Assembly (NCBI GenBank): GCA_963675785.1
Contig: OY776562.1
Location: forward strand, 2,816,001 to 2,880,000
Direction: 5' to 3'
Length of the DNA stretch: 64,000 nucleotides
Origin: Anaerolineae bacterium
GTDB lineage: Bacteria > Chloroflexota > Anaerolineae > UBA1429
Part shown: one piece after another, positions 1 to 64,000 of the stretch
Layout of the letters: each line of letters starts with the position of its first letter
Position numbering within the stretch: the first letter of the stretch is position 1
Translations under genes and position numbers: made by a program
Notes under the pieces: model-generated
The model's input: the letters and a program-made list of their open reading frames with translations, nothing else
Database searches by the model: none
What the model was told of the DNA's origin: nothing

Positions 1-564
1 GATACTGTCTGGTCTGCTTCAGTAGACGAATGGGACACCCGCTGGATAGCAGAAAATGGTGAACAGCACGATCTTTGGGTGCAGCTGACTGTTTCTACTA
101 TTGCTCAAAGCGACTATGTCACCGTATACACCAAGGGCCAGCCAGAATATGCCGTCAAACATAATGACTCTTTCTGGGATGACGCTTCTTTGGTTGCTGA
201 AACGCCCCCAACAGCAACGCCAACCATGACCAATACACCCACCTTGACGCCGATAGCATCCAATACGCCGTTGCCCACTGAAACGGCAACGTCTACTCTA
301 TCACCCACTGCCACAGCGACCCTACCAGCTACTGCTACAGCTACTGCCACTGCAACAGTCGTTCCGCCTACAGCAACAATGGAACCGCCAACAGCAACCA
401 ATGTTCCGTCTACTGAAACAGCGGTTCCCTCATCAACTGCAACAGCCACTACCACAGCAACTACAGCCGATGAAGCTGAGGGAAACGGTATAATGCTTCT
501 CTACGGAGGTCTGATTATCATCGCAGTGGTTCTCATTTTAAGCAGATTCCGCACCAAACGATAA
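1..564 (+). CDS. C-terminal part (5'-truncated) of a surface protein with a Thr/Pro-rich linker and C-terminal membrane anchor
   Basis: Frame 1 is open from base 1 (DTVWSASVDEW...KHNDSFWDDASL), then a T/P/A-rich linker, a hydrophobic helix and basic tail RFRTKR. Confidence 0.75.
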   Translation, partial: DTVWSASVDEWDTRWIAENGEQHDLWVQLTVSTIAQSDYVTVYTKGQPEYAVKHNDSFWDDASLVAETPPTATPTMTNTPTLTPIASNTPLPTETATSTLSPTATATLPATATATATATVVPPTATMEPPTATNVPSTETAVPSSTATATTTATTADEAEGNGIMLLYGGLIIIAVVLILSRFRTKR

Positions 565-566
565 TC

Positions 567-606
567 AAAAGAGCCCTCTGCGCAATGCCAGAGGGCTCTT
601 TCTTTT
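567..606 (+). terminator. Intrinsic terminator
   Basis: AAAGAGCCCTCTG / CAGAGGGCTCTTT stem followed by T-rich tract. Confidence 0.8.
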
Positions 607-697
607 AACGCCAGAACGTCTCTATCTAGCCCTGTAGACACAAGCCCCGATTGGGCTATAATGGTATCGTTCCTGCAAGTAAAAGCGAGGAGGTTCG

Positions 698-1678
698 ATG
701 CAACCCGATCCCGTACTCTTTAGCATAGGCAACTTTTCGGTTTACTGGTACGGCGTCCTCATTACAGTCGGCGTCATACTCGCCACGTATCTTGCCAGCA
801 AGCTGGCACAACGAGATGGTCACGACCCCGACCTTGCCTGGACCCTGATGGTCTACGTGCTCATCCCTGGTATCTTGGGTGGGCGTCTCTATCACGTCAT
901 CTCGAGCTGGAATTACTATTCTGCTAATCCACAGGATATCATTCAGCTGCAAATGCAGGGCTTTGGCATTTTTGGCGCCGTTTTTGGCGGCATTGTCGGC
1001 CTGCTCATTTTTGCCAAGGTTTACAAGCAGAGCTTTTTGCAGTGGGCTGACTTTGTGGCGCCGGGTCTTATTCTAGCCCAGGCTATCGGTCGTTGGGGAA
1101 ACTTTTTCAATCAGGAACTCTTTGGTCCACCAACAGATCTCCCCTGGGGCATCTATATCTCTCCTGAGAACCGCATTGGCGCGAATCTACCTGCTGATTA
1201 TATCAATTACGAGTACTTTCATCCTACATTCTTTTATGAATCGCTCCTGAATTTTATCTCTTTCCTGGTGCTCTATTATCTCGCACGTAACTGGAAAAAG
1301 AACCGCATGTACGGCGATATCTTTTTCCTCTATGGCATGTTCTATGCGGTAATTCGCTTCATTATTGAATTCTACCGCCCCGACGCCTGGACGTTAGGCG
1401 GCATCCCGACGGCACAATGGGTCTCGATTGCCATGTTTCTCGTCTGTGGTGCTATTATGCTCATTCGGCACCGGCTGCGCAGAGCCAGCATGGTCTATGA
1501 GCCGAGTGAACCGTGGGTTGCCCCTGAACTCGAAGAATCGCAAACCCAATCCGCCACGGAAGATACCCCTGTCCAAGATGAGGCTTTGCTTGAAAAAGAA
1601 GCCACATCAGAAGATGAACCTGCGAAAGAAGACGAATCACCGGATCCCAAAGATAAATTAACGGATGCTGCTGAATAA
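698..1678 (+). CDS. lgt: Prolipoprotein diacylglyceryl transferase with acidic C-terminal tail
   Basis: YWYG, GGRLYHV, QAIGRWGNFFNQELFG, HPTFFYES motifs; GAGGAGG RBS. Confidence 0.95.
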   Translation: MQPDPVLFSIGNFSVYWYGVLITVGVILATYLASKLAQRDGHDPDLAWTLMVYVLIPGILGGRLYHVISSWNYYSANPQDIIQLQMQGFGIFGAVFGGIVGLLIFAKVYKQSFLQWADFVAPGLILAQAIGRWGNFFNQELFGPPTDLPWGIYISPENRIGANLPADYINYEYFHPTFFYESLLNFISFLVLYYLARNWKKNRMYGDIFFLYGMFYAVIRFIIEFYRPDAWTLGGIPTAQWVSIAMFLVCGAIMLIRHRLRRASMVYEPSEPWVAPELEESQTQSATEDTPVQDEALLEKEATSEDEPAKEDESPDPKDKLTDAAE

Positions 1679-1679
1679 T

Positions 1680-1714
1680 AAAAAGAGGGGAGACCAATGG
1701 TCTCCCCTCTTTTT
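1680..1714. terminator. Bidirectional intrinsic terminator
   Basis: AAAAAGAGGGGAGACC-AAT-GGTCTCCCCTCTTTTT between convergent genes. Confidence 0.85.
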
Positions 1715-1721
1715 ACAAGTG

Positions 1722-2465
1722 CTAAGCAATAGACTGCTCTCCTTGAATACTTTCAACCAAAGCCACGGCCTCTCGAACATCTTCTTCACTGCCGAGCAAG
1801 AGCATTCTGAGCCCGCCTTCAGCACCTGCGATGCCACCAGCAGCAACGGGCAAAGCATCTACGTTACAAAGCACATCAAACGCCTCGATCTCGGTAAAGA
1901 TATTCCCCTGGACAGGCCACAGTGCGTGTACTTTGCCAAGCGTATCTTCATCTTCAGCAACAATCTCACTTGCCGCTAAAATATCAAAGGGAACTTCTTT
2001 TTCTAATCCCACAGGAACCAACAGATTTAGCATGCCACCGATAATTTTGCCAATAGCACCGCCTATAGTGCCTCCGACAGGATGACCAATAGTAATGCCG
2101 GCAATGCCTGCCTGATAGTTGAGTGCGTTGGCCCCTTTGATATAGATATCTCCTGGCTTCATCTTGGCCAAAGCAGTCAGCCTATCCAAACTAGGATCGG
2201 GCTTGCCATCAACCAGCACAAGATCGGCAAGACCTTCTACTTGCCATGTGCCCTTGGCTTTAGCAGGTGTGGTGCGACCGGTTACATAGGCACGCTTATC
2301 AATCGTCTGGCCAGTTAGTTCTTCATACACATAACCATTCGTGGTACCCGAAGTCACCACGATGATGCCTTTATCCATCTTTTCGCGAACCTGGTCCAAA
2401 GCGGCAATTCCCTTGGCAATCAGTCTCTTTGATTCGGATACCGTCAAAACAACTTCTGCTTTCAT
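1722..2465 (-). CDS. Conserved hypothetical protein
   Basis: 247-aa ORF with LTVSESKRLIAKG, GTTNGY, KGANA, VGLEK and AGGIAGAEG motifs of an uncharacterised family; RBS upstream. Confidence 0.7.
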   Translation of the reverse strand: MKAEVVLTVSESKRLIAKGIAALDQVREKMDKGIIVVTSGTTNGYVYEELTGQTIDKRAYVTGRTTPAKAKGTWQVEGLADLVLVDGKPDPSLDRLTALAKMKPGDIYIKGANALNYQAGIAGITIGHPVGGTIGGAIGKIIGGMLNLLVPVGLEKEVPFDILAASEIVAEDEDTLGKVHALWPVQGNIFTEIEAFDVLCNVDALPVAAGGIAGAEGGLRMLLLGSEEDVREAVALVESIQGEQSIA

Positions 2466-2481
2466 TATCTTCCCCCTATAC

Positions 2482-3051
2482 CTAGTAAACGGTTACAAGA
2501 TCCCTGATCTGTGAAAAGGTTACATCACCTATGCCGGGCACATCCAACAGCTCTTCACACGAACTGAAAGGACCATTTTCGGTGCGATATTGGATAATAC
2601 TCCCGGCAGTAACGGGGCCAATACTGGGAAGTTGATCGAGTTCTGCTTCAGTTGCTGTGTTGAGATCAATCAACCCATCTTCCTGTAAAGAAGTTGCACC
2701 TACGGATACCTGCTCATCTACAGCCGGGATATAGATTTTCTGGGCATCAACCAAATAAGCGGCCAAATTCACCGCCTGCCGGTCAGCATCATCCGCAAAT
2801 CCACCGGCACTGTCCACAGCATCCAAAACCCGACTGCCGGAAGGAAGCGAGTAGACGCCTGGCGAGACAACCTGCCCAGTTACGTGAACGTACACCTCGG
2901 AAGATACGCCCTCTTGCTGGCTGGTATCTTGCACAAACTGTACCGTCTCGGGGCCAAGCTTGGCAGAGACAAGGTTGTAAATCGCAAAACACACAAGGCA
3001 ACAGATCACACCGATGACAAAGGGAGCCAAATGCTCCTTGAGTTTTTCCAT
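2482..3051 (-). CDS. comEA: ComEA family DNA-binding protein (TM, SLBB, helix-hairpin-helix)
   Basis: VHVTGQVVSPGVY, VNLAAYLVDAQKIYIP, IDLNTATEAELDQLPSIGPVTA; start set at ATG 3051. Confidence 0.9.
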   Translation of the reverse strand: MEKLKEHLAPFVIGVICCLVCFAIYNLVSAKLGPETVQFVQDTSQQEGVSSEVYVHVTGQVVSPGVYSLPSGSRVLDAVDSAGGFADDADRQAVNLAAYLVDAQKIYIPAVDEQVSVGATSLQEDGLIDLNTATEAELDQLPSIGPVTAGSIIQYRTENGPFSSCEELLDVPGIGDVTFSQIRDLVTVY

Positions 3052-3126
3052 GTGCACTCTTTTCAACAACCTCTTTGATGTTAACACGTGACATGGTGAA
3101 TGACAACAAGCCAGAGAGTGAGATTT

Positions 3127-3153
3127 TTGGCACTCTGGCGTTTACACTGCTAA
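3127..3153. promoter_or_regulatory. CIRCE element 1 (HrcA operator)
   Basis: TTGGCACTC-N9-CACTGCTAA versus consensus TTAGCACTC-N9-GAGTGCTAA. Confidence 0.75.
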
Positions 3154-3162
3154 ATCAACACC

Positions 3163-3191
3163 TTGACAGCTTTAAATCATGGTGCTATCAT
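3163..3191 (+). promoter_or_regulatory. Sigma70/SigA promoter of hrcA operon
   Basis: TTGACA (3163-3168), 17-bp spacer, TGcTATCAT extended -10 (3186-3191). Confidence 0.8.
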
Positions 3192-3192
3192 A

Positions 3193-3219
3193 CTAGCACT
3201 CTGTTATCGAGACTGCTAA
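3193..3219. promoter_or_regulatory. CIRCE element 2 (HrcA operator)
   Basis: CTAGCACTC-N9-GACTGCTAA directly after the -10 and upstream of hrcA. Confidence 0.88.
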
Positions 3220-3234
3220 CCACAGATAAGAGAT

Positions 3235-4314
3235 ATGATGAACGAACCCGCCGAGCTCTCGCCCCGACAAAAAGAAATCCTGGCCATACTCGTACATGAG
3301 TACATCACAACGGCCACACCCGTCGGATCGAATACGATCCGCGATGCTGGGCGTATGTCTGTGAGTTCGGCCACGATCCGCAACGAGCTCATGTCTCTTG
3401 AAGATGCAGGCTTTATCATTCAACCGCACACATCGGCGGGGCGAATTCCAACCTTATTGGGGTACCGTCTGTTTGTGGAGCAGCTCATGGGTAACGTCAA
3501 GTTGCCGGACTATGAACAAAGAACGATTGAGCATCAGTTCTATCAGATGGGTACAGATATTGATCAATGGATGAAGTTGACGGCCGCTGTGCTGGCACGA
3601 GCAGTCGACACAGCTTCGTTTGTTACTCCGCCAGTGGCGGGCGAATCCCGTTTCCGGCATATCGAACTCATATCCGTAAGCGAATCAGCAATTCTTCTTG
3701 TGATGGTTCTCCAAGATGGATCCATTCATCAGGAGATGCTCGCCACAACGAATTCGATTTCTCAGGATGTCCTGAGTCGTGCGTCAAATCGACTTAACGC
3801 CCTGTTTGAAGATCTTGATATCAACGAAATTCGTCGATTCCAATGGCCAGAAGGCTTTGCTCCGCAGGATTGGGAAGAGCAAGTCATTCGGCACATCATC
3901 GACCGCATGAGCAATGTGAATAGCACAGCGGTGGGTCGTATCTATCATGATGGGCTCGTCAATGTTCTCAAGCAGCCCGAGTTTCTTGACATCGACCGCT
4001 TTCAGCACGTGTTAGAAATTGTTGAACGAAGAGGTGTTCTAGAATCCGTATTGACAAGTATTTTGAGAGCCAACGGTGTCCAGGTCATTATCGGCGGCAC
4101 AGGGCGTTTCGGCTCTATCGATGATTTGAGTCTGGTGCTGACACCTTATGGCGTTCAAGGGCTAGCCAGCGGTGTATTGGGCGTTATGGGGCCCACCCGC
4201 ATGCCTTACGCACGTGCCGTATCCACTGTGCGCTACGTCTCGGGCATTATGAGTGGGATCGTCGCAGGACTTTACGGTGATCGACCTCAGAATGATGCAC
4301 ATTCGGCAAGTTGA
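3235..4314 (+). CDS. hrcA: Heat-inducible transcription repressor HrcA
   Basis: PVGS, VSSATIRNEL, QPHTSAGRIPT, GVMGPTRMPY motifs; precedes grpE-dnaK. Confidence 0.97.
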   Translation: MMNEPAELSPRQKEILAILVHEYITTATPVGSNTIRDAGRMSVSSATIRNELMSLEDAGFIIQPHTSAGRIPTLLGYRLFVEQLMGNVKLPDYEQRTIEHQFYQMGTDIDQWMKLTAAVLARAVDTASFVTPPVAGESRFRHIELISVSESAILLVMVLQDGSIHQEMLATTNSISQDVLSRASNRLNALFEDLDINEIRRFQWPEGFAPQDWEEQVIRHIIDRMSNVNSTAVGRIYHDGLVNVLKQPEFLDIDRFQHVLEIVERRGVLESVLTSILRANGVQVIIGGTGRFGSIDDLSLVLTPYGVQGLASGVLGVMGPTRMPYARAVSTVRYVSGIMSGIVAGLYGDRPQNDAHSAS

Positions 4315-4320
4315 GAGAGG

Positions 4321-4896
4321 ATGCTAATGACATTTAGTGAAAATGAAGACAACAGAAACACTCCTCGAACTGATGATCAGCAAGAAAGCACTTCTGAGGG
4401 TATAGCGGATACAGAGGCACTCTTTACTAGAATAAAAGAACTTGAGAGCGAGAGTGCCGAAAACCGCGATAAATATTTGCGTTCTGTTGCCGATTTATCC
4501 AATTATCGCAAACGAATCGAGCGCGACCGGGAGCAGCAAGCCTGGCGAGAAAAAGCCAGAATCGTATCCCGTTTTCTCGAGATTATGGATGATTTTGAGC
4601 GCGCCACAGACGCTATCCCTGAGACCGTGAGAAACGATGGCTGGGTTGAAGGCATCATGTTGGTTGAGCGCAAGCTTCGCACGACGCTTCAGGAATTCAA
4701 CGTTGAAACTTTTACATCAGTCGGGCAAGTCTTTGATCCCAATCTACATTCTGCACTGATGGAAGGCGAAAGCAATACGTATCCCCAGGGTGTTGTGATG
4801 GCAGAGCTGCAAAAGGGATACATGATGGATGACCAAGTGCTTCGGCATGCAATGGTACAGGTTTCTTCGGGCACATCTGGCAATAACAACCAATAG
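4321..4896 (+). CDS. grpE: Nucleotide exchange factor GrpE (start may be ATG 4327)
   Basis: ADLSNYRKR, FDPNLHSA, QKGY...VLRHAMVQV. Confidence 0.95.
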   Translation: MLMTFSENEDNRNTPRTDDQQESTSEGIADTEALFTRIKELESESAENRDKYLRSVADLSNYRKRIERDREQQAWREKARIVSRFLEIMDDFERATDAIPETVRNDGWVEGIMLVERKLRTTLQEFNVETFTSVGQVFDPNLHSALMEGESNTYPQGVVMAELQKGYMMDDQVLRHAMVQVSSGTSGNNNQ

Positions 4897-4930
4897 CAAC
4901 AAAAATACGACTTTCTAGGAGGCTTTTATA

Positions 4931-6808
4931 ATGGCAAAGATAATCGGTATTGACCTTGGCACCACCAACTCTGTGGTTGCAGTGATGGAGGGCGGTGAGC
5001 CCACAGTCATCACAACAGCTGAAGGTTCGCGCTTGTGCCCATCAGTCGTGGCCGTCAATCCCAAAACAGGTGAGCGAATGGTGGGGCAGGTTGCACGCCG
5101 ACAAGCCATTACGAACCCTGATAACACTATTTTCTCCATAAAGCGCCTTATGGGACGCAAGTATGATGACCCTCTGGTTCGCAAAGCCCAAAGCATTCTC
5201 CCTTACAAAATCGTCGAACGAGACAACGGCGATGCATGGGTTGTGATGAACGGCAAAGAATATTCGGCTCCCGAGGTCTCGGCCATGATTCTGGCCAAGC
5301 TCAAGGCCGATGCAGAGGCCTATCTCGGTGAAAAAGTCACTCAGGCCGTCATCACTGTTCCTGCTTATTTCAATGATTCGCAGCGCCAGGCGACAAAGGA
5401 TGCTGGCCGCATTGCCGGACTCGAAGTCATGCGTATCATCAACGAGCCGACAGCATCCTCTTTGGCTTATGGTCTTGATAAAAAGAAGGATGAGCGAATA
5501 GCCGTCTATGATCTCGGTGGTGGCACATTCGATATCTCGATCCTCGATATTGGCGACGGTGTCTTTGAGGTTAAATCCACAAACGGCGACACCTTCCTCG
5601 GCGGCGATGACTTTGATCAGACCATCATCAACTGGATCGCCGATGAGTTCAAAAAAGAACAGGGTATCGACCTGCGTAGCGACCGTATGGCTCTTCAGCG
5701 CCTCAAGGAGGCAGCAGAAAAGGCCAAGATCGAGCTCTCGACAACAATGCAAACCGAGATCAATCTGCCCTTTATTACGGCAGACGCCAGCGGACCCAAG
5801 CATTTGAATATGAACCTGACCCGTGCCAAGCTTGAACAGCTTGTAGAGAGCCTCGTAGATCGTTCACTCGAACCCTGTCGAAAGGCACTCAAAGATGCTG
5901 GCTTAACGATCAAAGACATTGATGAGGTGGTGTTGGTTGGTGGCCAAACGCGTATGCCCTTGGTGCAAAAACGCGTCGAAGAATTTTTTGGCAAAGCGCC
6001 CCACAAAGGCGTTAACCCGGATGAAGTAGTCGCCATTGGGGCTGCTATCCAGGCTGGCGTACTCGCTGGGACTGTCGACGACGTGCTGCTTTTGGATGTA
6101 ACGCCCCTGACACTGGGCATTGAAACCCTTGGTGGTGTAGCAACACCTCTCATCGATCGCAACACGACGATCCCAACCAAGCGCAGCCAAGTCTTTTCGA
6201 CCGCCTCGGATAGTCAGACTCAAGTGCAGATCACTGTGGTTCAGGGCGAGCGGCCTATGGCCCGCGATAACAAGCAGCTGGGCACCTTTGTGCTGGACGG
6301 CATTCCGCCCGCGCCACGTGGCGTGCCGCAAGTCGAAGTAACCTTTGACATCGATGCCGACGGCATTTTGCACGTCTCTGCCAAGGATAAAGCGACTGGG
6401 CGTGAACAGAAAATCACCATCACAGCCTCTAGCGGCCTGACTGAAAATGAAATCGACAAAATGGTTCACGAAGCCGAGCAGCACCGCGACGAGGATGAGC
6501 GTCATAAGGACGAGATTGAAAAGCGCAATCAGGCTGACTCAATGGTCTATAGCGCTGAAAAGACCCTGAGAGACCTCGGCGACAAGGTGCCAGCTGACAT
6601 CAGAACAGACGTCGAAGCCAAAGCAGAGGCTCTCAAAGAGGCTCTCAAAGGCGATAACCTCGACCAAATCGATCGTGCTTCAAACGATCTGCAGGTAGCA
6701 ATGAGCAAGATCGGCGAGAAAATGTACCAGCAGGAAGGTCCTCAGGATAACAGCAGTGGAGCCCCTGACGATGATTCCACAGTTGATGGCGAGTTCAGAG
6801 AGGTCTAA
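4931..6808 (+). CDS. dnaK: Chaperone DnaK
   Basis: [35 protein letters not shown]. Confidence 0.99.
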
Positions 6809-6828
6809 CCTCACACGGCTCACTCACA

Positions 6829-6864
6829 AACAAGGGTTAGGAGCGCAGGCCCCTAACCCTTGTT
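6829..6864 (+). terminator. Stem-loop after dnaK (partial terminator or mRNA stabiliser)
   Basis: AACAAGGGTTAGG / CCTAACCCTTGTT. Confidence 0.6.
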
Positions 6865-6948
6865 CGCTTGTTAATTGGATACGTCAGTAAGCACATTTTG
6901 ACCAGCCGTGCTCACACAAATAAACTCTCGTTCAGGAGATAACTGCTT

Positions 6949-8067
6949 ATGGCTTCTGAAAAACGTGATTATTATGAGCTCCTCGGCATTCCGCGTGATG
7001 CAGACAAAGATGCGATTCGCTCTGCCTATCGTAAACTTGCCCGCCAGTACCATCCGGATGTTAACAAGGATGCGGATGCCGAAGATCAATTCAAAGAGAT
7101 CAACGAAGCTTACCAGGTTCTGAACGACGAGGAAAAACGCGCCGTTTATGACCGCTATGGGCATGCCGGTCTGAATCAAAACGGCAATGCAGGGTCTGGC
7201 GCTGGCTTTGGCTTTGATTTCTCTGATATTATGGAGGACTTTTTCGGCTTTGGTACGCGCACATCGCGTCAAGGACCAATGCGAGGTGCAGATCTTCGCT
7301 ATGACCTCGAGATCACCTTTGAAGAAGCCGTTCTGGGTGTAGAAAAAGAAATAGAGGTCAACCGACGAGAGGCCTGCCCTCATTGCCAAGGCTCGGGTGC
7401 AGAGCCCGGTACCTCCCCAATCCGTTGCCCTGACTGTAATGGTACGGGCCAAATACGCCGCGCCCAGCAATCGCTCTTTGGTCAATTTGTCAATGTTACC
7501 ACCTGCCCCAGATGTGAAGGGCGTGGAGAGATCGTTACCACACCCTGTTCGGTATGCCATGGCGAACGCCGTGTAGAACAAGCGCGCAAGTTATCCATCA
7601 AAATACCGGCGGGGGTAGATAACGGGAACCGCATTCGCCTCTCGGGCGAAGGCGAAGCAGGCATGCAGGGCGGTCCCACTGGCAGTCTCTATATCATTTT
7701 ACACGTGATGCCTCATGCCTTTTTCAGAAGGCAAGATCAGGATATCATTCTGAATCTCAATATAAACGTCGCCCAGGCCGCTTTGGGAGACAAAGTGGAC
7801 GTGCCCACTATTGAAGGTGAAGAAACGATAACAATCCCCGCCGGTACCCAAACAGGGCACGTTATCACCCTCAAAGGTAAAGGCGTTGTCGGCGTACACA
7901 GTACCCACCGCGGCAATCAACGCGTCTTTATCAATGTCGTCATCCCTACCAAGCTAACCAAAGAGCAAAAAGAACTGTTTAGGGAACTCGGCAGTTCGCT
8001 TGGGGGAGAGAGCATTGAAGAAGAGCGGTCGTTCATGGATAGGCTCAAAGAAGCCTTGGGAGGTTAG
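6949..8067 (+). CDS. dnaJ: Chaperone DnaJ
   Basis: J domain with HPD, G/F-rich linker, four CxxCxGxG-type zinc motifs. Confidence 0.98.
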   Translation: MASEKRDYYELLGIPRDADKDAIRSAYRKLARQYHPDVNKDADAEDQFKEINEAYQVLNDEEKRAVYDRYGHAGLNQNGNAGSGAGFGFDFSDIMEDFFGFGTRTSRQGPMRGADLRYDLEITFEEAVLGVEKEIEVNRREACPHCQGSGAEPGTSPIRCPDCNGTGQIRRAQQSLFGQFVNVTTCPRCEGRGEIVTTPCSVCHGERRVEQARKLSIKIPAGVDNGNRIRLSGEGEAGMQGGPTGSLYIILHVMPHAFFRRQDQDIILNLNINVAQAALGDKVDVPTIEGEETITIPAGTQTGHVITLKGKGVVGVHSTHRGNQRVFINVVIPTKLTKEQKELFRELGSSLGGESIEEERSFMDRLKEALGG

Positions 8068-8073
8068 GTAAAC

Positions 8074-8988
8074 GTGGATAGCCGTGAAACCCGTTGGGTC
8101 GAAATAGCTGTTGATGTGCCACGTAATGCTGTTGATGATATTGCTGGTGTTCTGGGGCGCCATTGTGCTGGCGGCGCTATCATTGAAGAATTGCGAGATC
8201 TTCCCGAAGGCCAGGTTAGCGAAACAGTAACCGTAAAAGGCTTTTTGCCGATCTGGGAAGAGGAAGAGCGGCAAAAAGTCGAGATTGCTCTCTTATTACT
8301 GTCCCGTGCAAACGATATCAGTGAGCCTCGAATCACGATTTTGGAGCCCAGGGATTGGGCCGAAGCATGGAAAAGCGGCTATACCGCCCAACGTATTGGT
8401 AAGCACATTCTCATCGTTCCCACCTGGCAAGAAGTTGATCTTCTTCCCGATGATGTGGTCATCAAGCTTGACCCTGGCATGGCCTTTGGAACAGGCCTTC
8501 ACGCTACAACGCGGCTTTGCCTGGCGGCAATGGAAGATAGCATCCCCGCTTTAGCGCGTGTGCTGGATGTGGGTACAGGTTCTGGCATTTTGGCCATTTT
8601 GGCAGCCCTACAAGGTGTGGAGCATGTTGATGCCATCGATAATGACCCAATTGCCGTCCGTACTGCACAAGACAACATTGCCCTGAACAATATGCAAGAC
8701 AAAATCACGGTTACTCTGGGAACGCTGGGAGCTACTGGTCATAGCGAAATCCCAAGACATCCTGGTACGGATTATGATGTTTTGTTGGTGAACATCCTTG
8801 CCGAGATCATCATTCAGATGGCCCCAGAAATCGGGCAGACTCTTGTACCCGGCGGAAAGATTATCGCTTCGGGTATCCTAACATCCAAGGCCGCTATTGT
8901 CGAAGACGCTCTCAACAAAGCCGGTATCATCATTGATGAGCACCCCTTTGAAGGCGAGTGGACTGCTCTCATCGGCCATAAGGAATAG
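8074..8988 (+). CDS. prmA: Ribosomal protein L11 methyltransferase
   Basis: LDPGMAFGTGLHATT, VLDVGTGSGILA; follows dnaJ. Confidence 0.95.
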   Translation: MDSRETRWVEIAVDVPRNAVDDIAGVLGRHCAGGAIIEELRDLPEGQVSETVTVKGFLPIWEEEERQKVEIALLLLSRANDISEPRITILEPRDWAEAWKSGYTAQRIGKHILIVPTWQEVDLLPDDVVIKLDPGMAFGTGLHATTRLCLAAMEDSIPALARVLDVGTGSGILAILAALQGVEHVDAIDNDPIAVRTAQDNIALNNMQDKITVTLGTLGATGHSEIPRHPGTDYDVLLVNILAEIIIQMAPEIGQTLVPGGKIIASGILTSKAAIVEDALNKAGIIIDEHPFEGEWTALIGHKE

Positions 8989-8994
8989 CTCAAC

Positions 8995-9717
8995 ATGCAG
9001 CGCTTCTTTGTCGATCCAGAAGTGATACGGGGAGATATGGCAATTCTTACAGACGCCATCTCCAAACAGCTCTATAATGTCCTGCGTCAAACTCCGGGAC
9101 AAGAGATCACACTTCTGGACAATACAGGAACGGCTTATCTGGCGATCATCGAGTCATGTTCATCCAAAGAGACACGATGCCTCATCTCCAAAACATGGCA
9201 GCCCGATACCGAACCCAACACGCATATTGTGCTTTTTCAGGCAATTCCCAAGAATCAGCGTATGGATATCGTGCTGCAAAAAGCGACAGAATTGGGAGTC
9301 AGTGCTTTTATTCCATTGATCTGTGAACATTCCGTGGTAAGGATAGACGCTAACAGCAGCAAGATCGAGCGATGGCAACGGATTGTTCAAGAGGCTGCCG
9401 AACAATCGGGTAGAGCGCGCATTCCAGAGGTTCAGCATCCTAAGACGCTGGCCGAGGCACTTGCAGGCTCGGTTGAAGACACACAAGTCATCATTCCGTG
9501 TCTTTCAAGGAACACAGTACCCCTCTCGCAAGTGTCCCTTTCAGAAAAGCTCCACATTTTTATAGGGCCAGAAGGCGGTTTCTCAGCCCAAGAACTCGAT
9601 ATAGCAAAAGAGCGGGGCGCACATCTCGTCTCACTTGGAAAACGTATCTTGCGTTCAGAAACGGCGGGCATTGTTGCCAGTGCCCTAGCTTTGTATCAGA
9701 GAGGTGAACTAGACTAG
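8995..9717 (+). CDS. rsmE: 16S rRNA m3U1498 methyltransferase
   Basis: QKATELGV, EAAEQSGR, IGPEGGFS, LGKRILRSETA. Confidence 0.96.
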   Translation: MQRFFVDPEVIRGDMAILTDAISKQLYNVLRQTPGQEITLLDNTGTAYLAIIESCSSKETRCLISKTWQPDTEPNTHIVLFQAIPKNQRMDIVLQKATELGVSAFIPLICEHSVVRIDANSSKIERWQRIVQEAAEQSGRARIPEVQHPKTLAEALAGSVEDTQVIIPCLSRNTVPLSQVSLSEKLHIFIGPEGGFSAQELDIAKERGAHLVSLGKRILRSETAGIVASALALYQRGELD

Positions 9718-9746
9718 ACAGAGTCACCATCTCTATAGGTAAGCAA

Positions 9747-11189
9747 ATGCCCTCTTTGAGATTGACTTCTTCTGATCACATTAGAGACCGATGGAGCATC
9801 GGCCATGTGATGCTGTGCTGCCTGATGCTGTTACTCCTCACTTTATTATTAACAAGTTGTCGTTTCTTTGCGCCCTCAGAGGTGTCAGAACCCGTTTTAG
9901 CCCCTACATCATCCGTATTCGAAGAGACGCCTATACCTGTTACCACACCTTCTCTTCTTCCCCTAGAAACTACGCCGACGCCTTCTCCTCGTCCAACATC
10001 GCGTTCGGACTATGAGACTGTAACCCTATGGCATAGTCTCTCCCCGGACTCCCCCGAGGGACAGGCTTTGTCAGAATCTCTGGCTCGATTCGAGCAGGAG
10101 TATCCTCAGATTGTCGTCCTCGATCGCTATCGAGGTACAGATACACAGCTTTCAGAGATTCTATACGAGGCTGTCACAAATCTGAACATGCCCGATGTCG
10201 TCATTACCTCGTCCGGAACAATGGCCGAGTTGGCCAAAAGCGATGCCCTTGTTTCACTAGATGGCTTTTTGAACTGGGAACAAGACGAAGAGACCGAGTT
10301 TGAACACATCCTTTCCTCTCTGGGTTCCTGCTATGGCTGTGATGCGGGTATCTATTCGCTTCCCTATATGATTGACTCAATTGGTCTATGGTATAATCCG
10401 GAAATTTTAGACGGTCTGGGCATTGAAAAAGTACCGACGACCTGGCAAGAGTTTTCCATGACCTGCCAGTACATAAGCAGCTCTTTGGGCTCACCCGCCT
10501 TGTTGCTTGTACCTGATGGTAGGGTAGCACTAGCACTTGTTCTTAGCAGCGGTGAAATACCAACTGCAGAATCCCCTTTCTTTGAGCTGGGAGAAAATAC
10601 CTCCAGCGTACTTGAAACCATCCAGAACTTGGCTTGGGCCAACTCGATTCTGCTAGAAATGGATCAAGAAAATGCACTCAATCTGTTTCTGAATGGAGAA
10701 ATCCCATTCTGCATTTCTGGTACTGATTTCTTGAGTTCAGACGAGCTTGCTGCAAGCCAAATAGAGATTGCCCCTTTGCCGCAGTTAAATGCATCAGAGG
10801 CCACAAGTCTTGTCTACGGCTGGCATATCGGCATTAGTAAGGATGCTTCAGAATCCCGTGAACCTTCGTGGACGCTGGTACAATATTTGACATCAACACA
10901 AGAAGCCGCAGAAATCGCTCAAACCTCTGGACATCCGCCCGTAAGCCATCTGGCACTCTCTCTTGTAGGTACAGACGTTGCCCAGGAGCAAATGCTCTAC
11001 TCTAAAGCCAATGTCTTTTATGATAGTGAGCCCCTTGGTGAAAGCATAATAGGGATCGATGGAATCAAGGCAGTTCTTTCCCAAGTTTTAGTTGACATAA
11101 CAAGCGGGTCATATGTACCAAACGAGGCCCTCAAGCTGGCCCGTTCCAACATCTTGCGGCTGATTGCTTACTATGGCGTCACGCCTTGA
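9747..11189 (+). CDS. Extracellular solute-binding lipoprotein (sugar-type SBP family 1-like)
   Basis: Lipobox LLTSC, P/T linker, TLWHS, PDV, IYSLPY...LWYNPEIL; start uncertain. Confidence 0.75.
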   Translation: MPSLRLTSSDHIRDRWSIGHVMLCCLMLLLLTLLLTSCRFFAPSEVSEPVLAPTSSVFEETPIPVTTPSLLPLETTPTPSPRPTSRSDYETVTLWHSLSPDSPEGQALSESLARFEQEYPQIVVLDRYRGTDTQLSEILYEAVTNLNMPDVVITSSGTMAELAKSDALVSLDGFLNWEQDEETEFEHILSSLGSCYGCDAGIYSLPYMIDSIGLWYNPEILDGLGIEKVPTTWQEFSMTCQYISSSLGSPALLLVPDGRVALALVLSSGEIPTAESPFFELGENTSSVLETIQNLAWANSILLEMDQENALNLFLNGEIPFCISGTDFLSSDELAASQIEIAPLPQLNASEATSLVYGWHIGISKDASESREPSWTLVQYLTSTQEAAEIAQTSGHPPVSHLALSLVGTDVAQEQMLYSKANVFYDSEPLGESIIGIDGIKAVLSQVLVDITSGSYVPNEALKLARSNILRLIAYYGVTP

Positions 11190-11202
11190 TAGGAGCCCGA
11201 TT

Positions 11203-12738
11203 TTGAGTTTCTTTATTGGTATTGATATCGGAACTACAAACACCAAAGCCGTCGCCTTTAATCCAGATGGACAGGTTATTGGACGAGCATCCCGCCCAAC
11301 ACCTGTTCAAAATCTGGGAAACCGTCAGGCGTTATACGCTCCCCAAAAGTTATGGGAAGCTGTTGTTGGAGCACTAAAAGACCTTGAAGAGCAAATTCCG
11401 AATTCCCATGCGCTCGGTATTTGCGTGGCCAGCATCGGTGAATCCGGTATTCCCCTCGATTATGCGGGGCTCCCTTGCTTTCCCTCCATTGCCTGGTTCG
11501 ATGAAAGAACCTTGCCTCAGGCAGCGTGGTGGGAAAACAGGATGGGGAAAAAGGAGATATTCCAAAACACTGGCCTCTCCCTCAGTCACATTTTTTCGTT
11601 GAACAAGCTCATGTGGTTGAGATCCCGCGAACCGGATGTTTTTACCAGAACCCGACGATGGCTGTGTATCTCGGACTATATCGCCTATAGGCTGTGCGGA
11701 GAGCAGGCTACAGGCTATTCCCTAGCATCCCGAACCATGGCCTTTGATCCGCTCAAAGCATGCTGGTCCAAAGAAATGCTGGCAGCAGCAACGATTTCAG
11801 AACAGCTGTGGCCGCAACCTCTACAAGAGGGGGCATTGTTGGGCATCGTCCTGCCAGAAATTGCGCAGGACATCTCCATGCTCAGCGAGACGCCCGTTTA
11901 TGTGGGGGGACACGATCATGTGGTGGCCGCACTTGCTGTAGGGGCGATCGAACCGGGTATCATGATTGATTCCACAGGAACCACAGAAACCGAAATGGTC
12001 GCTCTCAAGAGTATTGACAAGGCCTTGAACGAGAGCAACACTTCGTTCTGCCTAGGCCGCCATGTCGTCAAAGACAGATACTATGCCATCGCAGGCATCC
12101 TCGGTGCGGGCAGCATGATTCAGTGGATGGGCAGACTTTTGTATGGTTCAGAAGTCTCAAGAGATGATAGTATTGCCATGCTGACTCAGGCGGCTCGAAC
12201 CAGTTCTGTTGGTTCAAAAGGATTGTGGATTCTGCCACATATGGCCGGCAAAGGAGCGCCAAATCGTGATGAAGCCAGCAAGGCTGTTATCACCGGCCTG
12301 GGCTTGGATCATACCCATCAGGATATTGCTCGAGCCACCATCGAGGGATTGGCCTACGAACTGGCCTATCTTTGGGAAGCTCTAGAAGGCTTTACAGGAC
12401 AGCCTTCTCTGCGCACAATCTCTGTAGGGGGAGGATCGCAGAACGAATTCTGGATGCAGATCAAAGCGGACGTAACCAATCGTACGTTGTATGTTGCTTC
12501 TGAGGCAGAAGCTGTAGCAAAAGGAGCCGCTATGCTGGCTGGCATTGGACACGGCCTATGGCCCGACGCTCAAACTGCTGTAGAAGCCTGGCAAAGTAAT
12601 AGCTCGACTATTGTTCCAGATTCTGAGACAGCCAAAGAATATGCCCGACTTTGCTCTACGCTTCAGGGCATTCGCCCTATAGCACATGCTCTTGAACAAG
12701 GTTCCAAGCTCTTAAACCACCAATCGTCGGTAGGGTAG
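11203..12738 (+). CDS. FGGY family carbohydrate kinase
   Basis: IGIDIGTTNTKA, IAWFDERT, GGHDH, GGGS; TTG start after AGGAG. Confidence 0.9.
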   Translation: MSFFIGIDIGTTNTKAVAFNPDGQVIGRASRPTPVQNLGNRQALYAPQKLWEAVVGALKDLEEQIPNSHALGICVASIGESGIPLDYAGLPCFPSIAWFDERTLPQAAWWENRMGKKEIFQNTGLSLSHIFSLNKLMWLRSREPDVFTRTRRWLCISDYIAYRLCGEQATGYSLASRTMAFDPLKACWSKEMLAAATISEQLWPQPLQEGALLGIVLPEIAQDISMLSETPVYVGGHDHVVAALAVGAIEPGIMIDSTGTTETEMVALKSIDKALNESNTSFCLGRHVVKDRYYAIAGILGAGSMIQWMGRLLYGSEVSRDDSIAMLTQAARTSSVGSKGLWILPHMAGKGAPNRDEASKAVITGLGLDHTHQDIARATIEGLAYELAYLWEALEGFTGQPSLRTISVGGGSQNEFWMQIKADVTNRTLYVASEAEAVAKGAAMLAGIGHGLWPDAQTAVEAWQSNSSTIVPDSETAKEYARLCSTLQGIRPIAHALEQGSKLLNHQSSVG

Positions 12739-12741
12739 CAT

Positions 12742-15700
12742 ATGCCTCAAGACTATCCACTCATTCGCACAAAAACCATAGTCCCTCGGCTTCGGGACTC
12801 TCTTGTTCCGCGCCAACGACTCGTCGATCTATTACACAGCAATATTCATAACAAGCTGGTTCTTATCTCGGCAGGGGCAGGATACGGCAAAACTTCATTG
12901 CTCAACCAGTATGCTCATGATGCCGGAATTCCTGTCTGTTGGTATAGCCTGGATGAGAACGATAATAGTCTTGGTACCTTTAGCCGTTACCTGGTCCGTT
13001 CCATCCAGGAACAATTCCCTGCTTTTGGCCAAAGCGTTCTCACTTATCTACAGGATGTTGGAGCATTAGCAGATGTTGAACCTCTCGTAGGATTATTCCT
13101 CCAAGAGATAGAGTCCCATGCAAATCAGTTCTTTGCCCTGCTGTTGGATGACTATCATCAAGTTATACAAAGCGAGCCAGTCAATGCGTTGTTGGATGGC
13201 TTGTTGCGCTATCTGCCCGATCAATGCCACATCGTTTTAGCCTCGCGAGGCGTTCCCAGGCGCCTTACACTTTCTCGATTGGCCGCCCGCCAAGAAATAG
13301 CTGGATTTGGCGCCAGCGAATTGTGCTTTAACAGCGAGGAAATCAGAATGCTCCTCGCAAACATGGGGCACCTCGATCTGGATGAAAAAGAAATCGAGGC
13401 CATTGCCCAAAGAACAGAAGGCTGGGTGACGGGCATCATCCTTACCGCCCAAACTAGCTTGACCGACTCTGTTCGCGATATTTTGCATATCGTAGGGTCA
13501 AACGAAGGCGTATTTGATTATCTGGCTGAAGAAATCCTCTCGCAGCAGACGCATGAGGTGCAAGAGTTTCTTCTTGCGACATCTCTATTCCAACAAATGA
13601 CACCGAGCCTTTGTAATGCGCTGCTCGACATAGATCAATCGAGTCAGATTTTGCGGTATCTCGTTGAGGAAAACCTCTTTACCGTCTCTCTGGATGCCGG
13701 CAGCAAATGGTACGAATATCATCAACTGTTTCGCGAATTCCTGCGCACCCGCCTGGAAAGAGAAGACCCTGAGCTTTTCCGAGCCTTGTGCCTTAAACAA
13801 GCACAGCTTGTTTCGACGCAAGGAGATTGGGCGCAGGCCATTTCCAGTTATCTCACCGTACAAGCCTATGAACAAGCTGCCGAAGCCTTGGAAATCGTCG
13901 TTCAAGAAGGGTTCGTTTCTGGCGATTATGCCCAACTGGACATCTGGTTCGATCAATTTACCGATCAGCTTCTCAACAAGCATCCTCGACTTTTGCTCTT
14001 TCGTTCACGTGTAGCAACAGAGCGCGGCAATGCCACAGAAGCCGAACGTATCGCCCAGCAAGCCTATGCCGCCGCATGCGACCTACATGATGACGCCTCG
14101 GCTGCCCGCTCGTTGGTGCAATTGGCCGTATTGAGACGCTTTCAGGGCAAGCCGGCAGAAGCCATCAGCTTTTCAGAAAAGGCGCTTGCCCTGGTTGATC
14201 CTCAAGATCTGATTACCGCAGAACAGGCTCATCGTGATATTGGCATATCTCTCTGTATGCAAGGAGATATGGCTGGCGGCGTAGAGGAACTAGAAAAAGC
14301 TCTCGAGATCGCAATCAGCATACCCAACGAAACCGAAGTAGCTCTCATTTCTGCTGATATTGGTTCTGCAGAAATCATCCGGGGGCATCTCGAAAAAGCT
14401 AGACGCCACTATCATCAGTCGCTTCTTTATTGGCGTAGAACTGGCAATGATGCCAGATTAGCGCATACGCTACAAAGTCTGGGCCTGATTCATCACTATA
14501 TGGGCCAGTATGCCGAAGCCGAAAATCGCTTTGAGGAAAGCCTCAACAAAGCTAAGAGTGTCTCTGATTTACGAATACAAGCTTATGCCTTGACCAGCCT
14601 CGGGGACATGTACCGAGATATGCGTAGGTATGATCAAGCATCAACAGAATATGAACTTGCTTATGCTTGCGCTAACGAGGGGGCTCTAACCCCCATGATT
14701 AGTTACGCCATGTGTATGCGCGGAGATACACTCAGATTGAAGGGCGAATTAGATCTTGCGCATCAGGTATTGCTAGAAGCGCAAGATCAACTTAGTCCTG
14801 AAGAAATGCCCTTTGAACAGGGAATTTGCGATTTGGCTATGGGCGCCTATTTTCTCGAAACGAGCAATCTTCAGAAAGCTGAAGATCATTTGCGCCACGC
14901 ATTGGAGCTACTACAGGCAAGTAACAGTACACGGGATGTGGCCCGAACACACCTCTACCTGGCTAATCTTGCTTATAAACGGGGGCAAAGAGAAGAACTT
15001 GATGCACAGATATCCAATGCTGTAAGTTACGTTCAAGCGTTGGGAACAAGCCAGTTCATCGTCGCTGAGTCCGTCTCGATGATCGATATGCTCTATGCCT
15101 GCTCTCACGAGCGCCAGGGCAGATTTGATTTCGCCGAGATTTTCAACGCCATCGATACTTTGATCCATAAACCAGCCCTCGACATTAATTCAATTCTTTA
15201 TCAGATATCACTCCTTTCCCTGGATAACAACCGCATCTTGAAGGATAATGCCTTGGTGACCGACTGGGAATCAGAGATCGCCAAGCTCATGGTCTTTTTA
15301 TTCGCAGAGAACCCTACCGGCCTCAGACGAGACCGCGTCATCGATTTGCTTTGGCCTGAAGCCACACCTGCCAGGGGCAATTCGTTATTCCACTCAACTC
15401 TTTACCGATTGCGCTCTTCTCTGGGCAAAGATTTTATTATTCACAGCAAAGGGCTATACCTCCTCAACCCCGATATCTCTTGCTATTATGATACCCGCCG
15501 ATTGCAGGAATGCTTTGCTCAGGGACGCAATTCGGGGGATATGGCACATATCGCCCGACAAGAGGCTCTCAACATCTATCACACACCTTTTCTTGACCCC
15601 TTTGATCTGGAATGGTGCACTCAAAAGAGGGATCAATTACATGCACAGATGCTGGAATTAGTCATCTCAGAAGCACTGTACCAACTCCATACGGGCGACA

Positions 15701-15936
15701 TGGATACGTCAGAAAGCCTGTTCATCCGCGCCAGAGGGCTTGAGCCTTTTGATGAACGAGCCTATAGGGGCGTGATGTGGTGCAGGGCATCGCGCAATGA
15801 CAGAGCCGGGGCACTGCGCGAGTACAAGGAATGTGAAGTGATTTTGGCCAAAGAACTGGATGTCGAACCCTCTCTTGAGACGCTGGAGCTATACGATGCT
15901 ATTACCAATGGGGTTCCCTTGCCGCCGCTCGAATAA
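12742..15936 (+). CDS. Large transcriptional activator: MalT-type ATPase, TPR array, winged helix and BTAD domain
   Basis: RTK..P...RQRL, Walker A GAGYGKT, Walker B LLLDDYH, TEGW, YHQLFREFL, TPR-like helices, LLWPE...LYRLR, EPFDERAYR...ELDVEPS. Confidence 0.9.
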   Translation: MPQDYPLIRTKTIVPRLRDSLVPRQRLVDLLHSNIHNKLVLISAGAGYGKTSLLNQYAHDAGIPVCWYSLDENDNSLGTFSRYLVRSIQEQFPAFGQSVLTYLQDVGALADVEPLVGLFLQEIESHANQFFALLLDDYHQVIQSEPVNALLDGLLRYLPDQCHIVLASRGVPRRLTLSRLAARQEIAGFGASELCFNSEEIRMLLANMGHLDLDEKEIEAIAQRTEGWVTGIILTAQTSLTDSVRDILHIVGSNEGVFDYLAEEILSQQTHEVQEFLLATSLFQQMTPSLCNALLDIDQSSQILRYLVEENLFTVSLDAGSKWYEYHQLFREFLRTRLEREDPELFRALCLKQAQLVSTQGDWAQAISSYLTVQAYEQAAEALEIVVQEGFVSGDYAQLDIWFDQFTDQLLNKHPRLLLFRSRVATERGNATEAERIAQQAYAAACDLHDDASAARSLVQLAVLRRFQGKPAEAISFSEKALALVDPQDLITAEQAHRDIGISLCMQGDMAGGVEELEKALEIAISIPNETEVALISADIGSAEIIRGHLEKARRHYHQSLLYWRRTGNDARLAHTLQSLGLIHHYMGQYAEAENRFEESLNKAKSVSDLRIQAYALTSLGDMYRDMRRYDQASTEYELAYACANEGALTPMISYAMCMRGDTLRLKGELDLAHQVLLEAQDQLSPEEMPFEQGICDLAMGAYFLETSNLQKAEDHLRHALELLQASNSTRDVARTHLYLANLAYKRGQREELDAQISNAVSYVQALGTSQFIVAESVSMIDMLYACSHERQGRFDFAEIFNAIDTLIHKPALDINSILYQISLLSLDNNRILKDNALVTDWESEIAKLMVFLFAENPTGLRRDRVIDLLWPEATPARGNSLFHSTLYRLRSSLGKDFIIHSKGLYLLNPDISCYYDTRRLQECFAQGRNSGDMAHIARQEALNIYHTPFLDPFDLEWCTQKRDQLHAQMLELVISEALYQLHTGDMDTSESLFIRARGLEPFDERAYRGVMWCRASRNDRAGALREYKECEVILAKELDVEPSLETLELYDAITNGVPLPPLE

Positions 15937-15957
15937 TAAAGCTTCTCCTTCACTGCA

Positions 15958-15993
15958 CAAAAAGAGATTTCCCTCAAAGGAAATCTCTTTTTG
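15958..15993 (+). terminator. Intrinsic terminator after the regulator
   Basis: CAAAAAGAGATTTCC / GGAAATCTCTTTTTG. Confidence 0.85.
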
Positions 15994-16002
15994 TTATTCT
16001 TA

Positions 16003-16036
16003 CGTGAGTGTTTCGTGAGTGCCTCTGGAATATGAT
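16003..16036 (+). promoter_or_regulatory. Putative activator-dependent promoter: direct repeat CGTGAGTG x2 plus -10 TATGAT
   Basis: CGTGAGTG at 16003 and 16014 (11-bp period); TATGAT at 16031; no recognisable -35. Confidence 0.55.
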
Positions 16037-16067
16037 TAGGGAAGAATCGTTCATGGAGGTATATGTA

Positions 16068-16175
16068 ATGAAAAAGACCTATTACACCATCGTCTATATC
16101 GTGCTCTCTCTCACAGCTCTGGTTATGGCCAGCGGCGCCCCAGTTGCCTTCGGCGGCAGCGGCACCGGCGGCTGA
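16068..16175 (+). CDS. 35-aa precursor peptide copy 1, MKKTYYTIVYIVLSLTALVMASGAPVAFGGSGTGG
   Basis: GGAGGT RBS 7 nt upstream; signal-peptide-like N/H regions; duplicated with only synonymous changes. Confidence 0.85.
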   Translation: MKKTYYTIVYIVLSLTALVMASGAPVAFGGSGTGG

Positions 16176-16221
16176 TCTCTCACCTGTCCATATCCATCAT
16201 TCCTAATTGGGAGAAACAACA

Positions 16222-16329
16222 ATGAAAAAGACCTATTACACCATCGTCTATATCGTGCTCTCTCTCACGGCTCTGGTTATGGCCAGCGGCGCCCCAGTTG
16301 CCTTCGGCGGCAGCGGCACTGGCGGCTGA
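16222..16329 (+). CDS. 35-aa precursor peptide copy 2 (identical protein)
   Basis: Own GGGAG RBS; differs from copy 1 only at ACA/ACG (Thr16) and ACC/ACT (Thr33). Confidence 0.85.
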   Translation: MKKTYYTIVYIVLSLTALVMASGAPVAFGGSGTGG

Positions 16330-16354
16330 TCAAACAGTCTATTGATGCCTTGCG

Positions 16355-16969
16355 ATGATACTTTTAGTTGCCGTCATTTTCTCGATCGCCATCGCGCTCA
16401 TTCGAGGCGGATCCTTTAACAATCTGGGGCAGGTTAAATTCAGATACGGGTGGCTCGCCATTCTAGCCTTTGCTCTGCAAGCCGTCATCATCTGGGCTCC
16501 CCTCGAATCCGGCAATGGTTTAACGCATCCAAGAACTCTTTTATTGCTCGGATCGTACGGAATTCTTGTGGCAGTCGTCTTGTTGAATCGTAAGCTAGCA
16601 GGCATTATCATCATCGGTTTGGGACTTTTACTCAACCTGACCGTAATGGTCGCTAATGACGGATTTATGCCCGTTGATTCCTCTGTCCTCAGAACAGCAG
16701 GTCTTGAAGAATTAGCCCTATCTGATGAGACGGGTTCCCGGCTCACATCAACCAAAGATATTCTGCTCCCGCGAGAACAGACCAATCTTTGGGTTCTAAG
16801 TGACATATTCGTTATTCCCGCCAATTGGCCCCTGTCTACGATCTTTAGCATCGGCGACGTTTTCTTGGCGATAGGCGTGTTCGTTTTTCTTCAGCGGTAC
16901 CTATCAAAATCGCCCGCCATGCAGAACAGTGAACAAACCAGTCCTGTCGACCCAGATTTTGAGGAGTAA
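16355..16969 (+). CDS. DUF5317-like integral membrane protein (candidate aspartyl peptidase)
   Basis: RGG near N-terminus, SY...N, GLLLNLTVMVANDGFMPV, LWVLSDIF, FSIGD motifs; several TM helices. Confidence 0.8.
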   Translation: MILLVAVIFSIAIALIRGGSFNNLGQVKFRYGWLAILAFALQAVIIWAPLESGNGLTHPRTLLLLGSYGILVAVVLLNRKLAGIIIIGLGLLLNLTVMVANDGFMPVDSSVLRTAGLEELALSDETGSRLTSTKDILLPREQTNLWVLSDIFVIPANWPLSTIFSIGDVFLAIGVFVFLQRYLSKSPAMQNSEQTSPVDPDFEE

Positions 16970-16973
16970 TAGC

Positions 16974-17219
16974 ATGGCAAAAGACGATCTTCAAGAACTT
17001 GTTGGTACTGCGATCATCAGTAGTCAATTTAGAAGTGAGTTGATCACAAACACAGCGCGAGCTATAGAGGACTTTAACCTCTCTCCTGAAGAGCGTCTGT
17101 TCGTCAGCAATATTCGCGCCAACACATTCCAATCTTTTGCGCAGCAGCTGCATGATTGGATATCTGATGAATCACCTGTGGTCATGCATCGAGTGCCCAC
17201 AGCCATTATTACGCGGTAA
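16974..17219 (+). CDS. 81-aa small protein resembling NHLP-clan (Os1348-like) leader-type proteins
   Basis: GAGGAG RBS; LVGTAIISSQFRSELI...FNLSPEER matches the G.A..D..FR..L...L..EE pattern. Confidence 0.65.
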   Translation: MAKDDLQELVGTAIISSQFRSELITNTARAIEDFNLSPEERLFVSNIRANTFQSFAQQLHDWISDESPVVMHRVPTAIITR

Positions 17220-17268
17220 CAGGCACCTGTTGCCTCCTGGCGCTACTAAAGACGCCAAGTCCCTTTTG

Positions 17269-17303
17269 AAGTGCGCCTGACACCCCCCTGTCAGGCGCAC
17301 TTT
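17269..17303 (+). terminator. Stem-loop terminator closing the peptide operon
   Basis: AAGTGCGCCTGACA / TGTCAGGCGCACTT 14-bp stem. Confidence 0.7.
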
Positions 17304-17402
17304 CATTGTATTCAACGCCTGTTTGCCCCTCCCACTTGCCAGCGGTACAATGTTTGAAATAGGGATTCATAGAATCGCTTTGTTAGGATAGGAGCAGCAC
17401 CA

Positions 17403-19403
17403 ATGCCCAAAATCTCATCTGAAACCCGCCGATTGGCTGTTAACACGATCAAGATGCTGGCAGTTGATGGCGTCGAAAAGGCTAATTCAGGCCATCCAGG
17501 TCTCCCCATGGGTGCGGCCGACTATGCCTTTGTTATCTTTGCCGAGTATCTCAAGCATTACCCCAAGGATCCCTCTTGGCCTAACCGCGACCGTTTTATC
17601 CTGTCAGCAGGCCACGGCTCGATGCTTTTGTACTCGCTTCTTCACCTCTCTGGCTATGACCTTCCACTCGAAGAGCTCAAGCGCTTCCGTCAGTACGAAA
17701 GCCTTACCCCCGGTCACCCCGAATACGGTTTGACGGTTGGCGTTGAAACCACCACCGGCCCGTTGGGGCAGGGGTTTTCCAACGGCGTAGGTATGGCTAT
17801 CGCATCCAAGATGTCTGCTGAAAAGTACAACACCACCGAGACGATCGTCGATCACTATATCTATGGTATCGTCAGCGATGGCGATCTGATGGAAGGTGTA
17901 AGCTCGGAAGCAGCCTCCCTAGCAGGTCATCTGGGCCTAGGTAACATCATTTACTTTTATGATGACAACCGCATTAGCATCGAGGGTAGCACAGAGCTTG
18001 CCTTTACTGAAGATCGCGGTAAGCGCTTTGAAGCCTATGGCTGGCAAGTGCTTTACATCAACGGTCATGACGCTGAGCAAGCCGCCAAGGCCATCGAAGA
18101 AGCAAAGGCCGAACCTAACCGCCCGACATTGGTTGTAGCCCGCACACATATTGGCAAGGGCAGCCCACATAAAGTTGATTCGGCCGAAGTGCACGGCGCC
18201 CCGCTTGGTGCCGAGGAAGTTTCTGCGACCAAAAAGGCCCTCGGTTGGCCAGAAGAACCGACCTTTTATGTGCCCGATGAAGTTCGCGAGCTCTTTGCCG
18301 CACGGCAAAAGGAACTCGAAGAGACCTACGATGAATGGCAGGTCACATTGTCTCGTTGGGAAAAGGCCAATCCTGAATTAGCTGCCCAGCGAAAAGCAGC
18401 CATGAACAAGGTTCTCCCGGATGATCTAGAAGAGCAATTGCTCTCCACACTCTCTGGCAAACCTGACGCCACCCGCCGTATTTCCGGTCAAGTCATCCAA
18501 AAAATACATGAGCTTTTGCCCTATTTTGTGGGCGGTTCGGCAGACCTGGCTCCCTCAACATCGACCCTTATCAAGCAGGCTGAGGATATTGGCCCTGGCC
18601 ATTTTAACGGACATAATTTCCATTTCGGTGTACGCGAACATGCCATGGGTTCGATTCTCAACGGCATTGCTTTGTATGGTGGCTTTATCCCCTTTGGGGC
18701 TACCTTCCTTGTATTTGCCGATTATATGCGACCACCCGTTCGCCTATCCAATATCATGGGCGTGCAGGTTGTGTATGTCTGGACGCATGACAGTATCTTT
18801 GTGGGCGAGGACGGCCCTACACACGAGCCGGTAGAACAAGTCGCCTCGTTGCGCTTGATCCCAGGCATGAAGGTCATCCGCCCGGCGGACGGTCCCGAAG
18901 TGGCTGCTTCTTGGGCCTATGCCCTGCGCCATCAGGATGGCCCAACGGCTTTGATCCTAACCCGCCAGGGTGTACCCAACATCAAACGGCAGAGCGATTT
19001 CTGCTTCAAGGCTTTTAACAAGGGCGCTTACATCGTCGCCGAAACAGCTAACAAAGAGCCCGATGTGGTTATCGTTGCCACCGGTTCCGAACTCCAGTTC
19101 GCTGTGGACGCAGTCGAGCCACTTGAAGCAGCAGGCTATGCCGTACGCGTTATCTCGATGCCCTGCAGAGAGCTTTACGAAGCGCAAGACTGTGCCTGGA
19201 AGGATGCCCTCATCCCCGATTCGGCCCGCAAGGTCGTCGTCGAAGCGGGAACCAAGTTCGGATGGGGTGATATCGTCGGCAAAAAGGCTCTCTTTATCAC
19301 TCAGGATGAATATGGCAAGTCTGGCCCGTACAAGACATTGATGGAAGAAATGGGCTTTACCAGTGAAAAGGTTGCCAAGCGTATTCTTGCCTGGCTCCAG
19401 TAA
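17403..19403 (+). CDS. tkt: Transketolase
   Basis: SGHPGLPMG, RDRFILSAGH, GDLMEG, GVREHAM, THDSIFVGEDGPTH. Confidence 0.98.
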   Translation: MPKISSETRRLAVNTIKMLAVDGVEKANSGHPGLPMGAADYAFVIFAEYLKHYPKDPSWPNRDRFILSAGHGSMLLYSLLHLSGYDLPLEELKRFRQYESLTPGHPEYGLTVGVETTTGPLGQGFSNGVGMAIASKMSAEKYNTTETIVDHYIYGIVSDGDLMEGVSSEAASLAGHLGLGNIIYFYDDNRISIEGSTELAFTEDRGKRFEAYGWQVLYINGHDAEQAAKAIEEAKAEPNRPTLVVARTHIGKGSPHKVDSAEVHGAPLGAEEVSATKKALGWPEEPTFYVPDEVRELFAARQKELEETYDEWQVTLSRWEKANPELAAQRKAAMNKVLPDDLEEQLLSTLSGKPDATRRISGQVIQKIHELLPYFVGGSADLAPSTSTLIKQAEDIGPGHFNGHNFHFGVREHAMGSILNGIALYGGFIPFGATFLVFADYMRPPVRLSNIMGVQVVYVWTHDSIFVGEDGPTHEPVEQVASLRLIPGMKVIRPADGPEVAASWAYALRHQDGPTALILTRQGVPNIKRQSDFCFKAFNKGAYIVAETANKEPDVVIVATGSELQFAVDAVEPLEAAGYAVRVISMPCRELYEAQDCAWKDALIPDSARKVVVEAGTKFGWGDIVGKKALFITQDEYGKSGPYKTLMEEMGFTSEKVAKRILAWLQ

Positions 19404-19408
19404 CATAA

Positions 19409-19441
19409 ACAAAGAGGGGGAGCGATGCTCCCCCTCTTTGT
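19409..19441. terminator. Bidirectional terminator
   Basis: ACAAAGAGGGGGAGC-GAT-GCTCCCCCTCTTTGT. Confidence 0.8.
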
Positions 19442-20709
19442 TATATATTTGCCTTTTTTATTTTGATCAACATCCTCATCATAGATCCTGTTATAAGCCT
19501 AAGGCCCCCAATTATCCACAAAGCCGCCTGAATACCTACCAAACTAGATATAGCTGTGCCAAGAAGCGGACCAGCAAAAGCACAGATATTATCAATCATG
19601 GCGTTAGCCGCTGCAAAGGTAGGTCTTTGGTCTTGAGGTGAAACGCGATAAAGCGTCTCGGTGAGAAAAATGCTAAATCCCGAGTTAAAAATGCCGCCAG
19701 CCACAGCAGATATTAGTAATTGAGGAGGGTTCACTGCAAGAGCCGTCAGTATTGGATACAACACGGTTGCCACACAAGTCAGCCACAGCCAGCGCCTTAC
19801 ACTCTGTTTGCGTAAGAGCCGGCTCAAGGCTAAATAGCCCAAGGTAGAAAAAAGCTGCTGAACCGTGAGAATGATCCCGATCCAGGCGTCGCTAGCTCCG
19901 ACTTCACGTACCCGGTAGATCGAATAGAGCGCCGCAGGCATCTGAAGGCTGAGTCGAAAGGCGAGAACGAGAATAGCATATTTGCGAAAAGCCGGTGCAT
20001 CCTTGATTAATTGCAACATCCCCTTGAAACCCAGGCTTTGCTTATTCTTTGCTTGGGGAAGGGCCGAGGTAGGAATCTGCAGCTGGCGCATGTTCAGATT
20101 ACCGAGAATCGCTGGCACAATCGCAAAACCAAATAATACAGAGTAATTTATGGGGTAGGGAGCCCAGTCAAGCCACTGACCGGCAAGAAAACCAACGACA
20201 GCCGCGGATAGGCCGTTCACTGCCAGCCGCATCGAGAGCATATTAGCCCGTCGTCTCTCTGTCGTTGCTGCCCCCAGGATCGTCGTCATACTGACATTGC
20301 CTACAGCAGTGGCGCCTGACAGGAGGCTTCGGCCAAAAACCAACAGGTAGGGAGAAATCGCGGCGGAAAGAAAGGGCAATATAGAAAAGGTGCTGATTCC
20401 GATGCGAAAAACCGCTCTTCCACCGTTCACTGCTTTGACCAAGTCACCCTTGCGTTGAATAAAAGCCGCAGCTGGTAATGCAGCAATCGTCATCAACAAT
20501 GCGGGCAGTGATGTGAGTAACCCTACTAACATATCTGAGGAACCCAGACGAACGAGATACACCGAGAGAAAAGCTGTTATCCCGCTTCCAATAATGGCCT
20601 GAATTGCGGCATCGCGATAAAGGATATGTTCATTGTACTCGTCGCGATTCAATAAACGACGAATCCCCCGCAGCTTGAACATTTGCGGTTTTTCAGGCAT
20701 AGGCTCCAC
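19441..20709 (-). CDS. MFS transporter
   Basis: About 12 hydrophobic segments in a 422-aa ORF with MFS-like layout. Confidence 0.8.
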   Translation of the reverse strand: MEPMPEKPQMFKLRGIRRLLNRDEYNEHILYRDAAIQAIIGSGITAFLSVYLVRLGSSDMLVGLLTSLPALLMTIAALPAAAFIQRKGDLVKAVNGGRAVFRIGISTFSILPFLSAAISPYLLVFGRSLLSGATAVGNVSMTTILGAATTERRRANMLSMRLAVNGLSAAVVGFLAGQWLDWAPYPINYSVLFGFAIVPAILGNLNMRQLQIPTSALPQAKNKQSLGFKGMLQLIKDAPAFRKYAILVLAFRLSLQMPAALYSIYRVREVGASDAWIGIILTVQQLFSTLGYLALSRLLRKQSVRRWLWLTCVATVLYPILTALAVNPPQLLISAVAGGIFNSGFSIFLTETLYRVSPQDQRPTFAAANAMIDNICAFAGPLLGTAISSLVGIQAALWIIGGLRLITGSMMRMLIKIKKANI

Positions 20710-20901
20710 AGCTGCTTTATCCCCTCTATGAAAGAGACAGCGATTCCCCTCATAGATACTTCACTAAAAATGAAATCCATTCTACCTTGTCAGTCAGGAC
20801 GTCGCAACCTTATAAAGAGGGGGTTATTGATGCTGTAGCTACCGAATGTTAGAATATCTTTCAGACCTATCATCCAACCTGTGCATCTGAGAGGATCTGT
20901 T

Positions 20902-21036
20902 ATGCGTATCTTTTGGAACGTTCTGTTTGCTCTTGTTATCCCTATTGGATGGGGAGTTCTTAGTTCTTGGTTCTTTGATTATTTGAGGACGCGGCGAGGG
21001 AAAAAGCAAGATTGTAACGAAGGGAATAACGTGTAA
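20902..21036 (+). CDS. 44-aa small membrane protein MRIFWNVLFALVIPIGWGVLSSWFFDYLRTRRGKKQDCNEGNNV
   Basis: GAGAGG RBS; one TM helix and basic tail; TAA overlaps next ATG (TAATG). Confidence 0.65.
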   Translation: MRIFWNVLFALVIPIGWGVLSSWFFDYLRTRRGKKQDCNEGNNV

Positions 21037-21929
21037 TGGCTGTTTTCCACGTTACCCCCCTCATTTTTATTGGAGCGCTCGTTTTAGGAAGCGGCATTGG
21101 CGTGCTGACCGGGCTGTTTGGCGTCGGCGGTGGATTTCTCGTCACCCCCTTGCTCAACATTCTGTTGGGGGTACCCATGTCGATTGCAGTAGGCACGGGG
21201 AGTCTGCTTACCCTGGGAACCTCAACTGCGGGGCTGTATCGCCGGCATAAAGAACATCTGGTAGATTACAAGCTGGCAATCGTCATGTTTGGCGGCAATC
21301 TGGTGGGGGTTCGCCTCGGAGATAGCCTATTGCAAAGCCTCAAAGGGCTGGGAGAGATCGCTATTGGCGGCACTTTTTTGGATGCTGTCGATATTATCCC
21401 CAAGTTTGTCTTTATCGTTCTATTGGCAGCCATTACCGGGTGGATTTTGTACGATACTCTGCATAACACGGCGCAAGAGGACGCCCCTGTAACGGGTATT
21501 TTTGGCAAAATTCGTATTCCCCCTTATACCAACTTTGAGACGCTCGACCACCCGCGTATGTCCATCGCCGCCATCTCGTATTTCGGTGTGTTAGTGGGTT
21601 TTCTGACGGGATTGTTAGGTATTGGAGGTGGCGTCATTATGATGCCCGCCCTTTTGTACCTCGTTGGCATGCGACCACATCGATCTTCCGCAACCAGTCT
21701 GGCCATTGTTTTTCTCTCTTCACTAGTAGCTGTCATCTCCAAAGTGCCCCAAGGAGATACCAGTATTCCTCTAGCCATTCCCTTACTGCTTGGCGGAACA
21801 TTTGGCCTACAATTTGGTGTTTCTATCTGTAACAAGACCAGCGGATCGAATCTCAAGAAATATTTTGTTGGCGTCGTCGTAGCTGCGATGGTCGTTGTCA
21901 TCTATAATGTTATTTCGCTCGTCTTTTAG
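21036..21929 (+). CDS. TauE/SafE (TSUP) family transporter
   Basis: GLFGVGGGFLVTP and GLLGIGGGVIMMP repeats, AVGT and ATSL motifs. Confidence 0.9.
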   Translation: MAVFHVTPLIFIGALVLGSGIGVLTGLFGVGGGFLVTPLLNILLGVPMSIAVGTGSLLTLGTSTAGLYRRHKEHLVDYKLAIVMFGGNLVGVRLGDSLLQSLKGLGEIAIGGTFLDAVDIIPKFVFIVLLAAITGWILYDTLHNTAQEDAPVTGIFGKIRIPPYTNFETLDHPRMSIAAISYFGVLVGFLTGLLGIGGGVIMMPALLYLVGMRPHRSSATSLAIVFLSSLVAVISKVPQGDTSIPLAIPLLLGGTFGLQFGVSICNKTSGSNLKKYFVGVVVAAMVVVIYNVISLVF

Positions 21930-21937
21930 GCGCGAAC

Positions 21938-21976
21938 AAAGAAAGCCCCTGCAATAAATTGCAGGGGCTTTCTTTT
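21938..21976. terminator. Bidirectional terminator
   Basis: AAAGAAAGCCCCTGCAAT / ATTGCAGGGGCTTTCTTTT. Confidence 0.85.
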
Positions 21977-23894
21977 AGAGGCCGCGTATATCTGGACCAC
22001 ACGGCGTTTTGAGGACCACACGATTGCCCAGTGATCTTAAGATGTCTTCCACGTCGAGTCGGCAAAGTACACCTCGTGGAAAACAGGCAGAAGGCCAGCT
22101 CACAATGGGAGTTTCTGCCCACTCTTGCCAAGAAGATGGGTAGTCGTTCAAGGTAACCGTCGCAATATCGTCATCCAGAGCTGCGGCCAACATGGCATGA
22201 ATAGCGCCTTGCCCCCTGCCGACAAGGTTCACAGATTCTGCCCCTAACTTGCGCAGCAGGTTCACCGTCACCAACACATCATACACTCGGCGTCCGAGAT
22301 AGCTCTCTGCCAAGAGAATGCCGTGGCCGTGCATCATATAATCCATGCCATAGGGCGCCCAGAAATCGTCATCTTCATCGGGGATAGACTCGCCCAGACC
22401 GCGTACATCCAGCGCATACAGCTCGGTCTCTTGCTGTAATTCGAGCGACCAAGAATTGTCGACTAGGTCAATCTCTGCGGAAAAATGCGGCAGGTATAGT
22501 GTTACCAAGTCCTCTACTTCGAGAACATTGGCATACTGGGGCATGCGCATACACTTGTAAAGCAGCGCCCGAATGTTCCCTTCTGTTTCAATGGCATATC
22601 GACCATAATGCCTGTTCCTCAAGGTAGTGGCCCTGAGGTGACGATATTCTGGAGCAAAGTTGGGACGTGAAACACTGAGCATCTCTGCCAAAACCGCTCG
22701 TATGTTCCCTTCGGGGATAGCAGGACGTTTGGCAGCCAAAGCTTGGGCTTCCTCAGAGATGATCTTATAAATCGGCTTGCTGCCAGCCAATACCACGTTT
22801 CCTTCTGGTGCGGCCCAAAGTTTCTCTACAGGCAAGATTTGTGGGGCATCCAGAAACTCAACATTCTCAATACCAGCGTGCTTGGCAAAAAAGTAAACCA
22901 TCTCGCGCTGATTCTCGTCCCAGTATCCATGAGTGCGCGGGCCGCGAAATCCTGCTGCCGTCCCCTCTGGTGCCCCCATTAGCCGATAGAAATCGACGAT
23001 CTCATCTACGGCCTCTTGATGTCCTCGTGGATCGAAAAAGTCATAGCGTTGTCCCATCACCAAAGCAGGCTTGGGAGCCCCGGCAATGATAAAATCGGCC
23101 ATATCAAGTCCACGGCCGACTACACCATAAGGATACTGCTCAGCATCCGCGGGTATCTCGTTTTCCAAGTTACGTGAAAAGGTAGTTACAAAGCAGGAAG
23201 GCGCTCCCATGGTATAGCGATCATCGAGGGCCCATAGCCAGGTAACCAATGTTCCGCCGCCCGAGTTACCGGTCAGGCCGACACGCGTTGAATCTACCTC
23301 AGGACGCGAAAGCAAATAATCAAGAGCACGAATGCCATCCCAGGCACGCCACGAATGGAACCCGTCATTGAGTAATTCCAATTGCTTGCCCATCATGTTG
23401 TGGGCATGAGTTGGTTGATTCACTAGAGAACGATCCTCTATCTGGATATATTGGTCGCGTTCACCCTGGTTGATGGGGTCAAAAACGAGAACTGCAAAGC
23501 CAGCATGAGCCAGACGCGCACAAAAGCTCTGGTATAGTTGGGAGCTTTTGCCCTCTGGCGAATGGCCACAAGAACCCAGTACGCAAGGTACCTTTTCTGT
23601 TGTCTTGGGAAGATAGAGATCAGCCGAAACGAGAAATCCCGGTCTGCTCTCAAAGAGAATCTTTTCGATAGAATATCTTTCGCCTTCTATTCTGCCCGTT
23701 ACTCTGGCATTGAGCGGCGTGCGTTCGGGGAAGGGACCAAAGGCTTGGCGAATGATCTCTTGAACATGCTTTTGATAGGCGAGAGCGTCCTCGCGGGATG
23801 CCAGAGCACCCAAACGTTCCTTACGCTTTGCAGCCTCGTCGCGAAGACGAGCCACCGTGTGATCGATGACCATGTGTCCATAACCGCTACGCAT
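21975..23894 (-). CDS. Two-domain alpha/beta hydrolase (acetylxylan esterase-like)
   Basis: FESRPG, CGH, GNSGGG nucleophile motif, DAEQ; ATG 23894 follows AGGAGG. Confidence 0.8.
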   Translation of the reverse strand: MRSGYGHMVIDHTVARLRDEAAKRKERLGALASREDALAYQKHVQEIIRQAFGPFPERTPLNARVTGRIEGERYSIEKILFESRPGFLVSADLYLPKTTEKVPCVLGSCGHSPEGKSSQLYQSFCARLAHAGFAVLVFDPINQGERDQYIQIEDRSLVNQPTHAHNMMGKQLELLNDGFHSWRAWDGIRALDYLLSRPEVDSTRVGLTGNSGGGTLVTWLWALDDRYTMGAPSCFVTTFSRNLENEIPADAEQYPYGVVGRGLDMADFIIAGAPKPALVMGQRYDFFDPRGHQEAVDEIVDFYRLMGAPEGTAAGFRGPRTHGYWDENQREMVYFFAKHAGIENVEFLDAPQILPVEKLWAAPEGNVVLAGSKPIYKIISEEAQALAAKRPAIPEGNIRAVLAEMLSVSRPNFAPEYRHLRATTLRNRHYGRYAIETEGNIRALLYKCMRMPQYANVLEVEDLVTLYLPHFSAEIDLVDNSWSLELQQETELYALDVRGLGESIPDEDDDFWAPYGMDYMMHGHGILLAESYLGRRVYDVLVTVNLLRKLGAESVNLVGRGQGAIHAMLAAALDDDIATVTLNDYPSSWQEWAETPIVSWPSACFPRGVLCRLDVEDILRSLGNRVVLKTPCGPDIRGL

Positions 23895-23991
23895 GTTTCC
23901 TCCTGCTCCATCCAAATCAGCGGAACGCTTTTTTATCATATCGCGTTCACTTTATGCTAGAATCATACACCATATTGAAAGAGGGCCCAGT

Positions 23992-24906
23992 TTGAGTTCA
24001 TCCCCCAACACCCCAAAACAAATATCGCGGCGTAGACTCCTGCGGAACGGTGCATATCTTTGCCTTGGAGGTGTGGTTTTTGCCGGAAGCACCACCCTTT
24101 ATATGCGGTATGCTGAGCCTGCTTGGGTAGATGTAACCTTGACTACCGTCCCTCTCCCCAATCTCCCGGCTGCTATGGAGGGATTTCGCATTGCCCTCAT
24201 AGCCGATCTACATTCAGGCCCCTATATGACGACCTCAAGCTTTAGCAAGGCTGTTAGATTGCTGAATGAACAGACCCCAGACCTGGCGATTTTGGCCGGC
24301 GACTTTGTAACATCAGATGCGCACAATATCGATGAATACATCGATCTTTTCAGTCAGATATCGGCCAAACACGGTGTCTATGCTGTTCTGGGAAATCACG
24401 ATGTCTGGACCAATCCCGATTACATTACAGAATTACTGCAATCCGTAGGCATCCGCGTGTTGCAGAACGAACAAGCTATTATTCCCATTAACGACCACGA
24501 GTTGGTACTTACTGGTGTCCTCGATTCGGGCTTTGTAACCCGCGATCGCGCTGATCTTCCCTTGTTCTGGTCATCTACGTTAGAGGGCCTTCCGATGCTG
24601 CCCCCAAAAAGCTCGCAACGTACTAGCCTTTTGATCGTGCATAATCCAGATGTCAACGAGCTTTTGGCCGCTAGCGATGCCATAGACTTGGCACTCTGTG
24701 GTCATACTCACGGCGGGCAGGTTCAGCTACCTTTTGGCCTCGGGCCTATCTATTTGCCCTCATGTATGGGCGCCAAATACGGAGGGGGATTGGTCGACGC
24801 TCCGGCTAGCCCAGTTTACGTAACGCGAGGATTGGGTGTTTCAGGCCCCCCGATTCGTCTGAACTGCCGGCCTGAAGTCGCCATCCTAACCCTTGTACGT
24901 GCTTAG
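23992..24906 (+). CDS. Metallophosphoesterase (calcineurin-like, YkuE/YaeI type) with Tat-like leader
   Basis: DLH, GD, GNHD, GHTHGGQ, TRGLG motifs; SRRRLL; TTG start after GAGGG. Confidence 0.88.
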   Translation: MSSSPNTPKQISRRRLLRNGAYLCLGGVVFAGSTTLYMRYAEPAWVDVTLTTVPLPNLPAAMEGFRIALIADLHSGPYMTTSSFSKAVRLLNEQTPDLAILAGDFVTSDAHNIDEYIDLFSQISAKHGVYAVLGNHDVWTNPDYITELLQSVGIRVLQNEQAIIPINDHELVLTGVLDSGFVTRDRADLPLFWSSTLEGLPMLPPKSSQRTSLLIVHNPDVNELLAASDAIDLALCGHTHGGQVQLPFGLGPIYLPSCMGAKYGGGLVDAPASPVYVTRGLGVSGPPIRLNCRPEVAILTLVRA

Positions 24907-25373
24907 CTGATCTCGTTTAAGAAAGGATCCAACAATGAAAGGATGCGCGTCAGGGGAGCTATATCCTCTTTTGCAAAAGCAGCAACCTCTAATGAATCAA
25001 TATCCAGCACAGCCACCACGCGATCCTCAACAACAAGTGGCAGCACGATCTCGCTCTTGGTTCGAGAATCACAAGCGATATGGCCCGGAAAAGCATGCAC
25101 ATCTGGAACTACTTGGGCACGATTCTCGTGCACACACGCCAGGCATACGCCTTGCCCTTTAAGCACCTGACAGGCCACTAATCCCTGGTAAGGTCCCACG
25201 TATAGCTCATCCCCCTCCAGCAGATAGAATCCCGTCCAAGAGTGATGCTTCATTTTATGATGCAGCACAGCACAGATTGTTGCCATGGCTGCAAGAAGAT
25301 TGGGAGATTTGGCCAATAATCCTTCGAGTTGGGTATATATCCGGTCGTATCGACCTAGACGTTTGTTGTCCAT
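24903..25373 (-). CDS. GAF domain protein (free methionine-R-sulfoxide reductase-like)
   Basis: WTGFY, VGPYQG, GVC, VPDVHAFPGHIACD, SEIV, LDIDS. Confidence 0.88.
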   Translation of the reverse strand: MDNKRLGRYDRIYTQLEGLLAKSPNLLAAMATICAVLHHKMKHHSWTGFYLLEGDELYVGPYQGLVACQVLKGQGVCLACVHENRAQVVPDVHAFPGHIACDSRTKSEIVLPLVVEDRVVAVLDIDSLEVAAFAKEDIAPLTRILSLLDPFLNEIS

Positions 25374-25414
25374 GATTTCTTCTCTTTTGATCTTTTTAGG
25401 ACTATAGGTGCACT

Positions 25415-26053
25415 TTATTCAATCCGAGCAACAGGATGGCGCAATACTGTTCTAGTTTTTTCTGGCGCAGTTCTACGCGGATCGGACAAATAGATCTCAT
25501 GATGCTTACGTTCAGTACTGGTCATATCCCTTAGACCCTTTTGGGCCATAAACGCTCGCAGATGCTCAATCGTTGCCGGTTCAGTGGCATAAGGGCCAAT
25601 ATGCATCGTATGAACACAAAGCCCCTCGCAAAAATCCTCCAGCCGAGCCGCCTCAAAATTCAATTCAGAGTTCTTTTTTTTGCTAACTTGCACAGCTTGA
25701 GCGAAAACGTCTTCGGTGACAAACTCTGGTTGGCGTATCATAGAGGTCCAGCGCCAAAACTCGCGCCGCTCAAAGTCGAACGGCCCTCCCTCACACCACC
25801 ACAAGCCCTCCAGCGGGGGAACCACATATTCATAGTATCCCGCGGGTTTCCAGTCTTTCATCTTGCTCATCTTGATGGCATACGTCAAAGCGTAGAGAAC
25901 CTGCATAGCGTCAGAATACTCCCCACTCTCTTCATTGGGATCCCCTTTGCCATCTACCATGATGAATTTCATGATGGGCACATCAATCAGCGTGGGTTCC
26001 TTTGGTGCATAGAGGTCTTTTTCCTTTTTACAGTCCCATTTCACATCAGCCAC
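25415..26053 (-). CDS. GyrI-like domain protein
   Basis: GKGDPN, PPLEGLWW, MIRQP, HIGPY, HHEIYLSDPR. Confidence 0.85.
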   Translation of the reverse strand: MADVKWDCKKEKDLYAPKEPTLIDVPIMKFIMVDGKGDPNEESGEYSDAMQVLYALTYAIKMSKMKDWKPAGYYEYVVPPLEGLWWCEGGPFDFERREFWRWTSMIRQPEFVTEDVFAQAVQVSKKKNSELNFEAARLEDFCEGLCVHTMHIGPYATEPATIEHLRAFMAQKGLRDMTSTERKHHEIYLSDPRRTAPEKTRTVLRHPVARIE

Positions 26054-26090
26054 GCAAACCTCCTAATACTTTTTTAGCCATGGATACGCC

Positions 26091-27257
26091 CTATCGACAG
26101 TTCTGTAGGTCTTGGAGCGTTCCCAAAATATGGGCTTTGATCACCCCTTCCAAATCAGGGCTCCAGCTCTTGCCAATATCGAATAGATGAAAAGATTCAG
26201 TCTCGTAACCACCTTCTTCATAGGCAGCGCCTGTCGGTAAATAGCCTACACTCCCATTGCAATAGCCAAGCATCATGATCGCTTCGGGGGAAGGTACAAG
26301 GCTTCGCGCGTAAAGAGCATATTCTACAAAAGCTTCTCCTCCCAATCCCATCAGAACACAATCGCCCAAACGGAAACTACCGAGCGGACACGGAGAGGTG
26401 GCACCATCCATGGTAGGAAGATTCATCATAAAACTCTGGAAACATAACGGCACAGTTGAAACCTGGCGCCAATCGCGAATGCCTGTCACAGCCTTGGCTA
26501 CTGTCTCGCCATGCGCTTTCATCTGTTCTATCGTCCGTTCCTGACGATAAGGGTTCTGATCAGCACCACACCCTTGCAAATAAACCGCCCTAGTCCCCCG
26601 CCATATTTCCTCTATCCTGCTACGAGCTATTCCCATCCATTCAGCTGAAATGAGCAAGTTCTCTCCACCCAGGGTTGTGCCGTGCATGGGATGAGTAAAA
26701 AGGAGCACATCGTCAGTTGTGGGGCGCTCAAAGCGCCAACATGTTACCGCATCCAAGTGCGCTCCTTGCGGATTGACCCCGAGAATTATACGGTCATCAG
26801 CCGTCCTCTCCCGACGGTTGCAGCCGATGTTGGCCTTTGCCTCAGCAACGGTCATTCTCGCTGGCGTCAAGTCGTCTAGTGCTTCTTCTGCCGATATAAC
26901 ACAATGCTGCACGACCTGATAAACGTAGGCTTCCTCTGGCGAGTATCCCGCAAAATGAGCCACCATAGGGCCGGCGTGGGTATGTGTAAAGCTAATGATC
27001 TGCTGTTCTGGCCTTATGCCGGTTGCCTCGCAAACAGCATTGTTAAGCAGATCAACCTCGGGTAAATCCATCCAGCAAAGATCAAGTGCCAAGATCAGTA
27101 CGCACTCTTCTTCAGATTTCAAAGCCACTGCCTGGCAATAGAGATCATCATGCACACCATCGAAAGGTGCCGTACGAGAGCCATATCCCAACATGCGCAG
27201 GGGCTGCGTTGGTGTAATCGCCTGCTGGGCAAAACCCACCTGCAAGTCCATTTTCAT
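26091..27257 (-). CDS. Neutral/alkaline ceramidase N-terminal-like hypothetical hydrolase
   Basis: ITP, GY..R, HDDL, THTHAGP, NRR, GEAF, GYLPT...GGYE. Confidence 0.7.
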   Translation of the reverse strand: MKMDLQVGFAQQAITPTQPLRMLGYGSRTAPFDGVHDDLYCQAVALKSEEECVLILALDLCWMDLPEVDLLNNAVCEATGIRPEQQIISFTHTHAGPMVAHFAGYSPEEAYVYQVVQHCVISAEEALDDLTPARMTVAEAKANIGCNRRERTADDRIILGVNPQGAHLDAVTCWRFERPTTDDVLLFTHPMHGTTLGGENLLISAEWMGIARSRIEEIWRGTRAVYLQGCGADQNPYRQERTIEQMKAHGETVAKAVTGIRDWRQVSTVPLCFQSFMMNLPTMDGATSPCPLGSFRLGDCVLMGLGGEAFVEYALYARSLVPSPEAIMMLGYCNGSVGYLPTGAAYEEGGYETESFHLFDIGKSWSPDLEGVIKAHILGTLQDLQNCR

Positions 27258-27388
27258 AATGCCCTCCCGAAGACACCTTTTTAGGCATCTTAGCAGATAT
27301 CATGGGCAAATCCAGTAATAGAGAGGTTGACGAAGTCAGCAGAGCCCTTCATAATGCCCCTTGCGCTGCAATAAAGGAGTACGATGAC

Positions 27389-28741
27389 ATGTCAATCAAA
27401 GCTCAAGATATCGCCAATCACTGGCAGCATGTGGCCGACTGGGTTGATTGGGAGCATACCTGCGACGGGTTCAAAGCGGGATCGCCAAATACGCCCATTA
27501 CACATATTGCCGTAGGGTGGCAGTCAACAATGGATGCCCTGCGTCAAGCCAATGATCTCGGCTGCGAGTTATTCATCACCCACGAACCCACTTTTTACAG
27601 TCATATGGATGATAACGAAGCCTGGAAAGCCACCCCAGCTGCTCAAGAAAAAATGCGCTTTCTGCAAGAAACAGGAATGGTTGTCTATCGCTGCCACGAT
27701 GCTTGGGATACCTTCCCTAAAATAGGTGTAAGGGATAGCTGGAGCGCCTACCTTGATCTGGGCGAGCCCGTGGCACAGCGGGGCTATTACAACCTGCATG
27801 ATGTTCCCATGACCACGGCCTGGGAACTCGCTGGCCGTATCGCTGAAAAAGTAAAACCCTTGCGACAGCAGGGCGTACAGTTCATCGGCCAAAAGCAACA
27901 CATGGTTGACAAGCTGGCCATTGGCACAGGAGCCATAACCAATGCTCAGGAGATGGTCGCTATGGGAGCAGATGTCGTGCTGCTCACCGATGACGGCATG
28001 GTACAGTGGCGGGACGGAGCTTGGCTAGCGGATACGAACATCCCTGCAATTGTAGTCAATCACACTACAGCAGAATTCCCCGGTATAAGAAACCTTCAGG
28101 TATATCTGAAGGAAACTTTTGATGTTCCCGTAGAATTGGTTGGTGATAGTTGCGGGTATGAGATGTGGGTCACCCAACCTCGATTGGACGTAGCTGTACG
28201 CATGTTTCGCTCCTCTCTCAACGACCTGCCAGAGATTCAACTACCAGATGGCTATCATTGTGCAGATATGCAAGAAGACCAGGTATGGGCTTATATTGAA
28301 GTGATGAACCAGTCCAACTTTTCCGGTAATTGCGATCAGGCATGGTTCGAACGAACATTTGCATCAGACCCCTTATACAGGCCAGAATATATCAAAATCA
28401 TTTGGAAAGGCGACAAGCCGGTAGCAGCCGCAGCGGCATGGCACACAGATAGCGATGAAGAACCTCGCGGAAAGCTACATTGGGTAGGTGCCATCAATAC
28501 TGCCCGTGGGCTGGGGTTGGGCAAAGCGATTACATTGGCTGCGCTTTATGGACACAAAGCACGCGGGTTTAAACAAGCCATACTAGATACACATACATGG
28601 CGTTTGAATGCGATTGCTGCTTATATGCACATGGGTTTTGAGCCGTTGCCAACAGAAACTGCGCCACAAGAAGTTTGGGACCAAGTATTAAAAGATTTGG
28701 AAACATGGCGGAAACGCTATGCGGTGATGAAAGGACACTAG
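27389..28741 (+). CDS. NIF3 (DUF34)-like dinuclear metal protein fused to a C-terminal GNAT acetyltransferase
   Basis: ITHEPTFY, RCHD, NHTTAE; C-terminal ARGLGLGKA and AIAAYMHMGF; AAGGAG RBS before ATG 27389. Confidence 0.8.
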   Translation: MSIKAQDIANHWQHVADWVDWEHTCDGFKAGSPNTPITHIAVGWQSTMDALRQANDLGCELFITHEPTFYSHMDDNEAWKATPAAQEKMRFLQETGMVVYRCHDAWDTFPKIGVRDSWSAYLDLGEPVAQRGYYNLHDVPMTTAWELAGRIAEKVKPLRQQGVQFIGQKQHMVDKLAIGTGAITNAQEMVAMGADVVLLTDDGMVQWRDGAWLADTNIPAIVVNHTTAEFPGIRNLQVYLKETFDVPVELVGDSCGYEMWVTQPRLDVAVRMFRSSLNDLPEIQLPDGYHCADMQEDQVWAYIEVMNQSNFSGNCDQAWFERTFASDPLYRPEYIKIIWKGDKPVAAAAAWHTDSDEEPRGKLHWVGAINTARGLGLGKAITLAALYGHKARGFKQAILDTHTWRLNAIAAYMHMGFEPLPTETAPQEVWDQVLKDLETWRKRYAVMKGH

Positions 28742-28742
28742 T

Positions 28743-30485
28743 TTGAAAACCGTAAAAAGAGTATTTGTATACTTAAAGCCCTACAGGTGGGCGTTGGTCG
28801 TCGCCATTACAGCCATGGTAGGCTTGGTGGTAACCGAGCTGGCTACGCCCGAAGTCGTTCGACGCCTTACTGCTGCTATCACTGGCGGAACATGGAATGA
28901 TGAAACACAAAAGTTTGTCACTACCCTGGCGCTTGCTCTCCTCATTCTCTATACCTTGCGCGCAGGGCTCTCCTTTTTAAGAAGTTATTTTGCGCATATT
29001 GCCGGTTGGGGCGTCGTCGCTGATGCCCGGCGCAGTATTTATGCTCATCTACAAAAGCTCTCCTTGCGATACTATGAAAATCAGCAGACGGGGCAGCTCA
29101 TGTCTCGCATGGTCAATGACTCGGACTATTTCGAGAGGCTCATCTCTCACGCCGTCCCTGATACATTGGTCAATATTCTGGAACTGGTTGCCGTCAGCGT
29201 CATGCTCAGCAGCATCAACTGGAAGCTTATGCTGCTGACGCTTATCCCTGTGCCTTTTATTGTTATTGGTATGCAAGGCTATGCAAAATTCGTTCGCCCG
29301 GCCTTTCGCACCCGGCAGAAAGAGTTGGCCGAGCTCAATGCTGTTCTCAACGACAACTTATCTGGCATTCGTGAGATCAAAGCTTTCAACCGTGAAGATA
29401 TCGAGGCAACACGTATCGGCCAACGTATCGATAACTATCGCCTCTCTTTGCTTCGCGCCTTGAGGCTCATGGCTACTTTTGGTCCTGGTGTCGAGTGGGC
29501 CAGCTCGTTGGGCACAGTCATCGTCATCTTTTTTGGCGGACGGATGGCTTTTCAGGGGATACTGCCGCTTTCCGATTTGATTGCCTTTATTATGTACCTC
29601 AGCATCTTTTATCAGCCGATTCGCGCCCTCTCTACAGCCTGGGAAGCCATTCAGGAAGCCGCTGCTGGCGCAGATCGTGTTGTCGAGTTGCTAGATGAAG
29701 AACCAGATGTGATCGATCTGCCGAACGCCATTGACATTGAGCACTGTACCGGGCATATCTCCTTCCAAGATGTGAACTTTGCCTACATCGAAGGAGACCC
29801 CGTATTACAGCATATCGAACTGGACATCCCTGCCGGATCCGTCACTGCCCTCGTTGGCCCTACCGGTGTTGGCAAAACGACGATGGCCAGTCTTATTCCT
29901 CGCTTTTACGACGTTTCTCAGGGCAGTATCTCTATAGATGGACACGATATTCGTGACCTGACGTTGGCATCCCTACGCAGCAACATTGCCATGGTTCTGC
30001 AGGACGTCTTCTTGTTCCATGGTACGGTGCGAGAGAACATCCTCTTTGGCAAGCCAAACGCCTCTGAAGAAGAGATGCGCCAGGCGGCAGACATAGCCAA
30101 CGCGACCGAGTTCATCAGCAAACTATCCGATGGTTACGACACAATGATCGGGGAGCGCGGTGTCAAGCTCTCTGGCGGGCAAAAGCAGAGAATTTCAATC
30201 GCCCGTGCCATCCTCAAGAATGCCCCTATCCTCATCTTGGATGAGGCAACCTCTAGCGTAGACACACAAACCGAATTGTTGATTCAGCAGGCACTTGAGC
30301 GGCTGATGATAGGACGAACTACACTCATCATCGCCCACCGGCTTTCGACCATTCGCAATGCCGACCAGATCATTGTCCTTGAAGGCACCGGTATCAAGGA
30401 AAAGGGAACACATCACGAGCTAGATCAGCTGGGTGGGCGCTATCACGAGCTCTTGCAGGCCCAAACATGGCTGGCTTCGCAATGA
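28743..30485 (+). CDS. ABC exporter, fused permease and ATPase (MsbA/Sav1866 type)
   Basis: Six-TM region, GPTGVGKT, LSGGQKQR, ILDEATS. Confidence 0.95.
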   Translation: MKTVKRVFVYLKPYRWALVVAITAMVGLVVTELATPEVVRRLTAAITGGTWNDETQKFVTTLALALLILYTLRAGLSFLRSYFAHIAGWGVVADARRSIYAHLQKLSLRYYENQQTGQLMSRMVNDSDYFERLISHAVPDTLVNILELVAVSVMLSSINWKLMLLTLIPVPFIVIGMQGYAKFVRPAFRTRQKELAELNAVLNDNLSGIREIKAFNREDIEATRIGQRIDNYRLSLLRALRLMATFGPGVEWASSLGTVIVIFFGGRMAFQGILPLSDLIAFIMYLSIFYQPIRALSTAWEAIQEAAAGADRVVELLDEEPDVIDLPNAIDIEHCTGHISFQDVNFAYIEGDPVLQHIELDIPAGSVTALVGPTGVGKTTMASLIPRFYDVSQGSISIDGHDIRDLTLASLRSNIAMVLQDVFLFHGTVRENILFGKPNASEEEMRQAADIANATEFISKLSDGYDTMIGERGVKLSGGQKQRISIARAILKNAPILILDEATSSVDTQTELLIQQALERLMIGRTTLIIAHRLSTIRNADQIIVLEGTGIKEKGTHHELDQLGGRYHELLQAQTWLASQ

Positions 30486-30486
30486 G

Positions 30487-30516
30487 TTATCCCCAATTGT
30501 GGATAACTGTGGATAA
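30487..30516. promoter_or_regulatory. Compact cluster of three DnaA boxes
   Basis: TTATCCCCA (30487, 1 mismatch), TGTGGATAA (30498), TGTGGATAA (30508). Confidence 0.75.
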
Positions 30517-30525
30517 ACTAACCCT

Positions 30526-31281
30526 ATGAGAATTCTTGCTATCTCTTGCGAAGTTCTTGCCCGCTTGCTCTATGCATCTGCCGCGACGAGCCCTCATGTC
30601 ATCGACATACGGCTCGTCGACAAAGGGCTGCACACCAAGCCGCAAGAATTACAACGCTATCTCCAGGGTCTTCTCAATGAAATAGACCCCAACAGCTATG
30701 ATGCCATTGTATTGGGATACGGCCTCTGCAGCAACGCCACCGTTGGCCTTACAGCACCGATCAAAATGGTCATTCCTCGGGCGCACGATTGCATCACCCT
30801 ATTTCTGGGTAATCGAGAAAAATACGCTGCCGAGTTTCGCGAACACCCTGGCACGTATTGGTACGAGCCTGATTACATGGAGAGGAACTCGGCGAATGGT
30901 GATTCGCTCGGTTTGGGCTCAGATAACGACCAGAGCGTAAAAGAACAATATGCTGAATATGTGACCAAATATGGCCAGGATAACGCCGATTATCTGATGC
31001 AGGTTATGGGCGCATGGAAGAGCCATTATGATCGGGCTGCCTTTATCCGCGTCGAAGATGTTCCATTGCCTGACTATACTCCTCAGGTTAGGACTATTGC
31101 CCGTGATAGAGGTTGGAACTATGCTGAAATAACCGGGCATAGTGAGCTAATCAGGTGTTTGCTCCATGGAGAATGGGACAACGGAGCCTTTTTAACCCTT
31201 GAACCAGGGGAGAGCCTAGAACCATCTTACGATGCCAGTATCATGCGGTGTCCGTTCAAACAAGGAGAGAGCCATGTCTGA
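30526..31281 (+). CDS. DUF1638 domain protein
   Basis: [35 protein letters not shown]. Confidence 0.8.
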
Positions 31282-32182
31282 CACGCAAAACAAGAGAGAG
31301 TCTCTTTATTCTCTTCTTGGCGACCTACCTGACCGTAATCGCCCCATAGAGATTGAGATAGTTTCTATAGAGACACGGGATGATTACATACTCGAGACGT
31401 TGGTCCTTGATTTGAATGGAATTGAACGGGTGCCAGCCTATATGGTGCGTCCTCTCGAACAGAATGGCCCTGTCCCCTGCGTCATCTATAACCATGCCCA
31501 CGGTGGTGATTATGTGCTCGGCAAAAACGAACTCATCGATGGGCGTTCTCACCTAAAGAACCCGCCCTATGCCGTCGCTCTTGCCAAAGAAGGCTATGCA
31601 GTACTGGCCATCGATCATTGGAATTTTGGTGAAAGACGCGGACGTACCGAAAGTGCCTTGTTCAAAGAATTGTTGTGGAAGGGCCAAGTTCTGTGGGGAC
31701 TGATGGTCTATGATAGCCTGCGTGCAGTAGACTATGTTTGTTCTCGAAACGATATCGACTCCTCGCGAATCGCTACCTTGGGGCTTTCTATGGGCAGTTC
31801 TATGGCTTGGTGGTTGGCTGCGCTGGACGAGCGCATTCGTGTATGTGTCGATCTTTGTTGCCTAACCGATTTTGATTCACTTGTCCAGGCTCATGGTCTG
31901 GATGGTCACGGTCTGTATTACTATGTCCCTTCTCTGCTCAAATATTTCGACACTTTTTCCATCAACGCGCTGATTGCACCGCGCGCTCATCTCTCTATAA
32001 ATGGTAATCTCGATCCCCTAACGCCCTCCGCTGGTTTGGACAAGCTGGAGGCCCTCCTTGGCGAGCTCTATTGCAGCTTGAATGCTGCTGATAACTGGCA
32101 TATGCAGCGCTACGAAACGGGCCACTATGAAACAATGCATGCCCGTTTCCTCATCCTCAAGTTCCTTCGAGAGAAACTATAA
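31274..32182 (+). CDS. Alpha/beta hydrolase (dienelactone hydrolase-like)
   Basis: HAHGG, GLSMGS, LIAPR, C-terminal GH; AGGAG RBS before ATG 31274. Confidence 0.8.
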
Positions 32183-32203
32183 TTTTGTATCTCCTCAAAA
32201 ACT

Positions 32204-32222
32204 AGAACATTTGTGTTATAAT
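32204..32222 (+). promoter_or_regulatory. Extended -10 promoter overlapped by a degenerate LexA-like box
   Basis: AGAAC-ATTT-GTGTT overlapping TGtTATAAT upstream of dinG. Confidence 0.4.
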
Positions 32223-32265
32223 AATCGTCCGGTTGTTTCGCGTCACAAGTTTTGAATGGAGATGC

Positions 32266-35097
32266 ATGGATCGTATCTATGTCGCCCTCGATCTAGAGAT
32301 GACAGGGCTTGATCCTCGCAAAGATGATATTATTGAGATTGGCCTGGTTCAATTTCGCAATACAGAAATCATCGAAGAGTTTACAAGCCTCGTCCATCCT
32401 AGAATGCCCATACCGCTTAAAATCGAGCAGATCGTAGGCATCAGTCAGAGCGAAGTTGATACTGCCCCCAATTTTCGTTCGTTAATGGGGCAGATTCTGC
32501 GCATCTGTCGAGACCACCCTATTGTTGCTCACAGTGTTTCTATGGACATGCGTTTTATGCAGCGCGCTGGTATGCTTGTTAATAATTTGCCCGTCGATAC
32601 CTTTGAACTGGCTAGCATTGTCCTTCCAGGAATTGGGCGCTATTCCCTCGAAAGCATTTCAGAGAAATTGGGCGTATCCCTCAACCAGGCGCATCGAGCC
32701 CTTCCCGATGCCCGGGCGACGATGCAGGTGTTTTTGCAGCTTCTGGACCAAGCCCGCAACTGGGACACTCTTCTCATCGAAGAGATCGCCCGTGTTACTA
32801 TGGGAAGCTCTTGGCCACTTGCCCACGTTTTCAACGATTTAGCCGAAGAACGGCGTAGCCATTCACTTTTTGCTACAACTACTCGTCAATCCCAGGCAGC
32901 AGAACGTTTTGCAGCAGAAGCGCTAGGCCCAGCGTTGGAACCCCACGAGCACATCACGCCACCCGATCCAGAACAGGTGCAAGAGCTATTGGGCCCAGAA
33001 GGGCCCTTTGCGCATGCTCTGGCAGCTTATGAAAACCGACCACAGCAGCTCGATATGGCCAAGGCCGTTTCTGAAGCTTTCGGCATTCCCACTCACTTGC
33101 TGGTAGAAGCCGGTACAGGCGTGGGTAAATCCCTGGCTTATCTAGTTCCGGCAGCGCTCTTGGCTTCTCAAAATGATATTAGGGTCGTTATCTCTTCCAA
33201 CACAATCAACCTCCAGGATCAGCTCTTTGCCAAAGATATTCCTGATGTCCGCGAGACGCTAGGGATTCCCTTCCGTGCGGCTATTCTCAAAGGACGCGCC
33301 AATTATTTGTGCCGCCGGCGGCTCGACACCCTCCGTAACGGACACCAAATCAATCCTGAACAAACAGGAGGCCTGGTAAAAATTTTGGCCTGGGATCATA
33401 TCACTACAACTGGCGACCGCGCTGAGTTAATCCTCGTCGATGAAGAGCAAACTCTTTGGCAACAAGTACAATCAACACCTGAAACCTGCCTTGCTGATAG
33501 CTGCCCCTACCAACGGCAGGGACGGTGTTTCTTTAATCAGGCTCGCACAAAGGCAGAACGAGCTCATATCCTTGTTGTCAACCATGCTCTCTTGCTACTT
33601 GATTTGGTGATGGACAATCGATTGCTACCACAATATGACTATGTGGTCATCGATGAGGCCCACCATCTCGAAGCAGCAGCTACCGATCAATTTGGCCTAC
33701 AAATCGCCCAACGCGATGTGCTTGGTTTTCTGACAAGCGTTTATTACGAAAGCGGAGGGCTTCCAGGAGGCCTTCTCTCGCGCATCCCTGTCGTCTACCA
33801 GCACCCGAGCGTCTCCAAGGAACATCAAGCCGCGGCTACAAAGTTGATCGATACCATCACAGAAGCCGTACAAGCAGCCCAAAAGAGAACTTTTGACCTG
33901 TTCAACACACTGCAAGCATTTACCAACGAACAGGCCGAGGTCATTCAAGGGCGAGCGGGTTTTGAAAGAAACATTCCTCTCACCAACGGACAGCGCGTTC
34001 AGCCCTCTTGGTCGGCCATCGAAATCACCTGGGAAGAGCTTTCCATCCCTATGCGGCGCATCACCAAAGGGCTAGAAGAACTGAACTCTGACATCGAAGA
34101 GATGGACATTACCGAGGTTCCCGAGATGGATGAGTTACTTCAGCTCTTAAAGATCACTGTTATGCGCGGTAACGAGATTCTTGTTGGCATGGAACACGTT
34201 CTGCTCTCGCCAGAAGATAACGATGTTACTTGGATCGCCATCGGTAGGGAAGAGGGTGAAATATCACTCTGTGATGCGCCCCTCCATGTGGGGCAGCTCC
34301 TTCGCGAAAAGTTATTTGAACAAAAGGCCTCGGTGGTACTTACCTCGGCTACTTTGCAAACAAACAACAGCTTTCGCTACATCGAAGAACGCATTGGTCT
34401 TGATGAACCGATCGAGTTGGCGCTAGATTCGCCCTTTGATTACGAACACGCTGTACTGCTTTATGTCCCCAAAAACATCCCTGAACCGAATGAACCCAAC
34501 TACCAACACACAGTAGAAGAGGCTCTGATTGAGCTGTGTGAGGCAACTGAAGGGCGCACGCTGGTACTTTTTACCTCTAATAGCCAGTTGCGACGCACCT
34601 ATGAAAGCATCCAATCACCTTTAGAAGAACGCGGGATTGTTGTGTATGGGCAGAACTTTGACGGTTCGCGACGTCAGGTGCTAGATCATTTCAAGAGCAC
34701 AGAGAGAGCTGTGCTACTGGGAACACGCAGTTTTTGGGAGGGCGTAGACATCGTCGGAGAAGACCTGACCTGCCTGGTCATTGCCCGACTGCCTTTTTCT
34801 GTGCCCACCGAACCCGTATTCGCCGCGCGATCCCAAACCTTTGAAGATCCTTTTAACCAATTCTACCTACCAGAAGCCATCCTTAGGTTCCGACAAGGCT
34901 TTGGACGCCTGATTCGCAGCAACACCGATTACGGCTTTGTCTGCGTGCTCGACAAAAGAATCCTGACAAAATCCTACGGCAAGATGATGCTGCAATCCAT
35001 ACCCAAGTGTACCGCCAGAATGGGGCCACTATCCTCCCTGGCGGACTTGGCCAAGAGGTGGCTCGATCCCAGAAACCGAGCCAGATTAGAGTCATAA
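32266..35097 (+). CDS. dinG: DnaQ-like exonuclease fused to DinG family helicase
   Basis: DLEMTG and HRALPDA (DEDDh), EAGTGVGKS, KGRANYLC, DEAH, FWEGVD, QGFGRLIR. Confidence 0.92.
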   Translation: MDRIYVALDLEMTGLDPRKDDIIEIGLVQFRNTEIIEEFTSLVHPRMPIPLKIEQIVGISQSEVDTAPNFRSLMGQILRICRDHPIVAHSVSMDMRFMQRAGMLVNNLPVDTFELASIVLPGIGRYSLESISEKLGVSLNQAHRALPDARATMQVFLQLLDQARNWDTLLIEEIARVTMGSSWPLAHVFNDLAEERRSHSLFATTTRQSQAAERFAAEALGPALEPHEHITPPDPEQVQELLGPEGPFAHALAAYENRPQQLDMAKAVSEAFGIPTHLLVEAGTGVGKSLAYLVPAALLASQNDIRVVISSNTINLQDQLFAKDIPDVRETLGIPFRAAILKGRANYLCRRRLDTLRNGHQINPEQTGGLVKILAWDHITTTGDRAELILVDEEQTLWQQVQSTPETCLADSCPYQRQGRCFFNQARTKAERAHILVVNHALLLLDLVMDNRLLPQYDYVVIDEAHHLEAAATDQFGLQIAQRDVLGFLTSVYYESGGLPGGLLSRIPVVYQHPSVSKEHQAAATKLIDTITEAVQAAQKRTFDLFNTLQAFTNEQAEVIQGRAGFERNIPLTNGQRVQPSWSAIEITWEELSIPMRRITKGLEELNSDIEEMDITEVPEMDELLQLLKITVMRGNEILVGMEHVLLSPEDNDVTWIAIGREEGEISLCDAPLHVGQLLREKLFEQKASVVLTSATLQTNNSFRYIEERIGLDEPIELALDSPFDYEHAVLLYVPKNIPEPNEPNYQHTVEEALIELCEATEGRTLVLFTSNSQLRRTYESIQSPLEERGIVVYGQNFDGSRRQVLDHFKSTERAVLLGTRSFWEGVDIVGEDLTCLVIARLPFSVPTEPVFAARSQTFEDPFNQFYLPEAILRFRQGFGRLIRSNTDYGFVCVLDKRILTKSYGKMMLQSIPKCTARMGPLSSLADLAKRWLDPRNRARLES

Positions 35098-35167
35098 CCT
35101 TGGAGAAACGACGCCTAGTGCCTATAATTGATTGGATTATGTTGTGTACTCGCTTAAGGAGCGCTAG

Positions 35168-35725
35168 ATGATCTCTGTAACCGAAATGCGCAAGGGCGTA
35201 ACCTGTGAAATCGACGGTCAACTCTGGAAAGTGCTCGAATACGACCACTACAAGCCAGGGAGAGGCTCTGCCGTGATTCGCACAAAACTTCGCAACCTGC
35301 GCACTGGAGCCACTGTCAACCGAACGTTCATCTCTGGAGAGAAAATCCAGGATGTTCGGCTTGACCATCGCACTGTTCAATATATGTACAATGACGGCGA
35401 GATGTATTATTTTATGGACTTGGAAACCTACGAGCAGCCCGCAATCAATAAAAGTTTACTCGAAGACGTTATCCCTTACATGAAAGAAGGGACCACTCTC
35501 GATTTGGAAACCTACGAGAATGAGCCCATCGACATCGAAGTGCCCATGACCGTCGAACTGCTTGTAACAGATGCTCCACCAGGATATGCCGGCGATACGG
35601 CAACAGGTGCCACGAAAGATGTCACCACGGAGACGGGCTATGTCGTCAAGGTGCCTCTTTTTATCAAAGAGAATGATGTCATTCGTATCGATACCCGAAC
35701 CGGTGAGTATCTCACAAGGGTTTAG
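35168..35725 (+). CDS. efp: Elongation factor P (Arg32 type)
   Basis: KPGRGSA, YFMDLETYEQ, GDTA, VPLFI, IDTRTGEY. Confidence 0.97.
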   Translation: MISVTEMRKGVTCEIDGQLWKVLEYDHYKPGRGSAVIRTKLRNLRTGATVNRTFISGEKIQDVRLDHRTVQYMYNDGEMYYFMDLETYEQPAINKSLLEDVIPYMKEGTTLDLETYENEPIDIEVPMTVELLVTDAPPGYAGDTATGATKDVTTETGYVVKVPLFIKENDVIRIDTRTGEYLTRV

Positions 35726-35749
35726 GTTGTGGTTATTTATCCACAAGGG

Positions 35750-35791
35750 AAGAGGGTCCGAGTCAATTATTGGCTTGGACCCTCTTTTTTT
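35750..35791 (+). terminator. Terminator between efp and pcm
   Basis: AAGAGGGTCCGAGTCAA / TTGGCTTGGACCCTCTT followed by T run. Confidence 0.7.
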
Positions 35792-36420
35792 CGTAGCATC
35801 GGGACAAAGACTACACCTGAAACATTTCTCTTGTTGATCAGGCCTTTTTTCTTTTCTATTTTCAACAGACGCTGAATCCTTCCAGGCTCGCCAACAGGAA
35901 GAATCATAATTCCCGGATCACCAAGTTGCTTTAGCAAAGGCGGAGGAACGTGGTCGGGTGCACAAGTTACAATAATACGGTCGAACGGTGCTTCTTTAGG
36001 AATGCCCTCATAGCCATCCCCCTCTACAAAGTGCACATTTTCTGTCAGTCCATGTTTTCTTAGTGCCTCTATGGCTTGCAACTGCATCTCTTTCCAGAAC
36101 TCGATAGTCCAGACCTCTGCACCCAGAAAAGCAAGTATAGCCGTTTGATATCCGGAACCTGTGCCAATCTCTAATATTTTGTTATCAGGTTGAACGCCAA
36201 GTAACATTGTCATCAACGCCACAATATAGGGCTGCGAGATCGTTTGCCCCAAGCCAATAGATATCGGGGAATCCTCATAAGACTGAGAGCGTTTTGCAAG
36301 AGGAACGAAAAGAGAACGATCGATGAAACGAAAGGCTTTTAGCAAGGATTCATCTTGAATACCTCGCGAAGAAAACTGCTGCTCGATTTGATTTTCTGTG
36401 AACCCCTGAAGGTACTTCAT
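35767..36420 (-). CDS. pcm: Protein-L-isoaspartate O-methyltransferase
   Basis: GQTISQPYIVA, LEIGTGSGYQTA, GDGYEG, APFDRI, FVPM. Confidence 0.95.
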   Translation of the reverse strand: MKYLQGFTENQIEQQFSSRGIQDESLLKAFRFIDRSLFVPLAKRSQSYEDSPISIGLGQTISQPYIVALMTMLLGVQPDNKILEIGTGSGYQTAILAFLGAEVWTIEFWKEMQLQAIEALRKHGLTENVHFVEGDGYEGIPKEAPFDRIIVTCAPDHVPPPLLKQLGDPGIMILPVGEPGRIQRLLKIEKKKGLINKRNVSGVVFVPMLRKKEGPSQ

Positions 36421-36429
36421 AACATACCA

Positions 36430-36860
36430 TCTTTTAGAAGACTATTTATACACATATCTTATCTATAATATATATCTTTTATAGTAGCCGTAGTAGAGCC
36501 TGTGGATTTGTGGGTAAGAAGAAACAAAGCACAAGCTGTGGATAACGGACGTAAGATCAGGGGCTATCTTGTGGAACTACATCCACAAGGTCTGTGGATA
36601 ACTTTTCCACAAGTGAAAGAAGCTATTTTCTTATGAAGAGGAGCAAGAAGATCCTTCGAAGGAATCAATCCCGTATACAGTACCTTGCTCAAAAATACTA
36701 CTATATATGGAGCTTCTCTGAAGCGTGTCGCTATAGGATGATGTAGGGTTATTAAAGGGTATGCACAGGCAAGGAGAGGTTATCCACATTGAAGGATACT
36801 TATCCACAGGCTATTTGTGGATAAGTAAAAGAGGGGTGGTTTTATCCACCCCTCTTTTTT
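36430..36860. other. oriC: Probable replication origin oriC
   Basis: Five perfect DnaA boxes (36537, 36593, 36780, 36800, 36816) plus several near matches; on the minus strand tandem boxes TTACCCACA-AATCCACA, GGCT, CTACTACGGCTACTA trios and an AT cluster. Confidence 0.85.
36827..36860 (-). terminator. Terminator shielding the origin from the cps-like operon
   Basis: AAAAGAGGGGTGG / CCACCCCTCTTTT. Confidence 0.7.
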
Positions 36861-36874
36861 CAGCAAGATTCAGT

Positions 36875-37534
36875 CTAGTAATTCGAGATTGTCATGTCAG
36901 TTTCGGAGTTGCAGAGTACTGCGCCCAACAGGTTGGCACGTGCTTTATGCAGTTGATCTGCAGCGTGCTGTACCTGATCTCGTTTGGTCTTTCGGGCAGT
37001 GACCACCAACAGGCAGGCATCTACTCGTGTGGCCAGCAGAGAAGCATCTGTGGCTACCAACACTGGCGGCGCGTTAAAGATGACGATATCACATTGAGAA
37101 GTAAGAGCTTTAATAACTTGCTCCATGCGTTTGCTGCTGAGAATATCAGCGGGACGCGTGGACGCTTGCCCTGCTGATATAACGCGCAGATTATCGACGG
37201 CAGTCCATTGAAGAGGGGGATCTTCCATGGTTTCTTCTTCTAGAACCATGTTGGATAAACCCTTTTCGTTAGGCAATCCCAAGAGCTCATGGATTGAGGG
37301 TCTACGCAGATCGGCATCTACGAGAATGACCTGTTGATCTACCTGGGCAAGAGTTATGGCCAGATTCGTCAAAGTTGTTTCCTTGTTATCATCAATATCT
37401 GGTGAGGTGATGAGTAAGGAATGGATCGGCGCATCCAAAGATGCAAATTGAAGGTTCATGCGTAGTGAGCGAAAAGCCTCACTTGCAGGAGAATATGGAT
37501 CCGAAAGAACAACGAGTCTCTTGAGGTCTGTCAC
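36875..37534 (-). CDS. CpsD/CapB family BY-kinase homolog with degenerate catalytic motifs
   Basis: SEAFRSLRMNL and VDADLRRP intact; Walker A reads DDNKET, Walker B reads IFNAPP; GTG start after GGAGG. Confidence 0.85.
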   Translation of the reverse strand: MTDLKRLVVLSDPYSPASEAFRSLRMNLQFASLDAPIHSLLITSPDIDDNKETTLTNLAITLAQVDQQVILVDADLRRPSIHELLGLPNEKGLSNMVLEEETMEDPPLQWTAVDNLRVISAGQASTRPADILSSKRMEQVIKALTSQCDIVIFNAPPVLVATDASLLATRVDACLLVVTARKTKRDQVQHAADQLHKARANLLGAVLCNSETDMTISNY

Positions 37535-37564
37535 TGATAAGCCTCCATGCAAAGGTTCTGGCAT

Positions 37565-38242
37565 TTAATCTGTTTCATTGTCGTGATTACCGGATGCTGG
37601 TATCGCCCCCAAGACGGCGATATCGAGACCTGTTTCCAGATCCTTTACATCTCGAATGGTATCAGATTCAAGCCATTCGAGGATGACAACGACGACGAAT
37701 CCTGCCAATAGGCCGAGGATAGCCCCTGCCAACGTGTTGATCTTCCACTTGGGCTTGAATAGAGTTCCGGGTTCGGCAGAATCACGAATAGTTACTTGAA
37801 CGCGGTCTGATTCGTCCTGATCCAACATGACGACTTCGATATATTCGACAAAAACTTCTGCCGTGGTTTGGGCGATAGAGCTAGCCAACTCTGGACTGTA
37901 ATCGTCGGCATCGATCTGGATGAGATAATCCTCTTCGATGGGGCTAACCGAAAGCTGCGAAATGAGTTCATCCGTCGTAACATCGAGTTCCAGGCGGTCG
38001 ATAACTTCAGAAGCTGTGGTTTTGGACATAATTTGCCCGGCATAGTTTCTCATAAGGCTCTTGATACTTTGAGTAAGGCCTAGGTCTAAGCGGGCAGGGA
38101 TGACGTTCAAGTAGATGGTCGATCGGTAAATGGGGGTACGCAGTTGGCTAAAAGCAAATGCTCCTGCCGCTGCAATCACCATAACGATGACAATGATCCA
38201 TATCCGTTTGGAAAAAATACGAAAATAATCTTTGATCTGCAT
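37565..38242 (-). CDS. Wzz/CpsC (YveK)-like polysaccharide co-polymerase
   Basis: Two TM helices, TPIYRS, C-terminal VLGAIP. Confidence 0.82.
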   Translation of the reverse strand: MQIKDYFRIFSKRIWIIVIVMVIAAAGAFAFSQLRTPIYRSTIYLNVIPARLDLGLTQSIKSLMRNYAGQIMSKTTASEVIDRLELDVTTDELISQLSVSPIEEDYLIQIDADDYSPELASSIAQTTAEVFVEYIEVVMLDQDESDRVQVTIRDSAEPGTLFKPKWKINTLAGAILGLLAGFVVVVILEWLESDTIRDVKDLETGLDIAVLGAIPASGNHDNETD

Positions 38243-38312
38243 AGATTCCTCTCAAAGGCACTTGCTTTAGAGATTATAACATGCTGCTACAGGTTCCCAA
38301 ACACACCTGTGT

Positions 38313-38999
38313 TTAACGGTTAAAAGTTTTTTTGCCCGGCACTGTGGCTAATACCGGAATTCCCAGTTCTTCCAAATCCCTTGCGCCTCGCACCGAGTTA
38401 TCCAGATAGTCGAGCAGGAATTCGAGCAGAATGCCGACTGCAAAGGCGAGAAAAAGGCGAATTGGAAGGTCTAGCCTATCACGCAAAGATTCTCCGACGA
38501 GCGTTGGGTGGGGTGAATCGATGACAGAGATGACAGCCTGATCTGTACCGAGTTGCTCAAAATAAGTTTCTGCATTTGTGGTTAGAATCTCAACCACAGC
38601 ATCGGCGATGGACTGTAATTGTTGAGCATCAGACCAGGTAATATTCACAGATAGAATGCGATGAAGCTTTCCGGATGAAGTGGAACCCTGGATGGCGCTA
38701 GTTTGAACCGCGACGCCAGAACGTTCAGCAACATCATTGGCAAAACTCTCGCTTTTGACGACTTCGGAGAGATCATCGATCAAGTATTCTGAGGTTAGCC
38801 ACGTGTAGTACCGATCATAGCCATAGACATCATCCGGGAGAGTTTCAGGCTCTATACCCACGACAAAACGCATGCTCGCAGAGTAGATGGGGGAAGCGGG
38901 CTGCTTTAGCATGAAATACGAAGCAACAACGACGATTAGCAAGACAAGTGTAATCCAGGCTCGGCGTTTGATGATTTGCCAATAACGGCGCAAGAGCAT
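38313..38999 (-). CDS. Second Wzz/CpsC-like protein
   Basis: Two TM helices, PIYSAS, YLDNSV...LGIPVLATVP. Confidence 0.78.
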   Translation of the reverse strand: MLLRRYWQIIKRRAWITLVLLIVVVASYFMLKQPASPIYSASMRFVVGIEPETLPDDVYGYDRYYTWLTSEYLIDDLSEVVKSESFANDVAERSGVAVQTSAIQGSTSSGKLHRILSVNITWSDAQQLQSIADAVVEILTTNAETYFEQLGTDQAVISVIDSPHPTLVGESLRDRLDLPIRLFLAFAVGILLEFLLDYLDNSVRGARDLEELGIPVLATVPGKKTFNR

Positions 39000-39015
39000 C
39001 TGTGTTCCCCCGAAT

Positions 39016-39393
39016 TTAGTTAGCTAATATAGCCCAGAGATGCGGACCAAATACAAAAAGACCTATCCCCACAGAGGAAATCGCGGCGACTAGGACTGCA
39101 CCAGCTGCTACATCCTTTGCCTGTTGTGCCAGTGGATGCCGTTGAAGAATCATCAGATCGACAATTCTCTCTGCCACCGTATTGAGCATCTCACCGACAA
39201 AAACGAGCGTGATGGCCACAATGATCATTGCCCACTCGATTGTAGAGAGACCAAGGATTGAGCCTAGAGCGATGGCACCAACTGCTGCCGCGACGTCTAT
39301 CCTTGCGTTGCGCTCTGTTTTGAACACATGAGCAAGGCCTTGAGTTGCACATTGGAGGCTCTGGCGAAAGCTTGTATTGGCACTATTCTTCAT
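39016..39393 (-). CDS. dgkA: Diacylglycerol/undecaprenol kinase family protein
   Basis: ERN, EMLNTVAERIVD, AKDVAAGAVL. Confidence 0.88.
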   Translation of the reverse strand: MKNSANTSFRQSLQCATQGLAHVFKTERNARIDVAAAVGAIALGSILGLSTIEWAMIIVAITLVFVGEMLNTVAERIVDLMILQRHPLAQQAKDVAAGAVLVAAISSVGIGLFVFGPHLWAILAN

Positions 39394-39438
39394 GCGCCAC
39401 CTCTTTGTTTAGACGCACGACGGACTTGATGGTTCCAT

Positions 39439-41541
39439 TTAGGCCCGGGTTTGCTCTGGCTCTGGGTATTTTACCCTGGGATGAAATACCCCTTTGAGAA
39501 CATCCTCAAAAGCTGCTTCGATTAGTGTTAGATCGGCAAAAGTAAGGTCACACTCGGCGAGTTGTCCTTCAGACAACCGTTCCTGAATGATTCTATTGAC
39601 GAGTTCGTGCGTTTCATTGGCAGATGAAGGCCGTCTGGCGCGAACTGCTGCTTCGATACTATCAGCCAGCATAACAATGGCAGTTTCCCTTGAACGAGGA
39701 CGGGGGCCCGGGTAGCAAAATTCTTCTTTGGGAATGTCTGTATCCGGATTCTGTTTGCAGGCTGTTCGGTAAAAGTAGCTTGCAAAAGTAGTTCCATGAT
39801 GTTCGTTGATAAAGGAGCTCACACGTTCCGATAAACGATACTGACGCGCGAGATCCATGCCATCTGTGACATGTGCGATAATAATTCTCGCGCTTGTAAG
39901 AGGATCCAATTTGTCGTGCGGGTTATTACCATCATCTTGGTTTTCCGCAAAAAAGTTGGGCCGGCTGAGTTTACCGATATCGTGATAATATGCGCCAACG
40001 CGAGCCAACAAAGGGTCAGCATCAACGACTTGAGCTGCTCTTTCTGCCATATTGGCTACGATGAGTGAGTGGTGATAGGTCCCCGGTGCTTTGATCGAGA
40101 GTTGCCTGAGAAGCGGATGCGTGGGACGGGCTAGTTCCAAGAGCTGTAAAAAGGTGCTGATGCCAAAAAGTCTTCCGGTTATGGCAAATGTGATAAATGA
40201 TAGACTCGAACAGATCGCGGCGTTCAAGCCGGAGACACCTAATAGTTCCAAAAGGCCAGTGGTATCATAAGATTTTGCGTCAATACGAAAGATCATAACC
40301 ACGGCGGCGTTACAGATAAAGAGGTAAAAGGCCGTTTTGACAAAGGCCCCCATGTTGTCAATATGTCGTACCCCGAGCGAAGAAACGATGGACCCCAAGA
40401 CAGCATAGGTGACGAGTTCCAATGATGCACCTGGAGTAAAAGCAAGAATGACGCCACAAATGACGGCAGATAGAATGCCCATCTCTCCGTCCAATAGAAT
40501 CGTCATCAGCATTGTAACAAATGCTGCAGGTACCAGATAGGGAATCAACACATGACCGGGAACCATGAGGCGGATGGCGATGGCATACGTAACAATGGCC
40601 AGAGAGAAAAGAAGCAATCTCCTTGGGCGATGAAGCATATCCGGGCGAATGACCAGAATGTATGCTGCCAGAATAACAACAAGAATGAGGGCATAACCGA
40701 TACCAGAGACTGTATCTTCCCAGGTTTTCTCGGTATCTTGAAGAATGCCATACTGCTGCATTGTTTCGATGGCGAGAGAATCGACGATTTCACTTTCATA
40801 GACGATCAAGTCGTTCTCACGCACTGTTACTTGAACAGGATCAACCTGTTCTTGCGCTTGTTCCCGTGCTGCCAGCGTAGCATCTACGTCCAAAAAGCTG
40901 TTTGGCGTGATAAAGGCGGCAATCAATTCATAGATGATGCTGTTCTGTTCCAAGGAAACAGCACGGCTGATCAACCTTGAGGCTCGATCAGCCGCCTCTT
41001 CATTTGTTTCAGAAGTGATCTCGTCGCGCATGATGAGATCAAGAACCCGCAATGCCTCATTTGTTATCTCATTCCATTCATCACTAGAAAGTGTGAGAAT
41101 GCGTGATATGGCCGTTGAAGAGAACTGTACCTCAGAGATATCTTGAAGAAATCTCAATTTTTCCTGATAGGTGGTCGCATTGTTCTCAAGGATAGTCGTA
41201 ATATGTTCAGAAAGGGTTTGAAGCTTGTCTATTTGATCCAGGCCAATCTGTGGATCGGCCTCTGTGAAAATACTGTCGACCTGATCTGCAGCTTCTAGTC
41301 GGGCCTCTTCAGTACGAATTTCGCTGGCATAAATAAGAGTGTAGGGTGCGCGAATCGTGCGCGGTGCAGGGTCGCCGACAGTAACCGCCAGAGTCTCAGG
41401 AGATTGAAGCAGGATAAAGGTCAGAGACAGGGCTGCAAAGAAAAGGACACCCATCAATGCCGCGTAGAGATAGACACGGCCCTTGTGGCGTTTTACTTTT
41501 TTGTTGTTTTTTGAATCAGGGGTTGAATTTGGTGTTGTCAT
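39439..41541 (-). CDS. 7TM-HD phosphohydrolase (PgpH-like cyclic-di-AMP phosphodiesterase)
   Basis: Extracellular domain, multiple TM, APGTYHHS, YYHDIGK, HHGT, MLADSIEAA. Confidence 0.9.
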   Translation of the reverse strand: MTTPNSTPDSKNNKKVKRHKGRVYLYAALMGVLFFAALSLTFILLQSPETLAVTVGDPAPRTIRAPYTLIYASEIRTEEARLEAADQVDSIFTEADPQIGLDQIDKLQTLSEHITTILENNATTYQEKLRFLQDISEVQFSSTAISRILTLSSDEWNEITNEALRVLDLIMRDEITSETNEEAADRASRLISRAVSLEQNSIIYELIAAFITPNSFLDVDATLAAREQAQEQVDPVQVTVRENDLIVYESEIVDSLAIETMQQYGILQDTEKTWEDTVSGIGYALILVVILAAYILVIRPDMLHRPRRLLLFSLAIVTYAIAIRLMVPGHVLIPYLVPAAFVTMLMTILLDGEMGILSAVICGVILAFTPGASLELVTYAVLGSIVSSLGVRHIDNMGAFVKTAFYLFICNAAVVMIFRIDAKSYDTTGLLELLGVSGLNAAICSSLSFITFAITGRLFGISTFLQLLELARPTHPLLRQLSIKAPGTYHHSLIVANMAERAAQVVDADPLLARVGAYYHDIGKLSRPNFFAENQDDGNNPHDKLDPLTSARIIIAHVTDGMDLARQYRLSERVSSFINEHHGTTFASYFYRTACKQNPDTDIPKEEFCYPGPRPRSRETAIVMLADSIEAAVRARRPSSANETHELVNRIIQERLSEGQLAECDLTFADLTLIEAAFEDVLKGVFHPRVKYPEPEQTRA

Positions 41542-41582
41542 GCAATCCTGCTTGAAAACGCGCAAAAGATAATCGGTTGCGT

Positions 41583-42026
41583 TTAGGCGAGCTTGCTACG
41601 GACGAGCTCACTTACAAGGCGTCCATCGGCTCGGTTGCCCACCTTGGTAATAATCGCTTTCATCGCACGCCCCATATCTTTGATCGAAGTTGCCTGAATC
41701 TCTGCCAGTGTCTCGACGATGATCTTTTCGAGCTCCTGGGCGTTCATCTGGGTTGGAAGGTACTCTTCAAGGAAGACGATACCGGCCTTTTCTTCCTCCA
41801 CCAGATCGTTACGGTTCCCTCTGGCAAACAACTCGATCGCTTCTGCGCGCTTTTTGATCTCTTTGCTGATGATATTTTCGACTTCTTCATCGGTAGCGGG
41901 GCGGTGCATCTCTATTTCGGCATTCTTGATAGCCGCACGAACCATGCGGATGGCGTTCTTGCGGATGACGTCTCCAGAGCGCATGGATTCTTTTAGATCA
42001 TCCATCAGCCGATCTTGTAATGTCAT
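41583..42026 (-). CDS. GatB/YqeY domain protein
   Basis: DLKESMR, IKNAEI, YLPTQM, DMGRAMK, RADGR. Confidence 0.92.
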   Translation of the reverse strand: MTLQDRLMDDLKESMRSGDVIRKNAIRMVRAAIKNAEIEMHRPATDEEVENIISKEIKKRAEAIELFARGNRNDLVEEEKAGIVFLEEYLPTQMNAQELEKIIVETLAEIQATSIKDMGRAMKAIITKVGNRADGRLVSELVRSKLA

Positions 42027-42112
42027 GGGAGTGATCCCTCTCTGTGTCTTTTGGACGTTCGATTATAAAAGCGCCCCTATATAATGTCAAGTGGCTAACT
42101 ATACATCCTGTA

Positions 42113-42850
42113 TTACAATTGTAAACCACCATCAACGCCAATTATCTGCCCAGTTATATAGCTAGACCGGTCAGAGCATAAAAAACTTACTAGATTAGCA
42201 ACATCTTGCGGTTGCCCACAACGACCGAGGGGAATACGCGCGCGATAGGAATCCATTTTATCCTGAGAGACCCCTTGCCACATGTCGGTTTCTATCATGC
42301 CCGGCGCAACAAGATTCACGGTAATGCCAACGAGTCCCAATTCACGGGCCAGTGTTTTGGTCAATCCTATCAGACCTGCTTTTGATGAGGCATAATTGAT
42401 CTGTCCGGCGTTTCCTGCCTGTCCGACGATGGAGCCCAGGTTAACGATTCTTCCCCATTTTTGCCTGATCATGTATCGTTGCACAGCCCTGCAACAATAA
42501 AAAGTTCCTGTGAGATTGACGCGGATTACTTCATCCCAGGCATCTGTCGCCATATAGGCTGAGAGAGCGTCGTGATTGATGCCTGCACAGTTGACCAAGA
42601 TATCAACGCCCCCGAAATGGTTAGCTACGTCTTTGACCATGTGCTTGACCTGATCTTCATTGCCCACGTCGGCCTGATAAGCAAGGGCTGAGCCCAGTTC
42701 ATTGGCCAAGGCCTCAGCTAATGAGGCGTTTTGCCGGTAATTGATGACGACATTCATGCCATCGGCAGCAAGAATTCCAGCGACGGCTCGGCCGATGCCG
42801 CGAGAGGCGCCCGTAACGATAGCTGTTCTTTTACTAGATTCTGACATCAT
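42113..42850 (-). CDS. fabG: 3-oxoacyl-ACP reductase
   Basis: [32 protein letters not shown]. Confidence 0.9.
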
Positions 42851-42853
42851 CGG

Positions 42854-43768
42854 TCACTCGATATCTGCTTCTGTATAGGAAACACATTCTACATCAACAA
42901 GGCGTTTGACCATGCTTTTTAGAACGGACTGGGGACCGATCTCTATAAAGCGCTTGACCCCTTGGCTGGCGAGCAAACGGATGCAATCGGCCCAGTTGAG
43001 GGGAACCTTCAGTTGCTGGTAGAGGTTACTACGAATAGCGGCCGGTTCCTGGCAGAGGGAGATAGAGGTGCTGCAGAGAATTGGGACACGAGGACGTACG
43101 ATTGGTGCGTCTTTCAGGGCTGCATCCAGTTCATCGGCCGCTGGCGCCATCAAGGGGCAGTGGGAAGCGACTTGCACCTCTAGGCGTTTGACCAGACGAG
43201 CAGCGTGAACATCTTTTAACGCAGTTTCGATTCGCTCAAGCGCTATCGGCGATCCCGACAAGACAATCTGCTTGTCTGTATTGACGTTGGAAATCCAAAG
43301 ATCGTCGATGGTCAGAGTATCTAGCAGTGCTTGCATTTGTTCAAAGTCCAGGCCGATTATCGCAGTCATTCCACCATGACACTGGCTCATGACTTGAGAA
43401 CGACGGTTTACCAGGGCCAAGCCGTCGTGAAAGGATAGTGCGCCAGAGGCGGCTAGTGCGGTATATTCGCCGAGGCTGTGTCCCGCAAAGCATAAGGGGT
43501 TGGTGTTCGCGCCGAATAATGTTTCATAGAGAGCGTAACTGACAGTGTAGATGGCCAATTGCGCGTTTTGCGTCGTATTGAGAAGGTGATCTGGTCCTCT
43601 CTGGCAAATCGTAGATAAGGGATAGTTTAGCTGCGCATCTGCTTTTTCCAAGGATTGTCGCGCCGCGTCAGAAAAACCCATGCCAACGAATTGGGTTCCT
43701 TGCCCAGGGAAAAGAATAGCTGTGTCTGGTAATGACGCACTTTTATTCATCGTATTTGATTCAACCAT
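42854..43768 (-). CDS. fabD: Malonyl-CoA:ACP transacylase (start 43768 or 43750)
   Basis: FPGQGTQFVGMG, GHSLGEY, ASHCPLM, EIGP. Confidence 0.9.
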   Translation of the reverse strand: MVESNTMNKSASLPDTAILFPGQGTQFVGMGFSDAARQSLEKADAQLNYPLSTICQRGPDHLLNTTQNAQLAIYTVSYALYETLFGANTNPLCFAGHSLGEYTALAASGALSFHDGLALVNRRSQVMSQCHGGMTAIIGLDFEQMQALLDTLTIDDLWISNVNTDKQIVLSGSPIALERIETALKDVHAARLVKRLEVQVASHCPLMAPAADELDAALKDAPIVRPRVPILCSTSISLCQEPAAIRSNLYQQLKVPLNWADCIRLLASQGVKRFIEIGPQSVLKSMVKRLVDVECVSYTEADIE

Positions 43769-43808
43769 GGCATCATTGTAGCATCTTGGTAGCAAATAGG
43801 GGGAAAAT

Positions 43809-45038
43809 GTGGACAGACGCGTCGTAGTTACGGGTGTAGGAGCTATTACACCTCTCGGAAATAACATCGAGACAACCTGGGAAGCCGTTGTGGAAGGGCG
43901 TTCCGGGATAAAATCTGTAAAAAAGTTTACCCCAGACGGGCTTGATTCTCAAGTCGCTGGGCAGATTCTCGATCTGAACGCCGAGGATTTGATCAGCAAA
44001 AGAGATCTGCGGCGAATGGATTCTGCCTCAGTTTATGCCCTTTTATCGGCGCGGCAGGCTCTGACTAGCGCAGGGTTGAAAGATTACGATGCTTCTCGAG
44101 CAGGGGTGATCATTGGAACGGGCTTGGGGGGGGTCGAATCATTGCTTTCGCAATCCCACGTGATTGCCGAGCGCGGCCCACAGCGCGCCGATCCTCTGTT
44201 GATTCCTCGTTTTCTTGCCGATTCTCCTGCCGCATTGGTGAGTATTGAGACAGGATTTCAGGGACCTAGCATTTCGGTGGCGGCTGCCTGCGCAACGGGG
44301 GCTGTCGCCGTAGGCGAAGCCTTTGAGATGATCCGCGCGGGCCGTATCGATATGGCCTTGTGCGGCGCCACAGATGCTGGCATCGTTCGTGAAATCATGG
44401 CAGGCTTTTGTGCCATCAAAGCACTATCTCGGCGAAACCAAGACCCCGAACATGCTTCTCGGCCTTTTGATGTCTCACGTGATGGGTTCGTTATTTCCGA
44501 GGGGGCCGCTGTTTTGCTGATCGAATCCGAAGAACACGCGGCCCAGCGAGGGGCGCGTGTTCTGGCTTATTTGGCCGGCTATGGTCATACTACGGATGCA
44601 TTCCATATTACGGCGCCCATCGAGTCAGGGGATGTAGCGGCGCGGGCTATGACCTTTTCTTTGCGGCAGGCGGGTGTTTCGCCAGAGGATGTGGACTATG
44701 TGAATGCCCATGGCACCAGTACCGTACTCAACGATATAACCGAAACAAAAGCGATCAAGCGAGCGTTAGGGGAGAGAGCACTGACGGTGCCGGTCAGCTC
44801 GACCAAGTCTTGCACGGGACACTTGCTGGGCGCCGCAGGATCATTGGAAGCAGCCTTTTGTGTGCTGGCTCTGCGAGACGGTATCATTCCGCCGACGATT
44901 AACCTGGAACAGCCTGATCCTGAATGCGATCTGGATTACGTGCCCAACGTTGCCCGCAAGGCAGATTTGCATGGGGTCATGTCCAATTCGGTTGGTTTTG
45001 GTGGACACAATACGGCACTATTTTTCATTAAACCATAG
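43809..45038 (+). CDS. fabF: Beta-ketoacyl-ACP synthase II
   Basis: RRVVVTGVG, AACATG, RPFD..RDGF, NAHGTST, GHLLGAAG. Confidence 0.95.
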   Translation: MDRRVVVTGVGAITPLGNNIETTWEAVVEGRSGIKSVKKFTPDGLDSQVAGQILDLNAEDLISKRDLRRMDSASVYALLSARQALTSAGLKDYDASRAGVIIGTGLGGVESLLSQSHVIAERGPQRADPLLIPRFLADSPAALVSIETGFQGPSISVAAACATGAVAVGEAFEMIRAGRIDMALCGATDAGIVREIMAGFCAIKALSRRNQDPEHASRPFDVSRDGFVISEGAAVLLIESEEHAAQRGARVLAYLAGYGHTTDAFHITAPIESGDVAARAMTFSLRQAGVSPEDVDYVNAHGTSTVLNDITETKAIKRALGERALTVPVSSTKSCTGHLLGAAGSLEAAFCVLALRDGIIPPTINLEQPDPECDLDYVPNVARKADLHGVMSNSVGFGGHNTALFFIKP

Positions 45039-45039
45039 C

Positions 45040-45480
45040 CTACTTGCCGCATCTCTGCATAAGAACCTGCCAACTGCCGGTCTGTACGATCGAGTCTTTA
45101 TGATTTATGATTTCGACTGCCAGAATAGCCAAGCCGCTATCCGATGAGGGAAGACTGCGCAGCCTTTTCACGGTGATTTTTGCGTGGATACGGTCATCGA
45201 TATAGACAGGTTCTCGAAAGCGCCACTCTAGCGTCGCCAAAGCCGTTACCTGCTCGCCCAATATGCCTGCTTGCATGGCTAACCCAGAGGCTACGGACAG
45301 GATAAACAGCCCGTGGGCAATGGGGCGATGATAACGCGTGTCGGCTGCATAGGTGGTATCCAAGTGGAGCGGGTTGGTATCGCCAGAGAGGTTGGCGAAC
45401 GCGGCGACATCTTCTTGGGTTATAGAACGTTCTGAGGTGGCAAACTGCGTTCCTTCGGTCAGGTCATCCCAATACATCAA
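45040..45480 (-). CDS. MaoC family (R)-specific dehydratase
   Basis: FANLSGDTNPLH, IAHG, FREPVYIDD. Confidence 0.88.
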   Translation of the reverse strand: MMYWDDLTEGTQFATSERSITQEDVAAFANLSGDTNPLHLDTTYAADTRYHRPIAHGLFILSVASGLAMQAGILGEQVTALATLEWRFREPVYIDDRIHAKITVKRLRSLPSSDSGLAILAVEIINHKDSIVQTGSWQVLMQRCGK

Positions 45481-45506
45481 ATTCCTCCGCCCTGTGGGAG
45501 ATTGCG

Positions 45507-46154
45507 TTGAAAGCCTTAAAGCGAGTCGGCGTTGTTCTGGCTATTGTTTTGGCAGTGGCCCTTTTGGGGGTTCTTATCATAGCGGGCATGCGCTGGTGGA
45601 CGAACGAGCATTACGGGGCCATGATTTATGATATTGACGATGTGCCCGAATCACCTGTGGCTATTGTCTTTGGCGCAGGCGTCTATCCGGATGGCACCCT
45701 TTCTGCTGTGCTAGAAGACCGCGTTGAAACGGCCGTGCAGCTTTACGAGGCAGGTAAGGTGCAAAAACTCCTCATGACCGGCGACAACAGTTATATCGAG
45801 TATAACGAGCCCGAAGCCATGCGTCAGTATGCGCTCTCTCGTGGCGTCCCTGACGAAGATATTGTGCTAGATTACGCCGGCCGTCGCACCTACGATAGCT
45901 GCTATCGGGCGGTTTATATCTTTGAACTGGATCGCGCCATTTTAGTGACGCAATCCTACCATCTCGATCGGGCGCTGTTTACAGCGGATCATCTCGGTCT
46001 GCAAGTAGTAGGTGTTGCTGCTGATCTCCGCGAGTATACAAACATCCAATACTACTGGTGGCGTGAATTCGTAGCGACCCCCGTCGCCTTTTGGCAGGTT
46101 CTGGTAACGCACCCAGAGCCCATTTTAGGGGATCCCCTGCCTATTTTCCCCTAG
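45507..46154 (+). CDS. SanA/YdcF (DUF218) family protein
   Basis: N-terminal TM, IVFGAG, LEDR, TGDN, YNEP, DYAGRRTYDSCYRA, HLDRA. Confidence 0.88.
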   Translation: MKALKRVGVVLAIVLAVALLGVLIIAGMRWWTNEHYGAMIYDIDDVPESPVAIVFGAGVYPDGTLSAVLEDRVETAVQLYEAGKVQKLLMTGDNSYIEYNEPEAMRQYALSRGVPDEDIVLDYAGRRTYDSCYRAVYIFELDRAILVTQSYHLDRALFTADHLGLQVVGVAADLREYTNIQYYWWREFVATPVAFWQVLVTHPEPILGDPLPIFP

Positions 46155-47202
46155 TTTGTTGTTCAACCCATAGATTTAATGCTTCATCGACATCCTGGCG
46201 GGTGGCAGTACCCGTGGTGCCAAGGCAGCGTACCGTTACCGAAGAGGTCAGGCAACCTATCAGTGCTGCTTCCTCCGGCATTGCCCTGGCGCAAAGGGCG
46301 GCAGTCAACCCGGCGAGTGTACTATCGCCAGCGCCAACGGTATCGATGGGCCCTTTTACGCGTACGGCGGGCACTTGATGGCGTATCCCCTCGGCAAAAA
46401 CATCGATTCCGGCACTTCCCCGTGTCAGGTAAACAGGCTTGCTGATCAGCCGATTCAAGCGGATCCCTGTATCAAGTGCCTGTTCGTCATTTAGGGCGAC
46501 AGACTGCATACCCATAGCCGCTGATGCTTCGCGGTCATTCGGTTTGATGGAGATGCCTAGATATTGGCTGATCCGACAACGCGAATCGGCAACCACGATT
46601 TTTTGAGGGTAACGCCCGGCCATCTCGATGAGATTGGTTCTTACTAATTCCGTTAGCACGCCGTGGTTGGGTTCTTCTACCTGGTCGGCAACGATAACGC
46701 CATCTACATCATCGATCAATGAGGCGAGGCGATTGACAATCTCTTGTTGTACCGCCGGAGGCATCTCCGAACGGTTCTTGATATCCAATCGAGAGAGTTC
46801 GTGCGTTGTCCCGTCAGGCTCGTGCATCATGGGTTTGGTATAGGTAGGAGTTACCCGACTGCTGGCACTAATGACGGCTTGAGTATCGATGGCATGATTC
46901 TGCAACTGGCTTAAGAGCTCATAGCCGTTGCCATCCTCGCCAAGGACGGTCAACGCGCAGGTGTTTACACCCAATGAGGCCAGATTCGTGGCCACGTTGC
47001 CAGCTGCACCAGGGTTGTTGCGCACGCCCGTCACTTGGTGGGCAGGCAAGCCTGTCTCTATCGAGGTTTCTTCAAGGCAGCGGTCAATATCCAAGTATTG
47101 ATCTAGAAAAAAGTCTCCGATAACGAGAACGTTTACAGTGTTAAGACGAGAAATGATCTCGCGAATGTGCTGAATATTCACCGGGGCTCCTGCGTCAGGC
47201 AT
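46141..47202 (-). CDS. PfkB family kinase resembling the HldE/RfaE kinase domain (start may be GTG 47181)
   Basis: IGDFFLDQY, PGAAGNVA, KPN..EA, DTVGAGD. Confidence 0.82.
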   Translation of the reverse strand: MPDAGAPVNIQHIREIISRLNTVNVLVIGDFFLDQYLDIDRCLEETSIETGLPAHQVTGVRNNPGAAGNVATNLASLGVNTCALTVLGEDGNGYELLSQLQNHAIDTQAVISASSRVTPTYTKPMMHEPDGTTHELSRLDIKNRSEMPPAVQQEIVNRLASLIDDVDGVIVADQVEEPNHGVLTELVRTNLIEMAGRYPQKIVVADSRCRISQYLGISIKPNDREASAAMGMQSVALNDEQALDTGIRLNRLISKPVYLTRGSAGIDVFAEGIRHQVPAVRVKGPIDTVGAGDSTLAGLTAALCARAMPEEAALIGCLTSSVTVRCLGTTGTATRQDVDEALNLWVEQQTRGK

Positions 47203-48143
47203 TTGTGTAGAACGGGAACGCTCACCTTGTGGTTCTGCCTCACGTAAAAACTCTCACCGCCATCACGCACAGTACGCACGAGGATGGTCTTGAATGGTCT
47301 AAAGTAATATTTGGCGTCCGTCTTATCTGCTTCGCTGGAAATATCCGGGCCCAGATCCTGTAAATCAAATACGGCAGTAGTAAAGTGATTAAGTGGTTGG
47401 TTCTTGGCAAAAGCTACGTTGCGGGCCATGGAAAGGGATTTGAGATAGACTTCTGGCCCCATCACAGCGGTGCCCATGCTCATAAAGACGCCGCCTTCCA
47501 GGTCGGTTATTTGCTGGGCGAATACCAAAAAATCATTGTATGAGGCCGCACCAAGGGCCGCGCCGTCGCAGTTGGGGTGTTCGTGGATGATATCATAACC
47601 AATGCTGACGTGAATGGTGACCGGGATATGCAAACGATAGCCCGCGGCCAGGATGCTAATATCGGCATGGGGTAGCTTCTCTTGTACGATGTATTGCCCC
47701 ACAGCCTCGCCAAAGCCGATATCCTGCCTGTGTGCAATGGCAGCAAGCTCGTTGAGTTTGCCCGTCTCTCGCCAGAGGCCGAACTGACCCTCGCTGATAT
47801 AGCGGGCCACACTTTCTGAAGTGGCACCGTGCATAGCCAACTCGAAATCATGAATACAGCCAGCACCGTTTAGGGCAACACCGGTAACAAGCCCACGTTC
47901 CATGAGGTCAATAACATAAGGAGCCAAGCCACTTTTGATGACGTGGGCGCCCATCATCCAGATAACGGGGTGCCCTTGTTCCCGGCTCTTGAGAATGCGC
48001 TTGGCAATCTCAGGGATATCCTCTTCAAGGTAATCGGGAACAGGATCATCAAGACGGGCCAACTCGTCCACATAAACATCACTGACGCGTTCTTCAAGGG
48101 GCAAGATTTTGAGTAGAGAACGATCAAATTTTGGGAAAGACAT
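47178..48143 (-). CDS. Conserved hypothetical protein (GSU2086-like)
   Basis: MGAHVIK, NGAGCIHDFE, TSESV, DIIHEHP, PEVYLK motifs. Confidence 0.65.
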   Translation of the reverse strand: MSFPKFDRSLLKILPLEERVSDVYVDELARLDDPVPDYLEEDIPEIAKRILKSREQGHPVIWMMGAHVIKSGLAPYVIDLMERGLVTGVALNGAGCIHDFELAMHGATSESVARYISEGQFGLWRETGKLNELAAIAHRQDIGFGEAVGQYIVQEKLPHADISILAAGYRLHIPVTIHVSIGYDIIHEHPNCDGAALGAASYNDFLVFAQQITDLEGGVFMSMGTAVMGPEVYLKSLSMARNVAFAKNQPLNHFTTAVFDLQDLGPDISSEADKTDAKYYFRPFKTILVRTVRDGGESFYVRQNHKVSVPVLHKCLTQEPR

Positions 48144-48177
48144 GTTCGCATCCTTGATGAGTGACTAGGGCGTAAAC

Positions 48178-49119
48178 CTAAAAGCCTTGTTCGTACATTC
48201 GACAGTAGCTCTCGTAACGGATATCGCTGATTTGCCCCGAGTCTACAGCTGCCTGAACGGCGCATTTTGGTTCGTGGAGGTGACTGCAAGGCTGAAAATG
48301 GCATTGGTCGCGAAAGGGCGCCATCTCTGGGAAAAAGGCATCGAGTTCTTGTGGCTGAATATCCCACAGACGAAAGGTGCGCAGACCGGGCGTATCTGCA
48401 ACAAAGGTCTCTTCTTCGAGATAAAAGAGCTCGGCTACAACGGTAGTATGCTTTCCCTTGCCATGGATCTCGCTGATCTCGCCAGTCTTGAGATTCAACT
48501 GAGGCCAAAGGGCGTTCATCACCGTGGATTTACCCACACCAGAAGGGCCCGTAAGTACAGATATCTTGCCATGCAGGGCATTGTATAGTTCAGACAAGCC
48601 CTGCCTGCTGACGGCGCTGGTGCGAATGACATGATAGCCGATTTCTTCATAGAGGTTCATAAGATCAGGCTCTGATTGGTCTACGATATCGACCTTGTTG
48701 GCAACAATGAGGATGGGTAATTCAACAGCTTCACAGGCCACAAGGTAGCGATCCAGCATGAGCGGGTTGGGCTCCGGATCGAGCAGTGAAAAAACAACGA
48801 CAACCTGATCGGGGTTAGCTACAATAACCTGAGCTTCTTCGCCTTTGCCATAATGAACCTGGCCTGGTCGAAAGGATCTCGGAGGGGGGGATTGTCGTAA
48901 AAGGGCCGATTTGCGCGGAAGAATATTCTCTATTATGGCGCCTTCGAGCTCGGAATAAAGAATCTCTACATGATCACCAATAGCGACAAGCTGGACATCG
49001 GATTTGTTCTTTTTGATGCGACCACGCATCCGGCAATCCAGTTCTGTGTCACCAATGCGTACATAGTAATGCCCACCATGTACGCGTATTACAGTACCGA
49101 TTTGCGTCTCTGAATCCAT
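48178..49119 (-). CDS. rsgA: Ribosome small subunit-dependent GTPase A
   Basis: NKVD, GPSGVGKS, GKHTT, DTPG, C-x4-C-x-H-x5-C zinc finger. Confidence 0.95.
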   Translation of the reverse strand: MDSETQIGTVIRVHGGHYYVRIGDTELDCRMRGRIKKNKSDVQLVAIGDHVEILYSELEGAIIENILPRKSALLRQSPPPRSFRPGQVHYGKGEEAQVIVANPDQVVVVFSLLDPEPNPLMLDRYLVACEAVELPILIVANKVDIVDQSEPDLMNLYEEIGYHVIRTSAVSRQGLSELYNALHGKISVLTGPSGVGKSTVMNALWPQLNLKTGEISEIHGKGKHTTVVAELFYLEEETFVADTPGLRTFRLWDIQPQELDAFFPEMAPFRDQCHFQPCSHLHEPKCAVQAAVDSGQISDIRYESYCRMYEQGF

Positions 49120-49130
49120 GCTCCCTCGAA

Positions 49131-49808
49131 CTAGGCCTGGCAATTAGGCCGCCAGTGCCGATATCGCCATAGCGCTTTGAGTGCGGGAAAGCCGTCTCTC
49201 CAAGGAGAAAGCTTTTTCTCTTCTCGTGGTTCGTACGAGACGGGCACTTCGTAGATTTTGATGCCTTGGCGGATGACCTTGGCAGTTATTTCCGGCTCAA
49301 GGTCAAAGCGGTTGCATTCTATATCAAGGCAACGGGCGATATCCAATTCCATGACCTTGTAGCAGGTTTCCATATCGTGCAGGTGCACACCATAGAGGAT
49401 GTTGGTCAACCAGGTAAGCCCTTTATTGCCTAAACGCAGCAATGTCTTTTGCCCTTTAAAACTGCGTACACCATATACTACGCGCGCTTTGCCATTGTAA
49501 ATCGGTTCGATGAGCGCTGGGTAATCGTTGGGATCGTACTCGAGGTCTGCATCCTGAATGATGACGACGTCACCGCTGGCCGTTGCCAACGCAGTCCGAA
49601 TTGCTGCCCCTTTGCCCTTGTTGGTCTCGTGCCGAATGGATACGAGTTCGGGAATATGGCTTTGGGCAAGGATATCGCCAGTCGCGTCGCTGGAGCAATC
49701 ATCAACAACAATGATCTCTTTATCGATAGGGACGGCAGAAACACGATTGAGCAGTTCTTCCAGACCAGCTTCTTCGTTATAGACTGGAATCAGAACAGAC
49801 AACTTCAT
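49131..49808 (-). CDS. GT2 glycosyltransferase (polyprenol-phosphate mannosyltransferase-like)
   Basis: [36 protein letters not shown]. Confidence 0.9.
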
Positions 49809-49857
49809 TCGCAAATCCTCGAATAGGGCCAGTGCCCGGTGTTGAGGTGTAAACCTC

Positions 49858-49897
49858 ACTTGGTTGGGTGTGTTTCCTAAAACACACCCAACCAAGT
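49858..49897. repeat. Perfect 18-bp inverted repeat
   Basis: ACTTGGTTGGGTGTGTTT-CCTA-AAACACACCCAACCAAGT. Confidence 0.9.
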
Positions 49898-49927
49898 ATA
49901 CGTGAAGGCAAAGTCCTCCGCAAAGTG

Positions 49928-51082
49928 CTAAGCAGAAGGTTCGAGGAGTTTGTCATAGATGCGATACGTACGGTAGATACGTGCGCCCATCATCTCGATG
50001 CTTCGCCTTACGCGATAGTTATCTTCGAGAATCCACGAGCATTCAATATGGCGCATACCCAGAGAGCGGCCGTAGCGGGCACCTTCTTCATAGAAAACAG
50101 CCTCTATGCCTTTGAGACGGTACTCCTCCAGAACGCCCATAATAAGGATGCGCATACCGTTGATCCGCGGTTTGTACCACAAGAGCTTGGCCCAGCCAAA
50201 TGGCACTATGCGGCCATTCATGTGTTCGAGTACCTGGTTAAAATCTGGGAGGCCCACAAAGACGCCCACAGCTTTGCCATCAATATAGGCAACATAGGTC
50301 AGCTCTGGTTGGTAGAACATTTTTAGTGTGTTGGCTAAATTATTGAATTCGGCATCGGTCATGGGCAATTCGCCCCAGTTCTTTTCCCAGGCGTGCTGAT
50401 AGATAGGCTTGATCTCGGCAATCTTTTCATCAAAGTTGGCTTTGCTAACGTGTTCTATGGTGACATTGAACCGCTGGCGGGCAATTTCAGCTACCTGGTG
50501 TACTTTTTCAGGAACTCCCTCTAGCTCTTCGCCATACTCTTCGAGATCGGCATAATAAGCATAGACATCTTTGCTTTTGGTAAGGCCATATGTTTCATAA
50601 AGCTGCTCATAGTAGGGAGGATTATAAGCCATCAAAATCACAGGTTGACCGGGTTCACCGTCTATGAGCAGCCCTAGAATGTCATTGACATCCATGCTGG
50701 CAGGCCCGCGCATGGCATCCATGCCTTGCTCGGCAAGCCAGTTTCCTGCCGCAGAAAACAGGGCATTGGCCACGTTCTGGTCGTTCACACACTCAAACTC
50801 ACCAAAAAAGCCAATGTTTTCCTTCCAGGTTTTGATGTGCATGTCGTTCACGATCGCGGCGATGACGCCAACTGTCTCTCCATCCGCAAGAGCCCTGAAC
50901 AATTGTACGTGTGCATGTTCATAAAAGGGGTTTTTCTTGAGGTTAAAGTGCTGTTTTCTGTCCATGAGGAGTGGTGGAACCCAATAGGGATCATCTTTAT
51001 AGAGCCTGAAAGGGAATCTGATGAAATCCTTTAAGGCTCGGCGGTCTGTAACTGGTTCGATGATAACATTCTCATAAGGCAT
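49928..51082 (-). CDS. GNAT-fold N-acetyltransferase (YghO-like)
   Basis: WVPPL, NPFY, GFFGEFE, YNPPYY, LPDFN, SWILEDN; GGGAG RBS before ATG 51082. Confidence 0.8.
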
Positions 51083-51258
51083 AAGGGCATCTCCCGATGA
51101 TGGGTGGGCTTGAACTCTTGAACACTGGCTATGACTTTTGGATTCGCCCGTGTTCATGTTGGCCATTATAACGTGTTAAAAAAGTCAATCAACCTTTGCC
51201 TTACGACTCTAGTGAGGTTATGATAGCCGGACAGGTTTTACGTGTAAGGAGTATTGAT

Positions 51259-52653
51259 GTGAAGATAGAGTTCTGGGGAGCGGCTAGATCGGTTACCGGT
51301 TCGATGCATCTGCTCACTGTAAACGGAACCAAGATTTTATTGGATTGCGGGCTCTACCAGGGTAGGCGGCAAGAGGCGTTCGAACGTAACCGGAACTTGC
51401 CGTTCGATGCAACTCAAATCGATGCCATGATTCTTTCTCATGCTCATGTTGACCATAGCGGGAATATCCCCAATCTTGTCCATTCCGGGTTCAAGGGGAA
51501 TATCTATGCGACTTTTGCCACCCGGGATTTATGCAGCTATATGCTGCGAGATTCGGCGCATATCATGGAATCGGATGTGTACTATTTGAATAAAAGGCGC
51601 CGTCGAGAGGGGTTGCCGTTGCTTGAGCCCATTTATGAAACTCGGGATGCAACGCGCGCTCTGTCCTATTTTGTTGGCATGGATTATGAGCGAACTATGT
51701 ACGTTGGCCCGGGGGTTAAGCTCACTTTTTATGATGCCGGCCATATTCTGGGATCGTCATTGGTGGTGTTGGATATCGAAGAAGAGGGGCGCTCGTATCG
51801 TCTGTTGTTCACGGGGGACTTGGGGCGTAACGATCTGCTCATCTTGAACGATCCTCAACCAGTCTCTGGCGTCGATTATCTTATCACTGAGAGCACCTAT
51901 GGCACGCGGTTGCATGGCTCACCACTGGTCGCTGAACAAGAGTTGGAGCGAGTAGTCAATGAGACCTACAAGCGGCGCGGTAAACTGATCATTCCTGCCT
52001 TTTCCGTGGGGCGCACCCAAGAGATCGTCTATGCCCTGCATCGCTTGCGGGTGGCTGGCCAGATTCCTTACTTGCCCATCTATGTGGATTCTCCCCTTTC
52101 TACCAATGCCACCGAGGTGTTCCGGCTTCACCCAGAATATTATGATGCCGAAACTTACGAGTTTATGCTCAAATACAAAGATCCCTTTGGATTCAGTCAA
52201 CTTCGCTATATCCGTCAGGTGGAGGACAGCAAAGCACTGAACACACGCACAGAGCCGATGATTATCATCAGTGCTTCGGGCATGTGTGAAACGGGGCGCA
52301 TTCTGCACCACCTGAAGAACAATATCGAAAACCCCAAGAATACTATTCTGTTTGTCTCTTTCCAGGCAGAAAACACACTGGGCCGGCGGATTCGCGATGG
52401 CGCCGAGCGGGTACGTATCTATGGCCAAGAATACGACGTTCGAGCCAAGATCGAGGCTATTGATGGCTATAGCGCTCATGCAGACCGAGCAGAGCTGTTG
52501 GCCTTTGCCGAAAAATCGGGCGGAGCCAGCATCAAAGAGGCATTTGTGGTGCATGGTGAAGAGGAATCGGCCTTGGCCATTGGCGAGGCTCTCAAAGAAA
52601 TGGGCATTGTCCAGGTTGAGGTGCCCGAGCGCGGGCAATCTTTTATCATCTAG
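51259..52653 (+). CDS. MBL-fold beta-CASP ribonuclease-like hydrolase
   Basis: GAARSVTGS, SHAHVDHSG, AGHILGS, ESTYG, ASGM, SAHAD. Confidence 0.92.
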   Translation: MKIEFWGAARSVTGSMHLLTVNGTKILLDCGLYQGRRQEAFERNRNLPFDATQIDAMILSHAHVDHSGNIPNLVHSGFKGNIYATFATRDLCSYMLRDSAHIMESDVYYLNKRRRREGLPLLEPIYETRDATRALSYFVGMDYERTMYVGPGVKLTFYDAGHILGSSLVVLDIEEEGRSYRLLFTGDLGRNDLLILNDPQPVSGVDYLITESTYGTRLHGSPLVAEQELERVVNETYKRRGKLIIPAFSVGRTQEIVYALHRLRVAGQIPYLPIYVDSPLSTNATEVFRLHPEYYDAETYEFMLKYKDPFGFSQLRYIRQVEDSKALNTRTEPMIIISASGMCETGRILHHLKNNIENPKNTILFVSFQAENTLGRRIRDGAERVRIYGQEYDVRAKIEAIDGYSAHADRAELLAFAEKSGGASIKEAFVVHGEEESALAIGEALKEMGIVQVEVPERGQSFII

Positions 52654-52680
52654 AAAAGCGTAAAATGAAACCGGAGGGTC

Positions 52681-53259
52681 TTAGGACTCTCCGGTTTCGC
52701 TTTGAAGGGGTAATTCCAGATCGTTTTCCCAAACGCTTCCCTGGCGTTGTCGAAGAAGTGACAAGGTGCTGGAGATAAAGCCAACATTCAACTTGATCGA
52801 TTGCGTACGCTGGGTGAATTCCCTCATCTCAGCTTCCGAAAGGCCCAGCCCCAGGGTTACATGAGGCATGTACTGATCGATCGTCCAGGCGCGAAATTGC
52901 TCACTCTCGGGCGTAACGGCCTCGGCAAAAGTTTCGAGCAAGTCGTTATGCAACGCAATATACGGAGAAGGATCAGCGATGCCCAGATAAGGTGTGCTGA
53001 TATCGCCGTCCCTAAAAGTTCCAATGGTGTTAAGCACCGTGTATAGAGGGAGATAATCTTTAAGCAGGGTAGAGGCACGCTGGATTCCTTGGTCAAAAGC
53101 ATCTTGATGAGCAATAATCGCAGGCCCCAAAACGGAGATATGGTATCCCATAGCAGGACGCGTCGTGCCTACGATGGTCAGGAACGAATCCTCGATTAAG
53201 ACTTCAGTCTTGCGTTCTAGCCTAACGGCAAAAAGAATGCGCTCTGGACGAGGAGGCAC
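52681..53259 (-). CDS. 2H phosphoesterase (2'-5' RNA ligase family)
   Basis: Two HxS/T motifs: YHISV and PHVTL. Confidence 0.7.
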   Translation of the reverse strand: MPPRPERILFAVRLERKTEVLIEDSFLTIVGTTRPAMGYHISVLGPAIIAHQDAFDQGIQRASTLLKDYLPLYTVLNTIGTFRDGDISTPYLGIADPSPYIALHNDLLETFAEAVTPESEQFRAWTIDQYMPHVTLGLGLSEAEMREFTQRTQSIKLNVGFISSTLSLLRQRQGSVWENDLELPLQSETGES

Positions 53260-53292
53260 GGGGGCTCCTTTGACTGTGTGATCATATCTATT

Positions 53293-53769
53293 CTAATAGA
53301 CCACAGCCATTGTGCAAGGGGTCAGATCTTTTAGGTGTGAGAGTAATGCCCGGAGCTCTTTGACTACATTCCTTCTTTCGCGAGGATCGAGCGGCAAGGC
53401 TCGATATTCGTCCGTATCATCCAAAACGAAGGATTTGTCTGGCAAGATGATGACATCCAGGGCCAGATCAGTCCAGATGAGGGTGTTTTCTTGGATGACG
53501 GCCGGACGAGTTAGATTACAGTACCAGCCCCGCAGTTTACCATCGGGAGCATGGATTTCCATGATATTGAACCAGCGATTATGAGGGTAGTACTCGATGA
53601 ACGTATCGCCATGCAAGACGTCAAAGGGACCTAACATTCAGGTATCATGATCCCAGCGGCAGCGGAGGACCGTTTCATGCTCGTTTTGCGTGACGAGATG
53701 CCCTTTATAGCTGGTCACATAATCTCCATGATGGTCACATTTGGTAATGAGCCAAGTATTATTGGTCAT
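53293..53769 (-). pseudogene. DUF402 family gene interrupted by an in-frame TGA at codon 44
   Basis: ATG 53769 overlaps the upstream stop (ATGA); MTNNTWLITK...RWDHDT*MLGP...GWYCNLTRPA...DLALD in one frame; stop at 53638-53640. Confidence 0.7.
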
Positions 53770-54536
53770 AGGGTAATCCCCAGTGAGGCGAGAAGATTGT
53801 TTCGCAGTGTAGAGAACTCGGCTGTGCTGACTAGGTGTTGGTGCCGAGGCCTAGGTAAATCGACGGCGAGTTCTGCAACAACGTGGGTTGGCCTTGGCGA
53901 AAGCGCATAGACGCGATCAGCCAGGAGTAGGGCTTCGTCTACGTCGTGGGTAACCAGCACCATGGTGAGTTCTAGACGCTGCCATATTTGGGCCAGCCAG
54001 TCGCGCATCTGTAAGCGGGTCAGGGCATCCAGGGCACCCAGGGGCTCGTCCAGCAGCACCAACTCTTGGTGGCAGAGGAGTGTTCGCAGCAGGGCAGCAC
54101 GCTGGCGCATCCCGCCGGATAAGGTAAAAGGTAGAGATCCCTCGAACCCGCTAAGGCCAAAGAGCGGTAAAAGCTCTCTGGCCTCCTTTTCTGCGCTAGA
54201 ACGATCTACACCCATCACCTCGGGGCCAAGCAGTACGTTATCTAAAAGATTCCTCCAGGGCAACAGCAGATCATGCTGGGGCATATACCCCACATTGCCC
54301 AGAAGGGAGAGCCCAGGGTTTTCTTCTAGGGCAATCTCTCCCTCATCTACTTTCAAAAGGCCAGCGAACATGTTCAGCAGGGTACTCTTGCCGCAACCGG
54401 ACGGCCCGACGATGGCCACGAACTCACCGTGTTGAATCGACATGTTGATATCGTCAACGACCAGCATTTGCTGTTCATTCACAACAAAGGATTTAGAGAT
54501 ATGCCTGGCGCTAAGAAGTGACAGTTGGTTATCCAT
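53766..54536 (-). CDS. ABC transporter ATP-binding protein (ThiZ/TauB-like)
   Basis: GPSGCGKST, LSGGMRQR, LLDEPLGALD. Confidence 0.92.
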   Translation of the reverse strand: MDNQLSLLSARHISKSFVVNEQQMLVVDDINMSIQHGEFVAIVGPSGCGKSTLLNMFAGLLKVDEGEIALEENPGLSLLGNVGYMPQHDLLLPWRNLLDNVLLGPEVMGVDRSSAEKEARELLPLFGLSGFEGSLPFTLSGGMRQRAALLRTLLCHQELVLLDEPLGALDALTRLQMRDWLAQIWQRLELTMVLVTHDVDEALLLADRVYALSPRPTHVVAELAVDLPRPRHQHLVSTAEFSTLRNNLLASLGITL

Positions 54537-54537
54537 A

Positions 54538-55518
54538 CTATTTTGGCAGGAATTCGTTAGTGAAAGCAGCGGCCGGATCGATTTCCTTAGCCAATAATCC
54601 GTTATCGTACATCCAGGCGGCAAAGGTGCTCCATTTTTCGGGATCCTGAATGCCCCAAGAGTCTGCGTCATCCTGATAGCGGGGGCTGAGCCAGGCCTGG
54701 CTGGCCTGGGCCAATTCAGCATCGGTTTCTGGCGAGTACTTGAGCAGGATTTCAGCGGCTTTATCAGGATTTTCAATAGCGTATTCGTACCCGCGGGCCG
54801 TGGCGCGCATAAAGCGCTCAACCAAATCCGGGTTATTGGCGATGGTACTCTCGCCAGAGATGATCACCGGCGTATAGTAATCAGGGAGACAGTCGCCGTA
54901 CAGTGGTACACTGACGAGTTCGACACCCTGCAACTCGGCCTGAATGCCATCCCATCCGAGGAATATCCAAGCTAAATCGACTTGTCCACCCACTAGAGCA
55001 GGATAGGCATCAAATCCCACATCCACAAACTCGATCTTGGAAGCATCCGCGTCCTCACAAGCCATCAGACCTTCCAGAATGGGCGCTTCGATAGGCAGGC
55101 TATAGGAAGCATAGGTCTTGCCTTCGAAATCGGCAGCGCTCTCGATGCCCGAGCTGGCCAACGCAGCAAAAGCCGAAGTATTGTGTTGGATGATGGCACC
55201 AATGGACACCACGGGAATGTCGTTGGATCTGGCGACTGTCACCTCTTCTTCAAAGCTCACGCCGAACTCGGTGTTACCGGCACCAACCTGCTTGAGCGCT
55301 GCCGAGGGATCGGAGGGGATCTGAATCTCCAAGTTGATACCCTCTTCTTCGTACCAACCCTTATCCAAAGCCACGTAAAAGCCAGTATGATTGGTGTTGG
55401 GCACCCAATCCAACGAAAGGACAGCCGACTCTAGATCATCCTCGGTTGATGAACAAGCCGCCAGCGGCATAATCAGCATGATGGCGACAATAACATAGAG
55501 CAATAGGTTCTTTTTCAT
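54538..55518 (-). CDS. ABC substrate-binding lipoprotein (ThiY, NMT1/THI5-like)
   Basis: Lipobox LAAC, LDWVPNTNHTG, DYYTPV, FTNEFLP; under TPP riboswitch. Confidence 0.9.
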   Translation of the reverse strand: MKKNLLLYVIVAIMLIMPLAACSSTEDDLESAVLSLDWVPNTNHTGFYVALDKGWYEEEGINLEIQIPSDPSAALKQVGAGNTEFGVSFEEEVTVARSNDIPVVSIGAIIQHNTSAFAALASSGIESAADFEGKTYASYSLPIEAPILEGLMACEDADASKIEFVDVGFDAYPALVGGQVDLAWIFLGWDGIQAELQGVELVSVPLYGDCLPDYYTPVIISGESTIANNPDLVERFMRATARGYEYAIENPDKAAEILLKYSPETDAELAQASQAWLSPRYQDDADSWGIQDPEKWSTFAAWMYDNGLLAKEIDPAAAFTNEFLPK

Positions 55519-56336
55519 TTGTCTCCAATCTCCTCCCAAACTTCTTGCTTGGAAGATTCAAAAAACCAGGGGATGGTCAATCGTTCGATGATGGATACCA
55601 ACGCAAATAGAGCAATGCTGATGATCGAAGTGACCAAAATGCTGGCGAACACCCAGTCTGTACGGAACGAGTTGGTAGCACGCAGCATGAAAATGCCCAG
55701 TCCTTTACTAGCGCCGACCCATTCACCCAAGATAGCTCCCACCACGCTATAGGTGATGCCGATGCGGATGCCGGAAAAGATGATGGGCAGCGCGCCGGGA
55801 ATGCGCACCTTGAAGAGGAGTTGCTTTTGGCTGGCCCCCATGGTGCGCAATAGGTTCACCAATTCACGGTCGCTGGCGCGCAGGCCATCGGCGGTGCTGA
55901 TGACGATGGGGAAGAAGCAAACCAGCGCTACCACAATGACTTTGGGCAGAATGCCATAGCCGAACCAGATGGCCAGAATAGGAGCTATGGCCACCGTGGG
56001 TATGGTTTGTGAAGTTACCAACAAGGGGTAGAGAGCTTTTCTAGCCGTTGGTGAAAGATCAATGAGAAATCCCAACCCCAACCCCAGCATTAGGGCGGCA
56101 GAAAAGCCGAGCAGTGTCTCCAAAAAGGTCTGCCAGATATGCGGCGAGAGCACATCCCACGATTCCACCAGACTTTTCAAGATGTCGATGGGCGAGGGCA
56201 GCAGCCAGCTTTGCACATCGAAAATCATCACGCCGAGTTGCCACAACACAGCCAGCAATAGAACGACCAATACTGCCGGCAGCCAATTGGCGGTCTGTCG
56301 CCAGGCATGAGTCCGTTGAGGTGATCTTGGACTCAT
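55515..56336 (-). CDS. ABC permease (ThiX/TauC-like)
   Basis: LLPSP, SQTIP, FFPI, MGAS, GEW. Confidence 0.9.
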   Translation of the reverse strand: MSPRSPQRTHAWRQTANWLPAVLVVLLLAVLWQLGVMIFDVQSWLLPSPIDILKSLVESWDVLSPHIWQTFLETLLGFSAALMLGLGLGFLIDLSPTARKALYPLLVTSQTIPTVAIAPILAIWFGYGILPKVIVVALVCFFPIVISTADGLRASDRELVNLLRTMGASQKQLLFKVRIPGALPIIFSGIRIGITYSVVGAILGEWVGASKGLGIFMLRATNSFRTDWVFASILVTSIISIALFALVSIIERLTIPWFFESSKQEVWEEIGDK

Positions 56337-56602
56337 CTGCCGCTCTCCTCACTATTTAGCGAGAGGGGGCAGGTGTTGGAAAGCGTGCATTGCATCACCA
56401 CAGCGTATTGGGCCGCCACGCGGCTGAACATAGCATTCAGTGCTGCTTGAACAGCTTCCATTTCGCCGCTGATCAGCGTGCTCATGGTGCCGATCTGATA
56501 ATCGACCTCATATTCCTGCAAGACGCTGATAGCCAAGTCGATAGCCGGCGCTAGATTATCGCTTCCTAGTGGATAGACGCTCACCTGTGCACTGACAATC
56601 AT
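56333..56602 (-). CDS. Thiamine-binding protein (YkoF/MTH1187-like)
   Basis: AQVSVYPL, GTMSTLISG, SNTCP; operon context. Confidence 0.8.
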   Translation of the reverse strand: MIVSAQVSVYPLGSDNLAPAIDLAISVLQEYEVDYQIGTMSTLISGEMEAVQAALNAMFSRVAAQYAVVMQCTLSNTCPLSLNSEESGR

Positions 56603-57285
56603 GATTTATCCCCCCGTATGACAAGCAGAGCGCCTTTACCTCTGCAAAAGACTTGGCCCAGCCTTTCCACGAAATGCCCCCACCAGGGTGCGGCGCCGTT
56701 TGGCCCATAGAATACCGAACTACTCCAGCGTGTTTGGCAAGCGGGCAGCAGGGCAGCGAGTTCGGAGGCGCTGTAATAGCGAGCGTAAGCAAAGGGCGTC
56801 TCGCTCTGTGATGCTTCCTGATCACGGGCGGCGGCCCAAGAACTGCGACTGTTGAGCACGCCCAGCACCAGACGTCCGCCTGGTTTGAGCACGCGCAGCA
56901 TCTCTTGAACAGCTGCCTGGGCGTCGGCCATGAATTCGAGCGCCGTGATGCAGGTTATCAGGTCAAAAGAACCATCTCCAAAGGGGAGGGTATCTGCTGA
57001 GCCAAGGTGCCAGTCCACAGCGTCGGTTTTGGCGCAGGCCACCTCGTACATGGCAGCTGAGGCATCGATGGCGGTTACGTCGAGCCCCAACTCATTCAAC
57101 AGGCAGGCGAAATGGCCTGTTCCAGTGCCCACGTCCAAGGCTTTTTCTCTCGCACGCGGCTGGGCCAGGCGCAAGATGAGCCGCGTTTCCAGTTCGTCGG
57201 TCAGGGCTCCAGCGGGCGTTTCGAACCAGGCGTCATATCCACGCGCCAGAGGTTGTGCTTCCCAGGGATTAATGTGTTCTGTCAT
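56599..57285 (-). CDS. Class I SAM-dependent methyltransferase
   Basis: YDAWF, LDVGTGTG, LPF.DGSFD, RVLKPGG. Confidence 0.88.
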   Translation of the reverse strand: MTEHINPWEAQPLARGYDAWFETPAGALTDELETRLILRLAQPRAREKALDVGTGTGHFACLLNELGLDVTAIDASAAMYEVACAKTDAVDWHLGSADTLPFGDGSFDLITCITALEFMADAQAAVQEMLRVLKPGGRLVLGVLNSRSSWAAARDQEASQSETPFAYARYYSASELAALLPACQTRWSSSVFYGPNGAAPWWGHFVERLGQVFCRGKGALLVIRGDKS

Positions 57286-57941
57286 TGCCCACTTCCTTGC
57301 CGGGGGGTATGGATAGCCAACAGCGTACCCTGCTGAATTTCGACAGTGGCAACGGAACCTGTGAAAACGTTGCTGATGCCCCGTGCGGCACCTACGCGCA
57401 GGGGTTCATCGATGAGTGGGTAGTAAAGGCCCGCTGTGCGTACACCGGTCACATCGCCACCCAGCGGCACAAGCGAGAGCAGATCTCCCGGCTCGCCCTT
57501 TATTTCTGCACAGTCGTGGATGATAAAGACAAAAGATTCGCCGTCATAGATGGCAACCTTTAGCTCTTTGAGCACGTCCATATAGAGCAAAAGAATGTTG
57601 GCGAGCAGATGATCGACACGGCCGCCCGTGGCCCCGAGGAGGGTGATTTCGGAGGGATTCAGGCTAGCAGCCAAGATTAGGGCCAATTCAGCATCGGTCT
57701 CATTCTTTTCTGGCGGATATCTCTCAATACGGCAACCAGCGGCTTGGCAGGCGAGAAGAGCTTCTTGTGTGGCCGAGTCGAGGTCGCCAATGAGAACATT
57801 CGCTATCCGCCCGTTGGCATGCAGCCAGTTGATGCCGCCGTCAGCCGCAATGATATAATCGCAGCTATCGAGTAGCGCTAATTGATACTCTGGCCATGGG
57901 TATTTACCGTTGAGAACAACGGCGATATGTCGGTAGGTCAT
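57282..57941 (-). CDS. thiN: Thiamine diphosphokinase
   Basis: AADGG, GDLDS, EKNETD, GGRVDH, GLYYPL, GISN. Confidence 0.92.
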   Translation of the reverse strand: MTYRHIAVVLNGKYPWPEYQLALLDSCDYIIAADGGINWLHANGRIANVLIGDLDSATQEALLACQAAGCRIERYPPEKNETDAELALILAASLNPSEITLLGATGGRVDHLLANILLLYMDVLKELKVAIYDGESFVFIIHDCAEIKGEPGDLLSLVPLGGDVTGVRTAGLYYPLIDEPLRVGAARGISNVFTGSVATVEIQQGTLLAIHTPRQGSGQ

Positions 57942-57960
57942 AGTTCACTATCCTCAGATG

Positions 57961-57997
57961 AAACAAAAACCGCCCAGTCCTGAAGGGACTGAACGGC
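57961..57997 (-). terminator. Riboswitch-associated terminator
   Basis: Minus strand CCGTTCAGTCC-CTTCA-GGACTGGGCGG then TTTTTGTTT. Confidence 0.75.
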
Positions 57998-58014
57998 ACG
58001 AATTATGCTTGCGC

Positions 58015-58108
58015 ATACTGCTTCCCTACGCTGGTATAATCCAGGTCAGGTAGTAGGAGTCGATGACAGATGTCATCCTCTCAGCCGTTGGGCTCCCCCA
58101 GCAAAACT
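58015..58108 (-). ncRNA. TPP riboswitch (THI box)
   Basis: Minus strand GGGGGAG...GGCTGAGA...ACCTGACCTGGATTATACCAGCGTAGGGAAG upstream of thiN. Confidence 0.95.
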
Positions 58109-58124
58109 ATTCATTTATAAACTC

Positions 58125-58153
58125 ATACTAGCCCCGTTAACACCTGGCGTCAA
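58125..58153 (-). promoter_or_regulatory. Promoter of thiamine operon
   Basis: Minus strand TTGACG, 17 bp, TAGTAT. Confidence 0.6.
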
Positions 58154-58229
58154 GAATTGAACCTGTTCGCTGCGGCTTGCTTGCTATGTTATAATCGCCA
58201 CGTTGCACCCAGAATGAGGAGTAAAAGTT

Positions 58230-59360
58230 ATGCCCAGAATAGTTCGCAATAAGTCATATATCATCCTAATGCTGGTTTTAGCACTGACTCTGGCCGTTTT
58301 GGTTGGCTGTGGTGATGATGGTGCGACGGTATCCTCGACGGATGCAGAGCAGACAGTGTTACCCACCTTTACACCTTTCCCTACAGCTACACCTACCGCA
58401 GCTGCGACGGCAACACCTGTACCTACGGATACACCGGAACCTACGCCTACGCCGAATCCCAATGTTAACCCCTTGACGGGACTAGTGGTTGATAATCCCG
58501 AATTGTTGAATCTACGCCCTATTGCTTTTCGCGTGGGCAACGACCCAATAGCGCGTCCGCAAGATGGCCTTTCCTCTGCCGCCGTAGTTTGGGAAGAGGT
58601 AATGGAAGGATATAGTATCACCCGCTTTACGGCGATCGTCTATGGTGAAGAGGTCGAGATGGTGCGCCCGATCCGTAGCGCACGCCTGAGTAGCATTCAG
58701 ATTGCTCCCATGTACGATGCAGCTTTGGCTCACTCGGGCGCCAGCGACACGATTCGCTGGCTCATCTCGCAGGCCTCATTCGTCAACCTCGATGAATATT
58801 ATACCCAGACTGGCTATCACTATTTAGGCGCCGACTGGCGCACGCGGCTCTATGCTGACCCCGCAGAGCTTCACGAGTACCTGGCGGATAACGATCTGGA
58901 GCGCTCAGAACCCATCGAAGGTTATACGTTCGATGAGACCGTGCCCTTGGGCTCCACCGCCGAGAGCATCCATATCCCTTATCCCAGCACGTGTTTTGTG
59001 GATTGGAAATATGACGCTGAAACGGATACTTATCTACGCTGGGTAACGAATGTGATTCACGCCGATGGCCTGACGGGTGAGCAGTTGGCGGCTGATAACG
59101 TGGTCATCCTCTATGCTGTCCATGGCACAACGAATATTGTTGAGGATACCAATGGGGCTACGGCCATCGACATTCAACTGACGGGTACTGGCGATGCGGT
59201 GCTCATCCGTAATGGTGTAGCGGTCGAGTGTCAGTGGATTCGTCCTGATGATGGCGGACTGCTTCAGTTTTATGATGAAGACGGCGAACTCGTGCCGCTC
59301 AAGCCTGGCAAAACCTGGATTGAGATGGTGCCGCCTGATTACGACGTCACCATCGAATAA
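58230..59360 (+). CDS. DUF3048 (YerB-like) lipoprotein
   Basis: Lipobox LVGC, PT-rich linker, NPLTG, ARPQDGL, EG..TRF, PIRSAR, LKPGKTWI. Confidence 0.82.
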   Translation: MPRIVRNKSYIILMLVLALTLAVLVGCGDDGATVSSTDAEQTVLPTFTPFPTATPTAAATATPVPTDTPEPTPTPNPNVNPLTGLVVDNPELLNLRPIAFRVGNDPIARPQDGLSSAAVVWEEVMEGYSITRFTAIVYGEEVEMVRPIRSARLSSIQIAPMYDAALAHSGASDTIRWLISQASFVNLDEYYTQTGYHYLGADWRTRLYADPAELHEYLADNDLERSEPIEGYTFDETVPLGSTAESIHIPYPSTCFVDWKYDAETDTYLRWVTNVIHADGLTGEQLAADNVVILYAVHGTTNIVEDTNGATAIDIQLTGTGDAVLIRNGVAVECQWIRPDDGGLLQFYDEDGELVPLKPGKTWIEMVPPDYDVTIE

Positions 59361-59366
59361 AGTGGT

Positions 59367-59392
59367 GAGGGGGAGACCAAAGTCTCCCCCTC
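59367..59392 (+). terminator. Stem-loop terminator
   Basis: GAGGGGGAGAC-CAAA-GTCTCCCCCTC. Confidence 0.6.
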
Positions 59393-59457
59393 TGTTACAT
59401 TCTCTGATAATTTGCGCCTCGTGCATGATGTGACTATACTCTGTAAGTAATGTTGTG

Positions 59458-59539
59458 GCTCACAAAAAATGGTCGCGGCAGACATAGACGTCTCCTCAAG
59501 TACATGCGAGGGGGCGTTTTGCATTTATGCGACCTGAGC
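59458..59539 (+). other. Structured 5' leader of purA (nested hairpin)
   Basis: GCTCA/TGAGC, GGTCGC/GCGACC and AGACGTCTCCTC/GAGGGGGCGTTT nested pairings. Confidence 0.45.
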
Positions 59540-59568
59540 TTTTCAAACAGCAGAGTTAGGAGATTATC

Positions 59569-60858
59569 ATGCCCGCGATTGTGATCATTGGCGCGCAATG
59601 GGGAGACGAAGGCAAAGGCAGAATCGTCGACCATATTGCTAAACGGACTTGCATGGTTGTACGCTATCAGGGTGGCAATAATGCCGGGCATACCGTCGTC
59701 ATTGGGGATAAGACGTTCAAGCTGCATCAGGTGCCTGCGGGCATCATGCGCAAGGGCGTCGCGGCTGTTTTGGGCAACGGTATGGTCATTAATCCTCTTG
59801 CTCTTGTGGAAGAACTGGATACACTACAGGCAGAGGGTATTCCCATTGAGGATATCTATATTAGTTCAAATGCCCATGTGATTATGCCCTATCACCTCTT
59901 GTTGGATGCCTTGGAAGAAAAGCAGAGAGGGGCTGCCTGCCTCGGTACTACCTTGAGGGGCATTGGCCCTGCTTATGCAGACAAATACGCGCGTTGCGGC
60001 TTGCGTATGCAGGATTTATGGCCGCTGGAGCGCTTTGAGAAGCGGGTCGCCGAGGTTCTTCCTCGTGTGAATCTAGAGTTAGAAGGCGTTTTCAAGCACG
60101 AACCCTTGACCGTTAAGGAGATCGTGGATGCTTATGCTGGCGTTGCTGAGCGCCTTGCACCTTTTGTAACCGACACTAGCTTGTTGGTAAACAACGCGCT
60201 GGACAAGGGCGAAACGGTCCTCATGGAAGGCGCTCAGGCGACCATGCTGGATATCGATTTTGGTACTTATCCCTATGTCACCTCTTCTTCGCCGACGGCT
60301 GGCGGAGCCTGCCAGGGGGCTGGCGTCAGTCCGGTCAAGATCGGTGCCGTGTTGGGCGTCGTCAAGGTCTATACTTCTCGTGTGGGTACGGGACCTTTTC
60401 CCACCGAGTTGTTGGATGAGACGGGAGATTGGATCGTGGAAAAGGGGCAGGAATACGGCACGACTACCGGTCGTCGTCGTCGCTGTGGTTGGATCGACCT
60501 CGTTTCGTTGCGCTATGCCACGCGTATCAACGGTTTTACGGACCTTGCTCTGACTCGTTTGGATGTGCTCTCGGGGTTGGACGAGGTCAAGCTTTGTGTG
60601 GCTTATGAAATGCCCGATGGTTCGATAACCCGCGATTACCCCCTGAATACAGACACGCTTGCCCAGGTCAAACCCGTTTATGAGGCCATGCCAGGGTGGA
60701 GTGGAAATCTCCATGCGGCTAGGAGTTTGACTGATTTACCTGAGACTGCCAGGAACTATTGCATTCGCGTTTCAGAGCTGCTTGGAGTCAAGCTGGACAT
60801 GGTTTCCGTAGGGGCAGAGCGCGACGATTTGATTGTGAATAGCTGGCCCATCAATTGA
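59569..60858 (+). CDS. purA: Adenylosuccinate synthetase
   Basis: [38 protein letters not shown]. Confidence 0.98.
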
Positions 60859-60913
60859 AATCCATTGTCGCCTGGTCTTGCCTAGACCAGGCGACATAAC
60901 TTTAGGAGGCCAT

Positions 60914-62416
60914 ATGTCGGTCGAAAAGAATAACTGGAGTAGAGCTTTTACCTTCGATGACGTCCTCTTGCTGCCGGGCCGTTCATCCGTCCTTCCTGGC
61001 GATGTGGATATTTCGGTTGACCTTACGCCCAAAATTCGTCTGAAGGCTCCGGTTCTTTCGGCTGCCATGGATACGGTAACTGAAGGGCGTATGGCTATCG
61101 GCCTGGCTCGTGAGGGTGGGCTAGGCATCATTCATCGCAATTGCTCCATTGAAGTGCAGGCCGGCGAGGTGGACAAGGTCAAGCGTTCAGAGTCCGGTAT
61201 GATTGTCGATCCAATCACGCTACCTCCTACGGCGACGCTTGCCGAAGCCAACGAACTCATGGGCCGCTACCACATTTCGGGTGTGCCCATCACCACGGGA
61301 ACGCGCTTGGTAGGCATCCTCACCAACCGCGACATACGTTTTGCCACAGATATGTCCCATCTGGTCTCAGAGTATATGACTTCGGAGAACTTGGTGGTTG
61401 CGCCTCTTGGCACCACGCTCGATGGCGCGATGGAGATTCTACAAAAGCACCGCATCGAAAAACTGCCTTTGGTGGATGACAATTTCAATCTCAAGGGACT
61501 GATTACCGTCAAAGATATCCAAAAGAAGCGGGACTATCCTGCGGCGGCTTTGGATGAGAGAGGCCGTTTGCTATGCGGCGCTGCTGTTGGTCCTGGCCCC
61601 GAACTCTTTGATCGGGCTTCGGCTCTAGTCGAGGCTGGTGTGGACGTCATCTCGATCGATGCGGCGCACGGCCATTCGGACAACGTCCTCAAGGCCGTTG
61701 AGATGCTCAGAAGCACATTCAGCGATGTGGCTGTATTCGCTGGCAACGTGGTAACGGCAGAGGGCACGGTGGATTTAATCAAGGCCGGCGCTCAAGCAAT
61801 CAAGGTTGGCGTGGGTTCGGGCTCGATCTGTACAACGCGCATTGTGGCCGGTGTAGGTATGCCCCAGTTGACGGCTGTGCTGACCTGTGCCGAGGCCGCC
61901 GCGCCCTATGGCATCCCCGTCATCTCTGACGGCGGCATTCGTTATTCGGGTGATGTGGTCAAGGCTCTGGCGGCTGGCGCTAGTGCAGTCATGCTGGGTA
62001 GCCTGTTCGCAGGAGTCGATGAGAGCCCTGGCGAGCTGGTTATCTATGATGGTCGTCGTTTCAAGGAATACCGCGGCATGGGCTCAGAAGGTGCTATGAA
62101 GGGCTATGGACGCGATCGCTATGCAACCGGTCAGGACAGGGGACTTGTTCAGACGAGTATTTCTTCACGCTCTAGTGGTAAAACCGTTCCTGAGGGCATT
62201 GAAGGACGGATCGCCTACAAGGGCAATCTCTCGGCCATGATTTATCAGCTACTGGGTGGCTTGCGCTCGGGCATGGGTTATGTTGGCGCAGCAAGCCTGG
62301 CGGAACTGCGTGAGAAAGCTCGCTTTATCGAGATTACCCAGGCTGGCTATGTGGAGAGTCACCCGCACAATGTGGTGATTACCAAAGAGGCCCCCAACTA
62401 TCAAATCAATCCCTGA
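60914..62416 (+). CDS. guaB: IMP dehydrogenase
   Basis: [18 protein letters not shown] pair, [15 protein letters not shown]; AGGAGG RBS. Confidence 0.98.
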
Positions 62417-62433
62417 TCGACAGGAGTAGCGTT

Positions 62434-64000
62434 GTGAATCAGGTTTATCGTATCGAGGTCGCTCTTTTACCAAAAGAGAACCCTCCCGATTTGTTGTTGT
62501 CCGATATCCGTTCGCTGGGCATTGCAGGTGTTCAGCATGTGCAGCAAAGCGCTCTGTACTTTTGCTATGGGCAGCTGACTCCACAAGAGATCGAGCTGTT
62601 GTGCAACGAGCTGCTGGTCGATCCTATCACTCAGACGGCGACTTGGGGCCTGGCCGACGAACCCGTAAGCGATGCTTCGGGCGTCCAGCGCATTGAAGTG
62701 GGCTACTTGCAGGGCGTTACTGATAGTGTGGCCGATAACCTAATGAAGCGAGCGGCGCGATTGGGTGTCTCGGGTCTCATCGAGGCGGGCTCGGCACAGT
62801 GTTACCGCATTCAGGGCAGCGTATCTGCTACCGACCTGGATACTATCGCTCACCGGCTGCTCAGCAACGACATCATCCAACACTACGAGTTGGGTCAGCT
62901 CGAATCGCATGTGGGCAAACCCTTGGCAAGTCACGTCATTGCTGCGGAAGAGGTGCCTCTCGCCGGTTTAAATAACGACGAACTCTTGACTCTTTCAATC
63001 AAGCGGTTGCTCTCCCTCGATTTGGCCGAGATGAAGGCTGTGCAAGCCTATTTCGAGGCCGAGGGTCGGGCGCCAACCGATGTCGAGTTGGAGAGTATCG
63101 CCCAAACCTGGTCAGAGCACTGCGGTCACAAAACCTTCAAGGGTATGGTCGATTACAGCGAGACCATTGATGGTGAGACCACACACGAACTGATCGATAG
63201 CCTCATTCGTACCTACTTGCAGGTGCCCACACAGACTATCGCTGCTCCCTGGGTGCTTTCGGCTTTTGTGGATAACGCCGGCATTATGGCCTTTACCGAT
63301 GACTATGACGTCTCCTTCAAGGCCGAGACACACAACCATCCCTCGGCGTTAGAGCCCTTTGGCGGCGCCAATACGGGCGTGGGCGGTGTAGTGCGCGATA
63401 TTATGGGTGTTTCGGCTCGACCTATCGCCAACACCGATGTGCTCTGCTTTGGCCCGCTGGATACACCCATGGATGACCTGGCGGCGGGTGTGCTGCATCC
63501 CCGCCGCATCTATAGCGGGGTGGTAGGCGGTGTCGAGGACTATGGCAACAAGATGGGTATCCCCACGGTGAACGGGGCCATCGTCTTTGAGCCGGGTTAT
63601 ACCGCCAATCCGTTGGTCTATTGCGGCTGTATTGGTATGGCGCCGCGTGGTTCGCATCCCGATGGGGCTCGTCCGGGCGATCTGGTGGTCGTGCTGGGCG
63701 GACGTACGGGACGCGATGGCCTGCATGGGGCTACTTTTTCTTCCATCGAATTGACCGACGAGACCGGTGTGACCTCGGGGGGCGCCGTGCAGATTGGCAA
63801 CCCCGTCACCGAAAAGATGGTGCTCGATGCCATTTTGGTAGCGCGCGATGAAAAGCTCTACAGCGGCATTACCGACTGTGGCGCTGGCGGCCTCTCCTCC
63901 GCAGTGAGTGAGATGGGCGAGGATACTGGCGTGGCTGTGCGGTTGGAAATGGTGCCGCTCAAATACGCTGGCTTGCAGCCCTGGGAGATTTGGCTCTCTG
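62434..64000 (+). CDS. purL: Phosphoribosylformylglycinamidine synthase PurL with N-terminal PurS-like extension (3'-truncated; absent from ORF track)
   Basis: GTG after AGGAG; [40 protein letters not shown]; open to window end. Confidence 0.95.

What the first reader, a model, noticed from the sequence alone, without database searches (positions are those of the whole stretch)
16355..16969. DUF5317-like protein has an LspA-like aspartyl dyad and may be the dedicated precursor peptidase
Seen: G-L-L-L-N94 in a TM helix, then L-S-D150-I-F and F-S-I-G-D168 followed by a TM helix with Gly. Known: lipoprotein signal peptidase II has G-x-x-G-N, V-x-D-F and F-N-x-A-D motifs with catalytic Asp residues about 18-19 apart. 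Here D150 to D168 is 18. Inference: an LspA-fold peptidase acting on a Cys-less, lipobox-like site (M-A-S-G-A) in the adjacent peptides. This would give a function to a domain of unknown function.
Basis: inference. Interest (0 to 1): 0.78.

Follow-up and report, generated by a model that had tools for sequence, protein, structure and literature searches.

The report
Membrane enzyme paired with mini-peptides
A small membrane protein of unknown function, with two never-changing aspartates, is encoded next to tiny signal-peptide-like proteins in three bacterial lineages, so it probably processes them into short signalling peptides, although it is not a true relative of the lipoprotein signal peptidase.

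Summary
ORF 16355-16969 is a true DUF5317 protein (Pfam E 3.9e-35). N94, D150 and D168 are invariant in 127 diverse relatives, and two identical 35-aa peptides ending ...LVMASGAPVAFGGSGTGG lie just upstream.

- **For:** the peptide-DUF5317 pairing is family-wide. A look-alike mini-peptide (basic N-terminus, one hydrophobic helix, small-residue site, short tail) lies upstream in 85 of 92 Chloroflexota loci with enough upstream sequence, 17 of 19 Deinococcota loci and 24 of 25 loci of a DUF5317::MFS fusion lineage.
- **For:** positive-inside counts put the invariant Asn/Asp cluster and the peptides' G-A site at the same outer membrane face.
- **Against LspA membership:** there is no Pfam A8 match. 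Foldseek finds no LspA hit at E <= 10, while the genome's own LspA model hits 5DIR/6RYO at about 3e-11. Profile-profile similarity is weak (probability 8%), though it does align both Asp motifs.

Best reading (about 0.45): a new membrane-embedded peptidase that works like LspA and matures co-encoded mini-precursors. Output goes to a STAND-TPR-BTAD regulator here and to MASE9-HD-GYP elsewhere. Cleavage itself is untested.

The parts
12742..15936 (+). 1064-aa STAND ATPase / TPR / BTAD transcription regulator (MalT- and AfsR-like). It is the likely output of the cassette.
   Evidence: Pfam TPR_12 9.9e-29, BTAD 2.2e-15, TPR_MalT 2.6e-15, AAA_16 3e-4. NCBIfam MalT 8.8e-72, below that model's cut-off. 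A BTAD-ending homologue lies upstream on the same strand in 69 of 97 related loci.
15957..15994 (+). Terminator-like hairpin between the regulator and the peptide genes.
   Evidence: 16-pair stem followed by a T run. This is a consensus scan only.
16068..16175 (+). Mini-precursor peptide, copy 1. 35 aa: basic N-terminus, one hydrophobic helix, the A-S-G-A-P site, and an 11-aa Gly-rich tail.
   Evidence: ORF and translation. It belongs to a peptide family found directly upstream of DUF5317 genes. No Pfam or NCBIfam match.
16222..16329 (+). Mini-precursor peptide, copy 2. The protein is identical to copy 1, with 2 synonymous base differences.
   Evidence: In contigs of two related strains, 6 of 6 and 5 of 6 base differences within this ORF are synonymous.
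16355..16969 (+). DUF5317 membrane protein, 204 aa, with 5 TM helices and an outer-face domain (residues 101-165). Invariant N78, N94, N101, D150, S165 and D168 make it the proposed processing enzyme.
   Evidence: Pfam E 3.9e-35; invariance; AlphaFold2 model with pLDDT 94.5 and pTM 0.87; topology from K+R counts.
16974..17219 (+). Os1348-family NHLP-clan small protein, 81 aa. It is a probable cytoplasmic accessory of DUF5317, not its substrate.
   Evidence: NCBIfam NF038399 E 9.6e-12, 44.8 bits, cut-off 40. Pfam Frankia_peptide 1.1e-6, below cut-off. Present in 84 of 97 related loci, 76 of them immediately downstream. Found fused to the C-terminus of DUF5317 in 3 of 10 long family members scanned.
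17268..17303 (+). Terminator-like hairpin after the Os1348-like gene.
   Evidence: 15-pair stem with 8 G-C pairs. This is a consensus scan only.

Best explanation
The ORF is a genuine DUF5317 protein: five TM helices plus a roughly 65-residue domain on the outer face.

**Shown**
- Across its family it is encoded with a previously unnamed family of mini-proteins of 29 to 59 aa. These have a basic N-terminus, a single hydrophobic helix, a small-residue site (G-A-P in this clade, A-G-A-x or G-G-A-S elsewhere) and a tail averaging about 10 aa (range 2-26, counted from the residue after G-A).
- The invariant polar residues are N78, N94, N101, D150, S165 and D168.

**Inferred**
- By the positive-inside rule, those residues lie at the outer face, and so does the peptides' conserved site.
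- The peptide inserts N-in/C-out and docks its helix against DUF5317.
- D150 and D168 sit at the base of a beta-hairpin and in the first turn of TM5. They act as an aspartyl dyad that cuts at or next to the G-A site.
- The short C-terminal tail (PVAFGGSGTGG here, pentapeptides in other lineages) is released outside the cell as a signal.
- That signal is read by the adjacent STAND-TPR-BTAD regulator here, and by the MASE9 membrane sensor of an HD-GYP c-di-GMP phosphodiesterase elsewhere.
- The Os1348-like protein is a cytoplasmic accessory domain of DUF5317.

The enzyme works like LspA: it cuts a signal-peptide-like helix at the outer leaflet after small residues. It is not a member of Peptidase A8.
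For: **Family membership and invariance**
- Pfam DUF5317 E 3.9e-35.
- N94, D150, S165, D168, G103, G167 and G174 are invariant in 127 sequences.
- N78, G90, N94, N101, G103, M105, P106, L148, D150, S165, G167 and D168 are identical in 36 of 36 sequences that include the HD-GYP-linked type.

**Conserved pairing with the peptide**
- Chloroflexota: 85 of 97 non-redundant loci (85 of the 92 with at least 150 nt upstream) have a same-strand upstream ORF with a hydrophobic run plus G-A-[PLGAD] within 30 aa of its end.
- That motif gave 90 hits in 1065 nearby ORFs against 1 hit in 9701 other ORFs of the same loci.
- Two of the 7 exceptions carry the peptide upstream of an intervening HD-GYP gene. Two more carry variant look-alikes, seen by eye.
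- Deinococcota: 17 of 19 eligible loci have a 29-31 aa peptide just upstream of MASE9-HD-GYP, which precedes DUF5317 (Pfam).
- DUF5317::MFS fusion lineage: 24 of 25 eligible loci (fusions).

**Topology**
- Mean K+R per sequence is 3.39 in loop 17-31, 0.65 in loop 48-58, 1.25 in loop 78-83 and 2.24 in the C-terminal stretch.
- Peptide heads carry 3.41 K+R on average, tails 0.41.

**Local likeness to LspA**
- hhalign pairs D150 with the V-x-D-F Asp and D168 with the F-N-x-A-D Asp (score 25.2, E 0.0043).
- That score exceeds the reversed controls (13.9, 15.1), 29 of 30 column shuffles, and five other pairings among the DUF5317, LspA, prepilin-peptidase and rhomboid profiles (15.9-18.5).
- The models share a hairpin followed by a helix, with the second Asp as the helix's third residue.

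**The small ORF is a real gene**
- 6 of 6 and 5 of 6 base differences in two related strains are synonymous.

**Weak evidence only**
- Complex prediction of DUF5317 with the peptide returned 'weak support': score 0.41 against a best control of 0.00.
- The mark was reached by 58 of 80 solved complexes and 2 of 110 mismatched pairs. At 0.60 or under it was reached by only 7 of those 80 and by both mismatches that passed.
- Runs agree in at least 78% of contacts, partner pLDDT is at least 59, and I supplied my own alignments.
- RNA-library contigs bridge peptide copy 2 into DUF5317 and DUF5317 into the Os1348-like gene. The tool warns that this does not show transcription.
Against: - No cleavage has been observed, and every catalytic statement is inference.
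- No significant similarity to any known peptidase:
  - phmmer against PDB gave 0 hits at E <= 10.
  - The profile against PDB gave only EF-Tu/IF2 chance hits at E >= 0.33.
  - Foldseek's best E was 1.2, with no LspA, presenilin or FlaK among the 30 rows.
  - hhalign probability was 8%, and one column shuffle scored 27.2.
  - Atlas feature neighbours are all DUF5317.
- I could not obtain model coordinates, so the D150-D168 distance is inferred from the DSSP string only.
- In Deinococcota and the MFS lineage the peptide site (A-G-A followed by D, S or G; G-G-A followed by S) fits the usual -3/-1 rule of general signal peptidase I (recalled knowledge). A dedicated peptidase is therefore not obviously needed there.
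- The G-A invariance in alignment A5 was forced by the regular expression used to collect the peptides. Only the >= 90% Pro was free.
- The Chloroflexota loci were collected by likeness to the query and are kin, not independent.
- Three Chloroflexota loci (L058, L061, L074) show no peptide.
Confidence: 0.45

Rival explanations
1. DUF5317 is a non-catalytic membrane partner or co-receptor. It binds the mini-peptide as a permanent single-helix subunit or as a ligand, and passes a signal to MASE9-HD-GYP or, through the Os1348-like domain, to the STAND-BTAD regulator. The invariant Asn/Asp cluster binds a ligand or an ion.
For: - The partners that change between lineages are all signalling proteins: HD_5 plus MASE9, and BTAD/TPR/AAA_16.
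- The authors of MASE9 argue from sequence that it binds its ligand within the membrane (bioRxiv 10.1101/2021.11.05.467447, passages read).
- Os1348-like domains are fused to the cytoplasmic end of DUF5317 in 3 of 10 long members scanned.
- There is no detectable relation to any peptidase.
Against: - Twelve residues are identical in 36 of 36 sequences from two phyla and two gene contexts, among them two Asp and three Asn at one membrane face. That pattern is more typical of an active site than of a binding surface.
- The peptides keep a small-residue site of the kind that processing enzymes cut, while the tail after it varies widely between lineages.
Confidence: 0.2
2. The general signal peptidase I, or another housekeeping protease, releases the tail. 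DUF5317 acts afterwards, either as a signal-peptide-peptidase-type enzyme that cuts the leftover helix inside the membrane, or as exporter or receptor of the product.
For: - The Deinococcota and MFS-lineage peptides end their helix in A-G-A or G-G-A followed by D, S or G, a pattern that fits the -3/-1 rule (the rule is recalled).
- Two of them weakly resemble the OmpA signal peptide (E 0.39-0.47).
- DUF5317 is fused to an MFS transporter in 8 of the 9 longer relatives found.
Against: - In this clade the residue after G-A is Pro in at least 90% of 71 peptides. By recalled knowledge, Pro at +1 blocks signal peptidase I.
- Precursors of 29 to 35 aa are very short for the ordinary Sec route (recalled).
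- The invariant cluster sits at the outer face where the G-A site is, not mid-membrane.
Confidence: 0.15
3. DUF5317 is an enzyme with other chemistry acting on the peptide, for example a transpeptidase, a cyclase or a lipid or head-group transferase at the G-A-P site, rather than a hydrolase.
For: - The gene pairing and the invariant polar cluster are as above.
- Nothing in the data fixes the reaction type.
- The family's A-N-G-G-x-M-P-V motif has no counterpart in LspA.
Against: - No cofactor-binding or transferase family is detected.
- Two carboxylates flanking a hairpin next to a signal-peptide-like site is the pattern of the known membrane aspartyl peptidases (for LspA).
Confidence: 0.1
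4. The Os1348-like NHLP-clan protein, not the mini-peptide, is the precursor that DUF5317 processes, as in RiPP clusters.
For: - NF038399 is matched above its cut-off.
- Its prototype Os1348 was proposed to be a modified precursor in Pseudomonas sp. Os17 (PMC7726476; outline and sections 15 and 22 read).
- C-terminal tails vary between homologues.
Against: - It is absent from the Deinococcota loci (only the atypical L155 has it among 28 loci; none in 20 re-fetched loci) and from all 54 MFS-lineage loci that hold a DUF5317 ORF. All of these keep the invariant residues, and nearly all of those with enough upstream sequence keep the mini-peptide.
- It occurs fused to the cytoplasmic C-terminus of DUF5317, on the opposite side of the membrane from D150/D168.
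- No modifying enzyme was seen among the neighbouring genes I scanned.
Confidence: 0.05
5. It is a diverged true LspA paralogue that processes ordinary lipoproteins.
For: Only the motif likeness and the weak hhalign alignment.
Against: - The genome has a canonical LspA elsewhere (E 1.2e-34).
- No Pfam A8 match and no fold match, while the control matches.
- The partner peptides have no Cys at the site.
Confidence: 0.02

Closest known systems
Lipoprotein signal peptidase LspA (Peptidase A8, PF01252; structures 5DIR, 6RYO, 6RYP)
   Same: - A small polytopic membrane protein.
- An Asn in the penultimate TM helix, one Asp at a beta-hairpin and a second Asp in a [polar]-x-[small]-D motif as the third residue of the last TM helix, all at the outer face.
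- The presumed substrate is a signal-peptide-like helix ending in small residues.
- The best, though weak, profile alignment pairs both Asp residues.
   Different: - 5 TM helices rather than 4, with a roughly 50-residue insert carrying the invariant A-N-G-G-x-M-P-V motif.
- No counterpart of LspA's D..K and N-x-G-x-A-F-G motifs, or of R116.
- No Pfam, PDB-sequence or Foldseek match.
- The substrates lack the lipidated Cys.
- It is dedicated to co-encoded mini-peptides rather than to a proteome-wide substrate set.
GxGD membrane aspartyl peptidases (prepilin peptidase A24, presenilin/SPP A22)
   Same: Two Asp in or next to TM helices, the second in a [small]-x-G-D motif at a helix start (S-x-G-D here). 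SPP cuts signal-peptide remnants (recalled).
   Different: - hhalign against 30 Chloroflexota A24 sequences gives score 18.4, E 0.06, over 6 columns that are not at the Asp motifs.
- Prepilin peptidases cut on the cytoplasmic side, before the helix (recalled).
- No fold match.
AgrB with AgrD; Eep/RseP with SHP and sex-pheromone precursors; Phr peptides with Rap (peptide quorum sensing in Bacillota)
   Same: A tiny precursor gene sits next to its membrane processing protein and/or a TPR-containing regulator, and the active signal is a short C-terminal piece. All details of these systems are recalled, not tested here.
   Different: - No sequence relation: none of these families appears among the 25 most frequent Pfam matches of the 127 members.
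- Different catalytic types.
- Here the outputs are a STAND-BTAD regulator or a MASE9-HD-GYP c-di-GMP phosphodiesterase, and the hosts are Chloroflexota and Deinococcota.
C39 peptidase-ABC exporter fusions of bacteriocin systems
   Same: A processing domain fused to an exporter, as DUF5317 is to an MFS_3/MFS_1 transporter in 8 of the 9 longer relatives found.
   Different: An MFS rather than an ABC transporter, no double-glycine leader, and no Cys peptidase domain.
Os1348 / Frankia_peptide NHLP-clan small proteins (NF038399, PF14407)
   Same: The downstream gene 16974-17219 meets NF038399.
   Different: The Pseudomonas prototype sits with a GNAT, a HEXXH peptidase and a SagB-type enzyme (PMC7726476). 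Here it sits with, or is fused to, DUF5317 and no modifying enzyme.

Membership tests
DUF5317 (PF17248) | Match to the family HMM above the gathering score | tested here: met
   E 3.9e-35, 121.5 bits against a cut-off of 25, covering the full profile.
Peptidase A8 (LspA) | Match to PF01252, or a sequence or profile hit to solved LspA chains | tested here: not met
   No hit for the window protein at E <= 1. 2 of 127 family members hit, at best E 1.4. The profile against PDB gave no LspA among 14 hits at E <= 10. The genome's real LspA scores 1.2e-34.
Peptidase A8 (LspA) | LspA fold (4 TM helices, beta-cradle, periplasmic helix) | tested here: not met
Peptidase A8 (LspA) | Two invariant catalytic Asp at the outer membrane face, the second in F-N-x-A-D at the start of the last TM helix | tested here: inconclusive
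   Analogous invariant D150 and F-S-x-G-D168 are aligned to LspA's Asp residues by hhalign, but at probability 8% and E 0.0043. The secondary-structure layout is the same. The Asp-Asp distance could not be measured.
Peptidase A8 (LspA) | Conserved N-terminal D..K, N-x-G-x-A-F-G, and G-N-x-x-D-R motifs | tested here: not met
   LspA invariants D24, K28, N58, G60, F63 and R116 have no invariant counterparts in DUF5317. Only an Asn in the penultimate helix (N94) is shared.
Peptidase A8 (LspA) | Substrate with a lipobox ending in diacylglyceryl-Cys; inhibition by globomycin | tested here: not met
   The partner peptides carry P, D, S, G, A, T or F, not Cys, after the small-residue site. Globomycin sensitivity cannot be tested with these tools.
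GxGD aspartyl peptidases (A24/A22) | Profile similarity to Peptidase_A24, and the Y/L-D plus G-x-G-D motifs | tested here: not met
   hhalign score 18.4, E 0.06, 6 columns away from the Asp residues. Peptidase_A24 is not among the 25 listed Pfam families hit by members. Only the S-x-G-D motif resembles G-x-G-D.
Peptide quorum-sensing cassette (RRNPP- or Agr-like, by way of working) | Small precursor gene adjacent to a processing membrane protein and a TPR-containing regulator | tested here: met
   The order regulator (TPR_12, BTAD), then peptide x2, then DUF5317 is seen in the window. It recurs in related loci: peptide in 85 of 97, BTAD homologue in 69 of 97.
Peptide quorum-sensing cassette (RRNPP- or Agr-like, by way of working) | Released mature peptide that is sensed by the regulator or sensor | not testable with these tools
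   Needs mass spectrometry and genetics.
Os1348 family NHLP-clan protein (NF038399), for the downstream gene | Match above the curated cut-off | tested here: met
   E 9.6e-12, 44.8 bits against a cut-off of 40.

The most novel reading that the evidence does not exclude
DUF5317 and its mini-precursor form the core of a widespread, undescribed peptide signalling system. DUF5317 would be a third kind of membrane-embedded aspartyl peptidase, either convergent with LspA or very anciently related to it. It would cut a 29-59 aa signal-peptide-like precursor at the outer face and release a tail, often only five residues long, as an extracellular cue. In Thermus-type Deinococcota and in a soil lineage, that cue (or the leftover helix) would be the long-sought intramembrane ligand of the MASE9 sensor and would set c-di-GMP levels through HD-GYP. 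In Chloroflexota it would drive a STAND-TPR-BTAD transcription activator, with the Os1348-like domain as the cytoplasmic link.
Probability: 0.3. Interest if true: 0.9.

Novelty: new variant of a known kind. Interest (0 to 1): 0.8.

Why it matters
**A function for a large unknown family.** DUF5317 has 2801 cluster representatives at E <= 0.001 and no assigned function. It gave no hit in 8.1 million PMC papers plus bioRxiv for 'DUF5317', 'PF17248' or 'IPR035168'. The family-wide pairing with a previously unnamed mini-peptide gives it a concrete, testable job and a natural substrate.

**If the proposed job is right:**
- It adds a new membrane peptidase family that works at the same place and on the same kind of site as LspA, without being one.
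- It reveals peptide-based signalling in Chloroflexota and Deinococcota, phyla where I know of no such peptide signalling (recalled; not searched).
- It supplies a candidate ligand source for MASE9-HD-GYP c-di-GMP phosphodiesterases, whose input is unknown (bioRxiv 10.1101/2021.11.05.467447, passages read).

**It can be tested directly.** The family rings in Thermus thermophilus, a genetically tractable organism (control panel).

**A practical point for annotation.** Genes of 29 to 35 aa like these are easily missed by gene callers, and none of those tested matches a Pfam or NCBIfam model.

Tried and rejected
- **Sequence search of PDB.** The single protein gave 0 hits at E <= 10. The profile gave only EF-Tu/IF2 G-domain chance hits through the A-N-G-G-x-M-P motif (E 0.33-1.8).
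- **Atlas look-alikes.** Only DUF5317 clusters appeared, and nothing usable once PF17248 was skipped.
- **Weak sub-threshold PF01252 matches in three Chloroflexota genomes.** I suspected these might be DUF5317. The two I read (L032, L034) proved to be a separate divergent LspA-like ORF next to a PspA-like gene; the third (L033) I did not open.
- **Mini-peptide as a free-standing copy of the first MASE9 helix.** An HMM of the peptides found no MASE9 N-terminus above noise; the best such hit had E 25. Dropped.
- **N-terminal extensions of some family members (P0140, P0163, P0121, P0106).** I checked whether they were peptide-DUF5317 fusions. They look like over-long ORF calls.
- **Global hhalign.** Score 7.5, E 0.14. 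The extended local alignment is collinear (N-R-x-L-P-G against Y-R-x-L-P after the preceding helix) but of low confidence. I do not count it as evidence.
- **Strict first regular expression.** It under-counted at 47 of 97 loci and was replaced by the looser one.
- **RNA evidence.** Only Logan contigs of one metatranscriptome at a small word share were available. Parts without cover say nothing.
- **Supplementary files of papers.** Not opened. Figure S5 of the MASE9 preprint, which I could not see, might show gene neighbourhoods that bear on novelty.
Full report
**What is at the coordinates.**
The ORF 16355..16969 (+) encodes 204 aa. It matches Pfam DUF5317 over the whole profile (E 3.9e-35, 121.5 bits, cut-off 25) and no NCBIfam model.

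Four other genes and two terminator-like hairpins surround it:
- Two ORFs of identical product lie directly upstream, at 16068-16172 and 16222-16326. Each is 35 aa with a basic start, one hydrophobic helix, A-S-G-A-P and an 11-aa Gly-rich tail. They differ by two synonymous bases.
- Further upstream is a 1064-aa regulator with AAA_16, TPR and BTAD domains. A terminator-like hairpin follows it at 15957-15994.
- Downstream, 16974-17219 encodes an 81-aa protein that meets NCBIfam NF038399, the Os1348 family of the NHLP clan (E 9.6e-12). Another terminator-like hairpin follows it.

The genome is a single 3.2-Mb contig of a Chloroflexota organism, judging by the names on the closest database proteins. 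It has one DUF5317 gene and a canonical LspA elsewhere (E 1.2e-34).

**Conservation.**
A full scan of 1.84 billion representatives found 2801 family members at E <= 0.001. I built a 127-row alignment from:
- the window protein;
- 118 of the 150 listed representatives, namely those of 175-230 aa, less four with partial matches;
- 8 distant hits.

In it N94, G103, D150, S165, G167, D168 and G174 are invariant. Q42, N78, G90, N101, M105, P106, L145 and L148 are at least 90% conserved. In 36 further sequences from Deinococcota and from the other Chloroflexota gene context, N78, G90, N94, N101, G103, M105, P106, L148, D150, S165, G167 and D168 are identical in all 36.

**Is it an LspA?**
- *Sequence:* no. 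The window protein and 125 of 127 members show nothing to Pfam Peptidase_A8; the other two reach only E 1.4. A profile search of all PDB sequences finds only EF-Tu/IF2 chance hits.
- *Profile against profile:* compared with 29 Chloroflexota LspA sequences, hhalign gives one local alignment of 44 columns. It pairs D150 with the V-x-D-F Asp and D168 with the F-N-x-A-D Asp, at score 25.2, E 0.0043 and probability 8%.
- *Controls for that score:* reversed alignments score 13.9 and 15.1. Of 30 column shuffles, 29 score 9.2-18.6 and one scores 27.2. Five other pairings among DUF5317, LspA, prepilin peptidase and rhomboid profiles score 15.9-18.5. The likeness is the best of what I tried, but it is not significant.
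- *Structure:* the AlphaFold2 model is confident (pLDDT 94.5, pTM 0.87). It shows five TM helices and a strand-rich region at 101-165. Foldseek against PDB gives no hit at E <= 0.001 and no LspA among the 30 rows at E <= 10.

What the two proteins do share is a local layout, visible in the DSSP strings:
- In LspA, TM3 is followed by a hairpin (E122-128, E131-134) and then TM4 (H136-155). D124 lies in the first strand and D138 is the third residue of the helix.
- In DUF5317, a hairpin (E152-154, E162-164) is followed by TM5 (H166-183). D150 lies just before the first strand and D168 is the third residue of the helix.

I conclude that it may work like LspA but is not a member of Peptidase A8. 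Common ancestry is possible, and I put it near 0.25.

**The decisive evidence is the gene neighbourhood.**
I collected 101 loci, 97 of them non-redundant, from the window's class and from GTDB species genomes.
- 85 of the 97 have, on the same strand just upstream of DUF5317, a small ORF with a hydrophobic run followed by G-A-[PLGAD] within 30 aa of its end.
- Five loci have no upstream sequence at all.
- The motif hit 90 of 1065 nearby ORFs but only 1 of 9701 other ORFs in the same loci.
- An Os1348-like ORF is present in 84 of the 97 loci, immediately downstream in 76. A BTAD-ending regulator lies upstream in 69 of the 97.

So the window's four-gene cassette is a conserved unit in Chloroflexota. 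These loci are kin, and they were gathered by likeness to the query, so they are not independent.

**Two further lineages give more independent support.**
In Deinococcota, 28 of 61 sampled genomes hold DUF5317.
- The gene directly upstream is an HD-GYP homologue in 24 of 28 loci. The one example scanned has MASE9 plus HD_5 domains.
- There is no Os1348-like gene.
- After I fetched more upstream DNA for 20 of these loci, 17 of 19 eligible ones showed a 29-31 aa ORF just upstream of the HD-GYP gene. It has a basic N-terminus, one helix ending in A-G-A, and a five-residue tail with Trp next to last.

A search for longer relatives found 9 proteins. Eight of them are DUF5317 fused to an MFS_3/MFS_1 transporter.
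- In metagenome loci of that lineage, 24 of 25 eligible loci again carry a mini-peptide upstream of an HD-GYP gene that precedes the fusion. Its helix ends in G-G-A and is followed by five residues.

Of the seven Chloroflexota loci first scored as lacking a peptide:
- two have it upstream of an intervening HD-GYP gene;
- two have variant look-alikes, seen by eye;
- three have none.

None of the peptides tested matches a Pfam or NCBIfam family.

The constant pair is thus the mini-peptide plus DUF5317. The variable third partner is always a signalling protein.

**Role of the Os1348-like protein.**
Three of the ten longest family representatives scanned carry a Frankia_peptide/Os1348-like domain fused after TM5. 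By the topology below, that places it in the cytoplasm. Together with its absence from the other two lineages, this argues that it is an accessory of DUF5317, not the substrate.

Its Pseudomonas prototype was proposed to be a modified antibiotic-related precursor sitting next to a GNAT, a HEXXH peptidase and a SagB-type enzyme (PMC7726476; outline and sections 15 and 22 read). None of those enzymes is present here.

**Topology (inferred).**
Mean K+R per sequence is 3.39 in loop 17-31, 0.65 in loop 48-58, 1.25 in the six-residue loop 78-83, and 2.24 after TM5. The peptides carry 3.41 K+R before the helix and 0.41 after the site.

By the positive-inside rule:
- N94, N101, D150, S165 and D168 lie at the outer face;
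- the peptide sits N-in/C-out, with its small-residue site at that same face.

**Mechanism proposed.**
The peptide helix docks on DUF5317. D150 and D168 hydrolyse the chain at or next to the G-A site, and the short tail is released outside the cell. The signal is then read by the STAND-TPR-BTAD regulator here, or by MASE9-HD-GYP elsewhere.

The near-invariant Pro after G-A in this clade (at least 90% of 71 peptides) would, by recalled knowledge, block signal peptidase I. That fits the need for a dedicated enzyme. G-A itself was forced by my search pattern, so its invariance in that alignment is not evidence.

Two further pieces of evidence are weak:
- *Complex prediction:* 'weak support', score 0.41 against a best control of 0.00. 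The mark was reached by 58 of 80 solved complexes and 2 of 110 mismatched pairs. At 0.60 or under it was reached by only 7 of those 80 and by both mismatches that passed. Runs agree in at least 78% of contacts, partner pLDDT is at least 59, I used my own alignments, and no contacts were given.
- *RNA-library contigs:* contigs of a related strain bridge peptide copy 2 into DUF5317 (16230-16603) and DUF5317 into the Os1348-like gene (16906-17055). The tool warns that this does not prove transcription.

Within the peptide ORF, 6 of 6 base differences in that strain and 5 of 6 in another are synonymous. This supports a real, constrained gene.

**What argues against the proposal.**
- No cleavage has been seen.
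- No peptidase family is detectably related.
- The Asp-Asp distance could not be measured.
- In the Deinococcota and MFS lineages the site fits an ordinary signal-peptidase I site, so DUF5317 might act after that enzyme, or as a receptor.
- The MASE9 authors argue from sequence for a ligand bound within the membrane (bioRxiv 10.1101/2021.11.05.467447, passages read). That fits a non-catalytic complex as well as it fits my model.

My odds are:

| Claim | Odds |
|---|---|
| Functional partnership of peptide and DUF5317 | about 0.9 |
| DUF5317 is an enzyme | about 0.6 |
| It is a peptidase cutting the co-encoded peptide | about 0.45 |
| It shares ancestry with LspA | about 0.25 |

**Novelty.**
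Searches of the paper library gave no paper for 'DUF5317', for 'PF17248' or 'IPR035168', or for 'Franean1_4349'. Nothing relevant came up for HD-GYP, Thermus and small peptide (listing only) or for LspA-like or LspA paralogue terms (listing only).

I rate it a new variant of a known kind: a dedicated membrane processing enzyme with its own precursors. The bolder reading, a new peptidase family and a new peptide-to-c-di-GMP signalling route, remains open.

Noticed in passing
L032:851-1381 (+) and L034:982-1368 (+); a third match in L033 was not opened: Sub-threshold PF01252 matches (20.7-23.9 bits) occur in three Chloroflexota genomes. The two I read are a separate, divergent LspA-like ORF that keeps the G-N, T-D-W and T-N-V-A-D motifs. 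Each lies head-to-head with a PspA-like gene.
   Followed up: partly
G036:C5:2412412-2413352, G024:C5:21249-22195, G011:C1:149927-150861, G019:C14:151662-152647: Several Chloroflexota genomes carry two full-length LspA genes in tandem.
   Followed up: no
L149 / L155 (contig titled as a Deinococcus sp. MAG): This is the only locus in the Deinococcota sample that has the Chloroflexota-type cassette: a G-A-P peptide, two Os1348-like ORFs upstream, and a BTAD-like gene on the other strand. It is either gene transfer or a mis-binned contig.
   Followed up: no
P0205-P0212; loci L243-L313: A high-G+C soil lineage fuses DUF5317 N-terminally to a DHA3-type MFS transporter of about 680 aa. An HD-GYP gene lies directly upstream in 36 of the 54 loci with a DUF5317 ORF, and the peptide is upstream of it in 24 of 25 eligible loci.
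   Followed up: partly
window 16340 (spacer between peptide copy 2 and DUF5317): A related strain (run X5) has a 10-base insertion here and one Ala-to-Ser change in the peptide tail. The assembly graphs of the DNA runs break between the two peptide copies, as expected for a tandem repeat.
   Followed up: no
window 15959-15992: The terminator-like hairpin after the regulator also matches an unrelated 2248-base contig in run X2. Loose ends on both sides appear in X2 and X5, so a similar hairpin occurs elsewhere in that genome.
   Followed up: no
DUF5317 residues 95-119 (window about 16637-16711): The family's invariant A-N-G-G-x-M-P-V motif gives chance-level matches (E 0.33-1.8) to the ...A-A-N-D-G-P-M-P-Q-T... 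stretch of EF-Tu and IF2 G domains in PDB. I read this as coincidence.
   Followed up: no
window 11164-12738, 17403-19403, 19441-20709 (-), 21036-21929: The cassette's neighbours look like ordinary housekeeping or transport genes: an FGGY sugar kinase, an MFS transporter and a TauE/SafE exporter (Pfam). There is also a 666-aa ORF that looks like transketolase, judged by eye from its sequence and not scanned. I saw no peptide-modifying enzyme among them.
   Followed up: partly
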